A stretch of 64,000 nucleotides of DNA from Candidatus Multivorans sp. (GCA_965224025.1 OZ245033.1:3168001-3232000); one strand, 5' to 3'; counted from the stretch's first letter, positions 1 to 64,000 are shown. Notes: generated by a model from the letters alone, not told the origin. A program made the numbers and translations.

Positions 1-29
1 GACCAGGCTGGTCGAGGAGATGGGCTGAG

Positions 30-788
30 ATGGCCGCGACACAGTTCAGGATCTGGCGTCAGGACGGCGCCGAAGGCGAGGGCGGCTACCGGGACTACGC
101 GACCGAGGTCACCGAAGGCATGGTCGTCCTGGACGCCGTCCACCAGATCCAGGCCGAGTCGACGAACGATCTCGCCGTGCGCTGGAACTGCAAGGCCGGC
201 AAGTGCGGATCCTGCTCCGCGGAAGTCAACGGCACGCCGCGGCTCATGTGCATGACGCGAATGAGCGACCTGCCGGCGGACCGCCCGGTCACGGTCGAAC
301 CGATGCGGGCGTTCCCCGTGATCCGCGATCTGGTCTGCGACGTGTCGTGGAACTACGAGGTCAAGAAGAAGGTCCAGCCGTTCGAGCCGCGGCCGCCTGA
401 CGCCGAGGACGGCACCTGGCGGATCTCGCAGGAGGATGTCGAGCGGGTTCAGGAGTTCCGCAAGTGCATCGAGTGCTTCCTGTGCCAGGACGTCTGCCAC
501 GTGCTCCGTGACCACCACCTGCACGACGAGTTCGTCGGCCCGCGCTTCTTCGTCTACAACGCGGCGCTCGAGATGCACCCGCTCGACACGGGGGACCGGT
601 TGTCGGCGCTCAAGCAGGACGAGGGGATCGGCTACTGCAACATCACCAAGTGCTGCACCAAGGTCTGCCCCGAGCACATCACGATCACCGACAACGCGAT
701 CATTCCGCTCAAGGAGCGGGTGGTGTCGGAGTTCTACGACCCGCTGAAGAAGCTCTTCCGGGTGTTTTCGGGCGGTTCCGCGGCGTAG
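30..788 (+). CDS. sdhB: Succinate dehydrogenase/fumarate reductase iron-sulfur subunit
   Basis: 2Fe-2S motif CKAGKCGSC...C, plus CIECFLCQDVC and CNITKCCTKVCP. Confidence 0.92.
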   Translation: MAATQFRIWRQDGAEGEGGYRDYATEVTEGMVVLDAVHQIQAESTNDLAVRWNCKAGKCGSCSAEVNGTPRLMCMTRMSDLPADRPVTVEPMRAFPVIRDLVCDVSWNYEVKKKVQPFEPRPPDAEDGTWRISQEDVERVQEFRKCIECFLCQDVCHVLRDHHLHDEFVGPRFFVYNAALEMHPLDTGDRLSALKQDEGIGYCNITKCCTKVCPEHITITDNAIIPLKERVVSEFYDPLKKLFRVFSGGSAA

Positions 789-819
789 GCGGCCGCCACT
801 CGAGGGCGGCTGGCCTGCC

Positions 820-2142
820 TTACAGTTGCTCGAGGGCCGCTCGCGCTACTTCCGCGTTCTCGTCGTTCGGCGCCATCTCGAGGAACCTGTTCAGGTGTTC
901 ACGGGCGGCGTTTGCGTCGCTCGCGTTCACCGAGAGCATGCCGAGTTCGTAGTGCGCCCTCGCCCGATCGTCTTCGTCTTCCGCCGCCGTCTCAAGGTAC
1001 TTGGTCAGGTGCTTCCTGGCCGGCCCGGAGTCGGCGCTGCGACGGTAGATCACCCCGAGCCGAAAGTGGGCGCGGGGGTGGTTGTCGTCCCAGGCGATGA
1101 GCGACTGATCGTAGAGCTTCGCGTTGCCGTAGACCTCTTGCTTGAAGAGCTGGTCGGCCTGGTGCTGCACCTGGGCGCCGGCGGTCGGATTCACCGCGAT
1201 CCAGGCCTTGCCGGCCTCGACCGAGTCCTCCAGTTGACCCTGCAGGGCAAAGCTGAAGAACCTCATCCGCATCGCTTCGGTGTTCCTCGGATCGAGTTCC
1301 AGGGTCTTCTCCAGTGCCTCCAGTGCCGGTTCCCAGTTCTGGTTGTTGAAGTGGATCGTGCCGATGTTGCGGTAAGCTTGGTAGAGCTTCGGGTTGAGCG
1401 AAGCCGCCTCGGTGAACAGTTCGACGGCGCGCTCGTCGTCGCTGTCACGAACTGCCTGGACTCCCTGCGAGAAGACGCCTGCCGCGATCTCCATGCCCAT
1501 GCCGGCGTCGATCGCCCGTTGCTTCGCGTCTTCGACCCGTGGATCGCCCGCGGCGAGGAAGATGTCGAACGCCATGCCGACGAACTCCGGCGGCAGTTCC
1601 TCGAACTCGAGGTACTTGTCCAGCGGCTCCAGCGCTTCCGCGGGCTTGCCCATCCCGTGCAGGATCGCGGCGATCGTGCGGTGGGCGGCGGCAAGGCTGG
1701 GATCGATCTCCACCGCCTTCTGGAACAGCTCCAAGGCACTCTCGGCGTCGCCCCCCTGAATCGCCCGGATGCCGTCGTTGAAGTTGTCGACGGCCTGCTG
1801 CTTGGTCATCGTTTCTTCGTCGTAGAGCGTGGCGGCAAACGAACGATCGGGGCCTCCTTCGTTGAGGAGGAACTCATGCTCCTGGTCCGGGTAGCCCTCC
1901 ATCCGCAACACCACCTTCCACGGTTCTTCCGACGTCGTCAGCCGGATCCTGAGCTTGCCGTTCTTCTTGGTGGCCGCTTCGATCACCTCGCCCTCGGGCG
2001 ACGTGAAGGTGAGACTCACCGGCCCCACTTCGGCACCGTTCATGTCGACGATCTGCACATTCAGCTCGCTGCGCTGGGCGGCCGCGGCAGAGGCGAGGAG
2101 GAGAAGAGCGAGGGGAAGAAGTCGAAGGGCGAGTTTCTGCAT
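820..2142 (-). CDS. Secreted tetratricopeptide-repeat protein with N-terminal beta-sandwich domain
   Basis: Signal peptide MQKLALRLLPLALLLLASAAAA; multiple TPR units (ALELFQKAVEIDP, ALEKTLELDP); start taken at ATG 2142. Confidence 0.8.
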   Translation of the reverse strand: MQKLALRLLPLALLLLASAAAAQRSELNVQIVDMNGAEVGPVSLTFTSPEGEVIEAATKKNGKLRIRLTTSEEPWKVVLRMEGYPDQEHEFLLNEGGPDRSFAATLYDEETMTKQQAVDNFNDGIRAIQGGDAESALELFQKAVEIDPSLAAAHRTIAAILHGMGKPAEALEPLDKYLEFEELPPEFVGMAFDIFLAAGDPRVEDAKQRAIDAGMGMEIAAGVFSQGVQAVRDSDDERAVELFTEAASLNPKLYQAYRNIGTIHFNNQNWEPALEALEKTLELDPRNTEAMRMRFFSFALQGQLEDSVEAGKAWIAVNPTAGAQVQHQADQLFKQEVYGNAKLYDQSLIAWDDNHPRAHFRLGVIYRRSADSGPARKHLTKYLETAAEDEDDRARAHYELGMLSVNASDANAAREHLNRFLEMAPNDENAEVARAALEQL

Positions 2143-2264
2143 GGTCTGGGTCCTCAAGGTCGGCCGCCGCACCCGCGGGCCGGCGCTTCACCGGGGAAGA
2201 GTGGAGGGATTCCGCCGATTCTAGCGCTTGACGCAGCCTTCGCGAGTGGGGGATCGCACGACCC

Positions 2265-2945
2265 ATGGACGCCGACGACTTTTTCGAACTGCTCTCCACT
2301 GCCCGATCGGTTCGCCGCTACAGCCCGGAACCGATGCCCGACGAGGATCTGGCGAAGATCCTTTACGCCGCGAGCCGGGCGCCGTCCGGTACGAACCGCC
2401 AGCCTTTTCGCTTCATCGTCCTGCGTGACGGGCCGCGCGCCCGGCGCGCCCGCCGCCTGCTCGGGGAGTCCTTCCGCCGCGGCTGGGCTCGCAAGACGGC
2501 GGAGGAAGGCTGGAACACGGGCTCGGCCGCCGATCCGAACTCGCCGAAGTCGCGGGTGAACCGCGCGATCCAGCACTACGTGGACCACTTCGAGCGGATC
2601 CCGGCGGTCATCATCGCCTGTTACGTCCGCTACCGGCCGTTGACCCACTCCGAGGGCGCGTCCGTCTTCCCGGCCTGCCAGAACCTGTTCCTCATGGCGC
2701 GGGCCTTGGGCTACGGCGCCTGCTACAGCGGCTGGCACCACGCCGTCGCGGACGAACTGCGGGAGATCCTGGAGATTCCGGAGAACGTCGAGCTGTCGCT
2801 GACGATCACGATCGGCAGGCCCCTGGGGCGCCACGGACCGCTGCGCCGAAGGCCGATCCGCGACACGGTCTTCGACGATTGCTGGGAACAGGGTGCCGAG
2901 TGGATCAGCGATCCGCCGGATGCCCGGTTGTCGAAACGGCGCTAG
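2265..2945 (+). CDS. Nitroreductase family protein
   Basis: RSVRRY, APSGTNRQPFRFIV and QNLFLMARALGYG motifs. Confidence 0.9.
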   Translation: MDADDFFELLSTARSVRRYSPEPMPDEDLAKILYAASRAPSGTNRQPFRFIVLRDGPRARRARRLLGESFRRGWARKTAEEGWNTGSAADPNSPKSRVNRAIQHYVDHFERIPAVIIACYVRYRPLTHSEGASVFPACQNLFLMARALGYGACYSGWHHAVADELREILEIPENVELSLTITIGRPLGRHGPLRRRPIRDTVFDDCWEQGAEWISDPPDARLSKRR

Positions 2946-4929
2946 GGCCCTGGCCGGCCGGCAGGGCGTAGGCCACCAGGGAGTGTTCCTGGCCGCGGTT
3001 GCCGACCGGTACGACGATGAACTGGCGCCCCCCGACGGTGTAGGTCATCGGGCCGCCGCCCGGAGTGTCGGGCAGTTCGGTCCGCCAGACCTCTTCGCCC
3101 GTCCCTTTGTCGAATGCGTAGAGGAAGCCGGTCGACGGGCCGCGGGACGCGAAGCCGCCGGGCCCTTCCTGGTAGGTGCCTCGCACTTGCTCACTGGTGA
3201 CGACGAAAACAAGCGTGGCGGTCGCCATCGGCCAGCCCGGCGTAAGACCGGCGAGCGGCCAGGCGCCGAGCGGGCCGAGGTCGAGGTCGGCCAGGGCCGG
3301 GTGGTCGCGCGGACCGTCGCCGACCGGGGTCTGCCACAGGATCTCACCGCGATTCAGATCGATCGCGGTCAGCCGGCTCCAGGGCGGCTTGACGAGCGGC
3401 AGACCCTTGGGCCCGGCGGGGAACGTGAACGCGGGCAGGTAGTCGCGGTCGGAGGGCTGACGCGTGGTCGGCGCGGTGAGCCCCATCGTGCCGAGCCGGG
3501 TCTGCGAGGGCACGAACAGGACGCCGCTGTTCGGATCGACGGCGGCGCCGCCCCAGTTCGCGCCGCCGGCCTGACCGGGCAACTGCGCCATCGCCGCCTT
3601 GCCGTTGTTGCCGGCCACGATCGGCGGCGTGAACAGCGGGCCTCCGAGGAGGGTCTCACGGTAGATCTCGACCGCCTTGGCGTTGAGTTCGGGCGTGAAG
3701 TCGATCAGGTCGCTCTCGCGCACCCCCTGGCGGTCGAAGGGCGGCGGCTTGGTGGGGAAGGGCTGCATGCTCGCGGTCCATTCCCCGGGAACCAGGCTCT
3801 CGGGGACCTTGCGCTCCTCGATCGGCCACACCGGCTTGCCGGTCTTGCGGTCGAAAACGTAGGTGAAGGCCTGCTTGCTGACCTGCGCCACCGCCTCGAT
3901 GCGCTTCCCGTCGACCTCGATGTCGAGCAGGATCGGCGCGCATGGGAAGTCGTAGTCCCACAGGCCGTGCCGCACCGCCTGGAAGTGCCATTTCTTCTCG
4001 CCGGTCGCGGTATCGATCGCGACCAGACTCTCGGCGTAGAGGTTGTCGCCGTGGCGGTGGCCGCCGTAGTAGTCGCTGGTCGGCGTGCCGGTGCCGAAGT
4101 AGACCCAGCCCGTCTCGTCGTCGCAGCTCATCCAGGACCACACGTTCGTGTTGCCCGAGTAGCGCCAGGACTCGTCGTGCCAGGTCTCGGCTCCGGGCTC
4201 GTCGCCCTGGGGCACGGTATGGAAGACCCATTTCTTCTCTCCGGTGCGGATGTCGTAGCCGCGAATATGGCCGGCCGGCATCTCCTGGGTCAGGGAGAAG
4301 TCCATGATCGTCATGCCCATGAGAATCGTGTCGCCGCAGACGATGCCGGGCGAGTTCGCGCCGGTGTGGCGCATTTGGTCCGGCCGGCCGATGTCGCCGC
4401 GCATGTCGACCATCCCGGCTTCGCCGAACTCGAGGTCGGGCTTGCCGGTCTTCGCGTCGAGGGAGACGAGCTGGTGGGTGCCGGTGACCAGCACGATCCG
4501 CTGCATGCCGCGGTGCTCCCAGAACTCGATGCCGCGCTGGGTGAAGCCGCCGTGGGTCGGGATGCCGCGCTCGTAGGCCAGCGGGTCGTAGGTCCAGAGC
4601 TCCTCGCCGGTCGCGGGGTTGACCGCGCTCACCAGGTTCATCGCCGAGACGGCGTACAGCGTGTCGTTCACCATGAGCGGCGTGCCCTTGAGGTCCCCGG
4701 CAAGGGTCTGCGCTTCGACCCGGCTGTCCGGTGTGGCCCAGCGCCAGGCGACCTCGAGTTCCGACACGTTCGAGGCGTCGACCTGAGCCGCCGGCGAGTA
4801 CTTCGTGCTGGCGCGATCAGCGGCGTAGTGGCGCCATTCGACCGTCTCCTGCGCGGAGGCGGCGGAGGAGGCGAGCAGACCCACCGTGAGGCTCAGGGCG
4901 AACCGCGTAGTCGAGTTGCGATGGGTCAT
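2905..4929 (-). CDS. PQQ-dependent (quinoprotein glucose-type) dehydrogenase, periplasmic
   Basis: Signal peptide; PQQ beta-propeller repeats (TGEKKW); HGLWDYD; GGANWGG; PMTY...GRQFIVV. Confidence 0.9.
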   Translation of the reverse strand: MTHRNSTTRFALSLTVGLLASSAASAQETVEWRHYAADRASTKYSPAAQVDASNVSELEVAWRWATPDSRVEAQTLAGDLKGTPLMVNDTLYAVSAMNLVSAVNPATGEELWTYDPLAYERGIPTHGGFTQRGIEFWEHRGMQRIVLVTGTHQLVSLDAKTGKPDLEFGEAGMVDMRGDIGRPDQMRHTGANSPGIVCGDTILMGMTIMDFSLTQEMPAGHIRGYDIRTGEKKWVFHTVPQGDEPGAETWHDESWRYSGNTNVWSWMSCDDETGWVYFGTGTPTSDYYGGHRHGDNLYAESLVAIDTATGEKKWHFQAVRHGLWDYDFPCAPILLDIEVDGKRIEAVAQVSKQAFTYVFDRKTGKPVWPIEERKVPESLVPGEWTASMQPFPTKPPPFDRQGVRESDLIDFTPELNAKAVEIYRETLLGGPLFTPPIVAGNNGKAAMAQLPGQAGGANWGGAAVDPNSGVLFVPSQTRLGTMGLTAPTTRQPSDRDYLPAFTFPAGPKGLPLVKPPWSRLTAIDLNRGEILWQTPVGDGPRDHPALADLDLGPLGAWPLAGLTPGWPMATATLVFVVTSEQVRGTYQEGPGGFASRGPSTGFLYAFDKGTGEEVWRTELPDTPGGGPMTYTVGGRQFIVVPVGNRGQEHSLVAYALPAGQGPSAVSTTGHPADR

Positions 4930-4978
4930 GCTGGTGTCCCTCTCGGGTGTAGGTCGCGTCGCGTTCCGGCGCCGTTGG

Positions 4979-5020
4979 ATCGGCGCCCCTTGTCAGCGTC
5001 CCTTGATCAGCGTCCCTTGA
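4979..5020. repeat. 14-bp tandem repeat (2 exact copies plus 1 degenerate) duplicating the end of the enoyl-CoA hydratase gene
   Basis: tcagcgtcccttga at 4993-5006 and 5007-5020, preceded by atcggcgccccttg. Confidence 0.7.
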
Positions 5021-5804
5021 ATTGGGCGGGCCGCTTCTCGAGGAAGGCGAGGACTCCCTCGCGGGAGTCTTCCGTAGCGCCGGCTTCCGCCTGCAGCCTC
5101 GCCTCCAGGTCGAGTTGCTGCTCGTACACGTTCTGCCAGGTAGCCCAATAGGCCTTCCGGATCATCGCCAGGGAGCGCGGGCCGTCGGCGAGGCGATGGG
5201 CCAGCTCGGTGGCTCCCTCCATCAGGGACTCCTGGTCGTCGTACAGGCGGTTGATCAGGCCCCATTCGAACGCCTTGTCGGCCGGCAGACGTTCCGCGAG
5301 CATCGAGAGTTCCACAGCGCGGCCCCAGCCGATCAGGCGCGGCAGCATGAAGGTCGCGCCGCCGTCGGGCACCAGGCCGATGCGCGCGAACGCCTGCAGG
5401 AAGAAGGCCTGCTTCGAGGCGCAGACCAGGTCGCCGATCAGGGCGAAGCTCATGCCGACGCCCGCCGCGGCCCCGTGCACTGCCGTCACGATCGGCAGGT
5501 CCAGGTCGCGTAGCGACAGCAGCAGGGGGTGGTAGTTGTTGCGCAGGTTCTCGCGGGCCGTCAGGTTCACGCTCCCCTCTTCCTGGTTGCCGCGGCCGGA
5601 GAGGTTGGCCCCGGAACAGAAGGCACGGCCCGCTCCGGTAAGCAGGAGGGCGCGCACGCCGCTCTTTGGATCGCGGATGCGCAGCACCGCGTCGCCCAGT
5701 TCGCCGACCATCGTGGCGTCCGTCGCGTTCAGCACCTCCGGGTGGTTCAGCTTGATGACGGCGAGATCCCCGTCCCGTTCGAGCAGGATCCGTTCGTAGT
5801 TCAT
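5007..5804 (-). CDS. Enoyl-CoA hydratase/isomerase (PaaG-like)
   Basis: GRAFCSGANL, AAGVG, GLVPDGG and EGVLAFLEKRP crotonase motifs. Confidence 0.9.
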   Translation of the reverse strand: MNYERILLERDGDLAVIKLNHPEVLNATDATMVGELGDAVLRIRDPKSGVRALLLTGAGRAFCSGANLSGRGNQEEGSVNLTARENLRNNYHPLLLSLRDLDLPIVTAVHGAAAGVGMSFALIGDLVCASKQAFFLQAFARIGLVPDGGATFMLPRLIGWGRAVELSMLAERLPADKAFEWGLINRLYDDQESLMEGATELAHRLADGPRSLAMIRKAYWATWQNVYEQQLDLEARLQAEAGATEDSREGVLAFLEKRPAQFKGR

Positions 5805-5811
5805 TGCTCCT

Positions 5812-6234
5812 TCATTCCTCCGGGTACTTCTCCCTCATCGCGTCGAGGGCGCTCCCGATCAGCTCTTCGAGCACGCCGATATCGATGTCGGCCAGCTTGT
5901 TGATGTAGAGGCAGGACTTGCCGGTCCGGTGCTTGCCAAGTCGGGAGAGGAGCTCGTCATAGTTCGAGAACCCGGGCATGACATAGACGGTCAAGCTCTG
6001 TTTGCGAGGCGAGAAACCGATGCGCGGCCACTCGCCGGAGCGGCCGCTCGCGTAGCGGTAGCGGTAGGTGCCGAAACCGACAATCGCGGCGCCCCACATC
6101 CGGGGCTCTTCGCCGGTGATCCGCTTCATCAACTCAAGCACGGTGAAGCTGTCCTCGCGCCGCCGCTCGTTGCCGACCGAGCCCAGGAACACCTCGACAT
6201 CGGCGTCGTTCTGCTTCGTCTTCAGTTCGCTCAC
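5812..6234 (-). CDS. DUF1801 (YdhG-like) protein
   Basis: C-terminal part of ORF 5812..7125 (MWGAAIVGFG, GFSPRK, GKSCLYI); GTG start at 6234. Confidence 0.85.
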   Translation of the reverse strand: MSELKTKQNDADVEVFLGSVGNERRREDSFTVLELMKRITGEEPRMWGAAIVGFGTYRYRYASGRSGEWPRIGFSPRKQSLTVYVMPGFSNYDELLSRLGKHRTGKSCLYINKLADIDIGVLEELIGSALDAMREKYPEE

Positions 6235-6426
6235 AAGCGACCCTCGATCGGGGCAAGAAATCACCGCCCTGCGGAAGGAAGCGGCTACCGTAGCAGACGG
6301 CCGGATGCAGCCGGAGTGCGCCGCAGACTGCGGGGTGTGCCAACCGAGCGCTCGATGACTCGCGCACGGAGTGTTTCGCGGGTGGCGCCCGTCGCGCCAC
6401 CCGGGTTCGCTTATGCTCGACAGGTC

Positions 6427-7797
6427 GTGAGCGCGAACGGCCACTACTGCATCATGGGCATCGGCGATATGGGCTTCCATATTGCCGATGCGTTCGGACG
6501 CGAGGGCCGGAGCCTGACACTGATCGACGTCGATCCGGACAAGGGGCAGCGGATCGAGGAGGAGCTGGACGCGGCCTTCGTGGTCGGCAACGGCGCCCAC
6601 CAGGCGGTGCTCGAGCGGGCGCACGTCGATGCCGCTGACCTCTTTATCGCCGCTTCTTCGTCGGAAGAGGCGAACCTGGTGGCGTCCGTCATCGCCCGCA
6701 ACCTGGGCGCCAAGCGCTGCGTGGTGCGGCTCGACACCTCCGAGGATCTGACCGTCTACCGCCGCTCCTACGAGCGGTTGTTCGGCGCCGACCTCCTGCT
6801 GTCGCCCCAGAGTCTGGCCACCAACGCGATCCTGAACGTCGTGCTCGGCCACCACACCTACGAAGTCGACTACCTGGCCAAGGGGCGTTTCGAGTTGCGC
6901 ACGATCCAGGTGCAGGCGAACAGCGCCGTCGCCAGCCGGCCGCTCCGGGAGCTGCCTCTTCCCGAGGGCGCCCGGATCGTCGGCTACTTCGACGAGGAGC
7001 ACGAGTTGTCGATCCCGGGGCCGGACCTGCGGGCCGCGCCGGGTGGACTGGCGATGGTCCTGTGCCGCACGCAGTCCACACACGACGTGGAGGAGTTGTT
7101 CGCGTCCCGCGTCGAACATCCCCACACCGTGGCCGTTGCTGGCGGCAGTTCGGCCGCGGTCGCGCTGGTCAAGGCGTTACGGAGCGAAGTCAAGCGGCTG
7201 CGCTGGATCGAGCGCGACCGGCGGCGTGCCGAGTTCCTGGCGCAGTCGTTTCCCGATGTCGAGGTGCTGCACGGCGACCCGATCGACGCCGCGACCATGG
7301 AGAGCGAGGGACTCGGCCGAGCCGACGTTCTGATCGCAGCCACCAGCCACGACGACAGCAACGTGGTGGCGGGGCTGATCGCCCAGGAGTTGGGCGTGCG
7401 GCAGGTGGTCGCTCTGATCCACTACACGACGAGCCGGCTCTGGCAGCGGGTCGGCGAAGTCGAGCTCGTGTCGCCGCACTCCCTGGCGATCGACCATGTG
7501 CGCAACTTCGTCGCCAACGGCTACAAGGCGAACCTGGTCAACCTGGCCGACGGCGCCTTGCAGGTGGTTCAGCGCGTGATCCACGAGGCCAGCCCGGCGG
7601 CCGGCGCCACGCTTGCCGACCTTCAGGCGCCCAGCGGCCTGATCGTGGGCGCCGTGGTGCGAGGCGACCGGGTGTTCATGCCCGAGCGCAGCAACATGCT
7701 GCGCGCGAACGATCAGGTCATCCTGTTCGTGCACCGCTCGCAGACCCAGATGGCCCGGCTCCTGTTCCCGGGCAGCGAAAGCGAAGTCGCCAGCTAG
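6427..7797 (+). CDS. trkA: Trk potassium uptake regulatory subunit (two RCK_N/RCK_C pairs)
   Basis: IMGIGDMG Rossmann motif; duplicated RCK architecture; ~456 aa from GTG 6427. Confidence 0.85.
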   Translation: MSANGHYCIMGIGDMGFHIADAFGREGRSLTLIDVDPDKGQRIEEELDAAFVVGNGAHQAVLERAHVDAADLFIAASSSEEANLVASVIARNLGAKRCVVRLDTSEDLTVYRRSYERLFGADLLLSPQSLATNAILNVVLGHHTYEVDYLAKGRFELRTIQVQANSAVASRPLRELPLPEGARIVGYFDEEHELSIPGPDLRAAPGGLAMVLCRTQSTHDVEELFASRVEHPHTVAVAGGSSAAVALVKALRSEVKRLRWIERDRRRAEFLAQSFPDVEVLHGDPIDAATMESEGLGRADVLIAATSHDDSNVVAGLIAQELGVRQVVALIHYTTSRLWQRVGEVELVSPHSLAIDHVRNFVANGYKANLVNLADGALQVVQRVIHEASPAAGATLADLQAPSGLIVGAVVRGDRVFMPERSNMLRANDQVILFVHRSQTQMARLLFPGSESEVAS

Positions 7798-7856
7798 CCG
7801 GCTTCTTCGGAGGCACCAGTCCGCTCCTGCGGCCTCCGGTGCGGACTGTCGCGGGT

Positions 7857-8041
7857 CTGACGGTAGGCTGAAGAAGGCCAAGCTGGTGACCAGGAAGCGG
7901 GGGCGCGGGCAGGTGCTCGTGATTCGGGAGTACAGCGTCAACAGGAAGCACCAGTTGGTCCTCTTGACCCAGTTCCAAACCGTCGCCGGCGTGGGAACCT
8001 ACGCCTACAAGCTGGTCTACGACCGCAAGAAGGGCGCCTGA
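7857..8041 (+). pseudogene. Remnant paralogue of the 9423..9986 gene (upstream motif joined to C-terminal third)
   Basis: Translates KKAKLVTRKRGRGQVLVIREYSVNRKHQLV...KLVYDRKKGA*, matching the 9423 ORF C-terminus; ctgacggtaggct is shared with 9369-9381. Confidence 0.8.
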
Positions 8042-8062
8042 CGCCGTTCCGGCGCCGGCTCG

Positions 8063-9292
8063 TCAGTTCGAACCGGTCGGGATGTCGCTGAAGGGCCGGT
8101 CGCGGTCGACGCGGATCTCGCCGGGCAGGGTGAGGACGCGCTCGGCGATGATGTTGCGCAGGATCTCGTCCGTTCCGGCGGCGATCCGCATTCCGGGAGC
8201 CGCCAGGTAGGCGTGGTGGAACATGCCGCCTGATGGTGCGTCCTCGCGGCCGCTGACGGAACCGGCCACATCAAGCAGGTCGGCCGCGAACGAGGCGATG
8301 TCCTGCCGGGCGCTGGCGGTGATCACCTTGCAGATCGAGTTCTCGGGTCCCGGCTGCTTGCCCTGGGAGATGGCGGTCAGAGTGCGCAGGAAGGTCAGCT
8401 CGACGCCGCGGCACTGCACGTACCAGTCGGCGATCCGGTCGCGCACGGCGCTCTGCGCCGCAACGGGTTCACCGTCGATCTCGAGTTCAGAGGCGATGCG
8501 CAGGGCGTCGCTCCAGTCGGGCGTCATCTGGTAGCGGCCGTGCCGTTCGTTCATCAGGGTGGTGATCGCCACCTGCCAGCCGTCGCCGACGTTCCCGAGA
8601 CGGTTGTGGTCGGGGACCCTGACGTTCTGCAGGAAGACCTCGTTGAATTCCGCGGTGCCGGGAATCTGCCGGATCGGCCGGGGCTCGATGCCGGCCGACT
8701 TCATGTCGACGACGAAGAAGGTCAGGCCCTTGTGCTTGGCCACGGTCGGGTCGTGGCGGGTGACCAGGATGCCCCAGTCGGCGAAGTGGGCGCCCGAGTT
8801 CCAGACCTTCTGGCCGTTGACGATCCACTCGTCGCCGTCCCGCTCGGCGCGGGTGCGAAGGCCGGCGAGGTCGGAACCCGCTCCCGGCTCGGAGAAGAGC
8901 TGGCACCAGACTTCCTCGCCGCTTGCCAGCTTGGGTAGGTAGCGGCGTTTCTGCTCCTCGGTGCCGTGCGCCATGATCGCCGGCGCGCAGGTGCCGTGGC
9001 CGATGTTGAGGTAGCCGTCGGGAACGTCGAACCTCGCCTGTTCCTGGTCCCAGATCACGCCCTCCATGAAAGTCGCGCCGCGGCCGCCGTGCTCCTTGGG
9101 CCAGGTGATGCAGGCCCAGCCGTCGTCGTACTTCTTCTGCTGCCACCCCTTGACGGCGGTCAGCCCCTCCTCTTCGGAGAGCCCGGCGTAGCGGGACGTG
9201 TCGCCGGGCGCCAGGGGTTCGGCGTTGGCTTCGAGCCACGCGCGCGCCTCGGCGCGGAAACTGGCCTCCTGCGGTGAGTCCTGAAAGTCCAT
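8063..9292 (-). CDS. Acyl-CoA dehydrogenase family protein
   Basis: WCQLFSEPGAGSDLA, NGQKVW and IAAGTDEILRNIIAER. Confidence 0.93.
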   Translation of the reverse strand: MDFQDSPQEASFRAEARAWLEANAEPLAPGDTSRYAGLSEEEGLTAVKGWQQKKYDDGWACITWPKEHGGRGATFMEGVIWDQEQARFDVPDGYLNIGHGTCAPAIMAHGTEEQKRRYLPKLASGEEVWCQLFSEPGAGSDLAGLRTRAERDGDEWIVNGQKVWNSGAHFADWGILVTRHDPTVAKHKGLTFFVVDMKSAGIEPRPIRQIPGTAEFNEVFLQNVRVPDHNRLGNVGDGWQVAITTLMNERHGRYQMTPDWSDALRIASELEIDGEPVAAQSAVRDRIADWYVQCRGVELTFLRTLTAISQGKQPGPENSICKVITASARQDIASFAADLLDVAGSVSGREDAPSGGMFHHAYLAAPGMRIAAGTDEILRNIIAERVLTLPGEIRVDRDRPFSDIPTGSN

Positions 9293-9422
9293 GGAATGTC
9301 TCCTGGGCAGCGGTGCGGTTGGTTCCGGGGAGTCGTGATTGTAGTCCAGCTTTTTACCGCCTGAGCGCCTGACGGTAGGCTAGGCCGAGGGCGATAGGGG
9401 AGGCTGAAGGAGAGGTGTCGCG

Positions 9423-9986
9423 ATGAGGGAGTTGCATTCGGTTCGTTCTTTGCTGGGGCCGGTGGTGCGATCGAGCGCAGTCCTGTCGCTGGCCGCGGTG
9501 ACGGCTGTCGCAGTGGCGCCGGTCGGGGCCGCCGCGCAGCGGGGAGGCGCTGAATCGGCGGATATGGGCGGAGAGTGGGTGTTGAACGAGGCCTTGAGCG
9601 ACGATCCGCAGGAGAGACTCTGGCGGTGGATACTGGACCACGCCGATAGCGGTGAAGTCGCACGCGACGGAGGCAACGTCGGCCCGGAGCGGCTCATGAT
9701 CGCCCTGGTCGACGAGGGAGTCCGGATCACCGTTTCGTCGGGCCGGTCCCGCTTGGTCCGGACTGACCGCATGTGGCGCCAGGGGAGCGCCGGCGGCGAG
9801 ACCCAGTCTTTCTGGAAGAAGGCGAAGCTGGTCACCAGGACCAGGGGCCGCGGGCAGGCGCCCACGATCCAGGAGTACCGCCTGAACAGGAAGGGGCAGT
9901 TGGTCGTCGTAAGCACGCTTCCGATGGTCGGCGACGCGCCCTCCATCGTCTTCAAGTGGGTCTATGACCGTGGGGGAGGCGTCTGA
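9423..9986 (+). CDS. Hypothetical secreted beta-rich protein
   Basis: RBS AAGGAGAGG upstream; signal-peptide-like N-terminus; GEWVLN..LSD motif; paralogous remnant at 7.9 kb. Confidence 0.65.
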   Translation: MRELHSVRSLLGPVVRSSAVLSLAAVTAVAVAPVGAAAQRGGAESADMGGEWVLNEALSDDPQERLWRWILDHADSGEVARDGGNVGPERLMIALVDEGVRITVSSGRSRLVRTDRMWRQGSAGGETQSFWKKAKLVTRTRGRGQAPTIQEYRLNRKGQLVVVSTLPMVGDAPSIVFKWVYDRGGGV

Positions 9987-10022
9987 ACCCGGCGCCGATC
10001 CTCAAGCCGTTCTCCCTGTGGT

Positions 10023-10976
10023 TCAGAGCCGGCCCGAGATGATTCCCTGGTCGGCCAGATCGGCGATCTCCGCGGCGTCGAGTCCGAGTTCTCGCAGCAG
10101 GTCGCCGGTGTGTTCGCCGAGTTCGGGCGCCGGTTGGGGCTTCACCTTGTCCTCGCCCTCGATGAGCACCGGGCTGTCCACCGTGCGCAGACGCCCGTAC
10201 TGCGGGTGGTCCAGGTCGCGGAACATGCCGATGGCCTCCAACTGTTCGTCGGCGACGATGTCGTCCAGGTTCGAGACGAGGCTGTAGGCGATCTCGTAGC
10301 GGGTGAACCGCTCGCTCCACGTGGTGACGTAAGAACCGGTACCGGTCCGTTCCCGCTTCAGCAGACCGGCGAGCACGGCCGAGAACAGAGTGACGCCGGT
10401 GGGGTGGTCGCCCGTGCCGCAGCCGAGCGGTCCCAGATGGCCGTCGACAGGCGTGAACGTCGCGACGAGTCCCGAGCGGGTCCAGTAGCAGACCTGGTCG
10501 TAGCCGGGCTTCTCGGCCTCCGGTCCGGTGTGGCCGTAGCCGGTGCCGTGGGCGAAGATGAGCCGCGGGTTGACCTCGCGCAAGCGGTCCCAGGTCATGC
10601 CCAGATCGTCGAGCACGGAGTTGTGGAAGTTGGTCAGGAACACGTCCGCCGTCCCGATCAGCCGGTGGGCGACCGCCTGGCTGCTCTCCTCCTTGAGGTC
10701 GATGACGACGCTCTTCTTGTTCCGGCCGTCGAGCAGGAAGCAGTACGGAATCTCGGAGTCCGGCATGCCGGGCAGATCCTGGAAGTAGCGGTAGAGGTCG
10801 CCCCTGCCAGGCGCCTCGATCTTGATCACTTCGGCCCCGAAGTCGGAGAGCATGGCGCACGCGGAGGGGGCCATGACGATCGTGGCGAGCTCCACCACGC
10901 GGACGCCTTCGAGCAGGGCCCCTTCGGGACAAGGCTGGCTGGCGCCCGGCTCGCCGACGAGCGGGCTTGAGGTCAC
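10023..10976 (-). pseudogene. CaiB/BaiF CoA-transferase III with in-frame internal deletion
   Basis: LEGVRVVEL, FGAEVIKIE, RNKKSVVIDLK and APELGEHT present; sequence jumps GTGSYVTT|WSERF, omitting the central segment; ~317 aa versus ~400 typical. Confidence 0.7.
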
Positions 10977-11096
10977 GCCGGTTTCCCGCCGTGCGCAGGT
11001 TGACAATATGTGTTCAGAGCGGCGGGATTGTGACATAGGGCCAAGACACCTCGGAGTGCGGGATACGATCCCGCCGATGTTCGGGCGGGAGCCAGC

Positions 11097-11441
11097 ATGA
11101 CCGGAGTCCGGCTCGCCAAGCCCTGGCGCGACCTGGACGATGCCGCGATCGCCGCGCTGCCCGGGCAGTTGGGCGTGTTCGAAATCGGTGACGCGGAGGG
11201 CGCCGTCCTCGAACTGGGGTTCGCGGGTGGGCGCTCCCGCTTCGGTCTGCGCAGCGCGATCGCCGAGACGGCCGCGAAACACGAACGGGCGGCCAGGTTC
11301 CGCTACGAGGTGACGATGCAGTACTGGAGCCGCTTCGAGGAGTTGCTGGCCGTCCACGTCGCCGATCACGGCGACTTGCCGGCCGGGAACGCGGACCGGG
11401 GCGACCGGCGGATCGGCCGAATCGCCGCGCCGGGGAGGTGA
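11097..11441 (+). CDS. Small hypothetical protein, degenerate GIY-YIG-like fold
   Basis: LPGQLGVFEIGDAEGAVLELGFAG resembles the UvrC-type GIY-YIG N-terminus without the tyrosines. Confidence 0.55.
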   Translation: MTGVRLAKPWRDLDDAAIAALPGQLGVFEIGDAEGAVLELGFAGGRSRFGLRSAIAETAAKHERAARFRYEVTMQYWSRFEELLAVHVADHGDLPAGNADRGDRRIGRIAAPGR

Positions 11442-11445
11442 GGCG

Positions 11446-12612
11446 TTGGACTTCGAACTCAGCACCGAACAGAAGCTGATCCTCGAGACGGTGCGGCGCT
11501 TCGTGCACGAGGAAATCGTGCCGCTCGAAGCGGACCTCGACCCGGACGCGAGCGAGCTGCCGCCGCATCACCGCGAGCGGCTGGTGGCGATGACGAAGGA
11601 ACTCGGTTTCTACGGCCTGGACATCCCGGAGGAGTACGGCGGGCCCGGCATCGATCTCACAACCAGGACGTTGATGGCGTTCGAGATGGCGCAGCACCGG
11701 GCCGGCCTTTACGCGCCCTGCTACGGCGTCTTCGGCGGCGCCGGGCTGGCCCAGTTGTACGAGGCGGACGACGACCAGAAGGAGCGCTACCTCTATCCGG
11801 TCCTGCGGGGCGAGAAGCGCGGCTTCTTTGCTCTCACCGAGCCCTCGGGCGGCAGCGATCCGGCCCGCGCGATTCGCACCGCGGCGGTGCGCGACGGCGA
11901 CGACTGGATCATCGACGGCGAGAAGACGTTCATCTCGGGCGCGGACAAGGCGGACTTCGGCATCGTGTTCGCGCGCAGCGATCCAGAACTTGGGCGCAAG
12001 GGAATCACGTGCTTCCTCGTCGACACGGACATGCCGGGTTTCCGGGTTCGGCGCATCGTCCATACGTTGCGCTCGACGCACTACGCGGCGGAACTCGAGT
12101 TCAACCGGGTACGGGTGCCGGGCCGCAACGTGCTGGGCGAGGTGAACCAGGGCTTCGCGATCGCCAACGACCGGCTGAGCCGCAACCGGATCCCGTATGC
12201 GGCAGGCTGCGTGGGCGTCGCGCTCAAGGCCCAGGAAATGGCGATCGCCTACGCCAAGACGCGCAAGACCTTCGGCGACTACCTGTCGACCCGGCAGGCG
12301 GTGCAGTGGATGATCGTGGACAACGAGATCGATCTGCGCACCGCCAGGGCGCTGACCCTGGAGGCCGCGGCCCGCGCCGACGCCGGCAAACCGTTCCGGA
12401 CCGAGGCGGCGATCTGCAAGCTGGTGGCGAGCGAGGGTGCGAGCCGGGTCGTCGACCGGGCGATGCAGATCCACGGCGGCTACGGCATGACGAAGGACCT
12501 GCCGCTCGAGCGCTGGTACCGGGAACTCCGGATCCGCCGCGTGGGTGAAGGCCCGAACGAGATCCAGCGCCTGATCGTCGCCCGCGACATCATCGGCGGT
12601 TCTTTCCACTGA
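11446..12612 (+). CDS. Acyl-CoA dehydrogenase
   Basis: FALTEPSGGSD, GEKTFIS, QIHGGYG and GEGPNEIQR. Confidence 0.93.
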   Translation: MDFELSTEQKLILETVRRFVHEEIVPLEADLDPDASELPPHHRERLVAMTKELGFYGLDIPEEYGGPGIDLTTRTLMAFEMAQHRAGLYAPCYGVFGGAGLAQLYEADDDQKERYLYPVLRGEKRGFFALTEPSGGSDPARAIRTAAVRDGDDWIIDGEKTFISGADKADFGIVFARSDPELGRKGITCFLVDTDMPGFRVRRIVHTLRSTHYAAELEFNRVRVPGRNVLGEVNQGFAIANDRLSRNRIPYAAGCVGVALKAQEMAIAYAKTRKTFGDYLSTRQAVQWMIVDNEIDLRTARALTLEAAARADAGKPFRTEAAICKLVASEGASRVVDRAMQIHGGYGMTKDLPLERWYRELRIRRVGEGPNEIQRLIVARDIIGGSFH

Positions 12613-12648
12613 GGACCAGAGCGGCGCCGTGACCGCCAAGAGGCAGGG

Positions 12649-12882
12649 ATGAGCGACCACCACACTGGGAACGCGGGCGTCTCGCCCGCATCGGCCGCAG
12701 CGCGGCCGCCAAGGCCGCTGGCGGGAGTCCATGTCCTCGACCTGGGCCAGTTCTACCAGGGGCCCTACGCCGGCTTGCCGTCCGGACCGCTCGATCCGAG
12801 CCCCGAACTCGGCCGCCACGGAGAGGAAGTCGTCACCGTATGGCTCGGTGAGACGTCATCGCAAGAGAGGAGTTCCCCATGA
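12649..12882 (+). pseudogene. Collapsed CoA-transferase III remnant (N- and C-termini only)
   Basis: PLAGVHVLDLGQFYQGPYAG joined almost directly to SPELGRHGEEVV..WLG; 77 aa; ATGA overlap with the next gene. Confidence 0.8.
12665..12690 (+). repeat. REP-like palindrome, copy 1
   Basis: CTGGGAACGCGGGCG-TCT-CGCCCGC; same sequence at 22754 and inverted at 26348. Confidence 0.75.
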
Positions 12883-14048
12883 ACGTTGCCCGCATCGAGA
12901 CCCGCCACTGCGACGCCGGTTGGCGGAACTACCACTTCGTGAAGCTCACCACCGACGATGGAATCGTCGGCTGGAGCGAGTACGACCAGCACCAGGGCGC
13001 GCTCGGCGTCACGACGGTGATCGAGCAGTTGGGTGAGGTGGTCGTCGGCATGCGGGTCGCGGACCTGGAACGGATCTACCAGCGCCTGCTGACGAGGGCC
13101 CGGCAGTCGATGTCCGGCGTCATGGCGATGGCGATCGGCGCGATCGAGAACGCGCTGCTGGATGCCCGGGCCAAGGAGCTTGGCGTCCCCTGCTGCGACC
13201 TCCTGGGTGGCCGGGTGCGCGACCGGGTGCGGGTCTACTGGTCGCACTGCGGGACCTGGCGGATCGGGCTGCCGCAGTACTACGGGAACGCGATCACGGA
13301 CATCGACGGCGTCACAGCACTCGGTGCCGAAGTGCGGGAGCGGGGATTCACGGCGCTCAAGACGAACATCTTCGACTACTCGAGCGGCTCGCCCCGCGGC
13401 TGGGCGCCGGGCTTCGGCCGTCCCTTCGAGCCCGGCCAGAACGTTGACCGCAAGGTGATCTCGAACCTGCGGCGACACCTCGGGGCGCTGCGCGATGGCG
13501 CGGGGCCGGACGTCGACATCCTGCTCGACCTGAACTTCAACGCGAAGATCTCCGGCTACCGCCAGATCGTGCGGGCGCTCGCCGACCTCGACCTGTTCTG
13601 GATCGAGATCGACACGCCGTCGGCCGAGGGCCTGGCGACGGTGCGCCAGGAAAGCCGGCACCCGATCAGCTCCTGCGAGACGCTGATCACGCCGGCCGCC
13701 TTTCTGCCGTTTCTGCGGGCCGAGGCGGTCGACGTGGCGATCATCGACGCGGTCTGGAACGGCGTCTGGCAGTCCCTGAAGATCGCGGCTCTGGCCGGTG
13801 CCTACGAGGTCAACGTGGCGCCGCACAACTACTACGGCCACCTGGCGACGATGATGAACGCCCACATGAGCGCCGCGGTACCGAACCTGCGGATCATGGA
13901 GACGGACATCGACCGGCTCCCGTGGGACGGCGAGGTCTTCACGCACGAGCCCGAGTTCGAGGACGGCGGCTTCCTGGTCGTGCCGGAGCGGGCCGGCTGG
14001 GGCACGGCGCCGGACGAGGCGGGGCTGGCCCGGCATCCGCCGACGTAG
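12879..14048 (+). CDS. Mandelate racemase/muconate lactonizing enzyme family (acid-sugar dehydratase-like)
   Basis: AIENALLD, GFTALK, DLN, WIE and VAPHN enolase-superfamily motifs. Confidence 0.88.
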   Translation: MNVARIETRHCDAGWRNYHFVKLTTDDGIVGWSEYDQHQGALGVTTVIEQLGEVVVGMRVADLERIYQRLLTRARQSMSGVMAMAIGAIENALLDARAKELGVPCCDLLGGRVRDRVRVYWSHCGTWRIGLPQYYGNAITDIDGVTALGAEVRERGFTALKTNIFDYSSGSPRGWAPGFGRPFEPGQNVDRKVISNLRRHLGALRDGAGPDVDILLDLNFNAKISGYRQIVRALADLDLFWIEIDTPSAEGLATVRQESRHPISSCETLITPAAFLPFLRAEAVDVAIIDAVWNGVWQSLKIAALAGAYEVNVAPHNYYGHLATMMNAHMSAAVPNLRIMETDIDRLPWDGEVFTHEPEFEDGGFLVVPERAGWGTAPDEAGLARHPPT

Positions 14049-14109
14049 GAGCAGCCGCAGCGGAGTTGCAGCGTTGCGGTGCAGGGAACCGGGCGCGCCT
14101 ACCGACCTG

Positions 14110-15147
14110 TCAATCGCTCAGTCGCTGCAGAAGGTCCTCCGCGCTCCCGCACTCCTGCGCCGCCCGCATCAGTTCCACTGGCGACTTGTCGCCGAAGACG
14201 GCGAGACGCGCCGCGAGGTCGGCGTCGACGGCTACGCCGCGGCTCTCGAGCAGAGCTGCCACCGCGGCGACCATGCCTTCCGCTCGACCTTCCGCCCGGC
14301 CTTCCGCCCGGCCTTCCGCCCGGCTCTCGTCTCGCTCGTACCGCAGCCACCGATCCTGGTCGGGGCCCGTCCCTTCGCGTGCGCCCAGGGCGCGGCCCAC
14401 CCGGCGCAGCACGGTCATCGTCTGGTCGCTGGGCAGGTGCTCGTTGAGAGCGCGGTGGATCTCCTCCGCCGTCCAGCCGGGGAAGGCGCGGCTGGACGGT
14501 GTGCTCTCGAACCGGCCGTTCTCGAGAACGTGGATCGTGAGCCCCGATCTGCGCGACCTGGGTTGGCTTGCCGCGCGCTCGTCGGGCACGTCGACCCAGA
14601 CCTCCGGGAAGCCCCATGCCTCGTAGCGCGGCAACTTGCCGCGCCGGACATCGGTGGAGTGGTCGACTTCCAGGACGACATCCGGCAGGTCGCCTCCGTC
14701 TACGTCGACTCTCGGGCTCAGTCCGACCGCCGCCGGCGGGTTGACGTACACGATCTGGTCCGCCTGCATGAGAACCCTCATCTTGCCGCTGGCGAAGAGC
14801 CGCACCAGGTCCGTCGTCCCGAACGTCTCGATGAGGGACCCGCTCGAAGCGGCGACCCGTTCGGCCAGCCTCGCCAGGCGTTGGGAGGGCCGTTCGTGAA
14901 ACAGCGTGGTCGGTTCGCAGACCACCATCGCCGTCTCGGTCCGGCTGTCCCAGTACTCGACCCGGCCTTCGTGGTCTTCGATCTTCTCCCGCGGGATCGG
15001 GACCGCCTCGCAGCCGGGGAAGTCGGCGGGGTCGAGCGGCCAGCCGTCGGCGTCGAGCTGGGCGCCCACCGGCCCGGCGGCAGCTTCTCGAGGGTCAGTC
15101 CCCTCGCCCTCCAGGTTGGGAAGAACTGCAGCGGCACCATCAGCCAT
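14110..15147 (-). CDS. Uma2-family PD-(D/E)XK endonuclease-like protein with C-terminal EGRA repeats
   Basis: MQADQIVY...LPDVVLEVD...YEAWGFPEVWV; 12-bp tandem repeats at ~14277-14325 encode (R)AEG. Confidence 0.8.
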   Translation of the reverse strand: MADGAAAVLPNLEGEGTDPREAAAGPVGAQLDADGWPLDPADFPGCEAVPIPREKIEDHEGRVEYWDSRTETAMVVCEPTTLFHERPSQRLARLAERVAASSGSLIETFGTTDLVRLFASGKMRVLMQADQIVYVNPPAAVGLSPRVDVDGGDLPDVVLEVDHSTDVRRGKLPRYEAWGFPEVWVDVPDERAASQPRSRRSGLTIHVLENGRFESTPSSRAFPGWTAEEIHRALNEHLPSDQTMTVLRRVGRALGAREGTGPDQDRWLRYERDESRAEGRAEGRAEGRAEGMVAAVAALLESRGVAVDADLAARLAVFGDKSPVELMRAAQECGSAEDLLQRLSD

Positions 15148-15174
15148 GGCCCTAGACTACAGCCGATAACTCGG

Positions 15175-15327
15175 AACGGAGGGATCGAAACGCAGCTCCG
15201 GGACGCGGCGAACGAGCTGCGGGCGAACTCGCGGTTGGTCCGGTGTGGACTCGTTGCCGACCCTCCCCGGCTGGCGGTTCGAGACCCGGATGATCCACGC
15301 CGGGGCCGCGCCCGAGCCGATCTCCGG
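15175..15327 (+). pseudogene. Mosaic of short copies of the 5' ends of hsdM and metY
   Basis: 15200-15234 is identical to 16357-16391 (35 bp); 15265-15327 matches 21461-21523 at 58/63. Confidence 0.85.
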
Positions 15328-15439
15328 TGTTCCAGCCGGCATCCGGTGCGTCTTGTGCGTCTCAGCTTGGTGCGGGCGAGTAGTATCGCGCTGAGGCCCC
15401 AAGAAAGGGGCCGACTTTGGCGATACGGAGGCACGAGAC

Positions 15440-15934
15440 ATGACATCAGCTTCAAGGGCGTCCTTGCCTGCCTCGTTCGCCCTGCAAGTCGAGGCGCGAC
15501 TGGCCGTGCAGCGCGCCGAGTATGGCGCTCGGATCGAGATGACGGGCCAAGCGGGATCTGTATACGAGGGGGACGATGATGTCTATGCCGTACGCGGCGT
15601 GAAGCCGGGCGGCGTGGTGGGCTTTGGCGCCTCCATCAAGGAGGCATGCCGCGATCACACCCAGAGACTGGGACTCGTACTCGACGATCTGCTTCAGGAA
15701 TCCGCGTCCTATGACGAGTTCGAGCGTCGGGCACAGGCACTCTTCGCCTACGAGAGTCCGTGGTCGCGGCAGCGGTTCGACAGGGCACTGGAGCAGGCGG
15801 TAGCGTCTCTGTTCTCAAGCGACGAGACTTCAGTTGCTGAACCCGACCACTCCATGCCTCCATCGTGGCGCCCGGTCGGTCCTGACCAGCATCTGTCGGC
15901 ACCGGTGACGAGCCTCATTCACCGGAATGCTTGA
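15440..15934 (+). CDS. Hypothetical protein, possibly HicB-like fold
   Basis: RBS GGAGG upstream; VYEGDDDVYAVRGVKPGGVVGFGASIKEA resembles the HicB N-terminus. Confidence 0.5.
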   Translation: MTSASRASLPASFALQVEARLAVQRAEYGARIEMTGQAGSVYEGDDDVYAVRGVKPGGVVGFGASIKEACRDHTQRLGLVLDDLLQESASYDEFERRAQALFAYESPWSRQRFDRALEQAVASLFSSDETSVAEPDHSMPPSWRPVGPDQHLSAPVTSLIHRNA

Positions 15935-16319
15935 TGGGGCAGGCCACGGAGGAGCAAGAGTCGAAGTCGGGAACAAGGAACCGGGCGCACCGAGATCACG
16001 CTGATCTCCAGCAGGTTCGACGCCGAGAGCGAGGAACAGCATCGTGCTCTCATCGACGTCTTCAACCGAGAAGGAACCCTGAAACTCAAGCTCAGCGGCA
16101 GGGAGTTCCATGCCGAGCGGATCACGAAGATCCCGACTGAGGACGATCTGACGATGGTTGTCAAGGGCAGGTGGGTCGATTCGTGATTCTGTGCTCAACG
16201 CCTCGTTGGCCGAACTGGGAGTGCTTGTGGTCGTGGAGAATCGGGCGCACGCGACCAGCAGATTCCTTCGGGCCGTTGCGGCTTGAGGCGTGGGGAGACA
16301 CGGCTGCCCCGGAAAGGCC

Positions 16320-17876
16320 ATGAACGACAGCGGAAACCAGTTGGAGGCGCGGCTTTGGGACGCGGCGAACGAGCTGCGGGCGAACTCGCGGCTCAAGGCG
16401 TCGGAGTACTCGACGCCGGTGCTGGGGCTGGTGTGTCTGCGCTATGCGGACCACAGGTTCCAGGCGGCCAGGGAGGAGATCGAAGGTGCGTCAAGTAGGC
16501 GGCGGCAAGTCGGGCCGGCGGACTACCAGGCGCGGGGCGTGCTTTACGTGCCCCCGGAGGCGAGCTATCGACGCCTGACCCGGCTGCCGGAAGGCGAGAA
16601 CGTCGGCGCAGCCGTCAACGAGGCGATGAGTGCGATCGAGGCCGCCAACCCGGACTTGAAGGATGTTCTTCCGAAGACCTACAACCGCTTCGACAATGCT
16701 CTCCTGAGTGAGTTGCTGAAGACCATGAACTCGGTGCCTATGGACGTCGAAGGCGACGTGTTCGGGAAGATCTACGAGTACTTCCTGGGCAAGTTCGCGA
16801 TGGCCGAAGGGCAGAAGAGAGGAGAGTTCTTTACTCCGACCTCGATCGTGCGCCTGATTGTCGGCATCATCGAGCCCTTCCGGGGCCGCATCTTCGATCC
16901 GGCCTGCGGCACGGGCGGCATGTTCGTCCAGTGCGCCCGCTTCGTTGAAGAGCACCGCCGGGACCCCAACGCGGAGCTCTCGGTCTTCGGTCAGGAGCGG
17001 GTCGCGGACACGGTGCGGCTGGCGAAGATGAATCTCGCCGTCCACGGCCTGGAGGGCGACATCCGGCGGGGCAACGCCTACTACGAGGATCTGCATCGCT
17101 CTCCCGGACGGTTCGACTTCGTGATGGCGAATCCACCCTTCAACGTGAAGAAAGTGGACAAGCCGCGGCTCAAGGACGACAAACGCTTTGGACTCGGCCT
17201 GCCACGCGCCGACAATGCGAACTACCTCTGGATCCAGGTCTTCGCGAGCGCTTTGGCCGAGGGCGGCCGGGCCGGCTTCGTGATGGCGAACTCCGCCGCC
17301 GACGCCGGGCATTCGGAACTTGAGCTTCGGAGGAAGCTGATCCAGAGCGGCATCGTGGACGCGGTCGTTGCCGTGGGACCGAGTTTCTTCTACACCGTGA
17401 CCCTGCCCTGCACGCTGTGGTTCCTGGACAGGGGCAAGCAGGACACGGACCGGGCCGACCGGGTGCTGTTCGTGGACGCGCGAGAGGTCTACCGGCAGGT
17501 CGACCGCGCCCACCGCGACTGGACGGAGGCGCAGATCGAGTTCCTGGCGAACATCGCTCGTCTTTGGCGGGACCGGGCGCCGGAGAACTTGCACGACGGC
17601 GCCGAGATGCTCGCTGAGCACTTCGGGTCGACGCCGGGGTACCGGGATGTGCCCGGCCTTTGCAGGTCGGCGACACTGGCCGAGATCGACGCGCAAGGCT
17701 GGAGTCTGAATCCGGACCGCTACGTAGGCGTGGCCGAGAGGCGAGAGGATGAGTTTGACTTCAAGGTACGGCTCCGCGAGCTGCACGCGGAACTGGAGGG
17801 GTTGAACCAGGAGGGTTGGGAGCTCGAGGAGCGGATTGCGGAGAACGTAGCGTTGTTGCTGGGGACTGAGAAGTGA
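16320..17876 (+). CDS. hsdM: Type I R-M methyltransferase subunit (N6-adenine)
   Basis: [18 protein letters not shown], motif I DPACGTGG and motif IV NPPF. Confidence 0.95.
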
Positions 17877-19351
17877 GGCTGGGTAGCGTCATCGCCGTCA
17901 ATCCCGAGTCCGTTGCCAAGGGCTATCCCCATGAAGAGATCGAGTATGTCGATATCTCGTCAGTTGGCACCGGCACGCTGAAGGGCACCCGACGCCTAGC
18001 TCTTGCCGGCGCGCCGAGCCGAGCGAGAAGAATCGTCAGACAGGGAGACGTGCTGCTCGCGACTGTCCGACCAAACTTGAGAGCCTTCTGGTTTGCTCGG
18101 GAACCGCCTCGCAACACTGTGGCTTCCACGGGTTTCGCCGTGCTGAGGGCAACATGCGGGATTGATGAACGGTACCTCTACTACTTGATCTCGGACCAGG
18201 GCTTCACCGACTACTTGGCGGCCAACGTCAAGGGGGCTGCTTATCCTGCCGTCGACGTTGAGACGATCAGGCGCGCCGAGGTGTCGATCGCTCCGATGGA
18301 AACCCAGCGCAAAGTCGCCGCCGTCCTCTCGGCATACGACGACTTGATCGAGAACAACCTACGCCGGATCGAGGTCCTGGAGGAGATGGCGCGGAACTTC
18401 TACCGCGAGTGGTTCGTTGAATTCCGGTTTCCGGGTCACGAGGGTGCTCGCTTCGTGAAGTCGCCGCTGGGACGGCTGCCGGGCGAATGGACTCCGAGGA
18501 CGCTCGGCGAGGTCGCGACGATACAGACTGGTCGCTCGAATCGGCAGGACGCGGTTGCGGGCGGTGCCTTCGCTTTCTTTGACCCTTCGAGTGAGATCAA
18601 GAGGAGCCAGCGTTTCCTATTGGATTGCGAGGCGGTCATTGTCCCGGGAGAGGGCAAGGAGTTCCTTCCCCGGTACTGGAGCGGTCCGTTCGATCTACAC
18701 CAGCGTGTTTATGCCTTGACGGACTTCAGAGGAATCAGCGGTCTGTTCCTGTACTTTACTCTGCTGCACCGGCGCGAGTACTTTTTCCGGGCTGCCACCG
18801 GAGCCACGGTCAAGTCCCTTCGGAAAGGCATGTTCGAACGTTTTGAGTTCGCGCTTCCCACACAGGAACTAATGAGCCGGTTCGACGCTCATGTTCGGGA
18901 CATTCTGGCGTTGGCGAAGGCGCTTGACGACCGCAACAGCGCCCTTCGTGAGGCCCGCGATCTTCTCTTGCCCAAGCTCGTCTCCGGCGAGATTGACGTT
19001 TCCGACCTGCCCGTCCGCATGCCGCCCCTCTACACGGGCGATCCCCACCGCATCACCGGGTACCGGTTCTTCCGGGAGATCACGGCTCTGCCGTTCGTCA
19101 CCAAGGTCGTGCTCTTCGGGTCGCGCGCGCGCGGCGACCACGAGGAACGCTCGGACATTGACCTCTGCGTCTTCTGCCGGGAGGGCACGACGGAGGAGGA
19201 ATGGATGCAGGTGCTGGCCTGTCTGGAGCGAGACCGCGTCGATACCCTGCTTAAGGTGGATTGCGTGCGCTTCGAGACAGGCAACGCCGCGTTGCAGGAG
19301 AACGTGCTGACGGAGGGCATCGTGCTCTACGAGCGGAGGGAGGGTCCGTGA
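17873..19351 (+). CDS. hsdS: Type I R-M specificity subunit fused to a C-terminal MNT nucleotidyltransferase
   Basis: Two TRDs with conserved helices ([18 protein letters not shown]..., [18 protein letters not shown]), then [20 protein letters not shown] (GSx10DxD); GTGA overlap with hsdM. Confidence 0.9.
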
Positions 19352-19761
19352 GCGAGACGAAGCTGGCGGTCCGGTTGAGCAATGTCGAGAGGAGCCTTGC
19401 GCGACTGGAAGCAGTGGCGCGTAAGGAGATGGACGAGGAGTACGTGAATCTCGACGCTACGGTTCATCGCTTCAACACGGTCTACGAGACCCTGCTCAAG
19501 GCGCTGGACGCCCATCTGGCGTGCGTATACCGGATGTCTCCGAGCGAGCGAGGGCGCTCGAACTTCGAACGGCTGCAAGTCGCCTGGCGTGTGGGTCTGA
19601 TCGACGACGATCAGGTCTGGACCCGCATCCGCAAGGCGCGCAACGCGACGGTTCACGAGTACGACCTGGAGCAGGCGCTGGCGTTGTACCGGGCGGTGAA
19701 GACCTACGTACCGCAGCTTCGCTCGCTGCTGCGGCGGATGCGCGTCGGTCCGGTTGAGTGA
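19348..19761 (+). CDS. HEPN-domain RNase toxin (HI0074/HepT-like)
   Basis: DATVHRFNTVYE..., GLIDD..W and RNATVHEY (Rx4HxY); GTGA overlap with the hsdS-MNT stop. Confidence 0.85.
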   Translation: MSETKLAVRLSNVERSLARLEAVARKEMDEEYVNLDATVHRFNTVYETLLKALDAHLACVYRMSPSERGRSNFERLQVAWRVGLIDDDQVWTRIRKARNATVHEYDLEQALALYRAVKTYVPQLRSLLRRMRVGPVE

Positions 19762-19816
19762 TGGCGGCCCGCAGTGCCAGGCAGGCGCCGAGCAACGTCT
19801 CCGCTTCGCTTCTCGC

Positions 19817-20806
19817 ATGAGCTCGCACGGCTATTCCGAGGACGACCTGGTCAAGCAGCCTGCGCTCGACCTGTTCCGTGAACTGGGCTGGGAGACGGTG
19901 GACGCCTTCGGGGAGTTCGGCCGCGCGGGCGGTGACGGACGGAGCGGGCTGGGTCGGGAAACGGAGGGCGAGGTCGTTCTGGTCGCAAGACTCCGGCCGG
20001 CTCTCGAACGACTCAACCCGAACGCGGGCGAGGCCGCCGTCGACCAGGCGATCGAGGAACTGACGCGCGACCGGTCAAGGATGAGCCCGGCGGCCGCGAA
20101 TCGCGAGACCTACCGCCTGCTGAAGGACGGTGTGCGGGTGAACGTCCCGTCCTTCGAGGAGAACGGCGACACGGTCGAACGGGTCCAGGTCATCGACTGG
20201 AACGTCCCGGCGAACAACGACTTCCTTCTCTGCTCCGAGTTCTGGCTGGCGGGCGAGATGTACCGACGCCGGGCCGATCTGGTGGGCTTCGTCAACGGTT
20301 TGCCGTTGCTGTTCTGCGAAGTGGAGGGCGTCCATCGGCGGCTGGAGGACGCCTACAACGAGAACCTGCGCGACTACAAGGACACCATTCCTCAGCTCTT
20401 TTGGTTCAACTGCCTTGCGTGTGCCAGAACACACCGAGCCGGCCCTGACGGCCGCGAATCGTCCTCAGCGCTCAATGCTGCGGAGTTCTTCAGACAGGTA
20501 GTCGAGTTCACCCAGGATCTCAACGAAGAGGAGCGGCGAGGCGTTGCGGAAAAGCTCGATCCCGACGAACTGGCGGTTTTCGACATCCTGACGAGACCCC
20601 GGGTCGAAATGAGCGACGCGGATTGCAAAAAAGTCAAGGCCACCGCGCGTGAACTCCTGGCGACGCTCAAGGCCGGGAAGTTCGCTTTGGACTGGCGCAC
20701 GAAGCAGCAGGCCCGCGCCGCGGTTCGCGTGACCATCGAGGAGCATCTGGACGCGGGCCTGCCGCGCGCCTACACGCCGGTCCTGTTTCAGAAGAGCGAG
20801 CAGTAA
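19817..20806 (+). pseudogene. hsdR: Type I restriction subunit with the helicase/motor region deleted
   Basis: HsdR N-domain (SEDDLVKQPAL, RRADLVGFVNGLPL) joined near 20410-20470 to the C-terminal domain (LNEEERR, ELAVFDIL, LDWRTKQQARA); no Walker/DEAH motifs; catalytic ExK reads EVE. Confidence 0.88.
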
Positions 20807-20892
20807 CACGCATCCGATCAGTTTGTGTCTGAACCTGATCGCACGGCTCGTACCGAGGCACCGAGAAAGCCGACGGCGCTAACATCCGCGCC

Positions 20893-21423
20893 GTGACTTC
20901 CGCCCTCCACTACAGCGACGCACTGATCCTGGGCATTCTGCGCCGGGTGCGGACGATCGCCGTGGTGGGCGCTTCGCCGAACTGGAAGCGGCCCTCGAAC
21001 TTCGCCATGAAGTACCTGCAGGAGAAGGGATACCGCGTGATTCCGGTGAATCCCCGGGCGGCGGCTCAAGGTGCCTCTATTCTGGGCGAGCGGGTCTGTG
21101 CATCCCTGGCCGAGGTGCCGGCGGCGGTGGACATGGTCGACATCTTCCGTAGCTCGGAGGCGGCTCTCGGAACGACCCGGGAAGCGATCCGGCTGCGGGA
21201 GGAGAAGGGCATCGAGGTGGTCTGGATGCAGCTCGGCGTGCGCAACGACGAAGCCGCCGCCGAGGCGGAGGCGGCCGGGCTCACGGTGATCATGGATCGC
21301 TGCCCGAAGATCGAGTACGGCCGCCTGTCGGGCGAGCTGGGCTGGGGCGGCATCGACAGCGGCGTCATCTCCAGCCGGCGCCCGCGGCTGGTGCGGGTGC
21401 CTGTGCGCGGAGGGTCCGGGTGA
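20893..21423 (+). CDS. CoA-binding protein (YccU-like)
   Basis: IAVVGAS..RPS, VIPVNP, VDIFR, WMQLG and MDRCPKIE. Confidence 0.92.
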   Translation: MTSALHYSDALILGILRRVRTIAVVGASPNWKRPSNFAMKYLQEKGYRVIPVNPRAAAQGASILGERVCASLAEVPAAVDMVDIFRSSEAALGTTREAIRLREEKGIEVVWMQLGVRNDEAAAEAEAAGLTVIMDRCPKIEYGRLSGELGWGGIDSGVISSRRPRLVRVPVRGGSG

Positions 21424-22737
21424 GCGGGGGAGCAGGGCCGAAGCCGCGCCGGGAGGCGGACCCCGGTTGGGGGTTCGAAACCCGGATGATCCACGCCGGG
21501 GCCGTGCCCGAGCCGGTCTCCGGCGCCCGGCAGACGCCGATCTATCAGAACACGGCTTACGCGTTCCACGACGTGGACCACGCCGCTTCGCTGTTCAATC
21601 TGCAGACCTTCGGCTTCATCTACTCGCGCCTGGGGAATCCCACGGTCGCCGCGCTGGAACAACGGCTGGCGAGCCTGGAAGGCGGGCGGGGCGCCGCCTG
21701 CTGCGCGTCCGGCCACGCGGCACAGATGCTCGCGTTCTTCCCGTTGATGGAGCCCGGCGCCCGGTTTGCCGCATCGCACCGGCTCTACGGCGGGTCGATC
21801 ACCCAGTTCAGCAGGACGTTCCAGAAGTTCGACTGGCTCTGCGACTTCGTCGACACGGACGATCTGTCCGCGGTCGAGGCCGCCCTGGGATGCCGGCGCC
21901 AAGGCGCTGTTCATCGAGAGCCTAGCCAATCCGGGCGGCGTCGTTTCGGATCTCGAGGCCCTCGCCGGACTGACGAAGGCCGCGGGCGCCGTGCTCATCG
22001 TCGACAACACGCTGGCCACTCCCTGGTTGTGCCGGCCGATGGACTGGGGCGTCGACCTGGTCGTCCACTCCGCAACCAAGTTCCTGTCCGGCAACGGCAC
22101 GGTCATCGGCGGCGCGTTGGTCGACAGCGGCCGCTTCGACTGGGGCGCTTCCGGCCGCTTTCCAGGGCTGTCGGAACCGGAACCGGCTTACCACGGGCTG
22201 AAGTTCAGCGAGACCTTCGGTGACCTCGCGTTCACCACTCACGCCCATGCCGTGGGCCTGCGCGACCTGGGCGCCGCGATGGCGCCGATGAACGCGTTTC
22301 TGATCCTGCTCGGCATCGAGACCCTGGCTCTGCGCATGGAGCGCCACTGCCGAAACGCGCAGCGGGTCGCCGAGTGGCTGGAGGAGCACCCGAAGGTCGA
22401 ATGGGTGTCTTATGCCGGCCTGGCCGACAGCCCCTACCGGGATCTGGCCGCGAAGTACCTGCCGAAGGGCGCGGGCGCCGTGTTCACGTTCGGAGTCCGC
22501 GGCGGCTACGACGCCGGCATCCGGGTCGTGGAAGCTTGCGATCTCTTCTCGCACCTGGCCAACGTCGGCGACGCCCGCTCGCTGATCCTCCATCCCGCCT
22601 CGACCACCCACCGTCAACTGAGCGACGAGCAGCGTGCCGCCGCCGGCGCCGGCCCCGAGGTTGTGCGACTCTCGATCGGCCTCGAGACGGTGGACGACCT
22701 GATCCGCGACCTCGACCGTGCCCTGGCCGCGGCGTAG
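21420..22737 (+). pseudogene. metY: O-acetylhomoserine sulfhydrylase (MetY/CysD family) with a +1 frameshift, real or sequencing error
   Basis: TPIYQNTAY and YSRLGNPT in the first frame; DNTLATP, HSATKF and HPASTTH in the next; extra G in GGG at 21887-21889. Confidence 0.85.
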
Positions 22738-22753
22738 CGGCGCCGGTTGCGGC

Positions 22754-22778
22754 CTGGGAACGCGGGCGTCTCGCCCGC
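22754..22778 (+). repeat. REP-like palindrome, copy 2
   Basis: CTGGGAACGCGGGCGTCTCGCCCGC just downstream of the metY stop. Confidence 0.75.
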
Positions 22779-22861
22779 TTCTGGAAGACAATGCCGCCGC
22801 GAAGCGGCGACTTTGCTGCTGCCAGTGGGCTCGACGTACCGCAGCGTAAGATCGCCCGCCC

Positions 22862-24019
22862 ATGCTCGACTGCCAGCGTCACCGGTTCCAGCTTCCGGCC
22901 GATCTGCACTACCTGAACTGCGCCTACATGGCGCCTCTGGCGCGCGAGGTCGAGGCGGCGGGTTTGCGCGGCATGGCGCGCCGGCGCGATCCGTCGACGA
23001 TCGTCGCCGACGACTTCTTTGAGCAGGCGGACGCCCTGCGCGGGCGCTTCGCGAGGTTGATCGGCGGTTCCGATCCGCGGCGGGTCGCGATCATCCCGGC
23101 GGTCTCGTACGGCATCGCGACCGCGGCCCGCAATGCTCCGGTGGGCAGGGGGCAGAACATCGTCATCCTGGGCGAGCAGTTCCCCAGCAACGTGTACGCG
23201 TGGATGCGCAAGGCGGGGGAGAGCGGCGCGAAACTGCGCGCGGTCGAGCGTCCGGCGACCGGCGATTCGAGCCCGGGCGCGGCCTGGAATGAGCGGCTGC
23301 TGGAGGCCGTCGACGGTGATACGGCGGTGGTTGCCCTGCCGGTCGTCCACTGGGCTGACGGCACGCGCTTCGATGTCAAGGCCGTCGGCCGGCGCGCGCG
23401 CGAGGTGGGCGCGCTCTTCGTCATCGACGGCACCCAGTCGATTGGTGCGATGCCCTTCGACATCGAGGAAGTGGCGCCCGACGCGCTGGTCGTCGCCGGG
23501 TACAAGACCTTGTTTGGCCCCTACCAGAGTGGTCTGGCGTGGTTCGGCGAGCGCTTCGACGGCGGCGTACCGCTGGAGGAGCCCTGGGCCGCCCGCAAGA
23601 GCAGCGAGCTGTTCGTCGCTGGCCGACTGGAGTATGTGCAGGAGTACCGGCCGGCCGCCGCCCGCTACGACGTGGGCGAGCGCAGCAACCAGATCCAGTT
23701 GCCGATGTTGAACGCCGCCCTGGACATGGTGCTCGAGTGGCGGCCCGAGCGGGTCCAGGACTACTGCGCGAAGCTGCTCGAACCGTTTGAGGACGCCGTC
23801 CGCGAGGCGGGCTTCGAACTGGAGCACCCGAACTTCCGCGGGGCGCATCTGTTCGGCCTGCGCTCCCGCCGCGGCCTGGACGCTGACGCCACCGCGGCGG
23901 CCCTCCGGCAGGCCCGGGTGTTCGTCTCGGTTCGGGGCACCGCGATCCGGGTGGCGCCTCAGGTCTACAACGACAGCTCGGACTTGGAGGCCCTGGCGGC
24001 GACGCTGCGGGCCTTGTAG
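22862..24019 (+). CDS. Class V PLP-dependent aminotransferase (cysteine desulfurase/lyase-like)
   Basis: YLNCAYMAP, QFPSN, DGTQ, AGYK (PLP lysine) and IRVAP.YN. Confidence 0.85.
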   Translation: MLDCQRHRFQLPADLHYLNCAYMAPLAREVEAAGLRGMARRRDPSTIVADDFFEQADALRGRFARLIGGSDPRRVAIIPAVSYGIATAARNAPVGRGQNIVILGEQFPSNVYAWMRKAGESGAKLRAVERPATGDSSPGAAWNERLLEAVDGDTAVVALPVVHWADGTRFDVKAVGRRAREVGALFVIDGTQSIGAMPFDIEEVAPDALVVAGYKTLFGPYQSGLAWFGERFDGGVPLEEPWAARKSSELFVAGRLEYVQEYRPAAARYDVGERSNQIQLPMLNAALDMVLEWRPERVQDYCAKLLEPFEDAVREAGFELEHPNFRGAHLFGLRSRRGLDADATAAALRQARVFVSVRGTAIRVAPQVYNDSSDLEALAATLRAL

Positions 24020-24077
24020 CGGACGGTTTTTACCCCCTCGGTGCGACCCGCAGGTCGATCCGTTGCAACCAAGAGAT

Positions 24078-24102
24078 ATTTGTGATCGTATTTGTCACAA
24101 AT
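24078..24102. promoter_or_regulatory. Putative operator: perfect 8-bp inverted repeat with 9-bp spacer upstream of cysH
   Basis: ATTTGTGA-N9-TCACAAAT in an AT-rich patch. Confidence 0.45.
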
Positions 24103-24892
24103 GCAGCAAGAACTGAATCCGAGCGGCCTCGGCGGCGCCGTTCTGGAGTTTCCCGGCCAGGCCGCCGACGGCGATCTCTGCGTACTCGGCTGGGCGATGG
24201 AGCTGGAACCGGCGACGCCCGAACAGGTGCTCCGCTGGGCTCACGAGCGCTGGGGCAACGAGCTGACCTTGGCGACCTCGTTCCAGGCGGAGGGCATGAT
24301 CCTCCTTCACATGTGTCATCAACTCGGTCTGCCGGTTCGCGTCGTGACACTCGACACCGGCCGGCTGCCGGAGGAGACCTTCCGGCACATCGAGCACGTG
24401 CGGCTGCACTACGGCGTTGAGGTCGAGATGGTGGCGCCTCGTGCCTCCGAGGTTGCGCGGCTGGTCCGGCGGGAAGGACCGAATCTCTTCTACGCCTCGG
24501 TCGCCGGGCGGCAGCGCTGCTGCAACGCGCGCAAGGTGGAGCCGATGCGCCGGGCCCTGGCGCCCGCGCCCGCGTGGCTCAGCGGCCTGCGCCGCGATCA
24601 GACGCCGACCCGGGATGTCCTCAACAAGGTGGAGGTCGACCGGGTGACGCGGACCAAGGGCCGCCTGGTCAAGGTCTGCCCGCTGCTGGACTGGACCGAG
24701 GATCAGGTCTGGGCCTACATCCATGAGCAGGGAGTCCCGTACCACCCGCTCTACGACCGGGGCTACCGGACGATCGGGTGCGCCCCGTGCACGCGGCCCT
24801 CTCGACCCGGTGAGGGCGCCCGCGGCGGCCGCTGGTGGTGGGAGTCCCAGACCGGCAAGGAATGCGGCCTCCACGTGCTGCAACCGCGTTGA
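24101..24892 (+). CDS. cysH: APS/PAPS reductase (4Fe-4S APS-reductase type)
   Basis: LDTGRLP, RCC..RK, GLRRDQ, IGCAPCT and KECGLH. Confidence 0.92.
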   Translation: MQQELNPSGLGGAVLEFPGQAADGDLCVLGWAMELEPATPEQVLRWAHERWGNELTLATSFQAEGMILLHMCHQLGLPVRVVTLDTGRLPEETFRHIEHVRLHYGVEVEMVAPRASEVARLVRREGPNLFYASVAGRQRCCNARKVEPMRRALAPAPAWLSGLRRDQTPTRDVLNKVEVDRVTRTKGRLVKVCPLLDWTEDQVWAYIHEQGVPYHPLYDRGYRTIGCAPCTRPSRPGEGARGGRWWWESQTGKECGLHVLQPR

Positions 24893-25560
24893 GCGGCGAC
24901 CGCCGGCCTCCCGCCTACTATCCGGTCTATCTCTCGCTCGCCGAGCGGCTCGTGGTCGTGGTCGGCGGCGGCGCCATCGCCGTGCGGAAGGTGGCCGGCC
25001 TGCTGCCGTGCGGGGCGCGCGTACGGGTCGTCGCACCCGCACTGACGCCTGAGCTCGAGCGGCTGGCCGAACTCGGCGAGATCGAGCATTGCGCGCGCGA
25101 CTTTCTTCCGGGCGACCTGGAAGGTGCGACGCTGGCCCTGGCGGAGCCGGGCGACGCCTCCCGCAGCGAGGCGTTCTTCGCCGAGGCGGAAGAGCGCCGC
25201 ATCTTCGCCAACGTGGAGGACGATCTGGATCACTGCAGCTTCATCGCGCCCTCCATCGTGCGGCGTGGCGACCTGGTGATCGCGATCTCGACTTCGGGCC
25301 GGGCGCCGGCGCTGGCGGTACGGCTCCGGCAGCGGTTCGAACGGGAGTTCGGACCGGAGTACGGGGCTCTGCTGGAACTGGCCGGCCGTCTTCGGGAACC
25401 CCTGGCGCGAGCGGTGCCCGAGTTCGAAGAGCGGCGGCGTCGTTGGTACGAGCTCGTGGACTCGGAAGTGCTCGACCTGTTCCGCGACGGCAGGACCGGC
25501 GAAGCCCGCGAGCGGGCCGAGCAGATCATGGGCGTCGCGGCCGAGGAAGCGCAGCGATGA
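24889..25560 (+). CDS. Precorrin-2 dehydrogenase/sirohydrochlorin ferrochelatase (CysG N-terminal part)
   Basis: YYPVYL, VVGGGAIAVRK, CSFIAPS and AISTSGRAPALA. Confidence 0.9.
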   Translation: MSGDRRPPAYYPVYLSLAERLVVVVGGGAIAVRKVAGLLPCGARVRVVAPALTPELERLAELGEIEHCARDFLPGDLEGATLALAEPGDASRSEAFFAEAEERRIFANVEDDLDHCSFIAPSIVRRGDLVIAISTSGRAPALAVRLRQRFEREFGPEYGALLELAGRLREPLARAVPEFEERRRRWYELVDSEVLDLFRDGRTGEARERAEQIMGVAAEEAQR

Positions 25561-26318
25561 GCGGCGCCGCCGACTCGTCCGGGGTTACCGGACCGGGACG
25601 GGTGACCTTGATCGGCGCGGGACCGGGCGACCCCGACCTGATCACGATCTTGGGCCTGAAGCGGCTACGGGCCGCCGACGTCGTGCTGCATGACCGCCTC
25701 GCGGCGCCGGAACTTCTCGCCGAGGCGAAACCGGGCGCCGAGATCGTCGATGTCGGCAAGCGCCCCGGCGACGACGTGCAGGTCCGGCAGCGCCGGATCG
25801 AGAAGCTGATGATCGAACACGCCCAGGCCGGAGCTCACGTGGTACGGCTCAAGGGCGGCGACCCTTCCGTCTTCGGCCGCGGCGGCGAGGAGATCGAGGC
25901 CTGCGCCGCAGCCGGTGTGCCCTGCCAGGTCGTGCCGGGAGTCACTAGCGTCACGGCAGCGGCCGCCGTGGCCGGTGTTCCCCTGACGCACCGCGGCGTT
26001 TCGCTGGGCTTCGCCGTCGTCTCCGCGCGCAACGCCGAAGGCGGCGAACCCGACTGGGCGGGCCTCTCCGGTGCCGACACTGTCTTGGTTCTCATGGCAT
26101 CGCGGCGGCTCGAACGCATCGGCCGCGGCCTGATCGCCGCCGGCCGCGACCCTTCAACGCCCGCAGCAATCGTCGAACGCGCAACCACCACCGGTCAGCG
26201 GGTCGTCTCCTCCAGTCTCCGTTCGCTCGATGCCGGCGAACTCTCCGGCCAGATCAAGGCCCCATGCGTCGTCATCGTCGGCCACGTTGCCGCGCCCGCC
26301 GCGGCAGCTACCGCGTAG
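25557..26318 (+). CDS. cobA: Uroporphyrinogen-III C-methyltransferase
   Basis: LIGAGPGDPDLIT, RLKGGDP.VFGRGGEE and VVPGVTS. Confidence 0.93.
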   Translation: MSGAADSSGVTGPGRVTLIGAGPGDPDLITILGLKRLRAADVVLHDRLAAPELLAEAKPGAEIVDVGKRPGDDVQVRQRRIEKLMIEHAQAGAHVVRLKGGDPSVFGRGGEEIEACAAAGVPCQVVPGVTSVTAAAAVAGVPLTHRGVSLGFAVVSARNAEGGEPDWAGLSGADTVLVLMASRRLERIGRGLIAAGRDPSTPAAIVERATTTGQRVVSSSLRSLDAGELSGQIKAPCVVIVGHVAAPAAAATA

Positions 26319-26347
26319 CGGGTTCGGCGCCGCCACGTTGCGCCGGA

Positions 26348-26373
26348 TGCGGGCGAGACGCCCGCGTTCCCAG
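26348..26373 (-). repeat. REP-like palindrome, copy 3 (inverted)
   Basis: TGCGGGCGAGACGCCCGCGTTCCCAG between convergent genes. Confidence 0.75.
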
Positions 26374-26401
26374 GCACGGGGTGCCCTGCGGCGCAGACTC
26401 C

Positions 26402-27040
26402 TTAGGGGGAGTACACGGGCGCCAGCAGCTCGGCGCTGAGATCCGCCTGCCCCCGTCCTTTCGACTGGGCGACCGCGCGCAGCAGCCAGTCGAGACGGTC
26501 GTTGCCCCAGAAGCGCTCGCCGCGGAAGATCAAGAGCGGCACGCCGAAGGCGCCGTCCTCCCGGGTGTGGTTGAAGCCGTTCATGACCTTCTTCTTCCAT
26601 TGCGGGTCGTGGGCAACCTCCAGTGCTTCGGCGCCGTCGAGCCCGGCGGCCGCCGCGGCGGCGCGCATCACTTCGTCGGCGGCGAGGTCGAGGCCGCGCT
26701 CGAACCGCGCGGAGAATGCCTCGCGCGCATAGTCGATCGCCTTGCCCTGGTCCCGCGCCCAGAGATAGACTTGGTGGGGCGGAAACCAGTCCGGCTCGCC
26801 CTCCGACTCCGGCCACTTGACGCAGAGTCCATAGGCCTTCGCGATGCGTTCCGTGTCCAGCCGCATGTAGGACGACTTGGCGCGTCCGGCCGAGAGGTTC
26901 GCACCCTTGCCGAAGGGGAAGATCGGGACCGCGTCGATCTGGTTCCAGTCGAAGACGCCCGTCGTGGTGATCCGGTGAAAGGCCAGCCACGAGAACTGGG
27001 AGCGGAAGGAGAAGTAGACGCGGAGGTCGGAGTCGCTCAT
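26402..27040 (-). CDS. DsbA-family 2-hydroxychromene-2-carboxylate isomerase-like protein
   Basis: YFSFRSQFSW and GAFGVP...ERFWGNDRL. Confidence 0.85.
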   Translation of the reverse strand: MSDSDLRVYFSFRSQFSWLAFHRITTTGVFDWNQIDAVPIFPFGKGANLSAGRAKSSYMRLDTERIAKAYGLCVKWPESEGEPDWFPPHQVYLWARDQGKAIDYAREAFSARFERGLDLAADEVMRAAAAAAGLDGAEALEVAHDPQWKKKVMNGFNHTREDGAFGVPLLIFRGERFWGNDRLDWLLRAVAQSKGRGQADLSAELLAPVYSP

Positions 27041-27072
27041 ACGGCACGAACCTCAGAGGGTGGCGGTGGAGT

Positions 27073-29310
27073 TCAACGGAAGATGTCGACCAGGCGGCTG
27101 TACTTGACGATGACGGTCCGATCCGGGCGCTCGTAGAGGAGCCGGGCGCCCAGCTCGTCGACTTCGTTGTAGACAACGAAGAGGCCCGTGTTCGCATCCT
27201 GCAGCCAGGAGAAACGGAGGTTCGTCGAGACGTTGTCCGATTGGTCGTTGTACTGGGCGAGGGCCTGGACCAGCATTCGCGGGGTGATCGAGTACGAGAG
27301 CCGCAGCCGGCCGAGATTGACCTGGAACTTGCCGGATGGCACTTTGGCGTCGTTGTGGTCCCAGATCAGCTCCGAGGTCAGGCGTTCCCCGCGCCGGGCT
27401 AGCAGGGTCAGCGAGGTCGTACTCAGGTCGCCGCCGAAGAAACCGCCGGTGACGTTGCGGATGCTGATCGAGAACGGTTTCGCCTGGTTGGTCTGGACCA
27501 CGGTCTGGAACTCGTGGTGGCTGTACCTGCCCGGCGCGATGGAGAAGCCGTCGACGACCTCGAACGTCTCCTTGACGCCCTCCTCGGTGAAATTCACGCC
27601 GGTGTGGATCTCGAAACCGTTGCGCCACTCCCAGTGCGTGTCGACGTGGATGTACTGGGTCTCCTTGTAGTCGTCGAAGTCCCAGATGCCGCTGTAGGAG
27701 ACATGGGGCCGGATCTCGTGCAGGCCGGCGAGGTTCTTCGGTCGCATCGTGCGCATGCCGAACGCGGAGAAGTTCCGGAACTCGGTTCGTGACATGAAGC
27801 CCACTTCCGGATTGAAGTTCGCGCGCGCCTCGGCGACGCTGACGCTGCCGCGCCACTCCGGCTTGCCGAGGTTGTAGCTCAGGAGCATGGATGTGTCGTC
27901 GCCGGCGAGCCCCGGCGTGTCGGTCTGAGCGACGTACGACTCGATCGTGTGGTGCTCGCCGATGCCCCACTTGCCGTCGATCGCGTAGGTGCGGTTGGTG
28001 TCGTTCTCCAGCGCCAGGCTGCCTGCGCCTTCGCGGCTGACGAACATGCCGCCGATGCTGGAGCGCTCGCCCAGCTCGCGGTTGACGCGGGCGACGGCGT
28101 AGTTGTTGCCGTGGAGGCCTCCCACCGTGGCGGTCTGCATGTGGAGCAACCCGACGTTGAAGCGGCCGGCCTTGCCCGAGAGCCGGCCGCCGTAGTCGAT
28201 CGGGATCAGCTCTCCGCCCGGTCCGATACCGATGCGGCGGCTGAAGAACAGGTCGACGCGGGCCGATGCGCGGCTTCCTCCCGAGCGCGCTCCGACCGTG
28301 AAGAGTCCGGCGTTCTCGAGGAAGAAGGGTCGCTTTTCGGGGAAGAACAGGTTGAAGCGGTCCAGGTTGACTTGCTGCTCGTCGACCTCGACCTGGGCGA
28401 AGTCCGTGTTGTAGGTCAGGTCGAGGGTCAGGCTCGGCGTCACGCTGTACTTGACGTCGAAGCCGAGGTCGGAGTCCGACTCGTTGTCGCGGTCCGCCTG
28501 GGGGGGCGCCCGGCTGCTGCCGATGGCGTAGGGGATCAGCTTGAGGTTGCGTTGCGGCGGCGGCTCGACGCCCTGCAGGGCGCCCGCGTCGGTTAGCCGG
28601 TCCAGTTCGTGATTCCGGTCGAGCTCGGACCAGAACGAGACTTCCTTGTGGCGGGCGATGTTGCGCTGGAAGTTCAGACCCCACGTCTGCAGGTCGCTTG
28701 GGGGATAGCGGAGCGTGCGGAAGGGAATCGCGAACTCGGCGCTCCAGCCGAAGTCTCCGACCTGGGTGGCGACGTTCCAGGCGCCGTCCCAGTTCAGGTT
28801 GAAGCCCGTGCTCATTCCCCGCCGGAAGCGGCTGCTGCCCCCCATGCCGCTGAAGATGCCGGAGCCGCCCTCGACCACCTGACCGTCGTACTCGATGCCG
28901 GCCGGGTTGGTGCCGAACACGAAGCCGTTGCGGCCATCCTTGAAGGTGTCGAAGATGACCTGGAAGCTGTCCGTCTCGTTGAGCGGCGCGTCGCGACGGC
29001 TGTCCGAGATGACGATCCCGTCGGGTTCGCGGTCGTGGCAGACCACGGAGACGAAGAGGATGTCCTCGGTGAACGCGAAACGCACCTCCGTGCGCTCCGT
29101 CCCCGGCTCGCCGGCGTAGGGCCGGGTCTGGGTGAGGCCCGAGGCCGGCTCAATGGCCTGCCAGACCGGGTCGTCGAGAACAGCGCCGTCGAGCACCGGG
29201 GCTTCGCCGATCGTCATCGCCGTCGCGGACGGCCGCGCGGTCTGAGCCTGGGACGCGGCGGCCCACAGCGACAGGATTGCGGCGATCGTCGCCGCGGGAA
29301 AGCGCCTCAC
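27073..29310 (-). CDS. CBM9-like/DUF5916 outer-membrane protein
   Basis: Signal peptide; TEVRF, WSAEFAIPF.TLRY, NTDFAQVEVD and LFFPEKRPFFLE; start estimated at GTG 29310. Confidence 0.85.
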   Translation of the reverse strand: MRRFPAATIAAILSLWAAASQAQTARPSATAMTIGEAPVLDGAVLDDPVWQAIEPASGLTQTRPYAGEPGTERTEVRFAFTEDILFVSVVCHDREPDGIVISDSRRDAPLNETDSFQVIFDTFKDGRNGFVFGTNPAGIEYDGQVVEGGSGIFSGMGGSSRFRRGMSTGFNLNWDGAWNVATQVGDFGWSAEFAIPFRTLRYPPSDLQTWGLNFQRNIARHKEVSFWSELDRNHELDRLTDAGALQGVEPPPQRNLKLIPYAIGSSRAPPQADRDNESDSDLGFDVKYSVTPSLTLDLTYNTDFAQVEVDEQQVNLDRFNLFFPEKRPFFLENAGLFTVGARSGGSRASARVDLFFSRRIGIGPGGELIPIDYGGRLSGKAGRFNVGLLHMQTATVGGLHGNNYAVARVNRELGERSSIGGMFVSREGAGSLALENDTNRTYAIDGKWGIGEHHTIESYVAQTDTPGLAGDDTSMLLSYNLGKPEWRGSVSVAEARANFNPEVGFMSRTEFRNFSAFGMRTMRPKNLAGLHEIRPHVSYSGIWDFDDYKETQYIHVDTHWEWRNGFEIHTGVNFTEEGVKETFEVVDGFSIAPGRYSHHEFQTVVQTNQAKPFSISIRNVTGGFFGGDLSTTSLTLLARRGERLTSELIWDHNDAKVPSGKFQVNLGRLRLSYSITPRMLVQALAQYNDQSDNVSTNLRFSWLQDANTGLFVVYNEVDELGARLLYERPDRTVIVKYSRLVDIFR

Positions 29311-29450
29311 GGGTGGCGACTTTACTCCGAATGCGAATCGCGACGCGGGCGGGAACCCCTGCTTCGCGGCAACTCTCTCCGGTAGCATCGGCAGAGCCGA
29401 ACCCTGAGTACCTTCGGAGGAGGCTGGATATGCAAGTTGCGGGATCGGCA

Positions 29451-30455
29451 ATGCAAGATCACACCCGGAAAATGTACCTGTGGGTGTTGGCCCTGGCCGG
29501 GATCCTGGCCGCGGCGTTGACCACGGCGCCGGCGCTGGCTGCGGGCGAGTTGATGGATGTCGAGGGCTATCCGTCCCTCGTCCGCAAGCCGGTCGAACTC
29601 TGGAGCGACGGAACGCGGTTGGCCGGCGACGTCTTCTACCCGAAGGCGACCGCGGAGGGCGAGAAGCTGCCGACGGTCGTCCTCTGCCACGGCTGGGGCG
29701 GTACGAAGTCGCACCTGAACCGCGGCATCGCGCCGCGTTTCGCCGCCGCCGGCTACCTGGTCCTGGCCTTCGACTACCGCGGCTGGGGCGAGAGCGATGC
29801 GCGCCTCGTCGTCCGCGGCGAGATGCCGGAACCGGACGAGGACGGCTACGTCACGGTCAAGGCCCAGGCCATCCGGCAGCTAGTGGACCCGCTCGACCAG
29901 CAGGAGGACATCGACGCCGCGATCACCTTCGTTGAAGGCGAACAACATGCCGACGCCTCGCGGATCGGCATCTGGGGCTCAAGCTTCGGCGGCGGCCATG
30001 TCATCTGGCGCGCCGCCCACGACCGCCGCGTCAAGGCGGTCGCCGCCCAGGTCGGTGCAATGGACCAGCGCTCCGGCCTGGTCACGGCTCCCGGCGGCCT
30101 CAAGGGCTTCCACCGGACCGCCATCCAGCGCGCCCGCGGCGAGGTGGACCCGGTGCCGGTCGGCGGCCCTCAGCCCGAGGGCCTGACCGGCAGCCCGTAC
30201 TACGAGCGCTTCGCCAAGTTTGCCCCCGTCGAGGACGCGCATCTCATCACGGCGCCGACCATCATCATCGACGCCAAGCAGGAGCACTACTTCGACATCC
30301 GCGAACACGGCGAGCGCGTCTTCAAGATCCTCTCCGGCCGCGTCCCCGTCGAGTACCACGCCTGGGACATGAGCCACTACGACGTCTACAGCGGCGACTG
30401 GCTCGACAAGGCCATGTCGGCCGAGATCGACTTCTTCGACCGCCACCTGAAGTAG
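29451..30455 (+). CDS. Secreted alpha/beta hydrolase
   Basis: CHGWGG, FDYRGWGES, WGSSFGGG nucleophile elbow and SHYDVY. Confidence 0.85.
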   Translation: MQDHTRKMYLWVLALAGILAAALTTAPALAAGELMDVEGYPSLVRKPVELWSDGTRLAGDVFYPKATAEGEKLPTVVLCHGWGGTKSHLNRGIAPRFAAAGYLVLAFDYRGWGESDARLVVRGEMPEPDEDGYVTVKAQAIRQLVDPLDQQEDIDAAITFVEGEQHADASRIGIWGSSFGGGHVIWRAAHDRRVKAVAAQVGAMDQRSGLVTAPGGLKGFHRTAIQRARGEVDPVPVGGPQPEGLTGSPYYERFAKFAPVEDAHLITAPTIIIDAKQEHYFDIREHGERVFKILSGRVPVEYHAWDMSHYDVYSGDWLDKAMSAEIDFFDRHLK

Positions 30456-30509
30456 ACCCGCGTCGGTCGGCTGCGCCGGAGTGTCTGCGCCGGAACTGCT
30501 GCGGTGGCA

Positions 30510-30711
30510 CCCGCCTGGTCCTAGGGGTCCGGAGGGGGTGAGAGCCCAGGTGCCGCTCGCGCTTGGTCGGATAATGGGGAGTTGGCGCTCGCTGCACTCC
30601 GCTCGCTCCGGTTGGTCGTCAGTAGTTGAAGCGTCGTCGGGAGTCGCTCGCTCCGAGCCACCTGGGATCTCACCCCCTCCGGACCCCAACCAGGCTGGAC
30701 GGCGTCGGGCA
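30510..30711 (-). repeat. ~200-bp structured element, copy A
   Basis: 29-bp stem 30524-30552/30659-30687 (1 mismatch); reverse complement aligns with 31222-31422. Confidence 0.85.
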
Positions 30712-31221
30712 CCGAGAGGGTAGCCGTCAGCGTTTTCCCGGACGCCGTCTTGGGCGGCTCAAGGGCGTAGTCGGACTCAAAGGCTGAGACCGATGGTAGG
30801 GTGAAGCGAGAAGTGGTGCCTGCCGGCGACGTGTGAGCTTCGACATCGCCGGTGTCTTGCGGGGGAACCGCTCTTCGTCCCGACCGGAGACACGTTCCCG
30901 ATCCGGTCGAAGATCGACTACGAGACCGGTCTCTGGGCTTGCGTCAGGTGCGGCGGGCCGGTACGCAAGCTGGCTGGAGGGTTCGCCGGATCGGACGTCC
31001 CATCGCTGGACTAACCTTCAAGGAGGCGTGGGCGATTGGCAGGCCTGCGGTCGACGCTACGTCACCGCAACGGCTGCGGAATGCATGGAACAAAGCGCCT
31101 CTACCAGAAGTCGCCTCCGGCGAATGCCGGCTCACCCAGTCTCGGCGGCGCTGTTTCCCAGCGAGGCGGCGCCGGGGTCTCCGCTGCGGAAACCGTGGCG
31201 CGTGCGTAACTGCGTCCCGGA

Positions 31222-31422
31222 TGCCCGACGCCGTCCAGCCTGCCCAGGGGCTAAGGGGGAGGGGTCCCAGGTGGCTCGGAGCGAGCGATTCCCCGTGTCG
31301 CTTCAACCATCGATGACCAACCGGAGCGAGCGGAGTGAAGTGAGCGCACCCCCTTCCAATCTCCGACCAAGCGCGAACGCCACCTGGGACCCCTCCCCCT
31401 TAGCCCCGACCAGGCAGGCGGG
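31222..31422 (+). repeat. ~200-bp structured element, copy B (inverted relative to A)
   Basis: Perfect 29-bp stem 31247-31275/31379-31407; internal CGGAGCGAGCG present twice. Confidence 0.85.
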
Positions 31423-31433
31423 TGTAACCGAAG

Positions 31434-31715
31434 TCAGGCTGCACGCCGGTTGAACAGCCCGATGGTGAGCGCGAGCGGAATCACGAACAGCAGCGTGCGC
31501 AGCCAGCCCGGCATGTCGGTCATGATCAGGATCAGACCGAGCGGGATCCAGAAGGCAGTCCACATCCAGAGGGGGATCATCCTCGGCGGGACGGGTTCCG
31601 TGCTGGCGCCTTCGGCGATGATGATGACGACCAGGATGCCGACGGCGGCGCCTAGAACACCGGCTATCAGGGCGCCGGCTGGGTAGACGTATGCGGCGAG
31701 GATCAGTTCAGGCAT
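31434..31715 (-). CDS. Small hypothetical membrane protein
   Basis: Three hydrophobic segments from ATG 31715. Confidence 0.5.
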   Translation of the reverse strand: MPELILAAYVYPAGALIAGVLGAAVGILVVIIIAEGASTEPVPPRMIPLWMWTAFWIPLGLILIMTDMPGWLRTLLFVIPLALTIGLFNRRAA

Positions 31716-31803
31716 ATCGGGGTCCCAAGGTTGTGGCGGGTTGTTAGTGGCGCGAATCGTAGCAGCCCTCGGATTGCAGTACATTGGCGGCGGAGGGGTA
31801 GCC

Positions 31804-32721
31804 ATGCGGGTCAGCATTTCAGTTCAGAGCGCCTACAACGTGACCGACGTCCGCGAGGGGGCGCGGCGCATGGTGGACCGTGCGCGGGCCGCCCGGGACG
31901 CCGGCCTGGATGCGCTTTTCGTCGGCGACCATCACGCGACGCCGGGGCCGTACTACCAGAACACCGCGATCCTGGGCCGGATGCTGGCGGAGTGGGGCGA
32001 TCGGCCGGCGGGCGCCCTCTACCTGCTGCCGCTGTGGCACCCGCTGATCGTCGCGGAGCAGGTCGGCACGCTGGCCAGCGTGATGGAGGGCCGGTTCATC
32101 CTCCAGTGCGCGATCGGCCCGGCCGACAACCAGTTTGCGGCCATGGGCGTCCCGGCGCGTCAGCGGCCGTCGCGATTCGAACAGTCGCTCTCGATCCTGC
32201 GCCGACTCTGGGCCGGAGAGACGGTCACGACCGATGGTGAGAACGACCGTTTCGGGATGCACGAGGCGCGGATCGCGCCCTGTCCGCCGGAACCGGTCGA
32301 GGTCTGGGTCGGCGCTTCGGCGCCGCCGGCGATCGACCGCGCCGCGCGGCTGGGCGACGGCTGGTTGGCGGCGCCCGGTCTGACGCCGGACCAGGCGGCG
32401 GAGCAGCTCCGGCGCTACCGGGAGGCCTGTGAACGGCACGATCGTCCGGTCGGCGCGTGCGCGATCCGGCGCGACATCTATGTCGGTGAGACGGCTGCCG
32501 AAGCCGAGGCCCTGGCGGGGAAGATGATCGATCGCGGATACCGGGGCTTTCCGCCGGAGGCGCTCATCGTGGGCGACGTGGAACGGGTCGCAGCGGCGTT
32601 CGCTGAACTGGGCGCGATGGGGTACGACGAGGTCGTGGTGCGGCACCTGGTGCAGGATCCGGCGCGGGCGCTCGACTCCATCGGGCGCCTGGCCGGGGTC
32701 AGGGAGAGGCTGGGTTGCTAG
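31804..32721 (+). CDS. LLM-class flavin-dependent oxidoreductase
   Basis: GDHH, HPLIVAEQVGTL and AIDRAARLGDGW. Confidence 0.9.
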   Translation: MRVSISVQSAYNVTDVREGARRMVDRARAARDAGLDALFVGDHHATPGPYYQNTAILGRMLAEWGDRPAGALYLLPLWHPLIVAEQVGTLASVMEGRFILQCAIGPADNQFAAMGVPARQRPSRFEQSLSILRRLWAGETVTTDGENDRFGMHEARIAPCPPEPVEVWVGASAPPAIDRAARLGDGWLAAPGLTPDQAAEQLRRYREACERHDRPVGACAIRRDIYVGETAAEAEALAGKMIDRGYRGFPPEALIVGDVERVAAAFAELGAMGYDEVVVRHLVQDPARALDSIGRLAGVRERLGC

Positions 32722-33320
32722 CGGCGCGGCACGTCGTCCGGGAACGGCTCCAGGCCCTCGTCGAGTTCGACCTGGATGCTCCTGAGCGCCATCGACACCA
32801 TCCGGTATTGGCCGACGGTGAAGATGAGGTCGATCATCTGCTGGTCGCTGTAGCGGGCTTTCAGGAATGCCCAGGTGCGGTCCGAGATGGCCGAGCGCGA
32901 ATGCAGCTCGTTGGCGGCGCTTAGCAGGTAGCGCTCAAAGCTGCTCCACGGCCCCGCGTTCACACCCACGGCGATATTCCTGATCTCTTCGTCCGTCATC
33001 CCTGCAGCCTTTGCTGCGCGGGCGTGGTACCCCCATTCGTACTCGGCCTCATTGAGCCAGGCGGTGCGCAGGATGACCATCTCGCGGTCCCGGTCGGGCA
33101 AGGTACTGCCGCGCAGAATGTAGCCTCCGAAGGGCCCCCAAGCCTCCATCAGCGGCGGGTGATGGGAGAGGGTGCGGATCAGGTTGATGCTCTCGACACC
33201 CTCGGCCGGTGGGATTCTGGGCCCAGTGTCGCGCCTCTGCCTCTGTGCCGAGAGCGAGCTGGCGGCAAGGGCCAGGCAGAGGGCGGCCGCGGCGGTCTTG
33301 CGGGGTGTCAGCGTGCTCAT
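32718..33320 (-). CDS. Carboxymuconolactone decarboxylase/AhpD-fold protein with signal peptide
   Basis: RDREMVILRTAW..AEYEWGYH; DLIFTVGQY; N-terminal signal peptide. Confidence 0.8.
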   Translation of the reverse strand: MSTLTPRKTAAAALCLALAASSLSAQRQRRDTGPRIPPAEGVESINLIRTLSHHPPLMEAWGPFGGYILRGSTLPDRDREMVILRTAWLNEAEYEWGYHARAAKAAGMTDEEIRNIAVGVNAGPWSSFERYLLSAANELHSRSAISDRTWAFLKARYSDQQMIDLIFTVGQYRMVSMALRSIQVELDEGLEPFPDDVPRR

Positions 33321-33362
33321 CGTCGATCCTCCTTGTCGCGGCTCACTATAGCCGCCGGGTCT

Positions 33363-35081
33363 CTACTCTCCGGCTCGACTCCGGCGTGCGGCCGCGGTCT
33401 TGAAGCCGGAGTACTTGGGCTGATCGATCGCGATCTGGTTGACCACGGTGGCGCGGAGGTGCTCGTGGAGCCGGGTGTCGTCGAGCGCGATGGCCTCGTC
33501 GCGAATCGCGTGGACCAGCTTCCAGCGCAGGTTGAGCAGCGAGCCGTCGGCGTCGAGCAGGCGGCGGAGCCGTTCGTGTTCGCTGTGACGGTGTTCGGCG
33601 CCGAAGTGCAGGTCCCGGTACACGATGTCGAGCGCGTTGCCGGCGACCAGCGCGTGGAAGCGGGTTCGCCCGGTGGTTTCGTCCCGTACCGGGCCGTGCA
33701 GGAAGTCGCGCGTCGCGCCGACGAGCTCCTCGAGGCGCGGCATGTCGGGGTCCTCGAGCTGCTCGGGCGCCGCGACGAGTTCGACGGGACCGGGGATCAG
33801 GAGATTTGTGCAGTCGACCTGGCACTCCGTCGTGCGGCGGCCGATCGTCACCCGCTCGACGGAGCGGTCCAGGCCGATCCGGTAGGCCTTGGTCATGCCG
33901 AGAGTGGAGACCGCCCACCAGTAGGAGCCGAAGACCTCCCAGTACTGGACACGACGGAGGTCGACCCGGTTCCCGCTCGTCGCCTCGTAGCCGGCGAAGA
34001 GGTCCTCGTAGGCGCCGAAACCGCCGACCGGCAGTTCGGGGCCGGCGCCGTAGCGCCAGGAGTTCGTACAGATCCAGCCCAGGTCGCGCATAGGGTCGCC
34101 GATATGGGCGATCTCCCAGTCGAGCACCGCGACGACGCCGGTCCGATCGACCATCAGGTTGCCGTTGCGGAAGTCGTTGTGAACAAGGGTCTGTTCAGTC
34201 GACTCGGGAAGGTTCTCGGTGAGCCAGCGTCCCGTGAAGTCGATCATCGGCTGCGGTGTTCCGAGGGCCTCGTAGCGGCCGCGGGTCTGCTCGATGAAGT
34301 CGGCGGCGCTCAGGCGCGCGAGGTCGCGGTCGAGTCCGTGTGCTTCGAGGTCGATGCTGTGCAGTCGGCCAAGGATCTCGCCGCACTGACGGGCCAGCTT
34401 GGGGCGGACTTCGGCGAGGTCGGGCGAGCGGACGATCCGCGCACCCAGTGCGATGCCGTCGAGCCACTCCATGACGAAGCCGCCCCCAAGATCGTCGCCC
34501 GGCTCCAGGATGTAGAAGACCTCGGGCTCCGGAATGCCGTTGCTTCGGGCGACCTGCATCAGCTTCGCCTCGATCCGAAGCCCCGGCGCGCTGCGCTCGA
34601 CGGCAGGAGCTTCTTCCTGCTTTCCGCCCTGGGATCGCCGGAGTGCGAGCTGGCGATCACCGGCCTCCGTTTCGATCCGTAGACGGTAGGTCTCCTGGCT
34701 GGCGCCGCCCGAGAGCCTCTCGACCGCGGCCAGATGCTCGCAGCCCGCGATCTCGCGCCGGAGCACGCACTCCAGTCGCGCCTCGAAGCTGTCCTTCTCC
34801 CATGTGCCGCCGCTGCCGCCGGCCACTGGAGCGAGCAGGTAGATCTCGTCGCCGTCCTGGAGCGGCCGTTCGCGGTTCGTCTCCAGGGGGCAGCGCTCAC
34901 CGTTGATCATCAGGGTGTCGCGCAGATGGGTCGAGGACTTGATCGCCTCGGACAGCGGCACGCCGGCGCGGTCGGCGGCCGGCAGGAGCTCGGCCAGCGT
35001 AGCGCCGGGCGCCAGACGGAAGGTGCGGTCGACATCGTGCCAGCCAGCTCCGATCCGGCCGCGGATCAAAACCCGGACGCG
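33363..35081 (-). CDS. MoaD/ThiS-like domain in frame with an APH-family phosphotransferase and a DUF6285-like C-terminal domain
   Basis: GATLAEL...[16 protein letters not shown] (GG ends at 34815); then [21 protein letters not shown] and QIAIDQPKY; no clear start codon. Confidence 0.75.
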
Positions 35082-35405
35082 ACGTACCGCTTCGCCAGAG
35101 CGCTGGCGTCGAGAAACAGCATCAGAATCGGTCGTCTCGATCCTCGACGATGGTGTCCGCGATCGATCCGCCGCGCACCGGGACCGGTTCAACGGACGCC
35201 GCAAGGCGAGCGGTCCTCAGCGTCACGAGTCCCCGGGCCGCAAGGTCGGGGAGTATCTCCTCCTCGTCCGAGGCGGCCTTCGGCACGGGCCGCGGTTCGG
35301 CGACCGGTCGTCCTCGTTCGGTCACGAGAATCACCGACCCCCTCGCACCCTCCGGAGGTGCGTGCCCAGCCTTGTGTTGAGTTCTCTTGCTCCAACGGTC
35401 ACCAT
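35066..35405 (-). pseudogene. Decayed Phd/YefM-VapC toxin-antitoxin pair (frameshifted antitoxin, 18-aa PIN stub)
   Basis: MVTVGARELNTRLGTHLRRVRG, frameshift, ILVTERGRPVAE...EDRDDRF*; TGATG overlap, then [14 protein letters not shown]. Confidence 0.8.
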
Positions 35406-35417
35406 GTGACCATTGTA
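35397..35417 (-). promoter_or_regulatory. -10 box and palindromic operator over the antitoxin start codon
   Basis: Minus strand reads TACAAT-GGTCAC-ATG-GTGACC. Confidence 0.55.
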
Positions 35418-35476
35418 GGCACAAGAGCGCGGGTCAGGCAATCGCAACCGGTGCTGCCTGGCCCGTTGCGGACTCG

Positions 35477-36013
35477 TCAGCGTCGCTTCAGGTGGAAGGT
35501 CATCGTGCCGGACTCTCTGTCTCCCTCGTGGGCCTTCCAGGCGCTGTCGAGCCGGTCCTTGCCGTCGAGCCGGATCTCTGCCGAGTGGATGTGGCTGGGC
35601 GTGGTTTCGAGGTTCGTGCCACCGTCGAAATCGAAGGCCAGGCGGTTCGGAGCGCTGGTGGCGGCGTTGAACTTCATCCGCGGCTGGTTGCCGCCCGAGC
35701 AGTAGTGGGTGAGGACGAGGTCGGAGCCGTCGAGGTGGTACATGTTGACCATCTCGTAGTCGGTGTCCGGCCCCATGCGCTCCATCAGCACGTGGCCGCT
35801 GGCGGTGACCTCAAACTCGTGGACGACGGTTCCGGTACCGTCCGCCTCCGCCGCGGCCTCGGCGCCCTCGCCGCTGGCCGAACCCTCCCAGGTCCCCGCC
35901 AGCGCCTTCAGGCGCTCGAACGCCTTCTCGGCGGTCAGGTCGTCGGACGCCGTCGCGGCAGCCGGAAGCGCCAGGACGGCCGCGACGGCCGCGATCCACT
36001 GGATTCTCTTCAT
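35477..36013 (-). CDS. Secreted hypothetical beta-barrel protein
   Basis: RBS GAGGAG; signal peptide; LAGTWEG...LTHYCSGGNQPRM. Confidence 0.7.
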   Translation of the reverse strand: MKRIQWIAAVAAVLALPAAATASDDLTAEKAFERLKALAGTWEGSASGEGAEAAAEADGTGTVVHEFEVTASGHVLMERMGPDTDYEMVNMYHLDGSDLVLTHYCSGGNQPRMKFNAATSAPNRLAFDFDGGTNLETTPSHIHSAEIRLDGKDRLDSAWKAHEGDRESGTMTFHLKRR

Positions 36014-36189
36014 TTCGTGTCTCCTCTTGGGGCGGGATGATGGTATCAGGGCAGTAGGATAGCGCCCTTCGTCCAGGCGGCAGCAGGCTGCCGACCAGTG
36101 TGCCGTGCGGCCCGGCGGGGCCGTGGACGAGTTCCGCTAGCCACTCGCCGGGAAGCCGCTGATGGAGTCATCGCGTATTCTCTCGCGTC

Positions 36190-37104
36190 GTGCCAGAACT
36201 CCCATTTCTGCCCGAGAGCCTGCGCCTGCACGGAGCGGGCGGTGTCGAACTGCGGGTCTACGACTACGGCAACGCGGAGGCGCCGCCCCTGGTCCTGCTT
36301 CACGGCATGCAGGACCTGGCGATGGCGTTCGAGCCGTTGGCGAACCGGTTCCGCGACCGCTACCGCGTCGTCTCGCTCGATTTGCGCGGCCACGGCGACA
36401 GCGGCAAGCCGGGCGTCTATGCGCTGCCGCACTTCATCGCCGATCTCCACGCGGTCATCTTCCAACTCCAGCTCAAGCGGCCGGTGCTGGTCGGCCACAG
36501 CCTGGGCGGTCACATCGTGAGCCACTACGCCGCGGTGTTCAGCGACGTACCGAGCGTCGTCGTCAACATCGACGGCGTCGGCGCTCCGTTCCGCGAGAGC
36601 GACATGCCGGTCGAGAACCGGCAGCTTCGCCTCCAGAACGGCCATACGAGCCTGTTGCGGCCTGGAGGCCACAAGCGGCCGATGATGGACCTGGACGACG
36701 CCTGGCGGCTGTACTGCCGGTTCCATCCCGGGCTCGACCACGATCTGGCGCGGCACCTGGTCGAGATCGGCACCACCGAGCATCCGTACGGCGGCCTGCA
36801 GTGGAAGTGGGACCCGCAGGTCGAGACGACGGGGCTGACGATGTCGTCACAGTTGGCGGCGGAGCGCTGGCCCTGGATTGCCTGCCCGGTCCTGGTCGTC
36901 ACGGGCGGCCGCTCGGCCGACTTCTACCGTGGGCGCGGCGGCATCGACTACGGCACGCCGGCGGCGCCGGACGAAATCGATCGTCGCGTCCGCCTGTTCC
37001 GCAACGTTCACCACGTCGAGATCCCGGAGGCGGGCCACATGGTCCACTTCGACGCGCCGGAACGGCTGGGCGAGATCATCGGCAACTACCTGGATGCGGG
37101 GTAG
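36190..37104 (+). CDS. Alpha/beta hydrolase
   Basis: LLHG, DLRGHGDS, GHSLGG and AGHMVHFDAP. Confidence 0.9.
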   Translation: MPELPFLPESLRLHGAGGVELRVYDYGNAEAPPLVLLHGMQDLAMAFEPLANRFRDRYRVVSLDLRGHGDSGKPGVYALPHFIADLHAVIFQLQLKRPVLVGHSLGGHIVSHYAAVFSDVPSVVVNIDGVGAPFRESDMPVENRQLRLQNGHTSLLRPGGHKRPMMDLDDAWRLYCRFHPGLDHDLARHLVEIGTTEHPYGGLQWKWDPQVETTGLTMSSQLAAERWPWIACPVLVVTGGRSADFYRGRGGIDYGTPAAPDEIDRRVRLFRNVHHVEIPEAGHMVHFDAPERLGEIIGNYLDAG

Positions 37105-37111
37105 CAGGACC

Positions 37112-38359
37112 ATGGACTTCGAGATTCCCCAGGACATTCGCGACAAGCTGGCCGAACTCGACGACTTCATCGAGCGCGAGATCAAGCCGTTGGAGCAGCA
37201 GGACGACAACATCCGTTTCTTCGATCAGCGTCGCGAGTGGGCGCGGACGGACTTCGACAACGACGGAACGCCGCGGCCCGAGTGGGAGGCCCTGCTGCGC
37301 GAGATGAAGCGCCGCGCCGACGCGGCCGGCCATCTGCGCTTCGGCCTGCCGAAGGAACTCGGCGGCCAGGACGGCTCGAACCTGGCGATGGCGGTGATCC
37401 GGGAGCACCTGGCCGCCAAGGGGCTGGGCCTGCACAACGACCTGCAGAACGAGTCCTCGATCGTCGGCAACTTCCCGACCGTGATCATGATGCACCGCTT
37501 CGGGACGCCCTCCCAGAAGGCGCGGTTCATGGAGGGCATGATGACCGGCGCGGTGCGGATGGGCTTCGGCCTGACCGAGCCGGACCACGGCTCGGACGCG
37601 ACCTGGCTCGAGACGTCTGGAGTCCGCCACGGCGACGACTGGGTGATCAACGGCGCCAAACGGTTCAACTCGGGCCTCCACGCGGCCACGCACGACCTGA
37701 TCTTCGCCCGCACCTCGGGCGATCCGGGGAAGGCGGACGGCGTCACCTGCTTCATCGTGCCGACGAATTCACCCGGCTTCGAGATCCCCTTCATGTGGTG
37801 GACCTTCAACATGCCGACCGACCACGCCGAAGTGTCGTTGACCGACGTGCGCGTGCCGAACGAAGCGATCCTCGGCGAAGAGGGCCGCGGCCTCGCACTG
37901 GCCCAGACCTTCGTTCACGAGAACCGCATCCGCCAGGCCGCTTCCGGTGTCGGCGCCGCCCAGTTCTGCATCAACGAGAGCGTCAAGTACGCCCGCGAGC
38001 GAACCGTCTTCGGCAAGCCGCTATGGCTGAACCAGGCGATCCAGTTCCCCCTCGCCGAACTCCAGACCGAGTGCGAGATGGTGCGCAACCTCGTCTACAA
38101 GACCGCCTGGGAGCTCGACCAGCAGCACCACATGGAGGTCACCGACAAGGTCTCCATGTGCAACTACCGCGCGAACCGCCTCGTCTGCAACGCCGCCGAC
38201 CGCGCCATCCAGACCCACGGCGGCATCGGCTACACCCGCCACATGCCCTTCGAGCACATCTACCGCCACCACCGCCGCTACCGCATCACCGAAGGCTCCG
38301 AAGAGATCCAGATCCGCCGCGTCGCGGGGATCATGTTCGGCAAGCGGGCGAAGCGGTAG
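37112..38359 (+). CDS. Acyl-CoA dehydrogenase
   Basis: FGLTEPDHGSDA, QTHGGIG and ITEGSEEIQ. Confidence 0.93.
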   Translation: MDFEIPQDIRDKLAELDDFIEREIKPLEQQDDNIRFFDQRREWARTDFDNDGTPRPEWEALLREMKRRADAAGHLRFGLPKELGGQDGSNLAMAVIREHLAAKGLGLHNDLQNESSIVGNFPTVIMMHRFGTPSQKARFMEGMMTGAVRMGFGLTEPDHGSDATWLETSGVRHGDDWVINGAKRFNSGLHAATHDLIFARTSGDPGKADGVTCFIVPTNSPGFEIPFMWWTFNMPTDHAEVSLTDVRVPNEAILGEEGRGLALAQTFVHENRIRQAASGVGAAQFCINESVKYARERTVFGKPLWLNQAIQFPLAELQTECEMVRNLVYKTAWELDQQHHMEVTDKVSMCNYRANRLVCNAADRAIQTHGGIGYTRHMPFEHIYRHHRRYRITEGSEEIQIRRVAGIMFGKRAKR

Positions 38360-38372
38360 TAGACTGTCGCGC

Positions 38373-38645
38373 ATGAGCGAGGCGACCTTCGACACACTTT
38401 CCGCCGCTCGCGCTCTGGAGAGCGCCGGGATGGACACCGCTCAGGCGGAGGTCGTCGTCGAAACCGTTCGCTCCGCGGTGATCCAGGGTACCGCTACCAG
38501 GGCGGACATCGCGGACCTTCGGGCCGACATGCGGGCCTATCTGGCAGCACTGGAACTGCGCCTGACCAAGCAACTGCATCGTCAGACGGCAATCCTCGCC
38601 GGCCTCGTGGCGGCAGCCGCCGCACTCTTTCGGGTGCTGGGCTAG
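38373..38645 (+). CDS. DUF1640/CCDC90-like small coiled-coil membrane protein
   Basis: FDTLSAARALESAGM..QAE, ATRADI and a C-terminal transmembrane segment. Confidence 0.75.
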   Translation: MSEATFDTLSAARALESAGMDTAQAEVVVETVRSAVIQGTATRADIADLRADMRAYLAALELRLTKQLHRQTAILAGLVAAAAALFRVLG

Positions 38646-38710
38646 GTGGCAACGCCCCAGGTAGCGCGCACTGCCGCAGGCCGGCACCGGGTCGAAGCGA
38701 CCGCGAAGGC

Positions 38711-38870
38711 TTCGTGGACCGGGAAGCGGACGAGCGCCGCCCGCGCGACCTGGTCGCCAGGCTGCGCGGGCTGAAGTTCGAATCTCCGACCCAGGGCATG
38801 ACACTCGACATCCTGCGCGACCTCAGGTCGTGATCGTCGTCAGCGCCTCGGTCTCGATCAGGTGTTCGTG
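38711..38870 (+). pseudogene. Remnant of a paralogue of the 43405..44075 TA pair
   Basis: FVDREADERRPRDLVARLRGLKFESPTQGMTLDILRDLRS*, then GTG IVVSASVSI, matching the antitoxin C-terminus and toxin N-terminus. Confidence 0.85.
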
Positions 38871-39020
38871 TCCGGCGAGCCGCTAGCGAGCGCCGTCGCA
38901 TCATGAGCCGAAGATCCGATGCCGCTGTCCGCCCGACTCCGGCGGCGGTGGAGCGTGTAGGCCGCCCGGTCGCCGATTCTCGACGAGCCCGAGGACGGAG
39001 GGGCGGGAGCGCCCCGCGAG

Positions 39021-39572
39021 CTACGATGTCGGCTCGAGGATCGCCTGGTAGGTGAGACGGCGGCTCAGCGAGCGAACGTCCGGGCGCAGGGGGCCGAAGT
39101 GCTGGATCATGCCGACGAAGACGAGATCTTCCTTCGGGTCGATCCAGAACCAGGTGCCGGCGGCGCCGCCCCAGTAGTACTCGCCCTTGGAGATGCCGTC
39201 GGCGGCGACGGGGTCGAGGATGACCGCGAAGTCGAGGCCGAAGCCGGTGCCCGGGGACATCTCGCCGAGTTCGCGAGGGAGGTGGTTCCGGTGCATCAGT
39301 TTGACGGTCGAGGGCGCGAGGATGCGCGCGCCGTCCAGTTCGCCGCCGTTGAGGAGCATCTGGCTGAAGCGCATGTAGTCCCTCGTGGTCGATACCAGGC
39401 CGCCGCCGCCGGAGAGGAATGTGGGCGGATCGAGGTAGTCGCGGCGGCCGCCGAAGCCCTCCTGGGCGAGCAGGTTGCCGTCCTCATCGTGGGTGTAGAC
39501 CTGGGAGAAGCGGTCGGCCTTGTCTGCCGCGACGTGGAAGGCGGTGTCGTTCATGCCCAGCGGACCGAACAC
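39021..39572 (-). pseudogene. 5'-truncated serine hydrolase (beta-lactamase family)
   Basis: Begins mid-protein at FGPLGMNDTAF; SGGGGLVST and WGGAAGT.FWIDP present; SxxK half absent. Confidence 0.8.
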
Positions 39573-39654
39573 CGGAAGCCGCGCATCCTACCAGTCTGCG
39601 ACGCTCGGATGGCCGCTCGGTTGAGGCGGCCGCTGCTACGATTGGCGGCTCGCG

Positions 39655-40659
39655 ATGGAGAAGACGATCGACAGGCCCAAGCTGGCGCGGGACATCATGG
39701 TGACCAAGCTGGTCACGGTGCATCCTCGTACCCACGTGTACGACGGCATCAGCGCCTTGCTGCGCCATCGCATCACCGGCGCGCCGGTGATCGACGAGCG
39801 GCATCGCTACCTGGGCATGCTGTCCGAGAAGAGTTGCCTTGCCGTGCTCACGGTGACCGCGCGCGGGGCGGACGAGCGCGGTCTGGCCCGGAGCCGGAGC
39901 ACGCTGGCCCGCGACTTCATGGCCACCCGCCTGGTGACGCTGCAGGCCGGCATGTCCGCGCTCGACGCGATCGGTCTGCTGCTCAAGAACCGGATTTCGG
40001 GCGCGCCGGTGGTCGATGAGAACGGTCGGCTGCTGGGGGTCTTCTCCGAGAAATTCTCGATGGAGGTCCTCCTGGGACTGGCCTACGACCAGTTGCCGGC
40101 GGCGCCGGTCGACGCCTTCATGAACACGGACTTCGGCCGCGTGATCGACGGTTCCGAGCCCCTGCTCGAGATCGCCCAGCGGTTTCTCGATACGGAGTAT
40201 CGGCGCCTTCCGGTTGTCGACGGCGGTGCGCTTGTAGGCCAGGTCAGCCGCCGGGACGTGCTCGCGGCGTCGCACCACCTGACATCGGCGCTCGACGGCC
40301 GTCGCTCGATACTGCGCGAGCGCAGCGGCGAACTCGGCCTGGAGGATCTGGCGGCGCCGGACGACGAAGGCGAATCCGGGGACTTCGAACTCGACTCCAC
40401 GGACGCGTCGGCCTTCATGGACCGCAAGGCGCGCACGATCTCCGAGGACACGGACATCCTGAGCATCGCCCGCATCTTCAAGAGCACGCCCTATCGCCGG
40501 CTGCCGGTGCTCCGGGGCCGCGGGCTGGCCGGGCAGATCAGCCGCCGGGACGTGCTCGCCGCCACCCACGGCCTCCTGGTGCGGGAGCCGCAGCCGGGTC
40601 AGGCGCTGCTCTACCTGAGTGCCGTGGTCGATTCCGGCGAGCGGCCCTCGTTGTCCTGA
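39655..40659 (+). CDS. Four-CBS-domain protein
   Basis: Two GAPV(I/V)DE..SEK-type units followed by two YRRLPV...SRRDVLAA-type units. Confidence 0.88.
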   Translation: MEKTIDRPKLARDIMVTKLVTVHPRTHVYDGISALLRHRITGAPVIDERHRYLGMLSEKSCLAVLTVTARGADERGLARSRSTLARDFMATRLVTLQAGMSALDAIGLLLKNRISGAPVVDENGRLLGVFSEKFSMEVLLGLAYDQLPAAPVDAFMNTDFGRVIDGSEPLLEIAQRFLDTEYRRLPVVDGGALVGQVSRRDVLAASHHLTSALDGRRSILRERSGELGLEDLAAPDDEGESGDFELDSTDASAFMDRKARTISEDTDILSIARIFKSTPYRRLPVLRGRGLAGQISRRDVLAATHGLLVREPQPGQALLYLSAVVDSGERPSLS

Positions 40660-40735
40660 CCCCTGAGTGTCGCAGTCTGGGCCGCGATAGGTTCGGTCCC
40701 TTGATCCCCGGTTTGGAAGACTGGAAGGAGAAGCC

Positions 40736-42415
40736 ATGTCCCAGTTGAGTGTGGATCTCTCGCCCTGGAGGCGTCTGTTCGGCTTCGGACTGGCCGTTCT
40801 GGTCGCTCTCTCGGCGGTGACCGCGCCGCTGGCGGCTGCCGATGACGAGGACGAAGAAGAGAAACTGGTCCAGCCGGCGCCTCCGCGCCCGGACGGCGAA
40901 GGCGAAGGTCCCTTCGACCGCCTGATTCTGCGCGGCGTGACCGTCATCGACGGCACCGGCGCGCCTCCCTCGGGGCCGGTCGACATCGTCATCGAGGGCA
41001 ACCGGATCGAGGAGATCAAGGGCATCGGCATGCCGGGCACCGAGATCGACGAGAGCAAGCGGCCGAAGGATGCCGACGGCGAACTTGATCTCGGCGGGTC
41101 CTACGTGCTGCCCGGCCTGGTCGATCTGCACGCCCACACCGGCGGCGTGCCGAAAGCGCCCACGGCGGAGTACGTCTACAAGCTGTGGTTGGCGCACGGC
41201 ATCACGACCGTCCGCGGCGTACCCACCGGGCCCATGGACTGGGACCTGAGCGAGAAGGAGCGCAGCCGGAAGAACGAGATCACCGCGCCGCGCATCGTCT
41301 CCTATCAGCGCCCCGGCGGCGGCAAGGAGTGGAAGGACCGGAAGATCCGCACACCGGCCGACGCGCGGGAGTGGGTGCGATACGCCCACGACAAGGGCGT
41401 GGAGGGATTGAAGCTGGGCGCCTACCCGCCGAAGATCATGGCGGCTCTGATCGACGAGGCCGCCAGCCTGGGAATGGGATCGACGGCCCACCTCGACCAG
41501 ATGGGGGTGGCGCACATGAACGCTCTCGACGCCGCCCGCCTCGGCCTGGTCGGCATGACCCACTTCTACGGCCTGTTCGAGTCGATGTATGACGGCGCCG
41601 ACGTGCAGCCCTGGCCGGCGCGGATGAACTACATGGACGAGCAGTTCCGCTTCGGCCAGGTGGCCCGCCAGTGGCGTCTGGTCGAGCCCGGCGGGGAGCG
41701 CTGGAACGCCCTGCTCGACGAGTTTCTCGCACTCGACTTCTTCATCAACCCGACGATGACGATCTACTCGGCCGGCCGCGACGTGATGCGGGCGCGCAAC
41801 GCCGACTGGCACGCTGACTACACCCTGCCCACGCTCGCCGAGTTCTACGCTCCCAGCCGCGAGGACCACGGCTCCTACTGGTACGACTGGACGACCTGGG
41901 ACGAGGTGGCCTGGAAGAACTTCTACCGGGTGTGGATGCAGTTCCTCAACGAGTACAAGAACCGCGGCGGCCGGGTAACGATCGGCTCGGACTCCGGGTT
42001 CATCTACCAGACCTACGGCTTCGGCACGATCCTGGAACTCGAGCTGCTCCAGGAGGCTGGCTTCCATCCGCTGGAGGCGATCCGCTCGGCGACGATGTAC
42101 GGTGCCGAGGAGTTGACCCGGGCCAGCGGCGCCGAGATGGAGTTCGGCATCGTGCGCGAGGGCATGCTTGCCGATCTCCTGGTCGTGGACGAGAACCCGG
42201 TCGCCAACCTGAAGGTGCTCTACGGCACCGGCGCGGTGCGGCTCAACGACGACACCGGCCGCCCCGAGCGGGTTGGCGGCGTCCGCTACACGATCAAGGA
42301 CGGCATCGTGTTCGACGCGAAGAAGCTGCTCGCGAACGTGGCGGATATGGTTGCCGCCGCCAGGATCCAGTCAGAGAGCCCGTTGCAGGAGACGGCGGGA
42401 GGAGCGCGGCCGTAG
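40736..42415 (+). CDS. Secreted amidohydrolase family protein
   Basis: VIDGTGAP, PGLVDLHAH, IGSDSG and ADLLVVDENP. Confidence 0.88.
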   Translation: MSQLSVDLSPWRRLFGFGLAVLVALSAVTAPLAAADDEDEEEKLVQPAPPRPDGEGEGPFDRLILRGVTVIDGTGAPPSGPVDIVIEGNRIEEIKGIGMPGTEIDESKRPKDADGELDLGGSYVLPGLVDLHAHTGGVPKAPTAEYVYKLWLAHGITTVRGVPTGPMDWDLSEKERSRKNEITAPRIVSYQRPGGGKEWKDRKIRTPADAREWVRYAHDKGVEGLKLGAYPPKIMAALIDEAASLGMGSTAHLDQMGVAHMNALDAARLGLVGMTHFYGLFESMYDGADVQPWPARMNYMDEQFRFGQVARQWRLVEPGGERWNALLDEFLALDFFINPTMTIYSAGRDVMRARNADWHADYTLPTLAEFYAPSREDHGSYWYDWTTWDEVAWKNFYRVWMQFLNEYKNRGGRVTIGSDSGFIYQTYGFGTILELELLQEAGFHPLEAIRSATMYGAEELTRASGAEMEFGIVREGMLADLLVVDENPVANLKVLYGTGAVRLNDDTGRPERVGGVRYTIKDGIVFDAKKLLANVADMVAAARIQSESPLQETAGGARP

Positions 42416-42486
42416 CGGCCTGAGAACGTCCGCCCGCTCGGACAGACCGAGAACATGGAGAACCCCCAAGTGAGACAGACAAACTC

Positions 42487-43365
42487 GTGAAACAGACACT
42501 CGTGAAGCACGCAGTCGCAATTCTGCTCGCCACCGCCGTGATCGCCGCGCCGCTGGCGGCCGGCACCGACACCGAAGTCCACGCCGACGTGGTCTACGGC
42601 CACAAGATGGGCATGGCTCTCACTTTCGATGCACTGGTGCCGGCCGAACAGAACGGCGCCGGCGTGCTGTTCATGGTCAGCGGCGGCTGGTTCTCCCGCT
42701 GGTCGGACCCGCACCGCATCGTGTCCGGTGAGGGACGCCGGTTCGGTGCGATCGGCGACCTCCTGGACAACGGCTACGCCGTGTTCATGGTCCGCCACGG
42801 CTCGGCCCCGTTGTTCAAGGTGCCGGAGGCGGTTGCCGACGTGCGCCGCGCGGTCCGCTACGTCCGCCTCCACGCGGACGATTTCGGCGTCGACCCGGAA
42901 CGGCTGGGCGTCACCGGCGGCAGCGCCGGCGGCCACCTGTCCCTGATGCTCGGCAACGCCTCGGACGAGGGGAACGCGGAGAGCAACGATCCCATCGAGC
43001 AGACAGGAAACCGCGTCGCCGCGGTGGTCGCCTACTTCCCGCCGGTCGACCTGCAGGGGCTGACCGGTCCGAACGAACGCTTCCCGGCGCTCGATTTCGA
43101 CGCGGAGAAGGCCGCCGCCATCTCGCCCGTCCTGTTCGTCAGTGAGGACGATCCGCCGACCCTGCTCGTCCACGGCGACCAGGATGCGCTCGTGGCTCTG
43201 AGCCACAGCGAGCGGATCAAGGCCGCCTTCGACGAGGCGAACGTGACCTCCAAGCTGGTGGTGATCGAGGGCGCCGCCCACGGCTTCCGCGGTGAGGACA
43301 GCCAGCGCGCCGCGAGCGCGCTGGTGGCCTGGTTCAACGAGCACCTTGGGGTGTCGTCGGACTGA
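42487..43365 (+). CDS. Secreted alpha/beta hydrolase (esterase/lipase)
   Basis: SGGW, GGSAGGHL, HGDQD and AHGF. Confidence 0.88.
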   Translation: MKQTLVKHAVAILLATAVIAAPLAAGTDTEVHADVVYGHKMGMALTFDALVPAEQNGAGVLFMVSGGWFSRWSDPHRIVSGEGRRFGAIGDLLDNGYAVFMVRHGSAPLFKVPEAVADVRRAVRYVRLHADDFGVDPERLGVTGGSAGGHLSLMLGNASDEGNAESNDPIEQTGNRVAAVVAYFPPVDLQGLTGPNERFPALDFDAEKAAAISPVLFVSEDDPPTLLVHGDQDALVALSHSERIKAAFDEANVTSKLVVIEGAAHGFRGEDSQRAASALVAWFNEHLGVSSD

Positions 43366-43404
43366 GCCCGGCTGCTCGGCTGCCTGCCTGTTCCAGCGTC
43401 AGCG

Positions 43405-43815
43405 CTACGACCCGAGCAGAGAAACCAGGTCGCGGTTCGCAACCCGGCGCACGGCCCGCGCATCGGCGGTCAGCCATTCACCGCCAGCCAGCGAAGCCAG
43501 CGCCAGGTACACCGCGTCGTAGCCTGATAGCCGCCAGCGGTCCGCGAAGTCGGCGGCAAGGGCCAGCAGTTCATGTCCGTTTCCGACCCGGGTCATGCCG
43601 AGCGCCTCGACCAGAGAAAGTGCCTCCTTGACCTTTGCCGGAGTGCTCCCGGGCAGGCGGCAGAGAACTGCGAGCAGCTCGTTCATGAACAGATCGGGGA
43701 CCAGGTAGCGAGCCGGATTCGCCTCGATCTCTCCGAGAACACGCTCCGCCTCTTTCACCAGGGGCTCGCTGGTCACGAACCACTTGATCGCGACCGACGC
43801 GTCTACGACGGTCAC
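43405..43815 (-). CDS. vapC: VapC/PIN toxin
   Basis: VVDASVAIKW, E, YDAVYLALA and TAD acidic PIN residues. Confidence 0.9.
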   Translation of the reverse strand: MTVVDASVAIKWFVTSEPLVKEAERVLGEIEANPARYLVPDLFMNELLAVLCRLPGSTPAKVKEALSLVEALGMTRVGNGHELLALAADFADRWRLSGYDAVYLALASLAGGEWLTADARAVRRVANRDLVSLLGS

Positions 43816-44075
43816 GACCGGAGGTCGCGAAGCATGTCGAGGGTCGTGCCTTTGGCCGGCGACTCGAACTTCAACCCGCGGAGTTTGGCGACCACTTCAC
43901 GCCGCCGGTCATCGGCCTCTTGGTCGACGAAGCGCTCCTGGTAGTCCTTCAGACTGACGAGGGCTGCCGCAGGCGTCCGGCGACGGCAGACGAGAATCGG
44001 GTCCCCGTGCCGCTCGAGGTGGTCGAGTACCTTGCCGAGACTCTGACGCAGTTGCAGGGCGTTCACCGTTCTCAT
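43812..44075 (-). CDS. Phd/YefM-family antitoxin
   Basis: MRTVNALQLRQSLGKVLD...PILV..RRTPAAALV; GTGA overlap with the toxin. Confidence 0.88.
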   Translation of the reverse strand: MRTVNALQLRQSLGKVLDHLERHGDPILVCRRRTPAAALVSLKDYQERFVDQEADDRRREVVAKLRGLKFESPAKGTTLDMLRDLRS

Positions 44076-44085
44076 GACAGTTCAG

Positions 44086-44115
44086 AGTATCCCTACTTGT
44101 ACAGTTTGGTGTCAA
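44086..44115 (-). promoter_or_regulatory. Sigma70-like promoter with TGTACA palindrome (putative TA operator)
   Basis: TTGACA-N18-GATACT; TGTACA at 44098-44103. Confidence 0.55.
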
Positions 44116-44118
44116 GAC

Positions 44119-45744
<1,626 letters not shown>

Positions 45745-45817
45745 GGCGGCTCCTGGGGTCTGGGGATTCGGAAGCGGTACCTTAGCGAGTCCCGAGGTCG
45801 CGGCGTAGACTCCGCCC

Positions 45818-47365
45818 GTGGATCCGGTCCGTCTGGAGCTGTTTTCCAATCGGTTCGCTGCGATTGCGTCCGAGATGGGCGTGATGCTGCGGCGGACCGC
45901 GATGTCGGTGAACGTGAAGGAGCGGCTCGACTTCTCGTGCGGTCTGCTCGATGCCGGCGGCAGGTTGCTGGTCAACGCGCCCCACATTCCGGTGCACCTG
46001 GGCGCTCTCGGCGAGTGCGTGCGCGGCGTCGCCGCCGAGCTTGAACTCGGCCCCGGCGATGTCGCGGTCACGAACCATCCCGGCTACGGCGGGTCCCACC
46101 TGCCGGACATCACGGTCATTGCTCCGGTCCACGTGGACGGCAGGCTGATCGGCTACGTCGCGAACCGGGCCCACCACGCTGAACTCGGCGGCATCCGCCC
46201 GGGCTCGATGCCGCCGAAGGCCGCGAACCTGGCCGAGGAGGGCGTCGTCATCGCGCCGCGGCGCCTGGTGCGGGCCGGCGAGCCCCGGTGGGAGCGGATG
46301 GAGGCGTTGCTGCGCCGCGGCCCGTCGCCGTCGCGCTCGGTGGCCGAGAATCTCGCCGACCTCGGCGCGGCGGTGGCGGCCAACCGGCGTGGAGCGGCGG
46401 CGCTTCAGCAGCTCGCGGCGGCCCACGGCGAGGACGAAGTACGGCGCTACATGACGGCGCTCTACTCGCGCGCCGCCGACCGCATGCGGATCGCTCTCGA
46501 GGATCACGTGCGGAGCACCGGACGCCAGTCCTTCCACGCGCTCGAACGGCTTGACGACGGCTCGCCGATCGAGGTCGAGGTGACGATCGATCGCGGTTCG
46601 GCCCGGATCGACTTCACCGGCAGCTCCCCGGTCCATCCGGGCAACCTGAACGCGACTCCGGCGATCGTGCGAAGCGCCACGATCTACGTGCTGCGGCTGC
46701 TCATCGGAGTGCCGCTGCAACTCAACGAGGGGTTGCTCGAGCCGGTGGAGATCGTGATCCCCCGCGGCATGCTGAACCCGGAGTTCTCGGCCGACCCGAG
46801 GCGCTGCCCGGCGGTGGTCGGGGGCAACGTCGAGACGAGTCAACGGGTTGTCGACACGCTGCTGCGGGCGCTCGGACTCTGCGCGTGCGGACAGGGCACG
46901 ATGAACAACACGCTGTTCGGCGACGACACCTTCGGGTACTACGAGACGGTCGGCGGGGGCGCCGGCGCCGGTCCCGGCTTCGTCGGCGCGAGCGGCGTCC
47001 ACACTCACATGACGAACACGCGGATCACCGATCCGGAAGTGCTGGAGCATCGCTATCCGGTGCGGATCGAGCGGTTCGGCCTGCGTCCCGGGTCGGGCGG
47101 GGCCGGCAGGTACCCGGGCGGCGACGGTCTTCGGCGCGAGCTGCGCTTCCTGTCCCGGCAGCAGCTCTCGGTGCTCGGCCAGCACCGGGTGGAGCGGCCC
47201 TTCGGCGTTCTTGGCGGCGACTCCGGAGCCGTGGGCAGTGCCCGGATCCTGCGGGCCGCGGGCGGGGTCCGGGAACTGGCCTCCGTCGATCAGGCCGATG
47301 TCGAGCCGGGAGACCTCCTGGTGCTCGAGACGCCGGGCGGCGGCGGCTGGGGCAAGGTCGAGTAG
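45818..47365 (+). CDS. Hydantoinase B/5-oxoprolinase subunit B
   Basis: NVKERLDFSC, HIPVHLG, GGSHLPD, HMTNTRITDPE and TPGGGGWG. Confidence 0.88.
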   Translation: MDPVRLELFSNRFAAIASEMGVMLRRTAMSVNVKERLDFSCGLLDAGGRLLVNAPHIPVHLGALGECVRGVAAELELGPGDVAVTNHPGYGGSHLPDITVIAPVHVDGRLIGYVANRAHHAELGGIRPGSMPPKAANLAEEGVVIAPRRLVRAGEPRWERMEALLRRGPSPSRSVAENLADLGAAVAANRRGAAALQQLAAAHGEDEVRRYMTALYSRAADRMRIALEDHVRSTGRQSFHALERLDDGSPIEVEVTIDRGSARIDFTGSSPVHPGNLNATPAIVRSATIYVLRLLIGVPLQLNEGLLEPVEIVIPRGMLNPEFSADPRRCPAVVGGNVETSQRVVDTLLRALGLCACGQGTMNNTLFGDDTFGYYETVGGGAGAGPGFVGASGVHTHMTNTRITDPEVLEHRYPVRIERFGLRPGSGGAGRYPGGDGLRRELRFLSRQQLSVLGQHRVERPFGVLGGDSGAVGSARILRAAGGVRELASVDQADVEPGDLLVLETPGGGGWGKVE

Positions 47366-47527
47366 GAAGAAGGCCAGGCAGCGGCGGTTGGGGCCGCCGC
47401 CGGGTACAATGCGCCCGTCCCGACGCGTCGGGCCAACCCTTGCCGGTCAGCAGTAGAGTCGCGGCGTCTTCGCCGCGCTGATGCGCAGGGTACATGTTGT
47501 TTCATGGAGCCAACAGGAGCCGAGTCG

Positions 47528-49399
47528 ATGAGCCAGCAACAGGTTCGAGTGAGCGAAGAGAAGGCCCGGGCGGTCGCCGAAGCATCCCGCCAGAAGGAGT
47601 GGAAGAACCCGTCTTTCATGAAGGAGCTGTTCCTGGGCAACTTCCGGTTCGACCTGATCTGTCCCTATCCCACGCGGGACGAGTGGCGCCCGGAGTTCGA
47701 GTCCTTCTACTCGGCGCTCAGCGACTTCCTGCGTGACGAGGTCGATCCGATCGAGATCGACGCCTCGGAGGACTACCCGGACCACGTGATCGACGGTCTC
47801 GCCCGGCTCGGCGCCTTCGGCATGAAGATCCCGAAGGAGTACGGCGGCCTCGGATTCGACCAGGTCGAGTACGCCCAGGTCATGGAACTGATCGGCGCCT
47901 TCGACGGCAACCTGACCGCGCTGCTCTCGGCTCACCAGTCGATCGGCGTGCCGCAGCCGCTCAACCTGTTCGGCACCGAGGAGCTCAAGCGCAAGTACCT
48001 GCCGCGCTGCGCCTCCGGCGAGATCTCCGCCTTCGCCCTGACGGAGCCGGAAGTCGGTTCGGATCCCGCCCGGCTGGCGACCTCGGCCGTGCTCGACGGA
48101 GACTTCTACGTTCTGAACGGCACCAAGTTGTGGTGCACCAACGGCACGAAGGCCGGCCTCCTCGTCGTCATGGCGATGGATCCGGCGACCGAGAAGATCA
48201 GCTCCTTCGTCGTCGAGACCGCCTGGGAAGGCGTCACGGTGGAGCGGCGCTGCCACTTCATGGGGCTCCGGGCGCTCGCCAACGGAATCATCCAGTTCGA
48301 CAACGTCAAGGTGCCGAAGAAAAACCTGATCGGCCGGGAGGGCAAGGGACTCAAGATCGCCCTGACCACCCTGAACGACGGGCGGCTGTCGATCCCGAAC
48401 AGCTCGGTCGGCGCGGCCAAGTACTGCCTAAAGGCGGTGCGCGAGTTCAGCAGCAGCCGGATCCAGTGGGGCGTGCCGATCGGCAAGCACGAGGCGATCG
48501 CGCAGAAGATCTCGGACATCGCGGCCTACGGCTTCGCGATGGAGGCGATCGTCAAGCTGGCCAGCCACATGGCGAACAACAAGAGGCTCGACCTGCGGCT
48601 CGAGAGCGCGGCCTGCAAGGAGTGGAACACCTGGCGCGGCTGGCAGATCATCGACGAGACGATGCAGGTGCGCGGCGGCCGCGGCTACGAGACGGAGTCC
48701 TCCCTGCGTGACCGCGGCGAGGATCCGGTCGGCATCGAGCGGATGATGCGCGACTTCCGGATCAACCGGATCTTCGAGGGCTCGAGCGAGATCATGCACC
48801 TGATCATGGCCCGCGAGGCGGTCGACAAGCACTTGCAGGTGGCGGGCGCCCTGATCGACAAGCGAGCCGGCTTCGGCGCCAAGCTGGCGGCGCTGCCGAA
48901 GATCGGTCTCTTCTACGCCTGGTGGTACCCGACGCGGTGGCTGGCGTGGGGCCGCTGGCCCCGCTACGCGGGCTACGGGCGCTATGCCCGCCACCTCCGC
49001 TTCATCGACCGCTCGGCGCGTAAGCTGGCCCGAGAGAGCTTCCACGGCATGCTCGTCTACCGCGAGAAGATGGAGCGCCGCCAGATGTTCCTGTTCCGCC
49101 TCGTGGACGTGGTCAACGAACTCTTCGCCATGGCCGCCTCGATCTCCCGGGCCCACACCGAGGCGCAGAAGGGCGCCGAGGACGCGACCACATCCGCGGC
49201 GCTGTGCGACCTCTTCTGCCGCATGTCGCGGCGCCGGGTGAAGCAGCTCTTCCACGAGCTGTGGCACAACGAGGACGCGCTGAAGTACCGCACCGCGCAG
49301 GACGTGATGAAGGGTCGGCACGCCGGGCGCGAGGAACTCCTGACCGCCCTCGATCCGTCGGCGCGACAGCCGCGCCAGACGGCTGCCGCCGCCTCGTAG
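47528..49399 (+). CDS. Long acyl-CoA dehydrogenase (ACAD9/VLCAD-like)
   Basis: HQSIG, FALTEPEVGSD, GGRGYE and IFEGSSEI, plus C-terminal extension. Confidence 0.92.
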   Translation: MSQQQVRVSEEKARAVAEASRQKEWKNPSFMKELFLGNFRFDLICPYPTRDEWRPEFESFYSALSDFLRDEVDPIEIDASEDYPDHVIDGLARLGAFGMKIPKEYGGLGFDQVEYAQVMELIGAFDGNLTALLSAHQSIGVPQPLNLFGTEELKRKYLPRCASGEISAFALTEPEVGSDPARLATSAVLDGDFYVLNGTKLWCTNGTKAGLLVVMAMDPATEKISSFVVETAWEGVTVERRCHFMGLRALANGIIQFDNVKVPKKNLIGREGKGLKIALTTLNDGRLSIPNSSVGAAKYCLKAVREFSSSRIQWGVPIGKHEAIAQKISDIAAYGFAMEAIVKLASHMANNKRLDLRLESAACKEWNTWRGWQIIDETMQVRGGRGYETESSLRDRGEDPVGIERMMRDFRINRIFEGSSEIMHLIMAREAVDKHLQVAGALIDKRAGFGAKLAALPKIGLFYAWWYPTRWLAWGRWPRYAGYGRYARHLRFIDRSARKLARESFHGMLVYREKMERRQMFLFRLVDVVNELFAMAASISRAHTEAQKGAEDATTSAALCDLFCRMSRRRVKQLFHELWHNEDALKYRTAQDVMKGRHAGREELLTALDPSARQPRQTAAAAS

Positions 49400-49522
49400 C
49401 CGCCCCGAAACGCCTCGCAGGCTCGGCCCAGTTTCCAGGTTGCGTCGGCCCATCCCGTCCTCACTATGACCTTGCGTCCCAGAACTTGCTGCGCTGCGTT
49501 CTGCGGCGCAAGCTCCTAGCCC

Positions 49523-51001
49523 GTGTCGACCCCCGCGAGGAGGGCGGATCCGGGCGCCGTGTCCGGAGTGCCGGGGCGCCCGGCCGCGGTCGGCCTGGTC
49601 AGCCTCGGCTGCGCCAAGAACCACGTCGACAGCGAGATCATGCTCGGCGTGCTGGACCGCCAGGGCTGCCGGCTGGTCGCGGACCTGGATGAGGCCGAGA
49701 CCGTGATCGTGAACACCTGCGGCTTCATCGACGAGGCCAGGGAGGAGTCGATCGACGCGATTCTTGACGCCGCGGCCCGCAAGTCCGACGGCGGCGCGCC
49801 CGTGCGGCGGGTTCTGGTCGCGGGCTGCATGGCCAACCGGTACGGCCAGGAACTTCAGGCCGAGATCCCCGAGATCGACGGCTTCATAGGTCTCGACTCC
49901 CTGCGCCAGGTGGGTTCCCTGGTGCGGCTCGGCGGCGCTCCGGCCGCGGCGCCCTCCGCGTCCCACCTGGTCTTCGATCACCGGGACAGCCGGATGCTCA
50001 CCACGAGCGGCTACGCCTACCTCAAGGTGGCGGAAGGGTGCAACAACCCCTGCACCTTCTGCGCCATTCCCGTGTGGCGGGGCCGGCTACGCAGCCGGGC
50101 GGTGGCCAGCCTGGTCGCGGAGGCGCGCGACCTTGTGGCGCGCGGGGCCCGTGAACTCGTGCTCGTGGCCCAAGACACGACCCGGTACGGGGAGGACCTG
50201 AACTACGGCCGGCACGGTCTGGCGCGTCTCGTGGAGGCGCTGCTCGCGGGTACGGACGCGGACTGGATCCGGTTTCTCTACGCCTATCCGACCACGCTCG
50301 ACGACGCTCTGCTCGAGTTGATGGCGGCCGAACCCCGGGTGGCGTCGTACCTCGACATGCCGCTCCAGCACAGCGACCGGCGCATGCTGCGCGCCATGCG
50401 CCGGGGCGGAACCGCGGACCGCTACCGGCGGATCTTCGAGCGGGCACGCGAACTCGATCCCGAAGTCAGCCTGCGCACGACCTTCATCGTCGGCTTTCCG
50501 GGGGAGGACGAAGCCGCCTTCGAAGACCTGCTCGATTTCGTGTCCGAGGTTCGCTTCGATCACCTCGGCGCGTTCGTCTACAGCCGCGAGAGCGACACGC
50601 CGTCGGCGGCGCTGCCGGGCCAGGTGCCGCGGCCGGTGGCCGAGGAGCGCAGGGAACGGTTGCTCGGCTTGCAGCGGGCAATCGCCCTGGAGCGCCGCCA
50701 ACGCCTGGTCGGCAGAACGCTCCCGATGCTGATCGAGGGGCCCTGTGAGGAGACGGAGCACCTGCTCTCTGCCCGGCACCAGGGCATGGCGCCGGAAGTG
50801 GACGGCCGGGTGCTGATCAACGACATCGTCGCCGACGACCTCGGGACCGACACGGACGCACCGTCACTGACCACTGTCGCCGCGGGCCGGATCGCGCGGG
50901 TCGAGGTGACGGATGCCTTCGCGGACGATCTCGTGGGCCGGATCGTTGGACTCGAGAAAGCGCCGGCCACTGCACCAGCCACCGTCGGGGCGAATCCCTG
51001 A
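49523..51001 (+). CDS. rimO: Ribosomal protein S12 methylthiotransferase
   Basis: SLGCAKNHVDSE, NTCGFI, CNNPCTFC and APEVDG. Confidence 0.95.
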   Translation: MSTPARRADPGAVSGVPGRPAAVGLVSLGCAKNHVDSEIMLGVLDRQGCRLVADLDEAETVIVNTCGFIDEAREESIDAILDAAARKSDGGAPVRRVLVAGCMANRYGQELQAEIPEIDGFIGLDSLRQVGSLVRLGGAPAAAPSASHLVFDHRDSRMLTTSGYAYLKVAEGCNNPCTFCAIPVWRGRLRSRAVASLVAEARDLVARGARELVLVAQDTTRYGEDLNYGRHGLARLVEALLAGTDADWIRFLYAYPTTLDDALLELMAAEPRVASYLDMPLQHSDRRMLRAMRRGGTADRYRRIFERARELDPEVSLRTTFIVGFPGEDEAAFEDLLDFVSEVRFDHLGAFVYSRESDTPSAALPGQVPRPVAEERRERLLGLQRAIALERRQRLVGRTLPMLIEGPCEETEHLLSARHQGMAPEVDGRVLINDIVADDLGTDTDAPSLTTVAAGRIARVEVTDAFADDLVGRIVGLEKAPATAPATVGANP

Positions 51002-51948
51002 TGCCGGCGATCCGGGACGCCATGAAGTCGACCGAGCTGCCGCGTGGCGTGATCGCCACGATCGGCAACTACGACGGCATCCACATCGGCCAGCAGAGCG
51101 TGCTCGACATGGTGACCGGCCGCGCCCGGGAGGTCGGCGTGCCGTCCGCGGTGATCACCTTCGATCCCCACCCTCTCAGCGTCGTCCGCCCGGAGGAGGC
51201 ACCGCCGCGGCTGGTGACCCAGGACCAGAAGGAGGCCCTGCTGGCGGCCGCGGGCGTCGACTATGTGCTCACGATCCGCTTCTCGCACGAGTTCTCCAAC
51301 ACCCGGGCGCGCACGTTCGTGCGCGACTTCCTGCACGGCCGGCTTGCGGTTGCCGAGCTCTACGTCGGCTCGAACTTCACCTTCGGCCGCCGGCGTGAGG
51401 GCGACATGGCGCTGCTCAAGGAGATGGGAGCGTCCCGCGGCTTCGCGGCCGTGGAGATCGACGAGGTGCGTTCGGGAGGCGAGCGGGTGTCCAGCAGCCG
51501 GATCCGCCGCTTCGTAACGGAAGGCAGGATCGCCGAGGCGAACGATCTGCTGGGGCGCCCCTACACGATGACGGGCGCCATCGCCCGCGGTGACCGGATG
51601 GGGCAGCGGCTCGGGTGGCCGACCATCAACCTGGCGCCCGAGAACGAGCTCTACCCGCACAACGGTGTCTACGTGACCAAGGTGTACTTTCCCAGCTTCG
51701 AGGCGACCTTCCGGTCGGTGACGAATATCGGCACCCGGCCGACGGTCTACGAGAACTACCGGCGGATCATCGAGAGCCATATCCTCGACTTCTCGAGCGA
51801 TGTCTACGGCGAGCGCGTGGACCTGTCCTTCTGCCGGCACCTGCGCGAGGAGAAGCTGTTCTCGTCGATGATGGACCTTTCCGCGCAGATCGGACGTGAC
51901 GCCGACGCGGCGCGGGAGTACTTTCGCCGTCTCGAGAGTTCCGGTTGA
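51001..51948 (+). CDS. ribF: Riboflavin kinase/FAD synthetase
   Basis: GNYDGIHIGQ, VSSSRIR, GWPTIN, NIGTRPT and ESHILDF. Confidence 0.95.
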   Translation: MPAIRDAMKSTELPRGVIATIGNYDGIHIGQQSVLDMVTGRAREVGVPSAVITFDPHPLSVVRPEEAPPRLVTQDQKEALLAAAGVDYVLTIRFSHEFSNTRARTFVRDFLHGRLAVAELYVGSNFTFGRRREGDMALLKEMGASRGFAAVEIDEVRSGGERVSSSRIRRFVTEGRIAEANDLLGRPYTMTGAIARGDRMGQRLGWPTINLAPENELYPHNGVYVTKVYFPSFEATFRSVTNIGTRPTVYENYRRIIESHILDFSSDVYGERVDLSFCRHLREEKLFSSMMDLSAQIGRDADAAREYFRRLESSG

Positions 51949-52088
51949 TGTCAGCATCAGGCACGAGCCCCGATCCGGAATCGACCAGCAGACCAACCCG
52001 GTTGGCGCGCTTGCGCGCGAACCGCGAACCAGTCGCGTCGCCCGTCCGCGGGCGCCGCGCTGACACCTGACACGAGGGACCCAACCCC

Positions 52089-52418
52089 ATGGCAAGCGAA
52101 CAGATTTTCAACGTGGACAGTCAGAGCTTCGAGGACCAGGTGCTGGGCGCGGACAGCCCGGTTCTGGTCGACTTCTGGGCCACCTGGTGCGGTCCGTGCC
52201 GCATGGTGGCGCCGGTTCTCGACGAGCTCGCGGATGAGTACGACGGCCGGGTGAGGATCGCCAAGCTGGACGTCGACCACGCCCAGGACGTTGCCGTGCG
52301 CTACGGAGTGCAGGGGATCCCCCACTTCATCCTGTTCAAGGACGGAGAGATCGCGGGGCGCATGACCGGAGCGGCCCCCAAGATGAGGTTCCAGGCCTTC
52401 CTGGACGACCACGTCTGA
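52089..52418 (+). CDS. trxA: Thioredoxin
   Basis: DFWATWCGPC. Confidence 0.95.
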   Translation: MASEQIFNVDSQSFEDQVLGADSPVLVDFWATWCGPCRMVAPVLDELADEYDGRVRIAKLDVDHAQDVAVRYGVQGIPHFILFKDGEIAGRMTGAAPKMRFQAFLDDHV

Positions 52419-52437
52419 GGGGCCGCGAGGCGCCGGG

Positions 52438-53664
52438 ATGACCTGGCCGCGCAGCGAACTCCTGGCCGAGCTGCTTGCCGGGGAGGAGGCCGAGGCTCTC
52501 CTGGTGCTCGCCGGTTCGAGCCGCGACCCGGACCTCGCTCCCTTCGTCGGCGGAGCGCGGTTGGGGAACGCCTGCGTGCTCGCCGACGGTTCCGGCGCCC
52601 GCCTCGTCTACTTCACGTCGATGGAGCGGGAGGAGGCGGCCCTGGCGGAGGCCGGCGGCGTCGAGCTGATCCACCCGGCGGATTTCGACATGGAGACCCT
52701 TCGCCGTGAAGGGAAGAACTCCGAGGAGATCCTCGTCGCGGCGCTCAACTCGGCCTTCGACAGGGCGGGGATCGGCGCCGGCCGGGTCGCCCTCGCCGGC
52801 CGACCCCCGGCGGGTTCGGCGGTGGCGGTGGCGGGCGCCCTGCGGGAGGTGAACCGGGCGCCGGTCTCGGGACGCGGGCTGATGCAGGCCCTGCGCCGGA
52901 CCAAGACCGGGAGCGAGATCGAGGGGATCGCCGCCGCCGCGCGCGCCACCGTGGAGGCCTTCGAGTCGGTGGCGCGGATGCTTGCCGGCAGTGCGACGCG
53001 GGAGCAGGGCGAACTCTGGCTGGGCGAGGAGCGCGTGACCGTGGCCCGGGTCAAGGCCCGGGCCGCCGCAGTCTTTGCCGGCCACGGCCTGGAACAGCCC
53101 GAGAGCTCGATTGTCGCTCCGGCAGAGGAGGGGGCGACCGGACACAGCACCGGGACGCCGGACCGGGTCCTGCGGTCCGGCGAGTCCCTGGTCGTCGATC
53201 TGTTCCCGAGGGGCCTCCTGTTCGCCGACTGCACCAGAACCTTTTTCGTTGGAGAGCCGCCGGAAGGCCTGACGCGGGCGCACGGCCTGGTGCTCGAGGC
53301 GCTCGAGACCAGTCTCGCGGCGGTCCGCCCCGGTGTGCGCGGCTGGACCCTGCACGAGCGGGTGTGCCGCAGGTTTGAAGGTGAGGGCTTCGCGGTGCCC
53401 GACAAGAACCCCGGGACGCAGACCGGCTACCTCCACCTGCTGGGACATGGTGTCGGTTACGAACTCCACGAACTGCCCAGCTTCCGGGAGACCGGACCGG
53501 GCACGGAGGAACTCGTAGCGGGCGACGTGGTGACGATCGAGCCCGGTCTCTACGACCCGGAAGCCGGCTGGGGCGTGCGGCTCGAGGATCTTGTGGTCAT
53601 AACGAAGGACGGGATGACGAACCTGACGCCGCTTCCGTACGCTCTCGATCCTCGCGCCTGGTAG
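52438..53664 (+). CDS. M24 Xaa-Pro peptidase
   Basis: ADCTRT, HLLGHGVG..HE, TIEPGLY and GVRLED. Confidence 0.9.
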   Translation: MTWPRSELLAELLAGEEAEALLVLAGSSRDPDLAPFVGGARLGNACVLADGSGARLVYFTSMEREEAALAEAGGVELIHPADFDMETLRREGKNSEEILVAALNSAFDRAGIGAGRVALAGRPPAGSAVAVAGALREVNRAPVSGRGLMQALRRTKTGSEIEGIAAAARATVEAFESVARMLAGSATREQGELWLGEERVTVARVKARAAAVFAGHGLEQPESSIVAPAEEGATGHSTGTPDRVLRSGESLVVDLFPRGLLFADCTRTFFVGEPPEGLTRAHGLVLEALETSLAAVRPGVRGWTLHERVCRRFEGEGFAVPDKNPGTQTGYLHLLGHGVGYELHELPSFRETGPGTEELVAGDVVTIEPGLYDPEAGWGVRLEDLVVITKDGMTNLTPLPYALDPRAW

Positions 53665-53727
53665 GTCTGAGGCGCGGAGCGGGGCGCCAGCGCGGCAGAA
53701 CTACCGGAGACCGGCGCTTCGCGCCGG

Positions 53728-53755
53728 ATGCCGGCGGGGGCGCCGGCGCACCCAG
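53728..53755 (-). repeat. Divergent REP-like palindrome, copy 4
   Basis: Minus strand CTGGGTGCGCCGGCG-CCCC-CGCCGGCAT; shares flank gcgccggatgc with copy 3. Confidence 0.55.
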
Positions 53756-53775
53756 TTTTCTGCCGCGCAGCCTCC

Positions 53776-55257
<1,482 letters not shown>

Positions 55258-55356
55258 GCCGAACGCTATCAACTGAGAAGCCGTGACGCAGCCAGTCTTG
55301 GTTTGCACCCGCCCGCCGGAAGCCGGTCATTGCCGTCCCACAAACTTTCAGAGTAG

Positions 55357-55528
55357 CGCGAGCTGAGTTTGCGTGTTGCTCGGGTCCCTTGTGCATCAAG
55401 GTCCTTCAGCCATCCCCGGTAGGGGCGTTCCAGGCGCCGCTCGCGCTCGGAGGAGCGTGAAGGGTTGGCGCGCACTCCCCAAGATGCACCGAGCACTACG
55501 CCGATCACGCGCGACCGAGCTGCCCGCG
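55357..55528 (-). ncRNA. Putative ~170-nt structured RNA (6S-like rod or guaB leader)
   Basis: Nested complementary segments cgcgggc/gcucgcg, gcgug/cacgc, ugcucgg/ccgagca, ccuuca/ugaagg; hairpins CCCC-UACC-GGGG and CCUUG-AUGCA-CAAGG. Confidence 0.4.
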
Positions 55529-55974
55529 ATACGCGATTTACGTCAACCTCCTTCCGTCGGCGAAGAGAATGCGTTGCCCACGTAATTCCCCGTCACTCGC
55601 GTAAAGGGAGCGGTGCGTCCCAAGAAATCTGATGTAGCCTGCTGTTCCGGCCTCAGGGCGAAGCTCCTCCGCGGCGCGCTTGAGTGCGCGGGCCGGCGCA
55701 ATTCCATGCGTCTCCGTCGCGCGTCCGATGCCGTGGCAGTGCATGGCGTGCATGGCGCGAGGCCCGCGGCGGCAGCCGCGCCCGCCGGGCCGGTCTCTCG
55801 CGTCACTCGACGACGCGGGCGTCGGCGCACCGGAAGTCGAGTGCGCTCGTTGCACTCGACCTGATTCCAAATCGGCCGACCACGGCACGCTGGTCGTCCG
55901 CACTCCGTGCTCCACGCAGTCCAAAAAGGGTAGGTTTCAGTTCATATATAGACTTCGGAGGTGTAGACGTGAGA

Positions 55975-56496
55975 ATGAAGAATGTGCTGTGCTGCATCGG
56001 TCTGCTCTCTTTTGTCGTCTGGCCCTTGTTTGGCCAGAAGGTAGCGGCAGAGAAGACAGCAGAGCCGGCAATCACATCGTACAGAGACGAAAACCGCACT
56101 ATCCAGATCACGCTCGTAACCGACATGGTTCTCGAGAAAGACCCGAAGGACCGGTGGTCTCTCGCAAGAACGGATGCAGACTCCCCCGGACGGGCGGTGG
56201 AAGCCGTAACTGCGGGTCGGCCGCCTGACGTCCCGGTCTTCAAGACCGATACGGGTCAGTTGCTAGCCCCCGTGGGCGGCATCATCCTGGTCCTTCATAG
56301 TTCGTGGACCAAGGGGACCTGCGAGAAATTCCTCGACATCCACGGCCTATTGGAGAGCGCCGAGCCGTTCGAGTGGCTTACTAATGCATACAAAGTCCAG
56401 GCGGACTCAGGAATGGCTTCTATCGAGCTAGCGAACCGTCTCGCGCCACTAGAAGGTGTAGTGATCTCTGCGTCCAACTTCTGGAGAGAGATTTAG
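55975..56496 (+). CDS. Secreted protein resembling a stand-alone S8 protease prodomain/external chaperone
   Basis: Signal peptide; PVFK..G.LLAPVGGIILVL...SIELANRLA..EGVVISASNFW; lies directly upstream of an S8 protease gene. Confidence 0.65.
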   Translation: MKNVLCCIGLLSFVVWPLFGQKVAAEKTAEPAITSYRDENRTIQITLVTDMVLEKDPKDRWSLARTDADSPGRAVEAVTAGRPPDVPVFKTDTGQLLAPVGGIILVLHSSWTKGTCEKFLDIHGLLESAEPFEWLTNAYKVQADSGMASIELANRLAPLEGVVISASNFWREI

Positions 56497-56534
56497 GCAG
56501 TAGATAACTTACGAAGTTTAAGGAGCGCTGAGGT

Positions 56535-59500
56535 ATGAGACAGAGTTCTTTAGTAGCGGTTGGCTTTGCGGCATTCAGCATTGTCTCCATCAATGCTTCT
56601 GGGTATTGCCAATTACAGGGCGTCGATTTTCCCCAAGACCAGTATGATCTGGCCCTCGACGAGAACACGGGGGGGGGGGTAAGTATCGCAGATGTCAAGT
56701 ATGAGGGTTCTTCTGGAGTTGGCGACGCTTGCTCGATATCAGGTTCAGATTCAGCGTCGTTTTCTGTCGAGCAGGGAGAGACCGGAGGCTCGTTCCTGAC
56801 GGCCCCGGAGAGGTATTGTCGAATCAAGACAGAGTCCGGTGTCACCTATGACCACGAGTCGAAAGCTGTCTATTCTATCATATTGGAGGTCTCGGCCGTG
56901 CTTACGTCCGATACAGCGGCGGTCACTATTTCCATAAATGATGTTGATGAGCCACCGTCCCCGCCCGATGCTCCGGGAGTTAGAGCATCATCCACTACAA
57001 GTCTGGACGTTCGACGGACGGCTCCCGACAATACGGGCAAACCCGATATCACATCGTATGATATTGAGTTGGGAAAAGATATCGATAGCCTTGTGGCAGG
57101 TCCTCAAGATGTAGCAGAAACATCAGTTACCATAAGCGGCCTGGAAGAGGACACTCGGTACTTTGTCAAGGTTCGCGCCACGAATGACGAGGGAGACGGT
57201 CCATACTCTTCGGCCGGAGAGGGGCTAACGGACTCCCGACTCAACAGTAGGCCCATATTTGATCAATTGAGCACTCGCTCGACGCCAATCGCATTTACCC
57301 TGGAAGAGGAGACGGCGGCTGGTGAGGATGTCGGCACCGCGCTAACGGTCACTGACGCCGATTCAGGAGACACTCTGACGTTTACGCTCGAAGGAAGTGA
57401 CTCAGGCCATTTCAGTATCGATTCATCCACAGATCGTGTTCAGATTCAGACTAGCGCCATATTCGACCATGACGAAGGCGGCTTTGACGATACCAAGTCG
57501 TTAGAGGTTCTTGTCAGCGACGGTACGGCGTCCGAGACGGCATATGTTGAAATTGCCATTACGGACAAGCAGGAGATTCCTCCGGTACCTACTGGTTTCA
57601 AAGTGAGCTCGATGGAGTCCGGATCAAGCTTGACTGCGTCCTGGGATTCGCCAGTTGCGGGCGATCATCCTCCCGTGTCAGAGCATCGACTGAGATGGAA
57701 GAAGGCTACAGACGCCGATTTTGCGTACGAGCTTGTCCCCGTCGCCAGGACATCTCATACAATCAGTGGCCTGGAGTTTGGCCTCACTTACAGTGTAGGG
57801 CTGGAACCACGTAACGAGGATTCCGGTATAGACGAGAGCAATTTTGCGATCGCGGTTGTGGATGCGATCGTGACGGATCCTCCTATCCCTCTATTTGCTG
57901 AAGATTGGTATTCCGTCAGTATGGATGAGGGCACGGAAACCAGCCCCGTTGCTGCCGGCACGATAGTCGGTAGTCCTATCGTTGCTAGGGACGGACGGGA
58001 AGCGGTTGTTCTCTCCTATTCGCTTGAGAACGATGGATATTAGGTGGACTCTGCCTCGTTTACCGTCGGGGCGATGAGTGGGCAGCTCAAGACCGTTGAC
58101 GGCGTGGCGTATGACTACGAGACCAAGAGCGAATACTCGTTCATCATGCGAGTATCTGACGGTGACGCCGCCACGGATGACGATACCGCGCCTGTTACTG
58201 CCGCTCTTGTCGATGTTGATGAGTCAGAATTAGAGAGGAACAGCGCTCCGGTCTTTCGGGAAGCCGACGATCCAGTGCGACGTAGCGTTGCAGAAAACAC
58301 TCCAGATGGAATGGCTGTTGGGCAATCTGGAACGGGAATTAACTGGTGGAGGGGTGTGCCGATAACTGCAACCGACGCAGATAATGATGCGGTGGAATAC
58401 TCCCTTAGTGGCGCTCATGAATCGTGGTTCGAGGTTGATCAGAATGGCCAGGTCCTGATCAAGGTACCGCTAACGGATGCCGAGGCGCCTGATGTCGCAT
58501 CAGTCATCATAGCCGCCACCGATGGACATGGCGGCAGTGCGTCGAAGAACGTGGAAATCACGGTTGAGGAGTATGTCAACGTGGGGACGATTAGTATAAG
58601 TGAAATAGATCCTCCTGATAGGTTCACGATTCACCACACGAACTATAGAGTTTCGCTATTGCCAGTCGATGCGGGTATTACTGAAATGGTAGTGTACTCG
58701 AGAGTTCTGGGAAATACCGGGTTCAGCCCCATCTACGGCGATACATGGCAATCAGCATGTTATGGTGACAAGCTGCGTGACGCATTCGGACGGGAGAACT
58801 GGGATTGCACAATTGCAGTGTTGCCCGGTGGCAACTATGATCTCTTACTCCGCGTAGTGAAGGATGGTGGGAACATCTGGCTTCCACCAGAAGTCGTGCG
58901 TGACGGTTCTAAGCCTGCGTTTGGCGATGATTCCTATACTTTGTCGCTTCCCGAGAATACAACGGAGGGTGTGAGTGTTGGCGAACCGTTCATGGCCACG
59001 CACGCTGATAGTCTCTCATACGCGCTGAGAGGGCCTGACGGGGATTCGTTCGCTATTGATCGGAATACCGGTCAGATCCTGACCACCGGAGAGATGTACG
59101 ATTTTGAGGCTAAAGCCATTTATTCCGTGACCGTAACGGCCTCCTCTATCGCGACGCGCGTAATGAGTACAGTCGATGTAACAATAAATCTCAGGGACGT
59201 CTCCGAGCCCCCTTTGGCTCCAGCAGCGCCTACGATCACATCTCCGACGACTTCGAGCCTTGCTGTTTCGTGGCAGCCTCCGCCCAACGTAGGGAGACCT
59301 CCCGTAACATCCTACAGGCTTCGGTACAGAGAGAAAGACGGGGTTTCCTATACCGCTCTCAGCATCGTGGACGTGACGACCGCGATAGACGACCTGGTAG
59401 AGGACACTGCGTATCTGGTTCAGGTCAAGGCGGTCAACGATGAAGGCGAAAGCGAGTGGTCGATACACGGGGAGGGAAAGACAGTCACCGGAGGAAACAG

Positions 59501-62500
59501 GCCTCCCGAGTTCGATCCCGTGAGCACGGAGCGGAATCCTCGCAGGTTCCGTATAGATGAGAATACGGCGGAAGGCGCGAATATTGGCGGCCCGGTATCC
59601 GCCACGGATTCTGACGGGGATTCACTGAGCTACACCCTGAGCGGCGCCGATTCTAACGACTTCGCTATTGACGTGGGCAACGGTCAGCTGAAGACCCTGA
59701 CCGTGTTTGATCATGAAGCTCTTGTTCTCAGATCACTCGGAGAGAGCAAATCACTTGTCGTAACCGCTGATGACGGCAAGGACAAGACGAGAGCCTATGT
59801 GGAGATTCTCGTTGTCGATGTAGAAGAGCCGCCACCGATACCCGCCGCTCCTGTTCTGAGTGCGCACTCGGAAGAAAGCATTGCTGTTTCATGGAGTCTG
59901 CCCGTTGCGGGCGAGCATCCACCAGTCACACATCATATTCTGTATTACTACAGAAAGAACCCGGGAATCGTGTTGCAAACTACCGATAAGATTGACGCCG
60001 ATGTTACTACCCATATCCTGAGTGGACTGGCGCCGGGTTCAAGGTACTGGGTATTTCTTCGATCTTACAATGAGGAAGGGCAGACCGAGTCGGAAATCGT
60101 CGACAGAATACCGTCAGCGTCCGCGGTTCCTATTTTCACGGACGACGCGTATAGCAGGTCAGTTGAGGAGAATGCATCGTCAGCCGTGGAAGTCGGAGCG
60201 GCTGTTTCCCTGAGTTATGGAGGATCCGGGTCTATAGAGTTCAGCCTCGAGGGTGGTGATGCATCTTCATTTACCGTTGCTGGAACCGGCAATGACGCTC
60301 AGAGACTGACCACGGGAGTGGGATACGATGCTGAGACCAAGAACCTCTTCTCCTTCAAGCTGAAGGCATCCGTGGTCGGGGAAGGCGAGGCCTTGGCGAG
60401 CGTGGTTGTCGACATCTCGGATGTTGAGGAGCCTCCATCCCCGCCCTCGGCTGTTCGGGTGGTCCGCGCGTCCACCGCATCGCACAGGTCTCTCGATGTC
60501 AGTTGGGTCGCTCCGGCGGATGCTGGCAAGCCTCCGGTCATGGGTTATGACGTTCAATTCAGGAAGGACGGCGCCGCCGACTACGTCGACGGACCTCAAG
60601 CCGTGCCGGGAACTGCGTCGCTGCTTCGCAATCTTGAATCGGCTACCACGTACGATGTTCAGGTAAGCGCGAATAATGATGAGGGCGATGGCGATTGGTC
60701 TGCGGCAGTCCAAGGTGAAACGGATGAGGCATCTCCCCAGTCCGCGCCTTCAGCGGTTCGCGTTACTGCTGAGTCACATAAATCTCTCGATGTTAGTTGG
60801 GTTGCTCCGGCGGATGCTGGCAAGCCTCCAGTCACGGGCTATGACGTGCAATTCAGGAAGGACGGCGCCGCGGGCTACGTTGACGGACCAAGAGCAGTAA
60901 CGGGAACTGCGTCGCTGCTTCACAATCTGGAATCGGATACTGCGTATGACGTTCAGGTGAGGGCAATTAATGACATAGGTCCTGGTGGCTGGTCCGTAGC
61001 GGTTCAAGGTGCTACAAATCCATCTCCCGTGTTCGGCTTGGCGGAAGCTCCTCGGGCAACCGCGCATCCCGGCGATCGGACCGTCACCGTAATGTGGGAG
61101 CCCTCTTCCGGCGCTGACGCCTCATCGGTGTATGATGTGGCCTATATCGGCGATGGTTCAAGTAGCTGGAACGTGTGGACTGGTCATGGATCCGGGATGG
61201 GCTCGATTTATGCTGTTTTGCCGAGGATCTTGGAGAACGGAAGGACGTATAGCGTCAAGGTGCGAGAGAAACGAGGTTCCGAGGCCAGCGACTGGTCGGA
61301 TGTCCTGGAAGTGACCCCTTTCGATATACCTGAACCATATCACTTTTACGATACACATGCCCTGAGGTTGGACGATTTGCCGGGAGTGGTGATCGGGGGC
61401 ACGATTGTCGGGACCGACCAGGATAGTTTCATGATTACTGTTCCGGACAATTCGAGAAGAAGGGTTTGCTATGTCACGGTGTGGGAATCTGCGCTCAGTT
61501 CGAGGTTTCATTTAGAAATAGAGGAGACCCCGGGAACCGCGGGGGAAAGAAGTCGGACCAGGTTTGGACCAGTGCACTCCGAGTTGATATCCTCCGAGGC
61601 GGACGGGAGAGTGAGGCTGTTGGCCGTTCCGGGCGATGAGGGAGAACCGAAGACTTACAGGATCACGGGTTCGTTGGAAGGGAGGACCGGGCGCGGATCG
61701 AAGGTCGCGTATGACGTTCTTTGCAGGGGTTTCCTCCCCAAGAAGACTAGAGAGGACGCTATTGGTCTAGGCGGGGACTATCCTGGTACCGTGCTTTGGC
61801 GAAATATGGACGACAAGCACTACCACAAGTTTAGAATTCAGGAATCCAGTCTAGTGACGATCAGGACTCGAGGTGTACTGGATAGCCTTGTGACGCTCTC
61901 TGACAGCAGTGGCAACGACCTCTTCAAGTCCGACGACGGGTACGAGCTGGGAAACGTCTTCGATGGCGTGATTCCGCCAATGATATTGCACTACGATCAG
62001 TCAGTCCCAGAGCCGGGCGTCTACTACATAGAAGTTGCGCTACCGTATGCCTATGATGTGGTTTCGCTGTTTGGCCAACTGATTCCGGTCCCGCCGCCAG
62101 CTTCGAAGAGGCTTCTAGAGCTGGATGTGATGATGATTTCCTCGGCTTCGCTGGGTGGGAGTGAGAGCAGAGACGATCCAGATATTGCTGAGATCGACGT
62201 GTCGAGCGGGTCGCTACTTCTGGGCAATGGGAGTAAATTCATAGGTGACGCCATTCCTAGGCAATACGGCAAGTTGGAGTCAAGAGCGGAGGTTGATTGG
62301 TGGAAGTTGGTCAGCGCGGGAACCACGTACACGCCTACTGGTCAAACCTTTCCTGGGATAGATGTCGTTATCAGGGGTACGGCAGTCAGGGGTTCGGATC
62401 TTGCTGTCGTAGTCCTGGATTCAGGCGATCCTGGATCTTTCGTTGACAGCGTGTCCGTGAGAACGGAGAGGTTTCCGAAAGCTGCGTACCAATTTGAGCA

Positions 62501-64000
62501 TCTTGTGGACGGGTGGACGGTCTCGGGGTATTTCCCAAACGGTGAGTACTATCTGGGCGTATCCTCAGAGACGAACGCGATCGGATACTATGCGCTGAGC
62601 GCGGCGAGAGATATCGAGGTGCAGCAGTACAGGTACGATAGTGCAATTGACGCCTACGACGTGGGGTGCGACTATCCGAAACCGTCGTTTGTTCACGACC
62701 CACTTTATCGTTGCCAGTGGTACCTGGGACGGGGGCATGCGTCAGATATCAAGGTTCTGGAAGCGTGGGCCAACGGTAATACGGGGAAGGGTATCGAGGT
62801 GAAGATCGTTGACAGTGGAATTGATGACGATCATGCTGATCTGAACATAGCACCGGGCAAGAGTTTCACCTGGATAGACACTCCAGAACCAAGTCAACGG
62901 TATGATGATGCATTTCCTGATGACCGCCAAGACGGACACGGCATGAATGTTGCCGGAATTGTCGCGGCGAAGGCCAACAACTTTGGAATACGAGGCGTTG
63001 CCTATGAAGCCGGTGTGTATGGCGTTGACTTTCTGGGTCATCAGCCTGACTCACGGCAGGCTGCCGACGCGAACCATGCAGACGCGATTGTTCGTCATAT
63101 GACTACTCTTGGCGTATCTAATCATAGCTACGGTCCACCGGACCGCGGTACTCTGGCAAGAAGTGCCAAAATCTGGAATATGGCCGTCGATACAGCCGTC
63201 AAGGAGGGTCTTGGCGGTCTCGGAGTCAGTCTGGTCGTTACGGGAGGGAATCACCCCTGGAGTCGATCTAATCCGAATTGGCGGGACGTAACCACATTTG
63301 GTGAACATCTTGGCCATATGGGAGTGATAGCTGTTTGCGGCGTAGGGAAAAATGGACTCAGAGCATATGAGCAAGGCATGAATCTCTGGGTGTGCGGTCC
63401 GTCGCTGGGACTCGATATCAGCGATGAGTTCCCGCTAGCGGTGCCCAGTGACGAGGGAATGTTCACGACGGATCTGTACGGTCGCTATGTGGCAGGGTTT
63501 AGCGGCACGTCGGCGGCTGCTCCGGTAGTAAGTGGCGTTGTGGCGCTGGTGCGCGGCGCTAGTCTTCAGCATGGGAGAGACTTGACGTGGAGGGATGCAA
63601 AGCTGGTTCTTGCGGAGTCTGCCAGGAAAATCAATCCAGACGATGACAGTTGGCAAGATGGAGGCCAGAAATATGGAGATCGATCTGAGCGCTACCAATA
63701 TAGTAGGAAGTTCGGCTTTGGTCTGGTGGATGCGGACAAGGCGACGCGGTTGGTGGCGAGCTGGAACAATGTACCGTCCTTGCTTAGAAACAGTGCCGTG
63801 GATCGACCCAATGTAGATGTCTCGGGGCGTGGGTCAATAGAAAGAGCACTTACTCTTGACTCCGATGATATCGAATTTGTCGAGCATGTTGAAATTCATG
63901 TCGATATGCATGCCGAAGACTTCAAAGACGTAGAGATTTGGATTGGGTCGCCGTCAAGTGTGTCGGAGGAGTTCCCTTCGGGATGGTCCGAACTTGTTCC
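56535..64000 (+). CDS. Giant cadherin/fibronectin-III repeat protein with kexin-like S8 protease and P-domain; in-frame TAG at 58041-58043; runs off the window end
   Basis: Signal peptide; cadherin motifs (DEN, YDHE, DVDEPP); FN3 (VRATNDEGDGPYS); the same frame after the TAG gives DPLYRCQW, IVDSGID, HGMNVAG and FSGTSAAAP; the ORF track shows no further stop in this frame. Confidence 0.88.
56669..56679 (+). repeat. G11 homopolymer in the 5' coding region
   Basis: acGGGGGGGGGGGta, currently in frame. Confidence 0.85.
60489..60975 (+). repeat. Tandem FN3-domain duplication inside the giant gene
   Basis: tctctcgatgt(c/t)agttgggt(c/t)gctccggcggatgctggcaagcctcc... repeated at 294-bp spacing. Confidence 0.85.

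What the first reader, a model, noticed from the sequence alone, without database searches (positions are those of the whole stretch)
16320..20806. Type I R-M operon with an HsdS-MNT antitoxin fusion and a coupled HEPN RNase in the PrrC position: candidate guard/abortive-infection system
Seen: gene order is hsdM, hsdS::MNT, HEPN, hsdR, with GTGA overlaps at 17873-17876 and 19348-19351. HsdS reads past its normal end ([12 protein letters not shown]) without a stop into ~100 aa carrying an intact GSx10DxD motif (19107-19163). The next gene has an intact RNATVHEY (19639-19662). Established: in HepT/MntA (type VII TA) MntA AMPylates the Tyr of the Rx4HxY motif to silence the HEPN RNase; in EcoprrI the HEPN anticodon nuclease PrrC lies between hsdS and hsdR and is activated by the T4 Stp inhibitor. 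Inference: tethering the antitoxin enzyme to the specificity subunit could link toxin neutralisation to the state of the methylase complex. Anti-restriction proteins or loss of hsdS would then release the RNase, giving a backup defence and/or addiction to the methylase.
Basis: partly seen in the sequence, partly recalled or inferred. Interest (0 to 1): 0.9.

Follow-up and report, generated by a model that had tools for sequence, protein, structure and literature searches.

The report
Restriction specificity subunit fused to antitoxin
The DNA-recognition subunit of a restriction-modification system here really does carry a toxin-neutralising enzyme domain on its tail, followed by the matching RNase toxin gene; the fusion is a conserved but rare family, though in this genome the restriction enzyme gene itself is gutted.

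Summary
The sequence observation holds. hsdM (16320-17876), hsdS fused in frame to an MntA-like nucleotidyltransferase (17873-19351, GSx10DxD at 19118-19162) and an HI0074-type HEPN gene (19348-19761, RNATVHEY at 19639-19662) are intact and joined by GTGA overlaps. The fourth gene is not a working hsdR. It is a remnant that lacks residues ~201-918, the whole motor, of a 1054-aa orthologue.

The fusion is not an artefact. Independent contigs from two runs match it without a difference. About 46 protein clusters share HsdS-linker-MNT and form one group on an MNT tree. A sub-group also fuses the HEPN domain. Six of 42 genomes of the genus carry the fusion at the same chromosomal site, two of them with every gene intact.

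Best reading: a class I HEPN/MNT (type VII-like) toxin-antitoxin cassette sits at the known hsdS-hsdR embedding site, with its antitoxin captured as a domain of HsdS. It probably acts as an addiction and backup module.

Truncated loci argue against a strict need for the methylase complex: they keep CR2-MNT and HEPN but lack hsdM and most of hsdS.

I found no description of the fusion in the papers searched. I rate it a new variant of a known kind.

The parts
16320..17876 (+). hsdM, type I N6-adenine methyltransferase subunit (518 aa), apparently intact
   Evidence: PF02384 E 3.6e-81 and PF12161 E 1.4e-20. PADLOC MTase_I E 7e-206. The FDPACGTGG and NPPF motifs are visible in the translation. 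It is 79-95% identical to hsdM of genus relatives.
17873..19009 (+). HsdS core of the fused ORF (residues 1-379): TRD1, central conserved helix, TRD2 and C-terminal conserved helix CR2 ending [12 protein letters not shown]
   Evidence: PF01420 at residues 82-170. PADLOC Specificity_I models all end at or before residue ~379. The AF2 model has long helices 142-182 and 331-371. Foldseek matches HsdS structures 1yf2, 3okg and 7vs4 at E 1e-13 to 1e-12.
19010..19048 (+). linker between CR2 and the MNT domain; low-confidence and probably flexible
   Evidence: pLDDT is below 50 at residues 381-389. The stretch from SG to Y.FF is 21-33 aa in the 49 of 50 clade members that have it; solo P0147 lacks CR2. 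The internal Met (VRMPPLY) is not conserved in relatives.
19049..19351 (+). MntA-like minimal nucleotidyltransferase domain (residues 393-492) fused to HsdS, plus the stop codon; GS-x10-DxD lies at 19118-19162
   Evidence: PF18765 E 3.6e-17 and PF01909 E 9.9e-10. NCBIfam MntA_antitoxin scores 52.8 bits, below its cutoff of 60. PDB sequence hits are 9z7q Cmr1-MntA and 8xeh MNT. Fold hits are 8xeo, 8xeh, 7bxo and 1no5. GSx10DxD is present in 50 of 50 clade members.
19348..19761 (+). HEPN toxin gene (137 aa, HI0074 / NTase_sub_bind type); R98-x4-H103-x-Y105 lies at 19639-19662; the GTG start overlaps the hsdS-MNT stop
   Evidence: PF08780 E 1.7e-17 and PF01934 E 2e-6. TIGR01987 scores 70.6 bits against a cutoff of 55.8. 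PDB hits are 1jog HI0074 (E 2.7e-8) and 1wty. In the HEPN alignment the Arg is kept in 11 of 12 rows and the Tyr in 11 of 12, so 10 of 12 carry the full motif.
19817..20806 (+). hsdR remnant: N-terminal nuclease domain joined in frame to the last ~110 residues, with the motor deleted; the junction lies at about 20414-20458
   Evidence: Pfam finds HSDR_N plus only a T1RH-like_C fragment. BLASTP against three full-length orthologues aligns remnant residues 22-221 to orthologue 1-200 and remnant 236-347 to orthologue 919-1030. The E-L-K motif reads E-V-E. X1/X2 contigs span the junction with 0 differences. The genome holds no other hsdR of this family; the next best is 28% identical.
15191..15327 (+). 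scar upstream of the operon: a 44-nt copy of the hsdM 5' end (15191-15234) followed by a 63-nt copy of the metY 5' end (15265-15327)
   Evidence: These are direct repeats D6 (93%) and D2 (92%). The metY fragment is also present in G052. It marks earlier rearrangement at this variable site.
15440..15934 (+). 164-aa ORF upstream of hsdM, conserved with the island in two relatives; function unknown and membership uncertain
   Evidence: No Pfam or PADLOC hit. It is 95% identical in G052 and 81% in G057 at the same position. The Atlas search gave only unnamed clusters.

Best explanation
This is a class I HEPN/MNT toxin-antitoxin cassette of the kind called type VII HepT/MntA. It lies inside a type I restriction-modification operon at the hsdS-hsdR junction, and its antitoxin enzyme has become the C-terminal domain of the specificity subunit.

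Shown:
- One ORF encodes HsdS, a ~20-aa flexible linker and an MNT domain with an intact GSx10DxD.
- A translationally coupled gene encodes a HEPN protein with R-x4-H-x-Y.
- The fusion belongs to a conserved group of about 46 protein clusters. Target-recognition domains are shuffled freely within it, while the conserved helices, the linker length and the MNT stay fixed.
- In one sub-group the HEPN is fused as well.
- MNT and HEPN types co-vary as a cassette.

Inferred by homology: the MNT domain oligo-AMPylates Tyr105 of the HEPN and so keeps its RNase silent. Loss or shut-off of hsdS-MNT expression would free unmodified HEPN to cut RNA and stop growth.

Inferred from the pattern of decay: the pair acts mainly as an addiction and stabilising module for the locus, and possibly as an abortive-infection backup. 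Deletions are tolerated only if they keep the MNT in frame.

In this genome hsdR has lost its motor. What remains is a methyltransferase (M2S1-MNT) plus the toxin-antitoxin pair, not a working restriction system.
For: Domains and motifs. The pair meets the published definition of class I HEPN/MNT pairs, which is PF08780 or PF01934 with RX4HXY next to PF01909 with GSX10DXD (PMC7641770, passages read).

Reality of the fusion: X1/X2 contigs match with 0 differences across it.

Conservation:
- 23 of the 120 best HsdS homologues carry the MNT.
- 47 clusters of 270-861 aa carry this MNT; 43 have PF01420 and 24 have PF08780.
- In the search of 50%-identity representatives, 9 of the 10 hits at E<=1e-30 are fused forms or carry the CR2 stub. 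Scores then drop from 125 to 96 bits for ~100-aa solo MNTs.
- On the MNT tree all 46 long fusions fall in one group of 50 rows (SH-aLRT 92). That group also holds two truncated MNT-HEPN forms, one fragment (P0146) and one solo protein (P0147). The triple fusions form a starred sub-group (98).
- GSx10DxD is present in 50 of 50 members, and Rx4HxY in all 24 with a fused HEPN.

Genus: the fusion is in 6 of 42 genomes, always between the MR_MLE and CoA-binding/metY genes. G002 and G004 are fully intact.

Cassette behaviour: G052 has hsdM 95% and S core 90% identical to the window, but MNT 66% and HEPN 67%.

Retention under decay: the window has lost hsdR; G013 has lost hsdM, the HsdS N-terminus and hsdR. 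Both keep CR2-MNT plus an intact HEPN. P0125 joins HsdM in frame to CR2-MNT-HEPN.

The site is a known embedding hotspot: DarTG2 lies between hsdS and hsdR in EPEC (PMC12255303, passages).
Against: - No experiment and no RNA data exist for this locus. Toxicity and AMPylation rest on homology alone.
- NCBIfam's MntA and HepT equivalog cutoffs are not reached: 52.8 and 23.2 bits against 60. The HEPN is of the HI0074 branch, whose solved members were described as nucleotidyltransferase substrate-binding subunits.
- If addiction were strong, HEPN should rarely decay first. Yet G052 has a frameshifted HEPN beside an intact hsdR, G057 has a stop in HEPN, and G019 has a broken MNT with HEPN Tyr changed to Val.
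- Only 9 loci could be inspected, 7 of them from one genus, so the decay pattern is anecdotal.
- An addiction role does not by itself explain why the fusion, rather than two overlapping genes, is so strictly kept.
Confidence: 0.6

Rival explanations
1. Guard or sensor coupling. The antitoxin rides on the M2S1 / R2M2S1 complex, so its activity or stability reports the state of that complex. Anti-restriction proteins (Ocr, ArdA, Stp-like), loss of the complex, or its engagement on foreign DNA would stop re-AMPylation or expose the toxin. The result would be abortive infection as a second line of defence.
For: - Covalent tethering is strictly conserved over about 46 clusters, with a linker of constant length.
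- The HEPN is further fused to the same chain in 21 HsdS-MNT-HEPN clusters, confirmed at DNA level in L107 beside an intact hsdR.
- The PDB holds a precedent for MntA fused to a subunit of another immune complex: 9z7q 'Cmr1-MntA' (entry title only, no paper found).
- The PrrC/EcoprrI analogy and the published hypothesis that R-M-linked HEPNs are released when the R-M system is neutralised (PMC3710099, passages).
Against: - G013 and P0125 keep MNT and HEPN without hsdM or without hsdS, so neutralisation probably does not need the complex.
- The linker is predicted to be disordered and the MNT does not dock on HsdS with any confidence.
- hsdR is dead in this window and damaged in 4 of 8 assessable loci, so backing up restriction is not what maintains the module there.
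- No ATPase or other sensor domain is present, unlike PrrC.
Confidence: 0.15
2. Functionally neutral fusion. An ordinary two-gene HEPN/MNT cassette landed after hsdS. The hsdS stop was lost once at an overlapping stop/start. The fusion then persisted simply because it does no harm and travels with the conserved hsdS tail used for cassette exchange.
For: - Genes in this operon overlap by 4 nt, so a single change can fuse them.
- The tree is compatible with a single origin, which needs only one accident.
- The same MNT/HEPN subfamily works as free-standing pairs in G011, G054 and G050.
- Earlier notes of this scan describe cargo cassettes in type I operons that carry hsdS 3' tails.
Against: - Only 1 of 50 clade members (P0147) lacks the HsdS CR2, although a stop plus a start could re-separate the genes as easily as they fused.
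- The clade has diverged to ~60% identity within the MNT and sits on unrelated TRDs.
- A second fusion step, to HEPN, was also fixed in a large sub-group.
Confidence: 0.15
3. Not a toxin-antitoxin pair. MNT and HEPN form a two-subunit nucleotidyltransferase (the original HI0073/HI0074 view) that modifies some other target, for example a subunit of the R-M enzyme, DNA or RNA, to tune methylation or restriction.
For: The closest solved HEPN is HI0074 (1jog) and the fold search finds HI0073 (1no5). Tethering to the DNA-recognition subunit would place an enzyme on DNA.
Against: The full RNase and acceptor motif R-x4-H-x-Y is kept in 10 of 12 aligned HEPNs and in 24 of 24 fused ones. PF08780 pairs with these motifs are included in the tested class I TA definition (PMC7641770, passages).
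Confidence: 0.05
4. Assembly or sequencing artefact: a lost stop or an indel created the apparent fusion in this metagenome-derived genome.
For: The genome carries a private frameshift in metY nearby, so indels deserve suspicion.
Against: Two runs' Logan contigs match with 0 differences across the junction. Five other genomes of the genus, two metagenome contigs and about 46 protein clusters carry the same fusion.
Confidence: 0.01

Closest known systems
HepT/MntA (class I HEPN/MNT, type VII toxin-antitoxin; Shewanella SO_3166/SO_3165, Aphanizomenon HEPN/MNT)
   Same: An MNT with GSx10DxD sits next to a small HEPN with Rx4HxY. The Pfam families (PF01909/PF18765 with PF08780) fall within the published class I definition (PMC7641770, passages). 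The MNT fold matches 8xeo, 8xeh, 7bxo and 6m6u.
   Different: The antitoxin is not a free ~100-140-aa protein but the C-terminal domain of a 492-aa HsdS. The HEPN belongs to the HI0074 branch and misses NCBIfam's HepT cutoff. The pair lies inside an R-M operon. No biochemistry has been done.
PrrC anticodon nuclease in the EcoprrI type Ic R-M locus
   Same: A HEPN RNase gene lies between hsdS and hsdR of a type I system (the EcoprrI gene order is recalled; the embedding and the Stp story are from PMC3710099 passages). The idea of an RNase held silent by the R-M system is shared.
   Different: PrrC is a large ABC-ATPase-HEPN protein silenced by protein contact with EcoprrI and has no antitoxin enzyme. 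Here the HEPN is 137 aa, has no ATPase, and comes with a dedicated nucleotidyltransferase.
DarTG2 embedded between hsdS and hsdR (EPEC RRDM island)
   Same: A complete toxin-antitoxin pair is inserted at the same hsdS-hsdR site of a type I operon, and the authors call that site a likely recombination hotspot (PMC12255303, passages).
   Different: DarT/DarG are separate genes of a different TA family that ADP-ribosylates DNA. Nothing is fused to HsdS.
Fused MNT-HEPN proteins (FhepTA, Shewanella)
   Same: Antitoxin and toxin lie in one chain, with neutralisation by self-oligoAMPylation and by blocking HEPN dimerisation (PMC13000451, abstract and passages). The triple-fusion sub-group found here has the same MNT-to-HEPN order.
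   Different: FhepTA has no HsdS part. In the window MNT and HEPN are separate genes.
Cmr1-MntA (PDB 9z7q, 9z7v, 9z7x)
   Same: An MntA-like domain sits at the C-terminus of a subunit of another nucleic-acid-guided immune complex. It is the best PDB sequence hit of the MNT domain (E 4e-5).
   Different: The carrier is a CRISPR type III subunit rather than an R-M specificity subunit. I saw only the entry title and found no paper.

Membership tests
Type I restriction-modification system (HsdM, HsdS, HsdR) | HsdM with an N6-adenine methyltransferase domain and its catalytic and SAM-binding motifs | tested here: met
   PF02384 E 3.6e-81 and PF12161. NPPF and FDPACGTGG are present in the translation.
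Type I restriction-modification system (HsdM, HsdS, HsdR) | HsdS with two target-recognition domains separated by two long conserved helices | tested here: met
   PF01420. PADLOC Specificity_I models cover residues 3-379. The model has helices 142-182 and 331-371. Foldseek matches 1yf2, 3okg and 7vs4.
Type I restriction-modification system (HsdM, HsdS, HsdR) | HsdR with a PD-(D/E)xK nuclease plus an SF2 translocase motor | tested here: not met
   The gene encodes only 329-350 aa. Residues ~201-918 of the orthologues are missing and E-L-K reads E-V-E. The genome has no second hsdR of this family. Relatives G002, G004, G052 and L107 do meet this feature.
[quoted passage not shown] | Antitoxin of the PF01909 clan with GSX10DXD | tested here: met
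   PF01909 E 9.9e-10 and PF18765 E 3.6e-17. G416-S417-x10-D428-x-D430.
[quoted passage not shown] | Neighbouring HEPN of PF01934 or PF08780 with RX4HXY | tested here: met
   PF08780 E 1.7e-17. R98-NATV-H103-E-Y105. The genes overlap by 4 nt.
[quoted passage not shown] | Scores above NCBIfam's equivalog cutoffs for MntA_antitoxin and HepT_toxin | tested here: not met
   52.8 bits against 60, and 23.2 bits against 60. The HI0074 subfamily model TIGR01987 is passed (70.6 against 55.8).
[quoted passage not shown] | HEPN is toxic as an RNase and is neutralised by AMPylation of the motif tyrosine | not testable with these tools
   This needs expression and mass spectrometry.
PrrC/RloC anticodon nucleases | N-terminal ABC-ATPase fused to the C-terminal HEPN | tested here: not met
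   The protein is 137 aa and the HEPN domain covers residues 9-132. No ATPase gene lies in the operon.
PrrC/RloC anticodon nucleases | Gene lies between hsdS and hsdR of a type I system | tested here: met
   The gene order is hsdM, hsdS-MNT, HEPN, hsdR remnant. The same order with a full hsdR occurs in G002 and G004.
Fused MNT-HEPN (FhepTA-like) | MNT and HEPN in one polypeptide | tested here: not met
   A stop at 19349-19351 separates them in the window. The feature is met in the sister sub-group: 24 clusters, and L107 has no stop.

The most novel reading that the evidence does not exclude
HsdS-MNT and HsdS-MNT-HEPN may form a distinct class of type I R-M system in which the toxin-antitoxin switch is read out through the DNA-recognition complex. 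There is one S subunit per M2S1, so a tethered MNT (and, in the triple fusions, a tethered HEPN) is held at one copy per complex. HEPN RNases need to dimerise to be active. Events that change the assembly state of the complex could therefore switch the RNase on and trigger abortive infection: binding of DNA-mimic anti-restriction proteins, degradation of S, or two complexes meeting on unmodified foreign DNA. That would be an R-M system with a built-in guard rather than a passenger TA pair.
Probability: 0.15. Interest if true: 0.85.

Novelty: new variant of a known kind. Interest (0 to 1): 0.55.

Why it matters
R-M operons are known to host suicide nucleases (PrrC) and whole TA pairs (DarTG2). 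[quoted passage not shown] Here the antitoxin enzyme itself is a domain of the specificity subunit, and in a sister group the toxin is too. This gives a natural, compact construct for a long-standing question: are immunity and suicide modules merely neighbours, or are they mechanically coupled? The intact operons of G002 and G004 could be moved into a laboratory host and tested with Ocr or ArdA and with phages.

It is also an annotation point. These proteins are currently labelled only as 'restriction endonuclease subunit S'.

Tried and rejected
It was never accepted because the queue was full, so there is no result of any kind.
- The AF2 model of HsdS-MNT (pLDDT 68.5, pTM 0.57) gives domain boundaries but no trustworthy inter-domain geometry. 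The same holds for the natural CR2-MNT-HEPN protein P0134 (pLDDT 62.8, pTM 0.42).
- No RNA holder was listed for this stretch.
It returned 80 distant solo MNT loci at 52% identity or less; 0 of 80 were fused to an HsdS core and 3 of 80 lay near an hsdM or hsdR.
- The plasmid collection gave 3 records, all solo MNT with or without HI0074.
- In the phylum sample, 0 of 391 genomes outside the genus matched at E<=1e-15.
- The promoter and terminator scan found 0 promoter-like sites and no more terminators than in shuffles.
- The AU test of 'all 49 CR2-bearing rows form one clade' did not finish in two 300-s runs.
- The Atlas search for the 164-aa upstream ORF gave only unnamed clusters.
- Earlier-findings look-ups by sequence and by place returned nothing.
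- Separate translation of the MNT from the internal ATG at 19017 was considered and rejected. No SD precedes it, and the Met is absent in most relatives.
- None of the listed papers describes it. The terms 'HsdS' and 'specificity subunit' occur 0 times in PMC3710099, 'HsdS' 0 times in PMC2701414, and 'HsdS' and 'MNT' 0 times in the Payne 2024 preprint. Figures and supplements of these papers were not seen and could show such an architecture.

Full report
**What is in the sequence.**
Between 16.3 and 20.8 kb the + strand carries four co-oriented genes.
- The first, hsdM (16320-17876), is a complete type I methyltransferase subunit: PF02384 E 3.6e-81, HsdM_N E 1.4e-20, with NPPF and the SAM-binding motif present.
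- Its stop overlaps (GTGA, 17873-17876) the start of a 492-aa ORF (17873-19351).
- Residues 1-379 of that ORF are an ordinary HsdS. Evidence is Methylase_S, PADLOC Specificity_I models that all end by residue ~379, two long helices at 142-182 and 331-371 in the AF2 model, and Foldseek matches to solved HsdS chains at E 1e-13 to 1e-11.
- Unfused relatives stop 11-24 residues after the LLLPKL.SGE.D motif. This ORF runs on instead, through a ~20-residue low-confidence linker, into a minimal nucleotidyltransferase domain: PF18765 E 3.6e-17 and PF01909 E 9.9e-10, with G416-S417-x10-D428-x-D430 at 19118-19162.
- Its stop overlaps (GTGA, 19348-19351) the GTG of a 137-aa HEPN gene, which is preceded by GGAGGGAGGG.
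- The HEPN matches PF08780 (E 1.7e-17) and passes NCBIfam's HI0074 model. It carries R98-NATV-H103-E-Y105 at 19639-19662.

**The correction: hsdR is a remnant.**
- The fourth gene encodes 350 aa from the TTG, or 329 aa from the ATG at 19817 where orthologues begin.
- It consists of the N-terminal nuclease domain joined in frame to the last ~110 residues.
- Against three full-length orthologues of 1054-1082 aa from the same genus, it lacks residues ~201-918, that is, the entire SF2 motor.
- The E-L-K of its nuclease motif reads E-V-E.
- The genome has no other hsdR of this family; the next best is 28% identical.
- This genome therefore cannot restrict with this system. What is left is a methyltransferase and the MNT/HEPN pair.

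**Is the fusion real?**
- The window comes from a metagenome-derived genome, and a private frameshift in the nearby metY gene made an indel artefact worth testing.
- Logan contigs of two runs that hold the stretch cover 18491-20192 and 18368-20192 with no difference and no gap. Others cover 20175-21003, across the hsdR deletion junction.
- These runs may be the assembly's own source, so they check the assembler and not the biology.
- The biological check is conservation. Of the 120 best HsdS homologues listed, 23 carry the nucleotidyltransferase domain.
- A search restricted to residues 385-492 found 47 clusters of 270-861 aa. Of these, 43 have Methylase_S, 24 also have the HEPN family PF08780, and one (P0125) has HsdM domains instead.
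- In a search of 1.84 billion 50%-identity representatives with the 113-aa domain alone, 9 of the 10 hits at E<=1e-30 are long fused forms or stubs that still carry the HsdS CR2. Scores then fall from 125 to 96 bits for ~100-aa stand-alone MNTs.

**The fusion is one coherent family.**
- On a tree of 100 MNT domains (quick IQ-TREE, 100 columns, so weakly resolved), all 46 long fusions fall in one group of 50 rows. The group also holds two truncated MNT-HEPN forms, one fragment and a single solo protein (SH-aLRT 92, branch 0.44).
- The forms with HEPN fused on form a starred sub-group (98).
- An AU test of this grouping did not finish.
- Within the group GSx10DxD is present in 50 of 50 members, and Rx4HxY in all 24 with a fused HEPN. 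The stretch from the CR2 'SG' to the 'Y.FF' that opens the MNT is 21-33 residues.
- The alignment of 19 members shows unrelated or swapped target-recognition domains. The window's TRD2, for example, sits in the TRD1 position of P0004. These variable domains hang on an almost invariant framework of central helix, CR2, linker length and MNT.
- The Met in the window's linker (VRMPPLY) is not conserved, so separate initiation of the MNT is not a family feature.

**The genus.**
- Six of 42 species genomes carry the fusion: G000, G002, G004, G013, G052 and G057. Three carry free-standing MNT+HEPN pairs of the same subfamily. One (G006) has the same hsdMSR family without the cassette.
- The operon always lies between the same MR_MLE-type gene and the CoA-binding/metY genes. 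It is a variable allele at a fixed site, and a scar at 15191-15327 made of hsdM-5' and metY-5' fragments witnesses earlier exchange.
- In a sample of 401 genomes of the phylum, none of the 391 outside the genus matched at E<=1e-15. Source labels on two clusters name Acidobacteria and Gemmatimonadetes MAGs.
- G002 and G004 have hsdM, hsdS-MNT, HEPN and a 1054-1056-aa hsdR, all intact. So does metagenome contig L107, where HsdS-MNT-HEPN is one uninterrupted frame.

**The cassette behaves as a unit.**
- G052 is the closest relative: flanking genes are 92-96% identical, hsdM 95% and HsdS core 90%. Its MNT and HEPN are only 66% and 67% identical to the window's.
- G002, G013, G019 and G057, with more distant hsdM genes, share the window's MNT/HEPN type at 69-77% and 81-83%.
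- MNT and HEPN thus co-vary, independently of the rest of the operon. This is what is expected of a cognate pair exchanged by recombination at the hsdS tail.
- Earlier notes of this scan describe cargo cassettes in type I operons that carry hsdS 3' tails.

**Decay pattern.** Nine embedded loci could be inspected, and eight could be assessed for hsdR (G019's hsdR is cut by the contig end).
- hsdR is full-length in four: G002, G004, G052 and L107.
- hsdR is damaged in four: the window, G013, G057 and L106.
- HEPN is intact with its motif in six: the window, G002, G004, G013, L106 and L107.
- HEPN is frameshifted in G052 and stopped in G057. In G019 it is Tyr-to-Val, and the MNT there is frameshifted.
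- Most telling are the deletion derivatives that keep the antitoxin in frame. G013 lacks hsdM and the first ~270 residues of HsdS but keeps part of TRD2, CR2 and MNT plus an intact HEPN. P0125 joins the HsdM C-terminus directly to the end of CR2-MNT-HEPN. P0134 and P0139 are CR2-stub-MNT-HEPN.
- This is the footprint expected of an addictive toxin-antitoxin pair.
- It also suggests that neutralisation does not need an assembled M2S1 complex.
- The sample is small and seven of the nine loci are kin, so this is a lead and not a statistic.

**Mechanism.**
- The pair meets the published definition of class I HEPN/MNT modules: PF01934 or PF08780 with RX4HXY, next to PF01909 with GSX10DXD.
- In tested members MntA transfers AMPs to the motif tyrosine and thereby blocks the RNase. 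Replacing the tyrosine leaves toxicity but weakens neutralisation (PMC7641770, passages read).
- The MNT domain's fold matches solved MNT antitoxins, including HEPN-MNT complexes (8xeh, 7bxo, 6m6u, 7ae9) and HI0073. The HEPN's closest solved relatives are HI0074 and TTHA0048.
- I therefore infer that the HsdS-borne MNT AMPylates Tyr105 of the HEPN.
- NCBIfam's MntA and HepT equivalog cutoffs are not reached. I file the pair as working like type VII and as meeting the motif-plus-Pfam definition, but not as an equivalog.
- The complex prediction that might have added weak support could not be run.

**What the fusion is for.**
- In its favour are the strict conservation of the tether, the second fusion step to HEPN, and a PDB precedent of MntA fused to the CRISPR subunit Cmr1 (9z7q; title only).
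- Against it are the derivatives without hsdM or hsdS, the flexible linker, and the frequent loss of hsdR, including here.
- I put it at about 0.15.
- A passenger TA pair with an addiction and backup role is at about 0.6.
- A functionally neutral one-off stop-loss is at about 0.15.

**Relation to what is known.**
- Defence and TA genes embedded between hsdS and hsdR are established, for example PrrC and DarTG2 in EPEC (PMC12255303, passages).
- HEPN/MNT clustering with R-M operons was noted in 2013 (PMC3710099, table passage).
- That paper states that R-M-associated HEPN domains fuse to nucleases, helicases and ATPases but not to the methylases. [quoted passage not shown]
- Eight full-text searches turned up no description of an HsdS-MNT or HsdS-MNT-HEPN fusion. 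I did not see figures or supplements.
- I therefore rate it a new variant of a known kind. It is a real, conserved, rare architecture whose special function, if any, is unproven.
- In this particular window it sits in a restriction-dead operon.

Noticed in passing
window 21420-22737 (frameshift near 21887): The metY-type gene (PF01053) is split into two frames: profile positions 1-135 in one frame and 138-380 in the other. The extra base is private to this genome, since G052 and G004 are in frame. Logan contigs of X1/X2 support it with 0 differences, while co-occurring strains lack it.
   Followed up: partly
window 15191-15234 and 15265-15327: A 44-nt copy of the hsdM 5' end (93%) lies 30 nt before a 63-nt copy of the metY 5' end (92%), upstream of the present operon. 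It looks like a relic of an earlier allele or deletion at this exchange site. The metY fragment is also present in G052.
   Followed up: partly
window 15440-15934: A 164-aa ORF with no Pfam or PADLOC hit sits just upstream of hsdM. It is conserved at the same place in G052 (95%) and G057 (81%). It may be the first gene or a regulator of the island. The Atlas search gave only unnamed clusters and weak antitoxin-like leads.
   Followed up: partly
window 14110-15147 (- strand); tandem repeat 14275-14322: A Uma2-like putative endonuclease (PF05685, 24.7 bits, just under the cutoff of 27) has a 12-nt tandem repeat in its 3' part that encodes the (EGRA)n-type repeat.
   Followed up: no
L100 (G052) 9861-10263: The closest relative has an intact hsdM, hsdS-MNT and 1054-aa hsdR but a frameshifted HEPN. 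This is the mirror image of the window, which has an intact HEPN and a dead hsdR.
   Followed up: yes
L018 (G019) 8124-8796: The MNT is frameshifted, and the neighbouring HEPN has Val in place of the acceptor Tyr (RNATVHEV).
   Followed up: partly
protein P0125 (777 aa) and P0057 (544 aa): P0125 joins HsdM directly to the end of CR2-MNT-HEPN, with hsdS deleted in frame. P0057 is an HsdS with different C-terminal additions (PF04480, PF18741). HsdS C-termini therefore accept other cargo domains too.
   Followed up: no
L107 1742-3750: This metagenome contig has HsdS-MNT-HEPN as one uninterrupted reading frame. The former HEPN start Met is still visible (…RMSENKLANH…). It is flanked by hsdM and a full-length hsdR.
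   Followed up: yes
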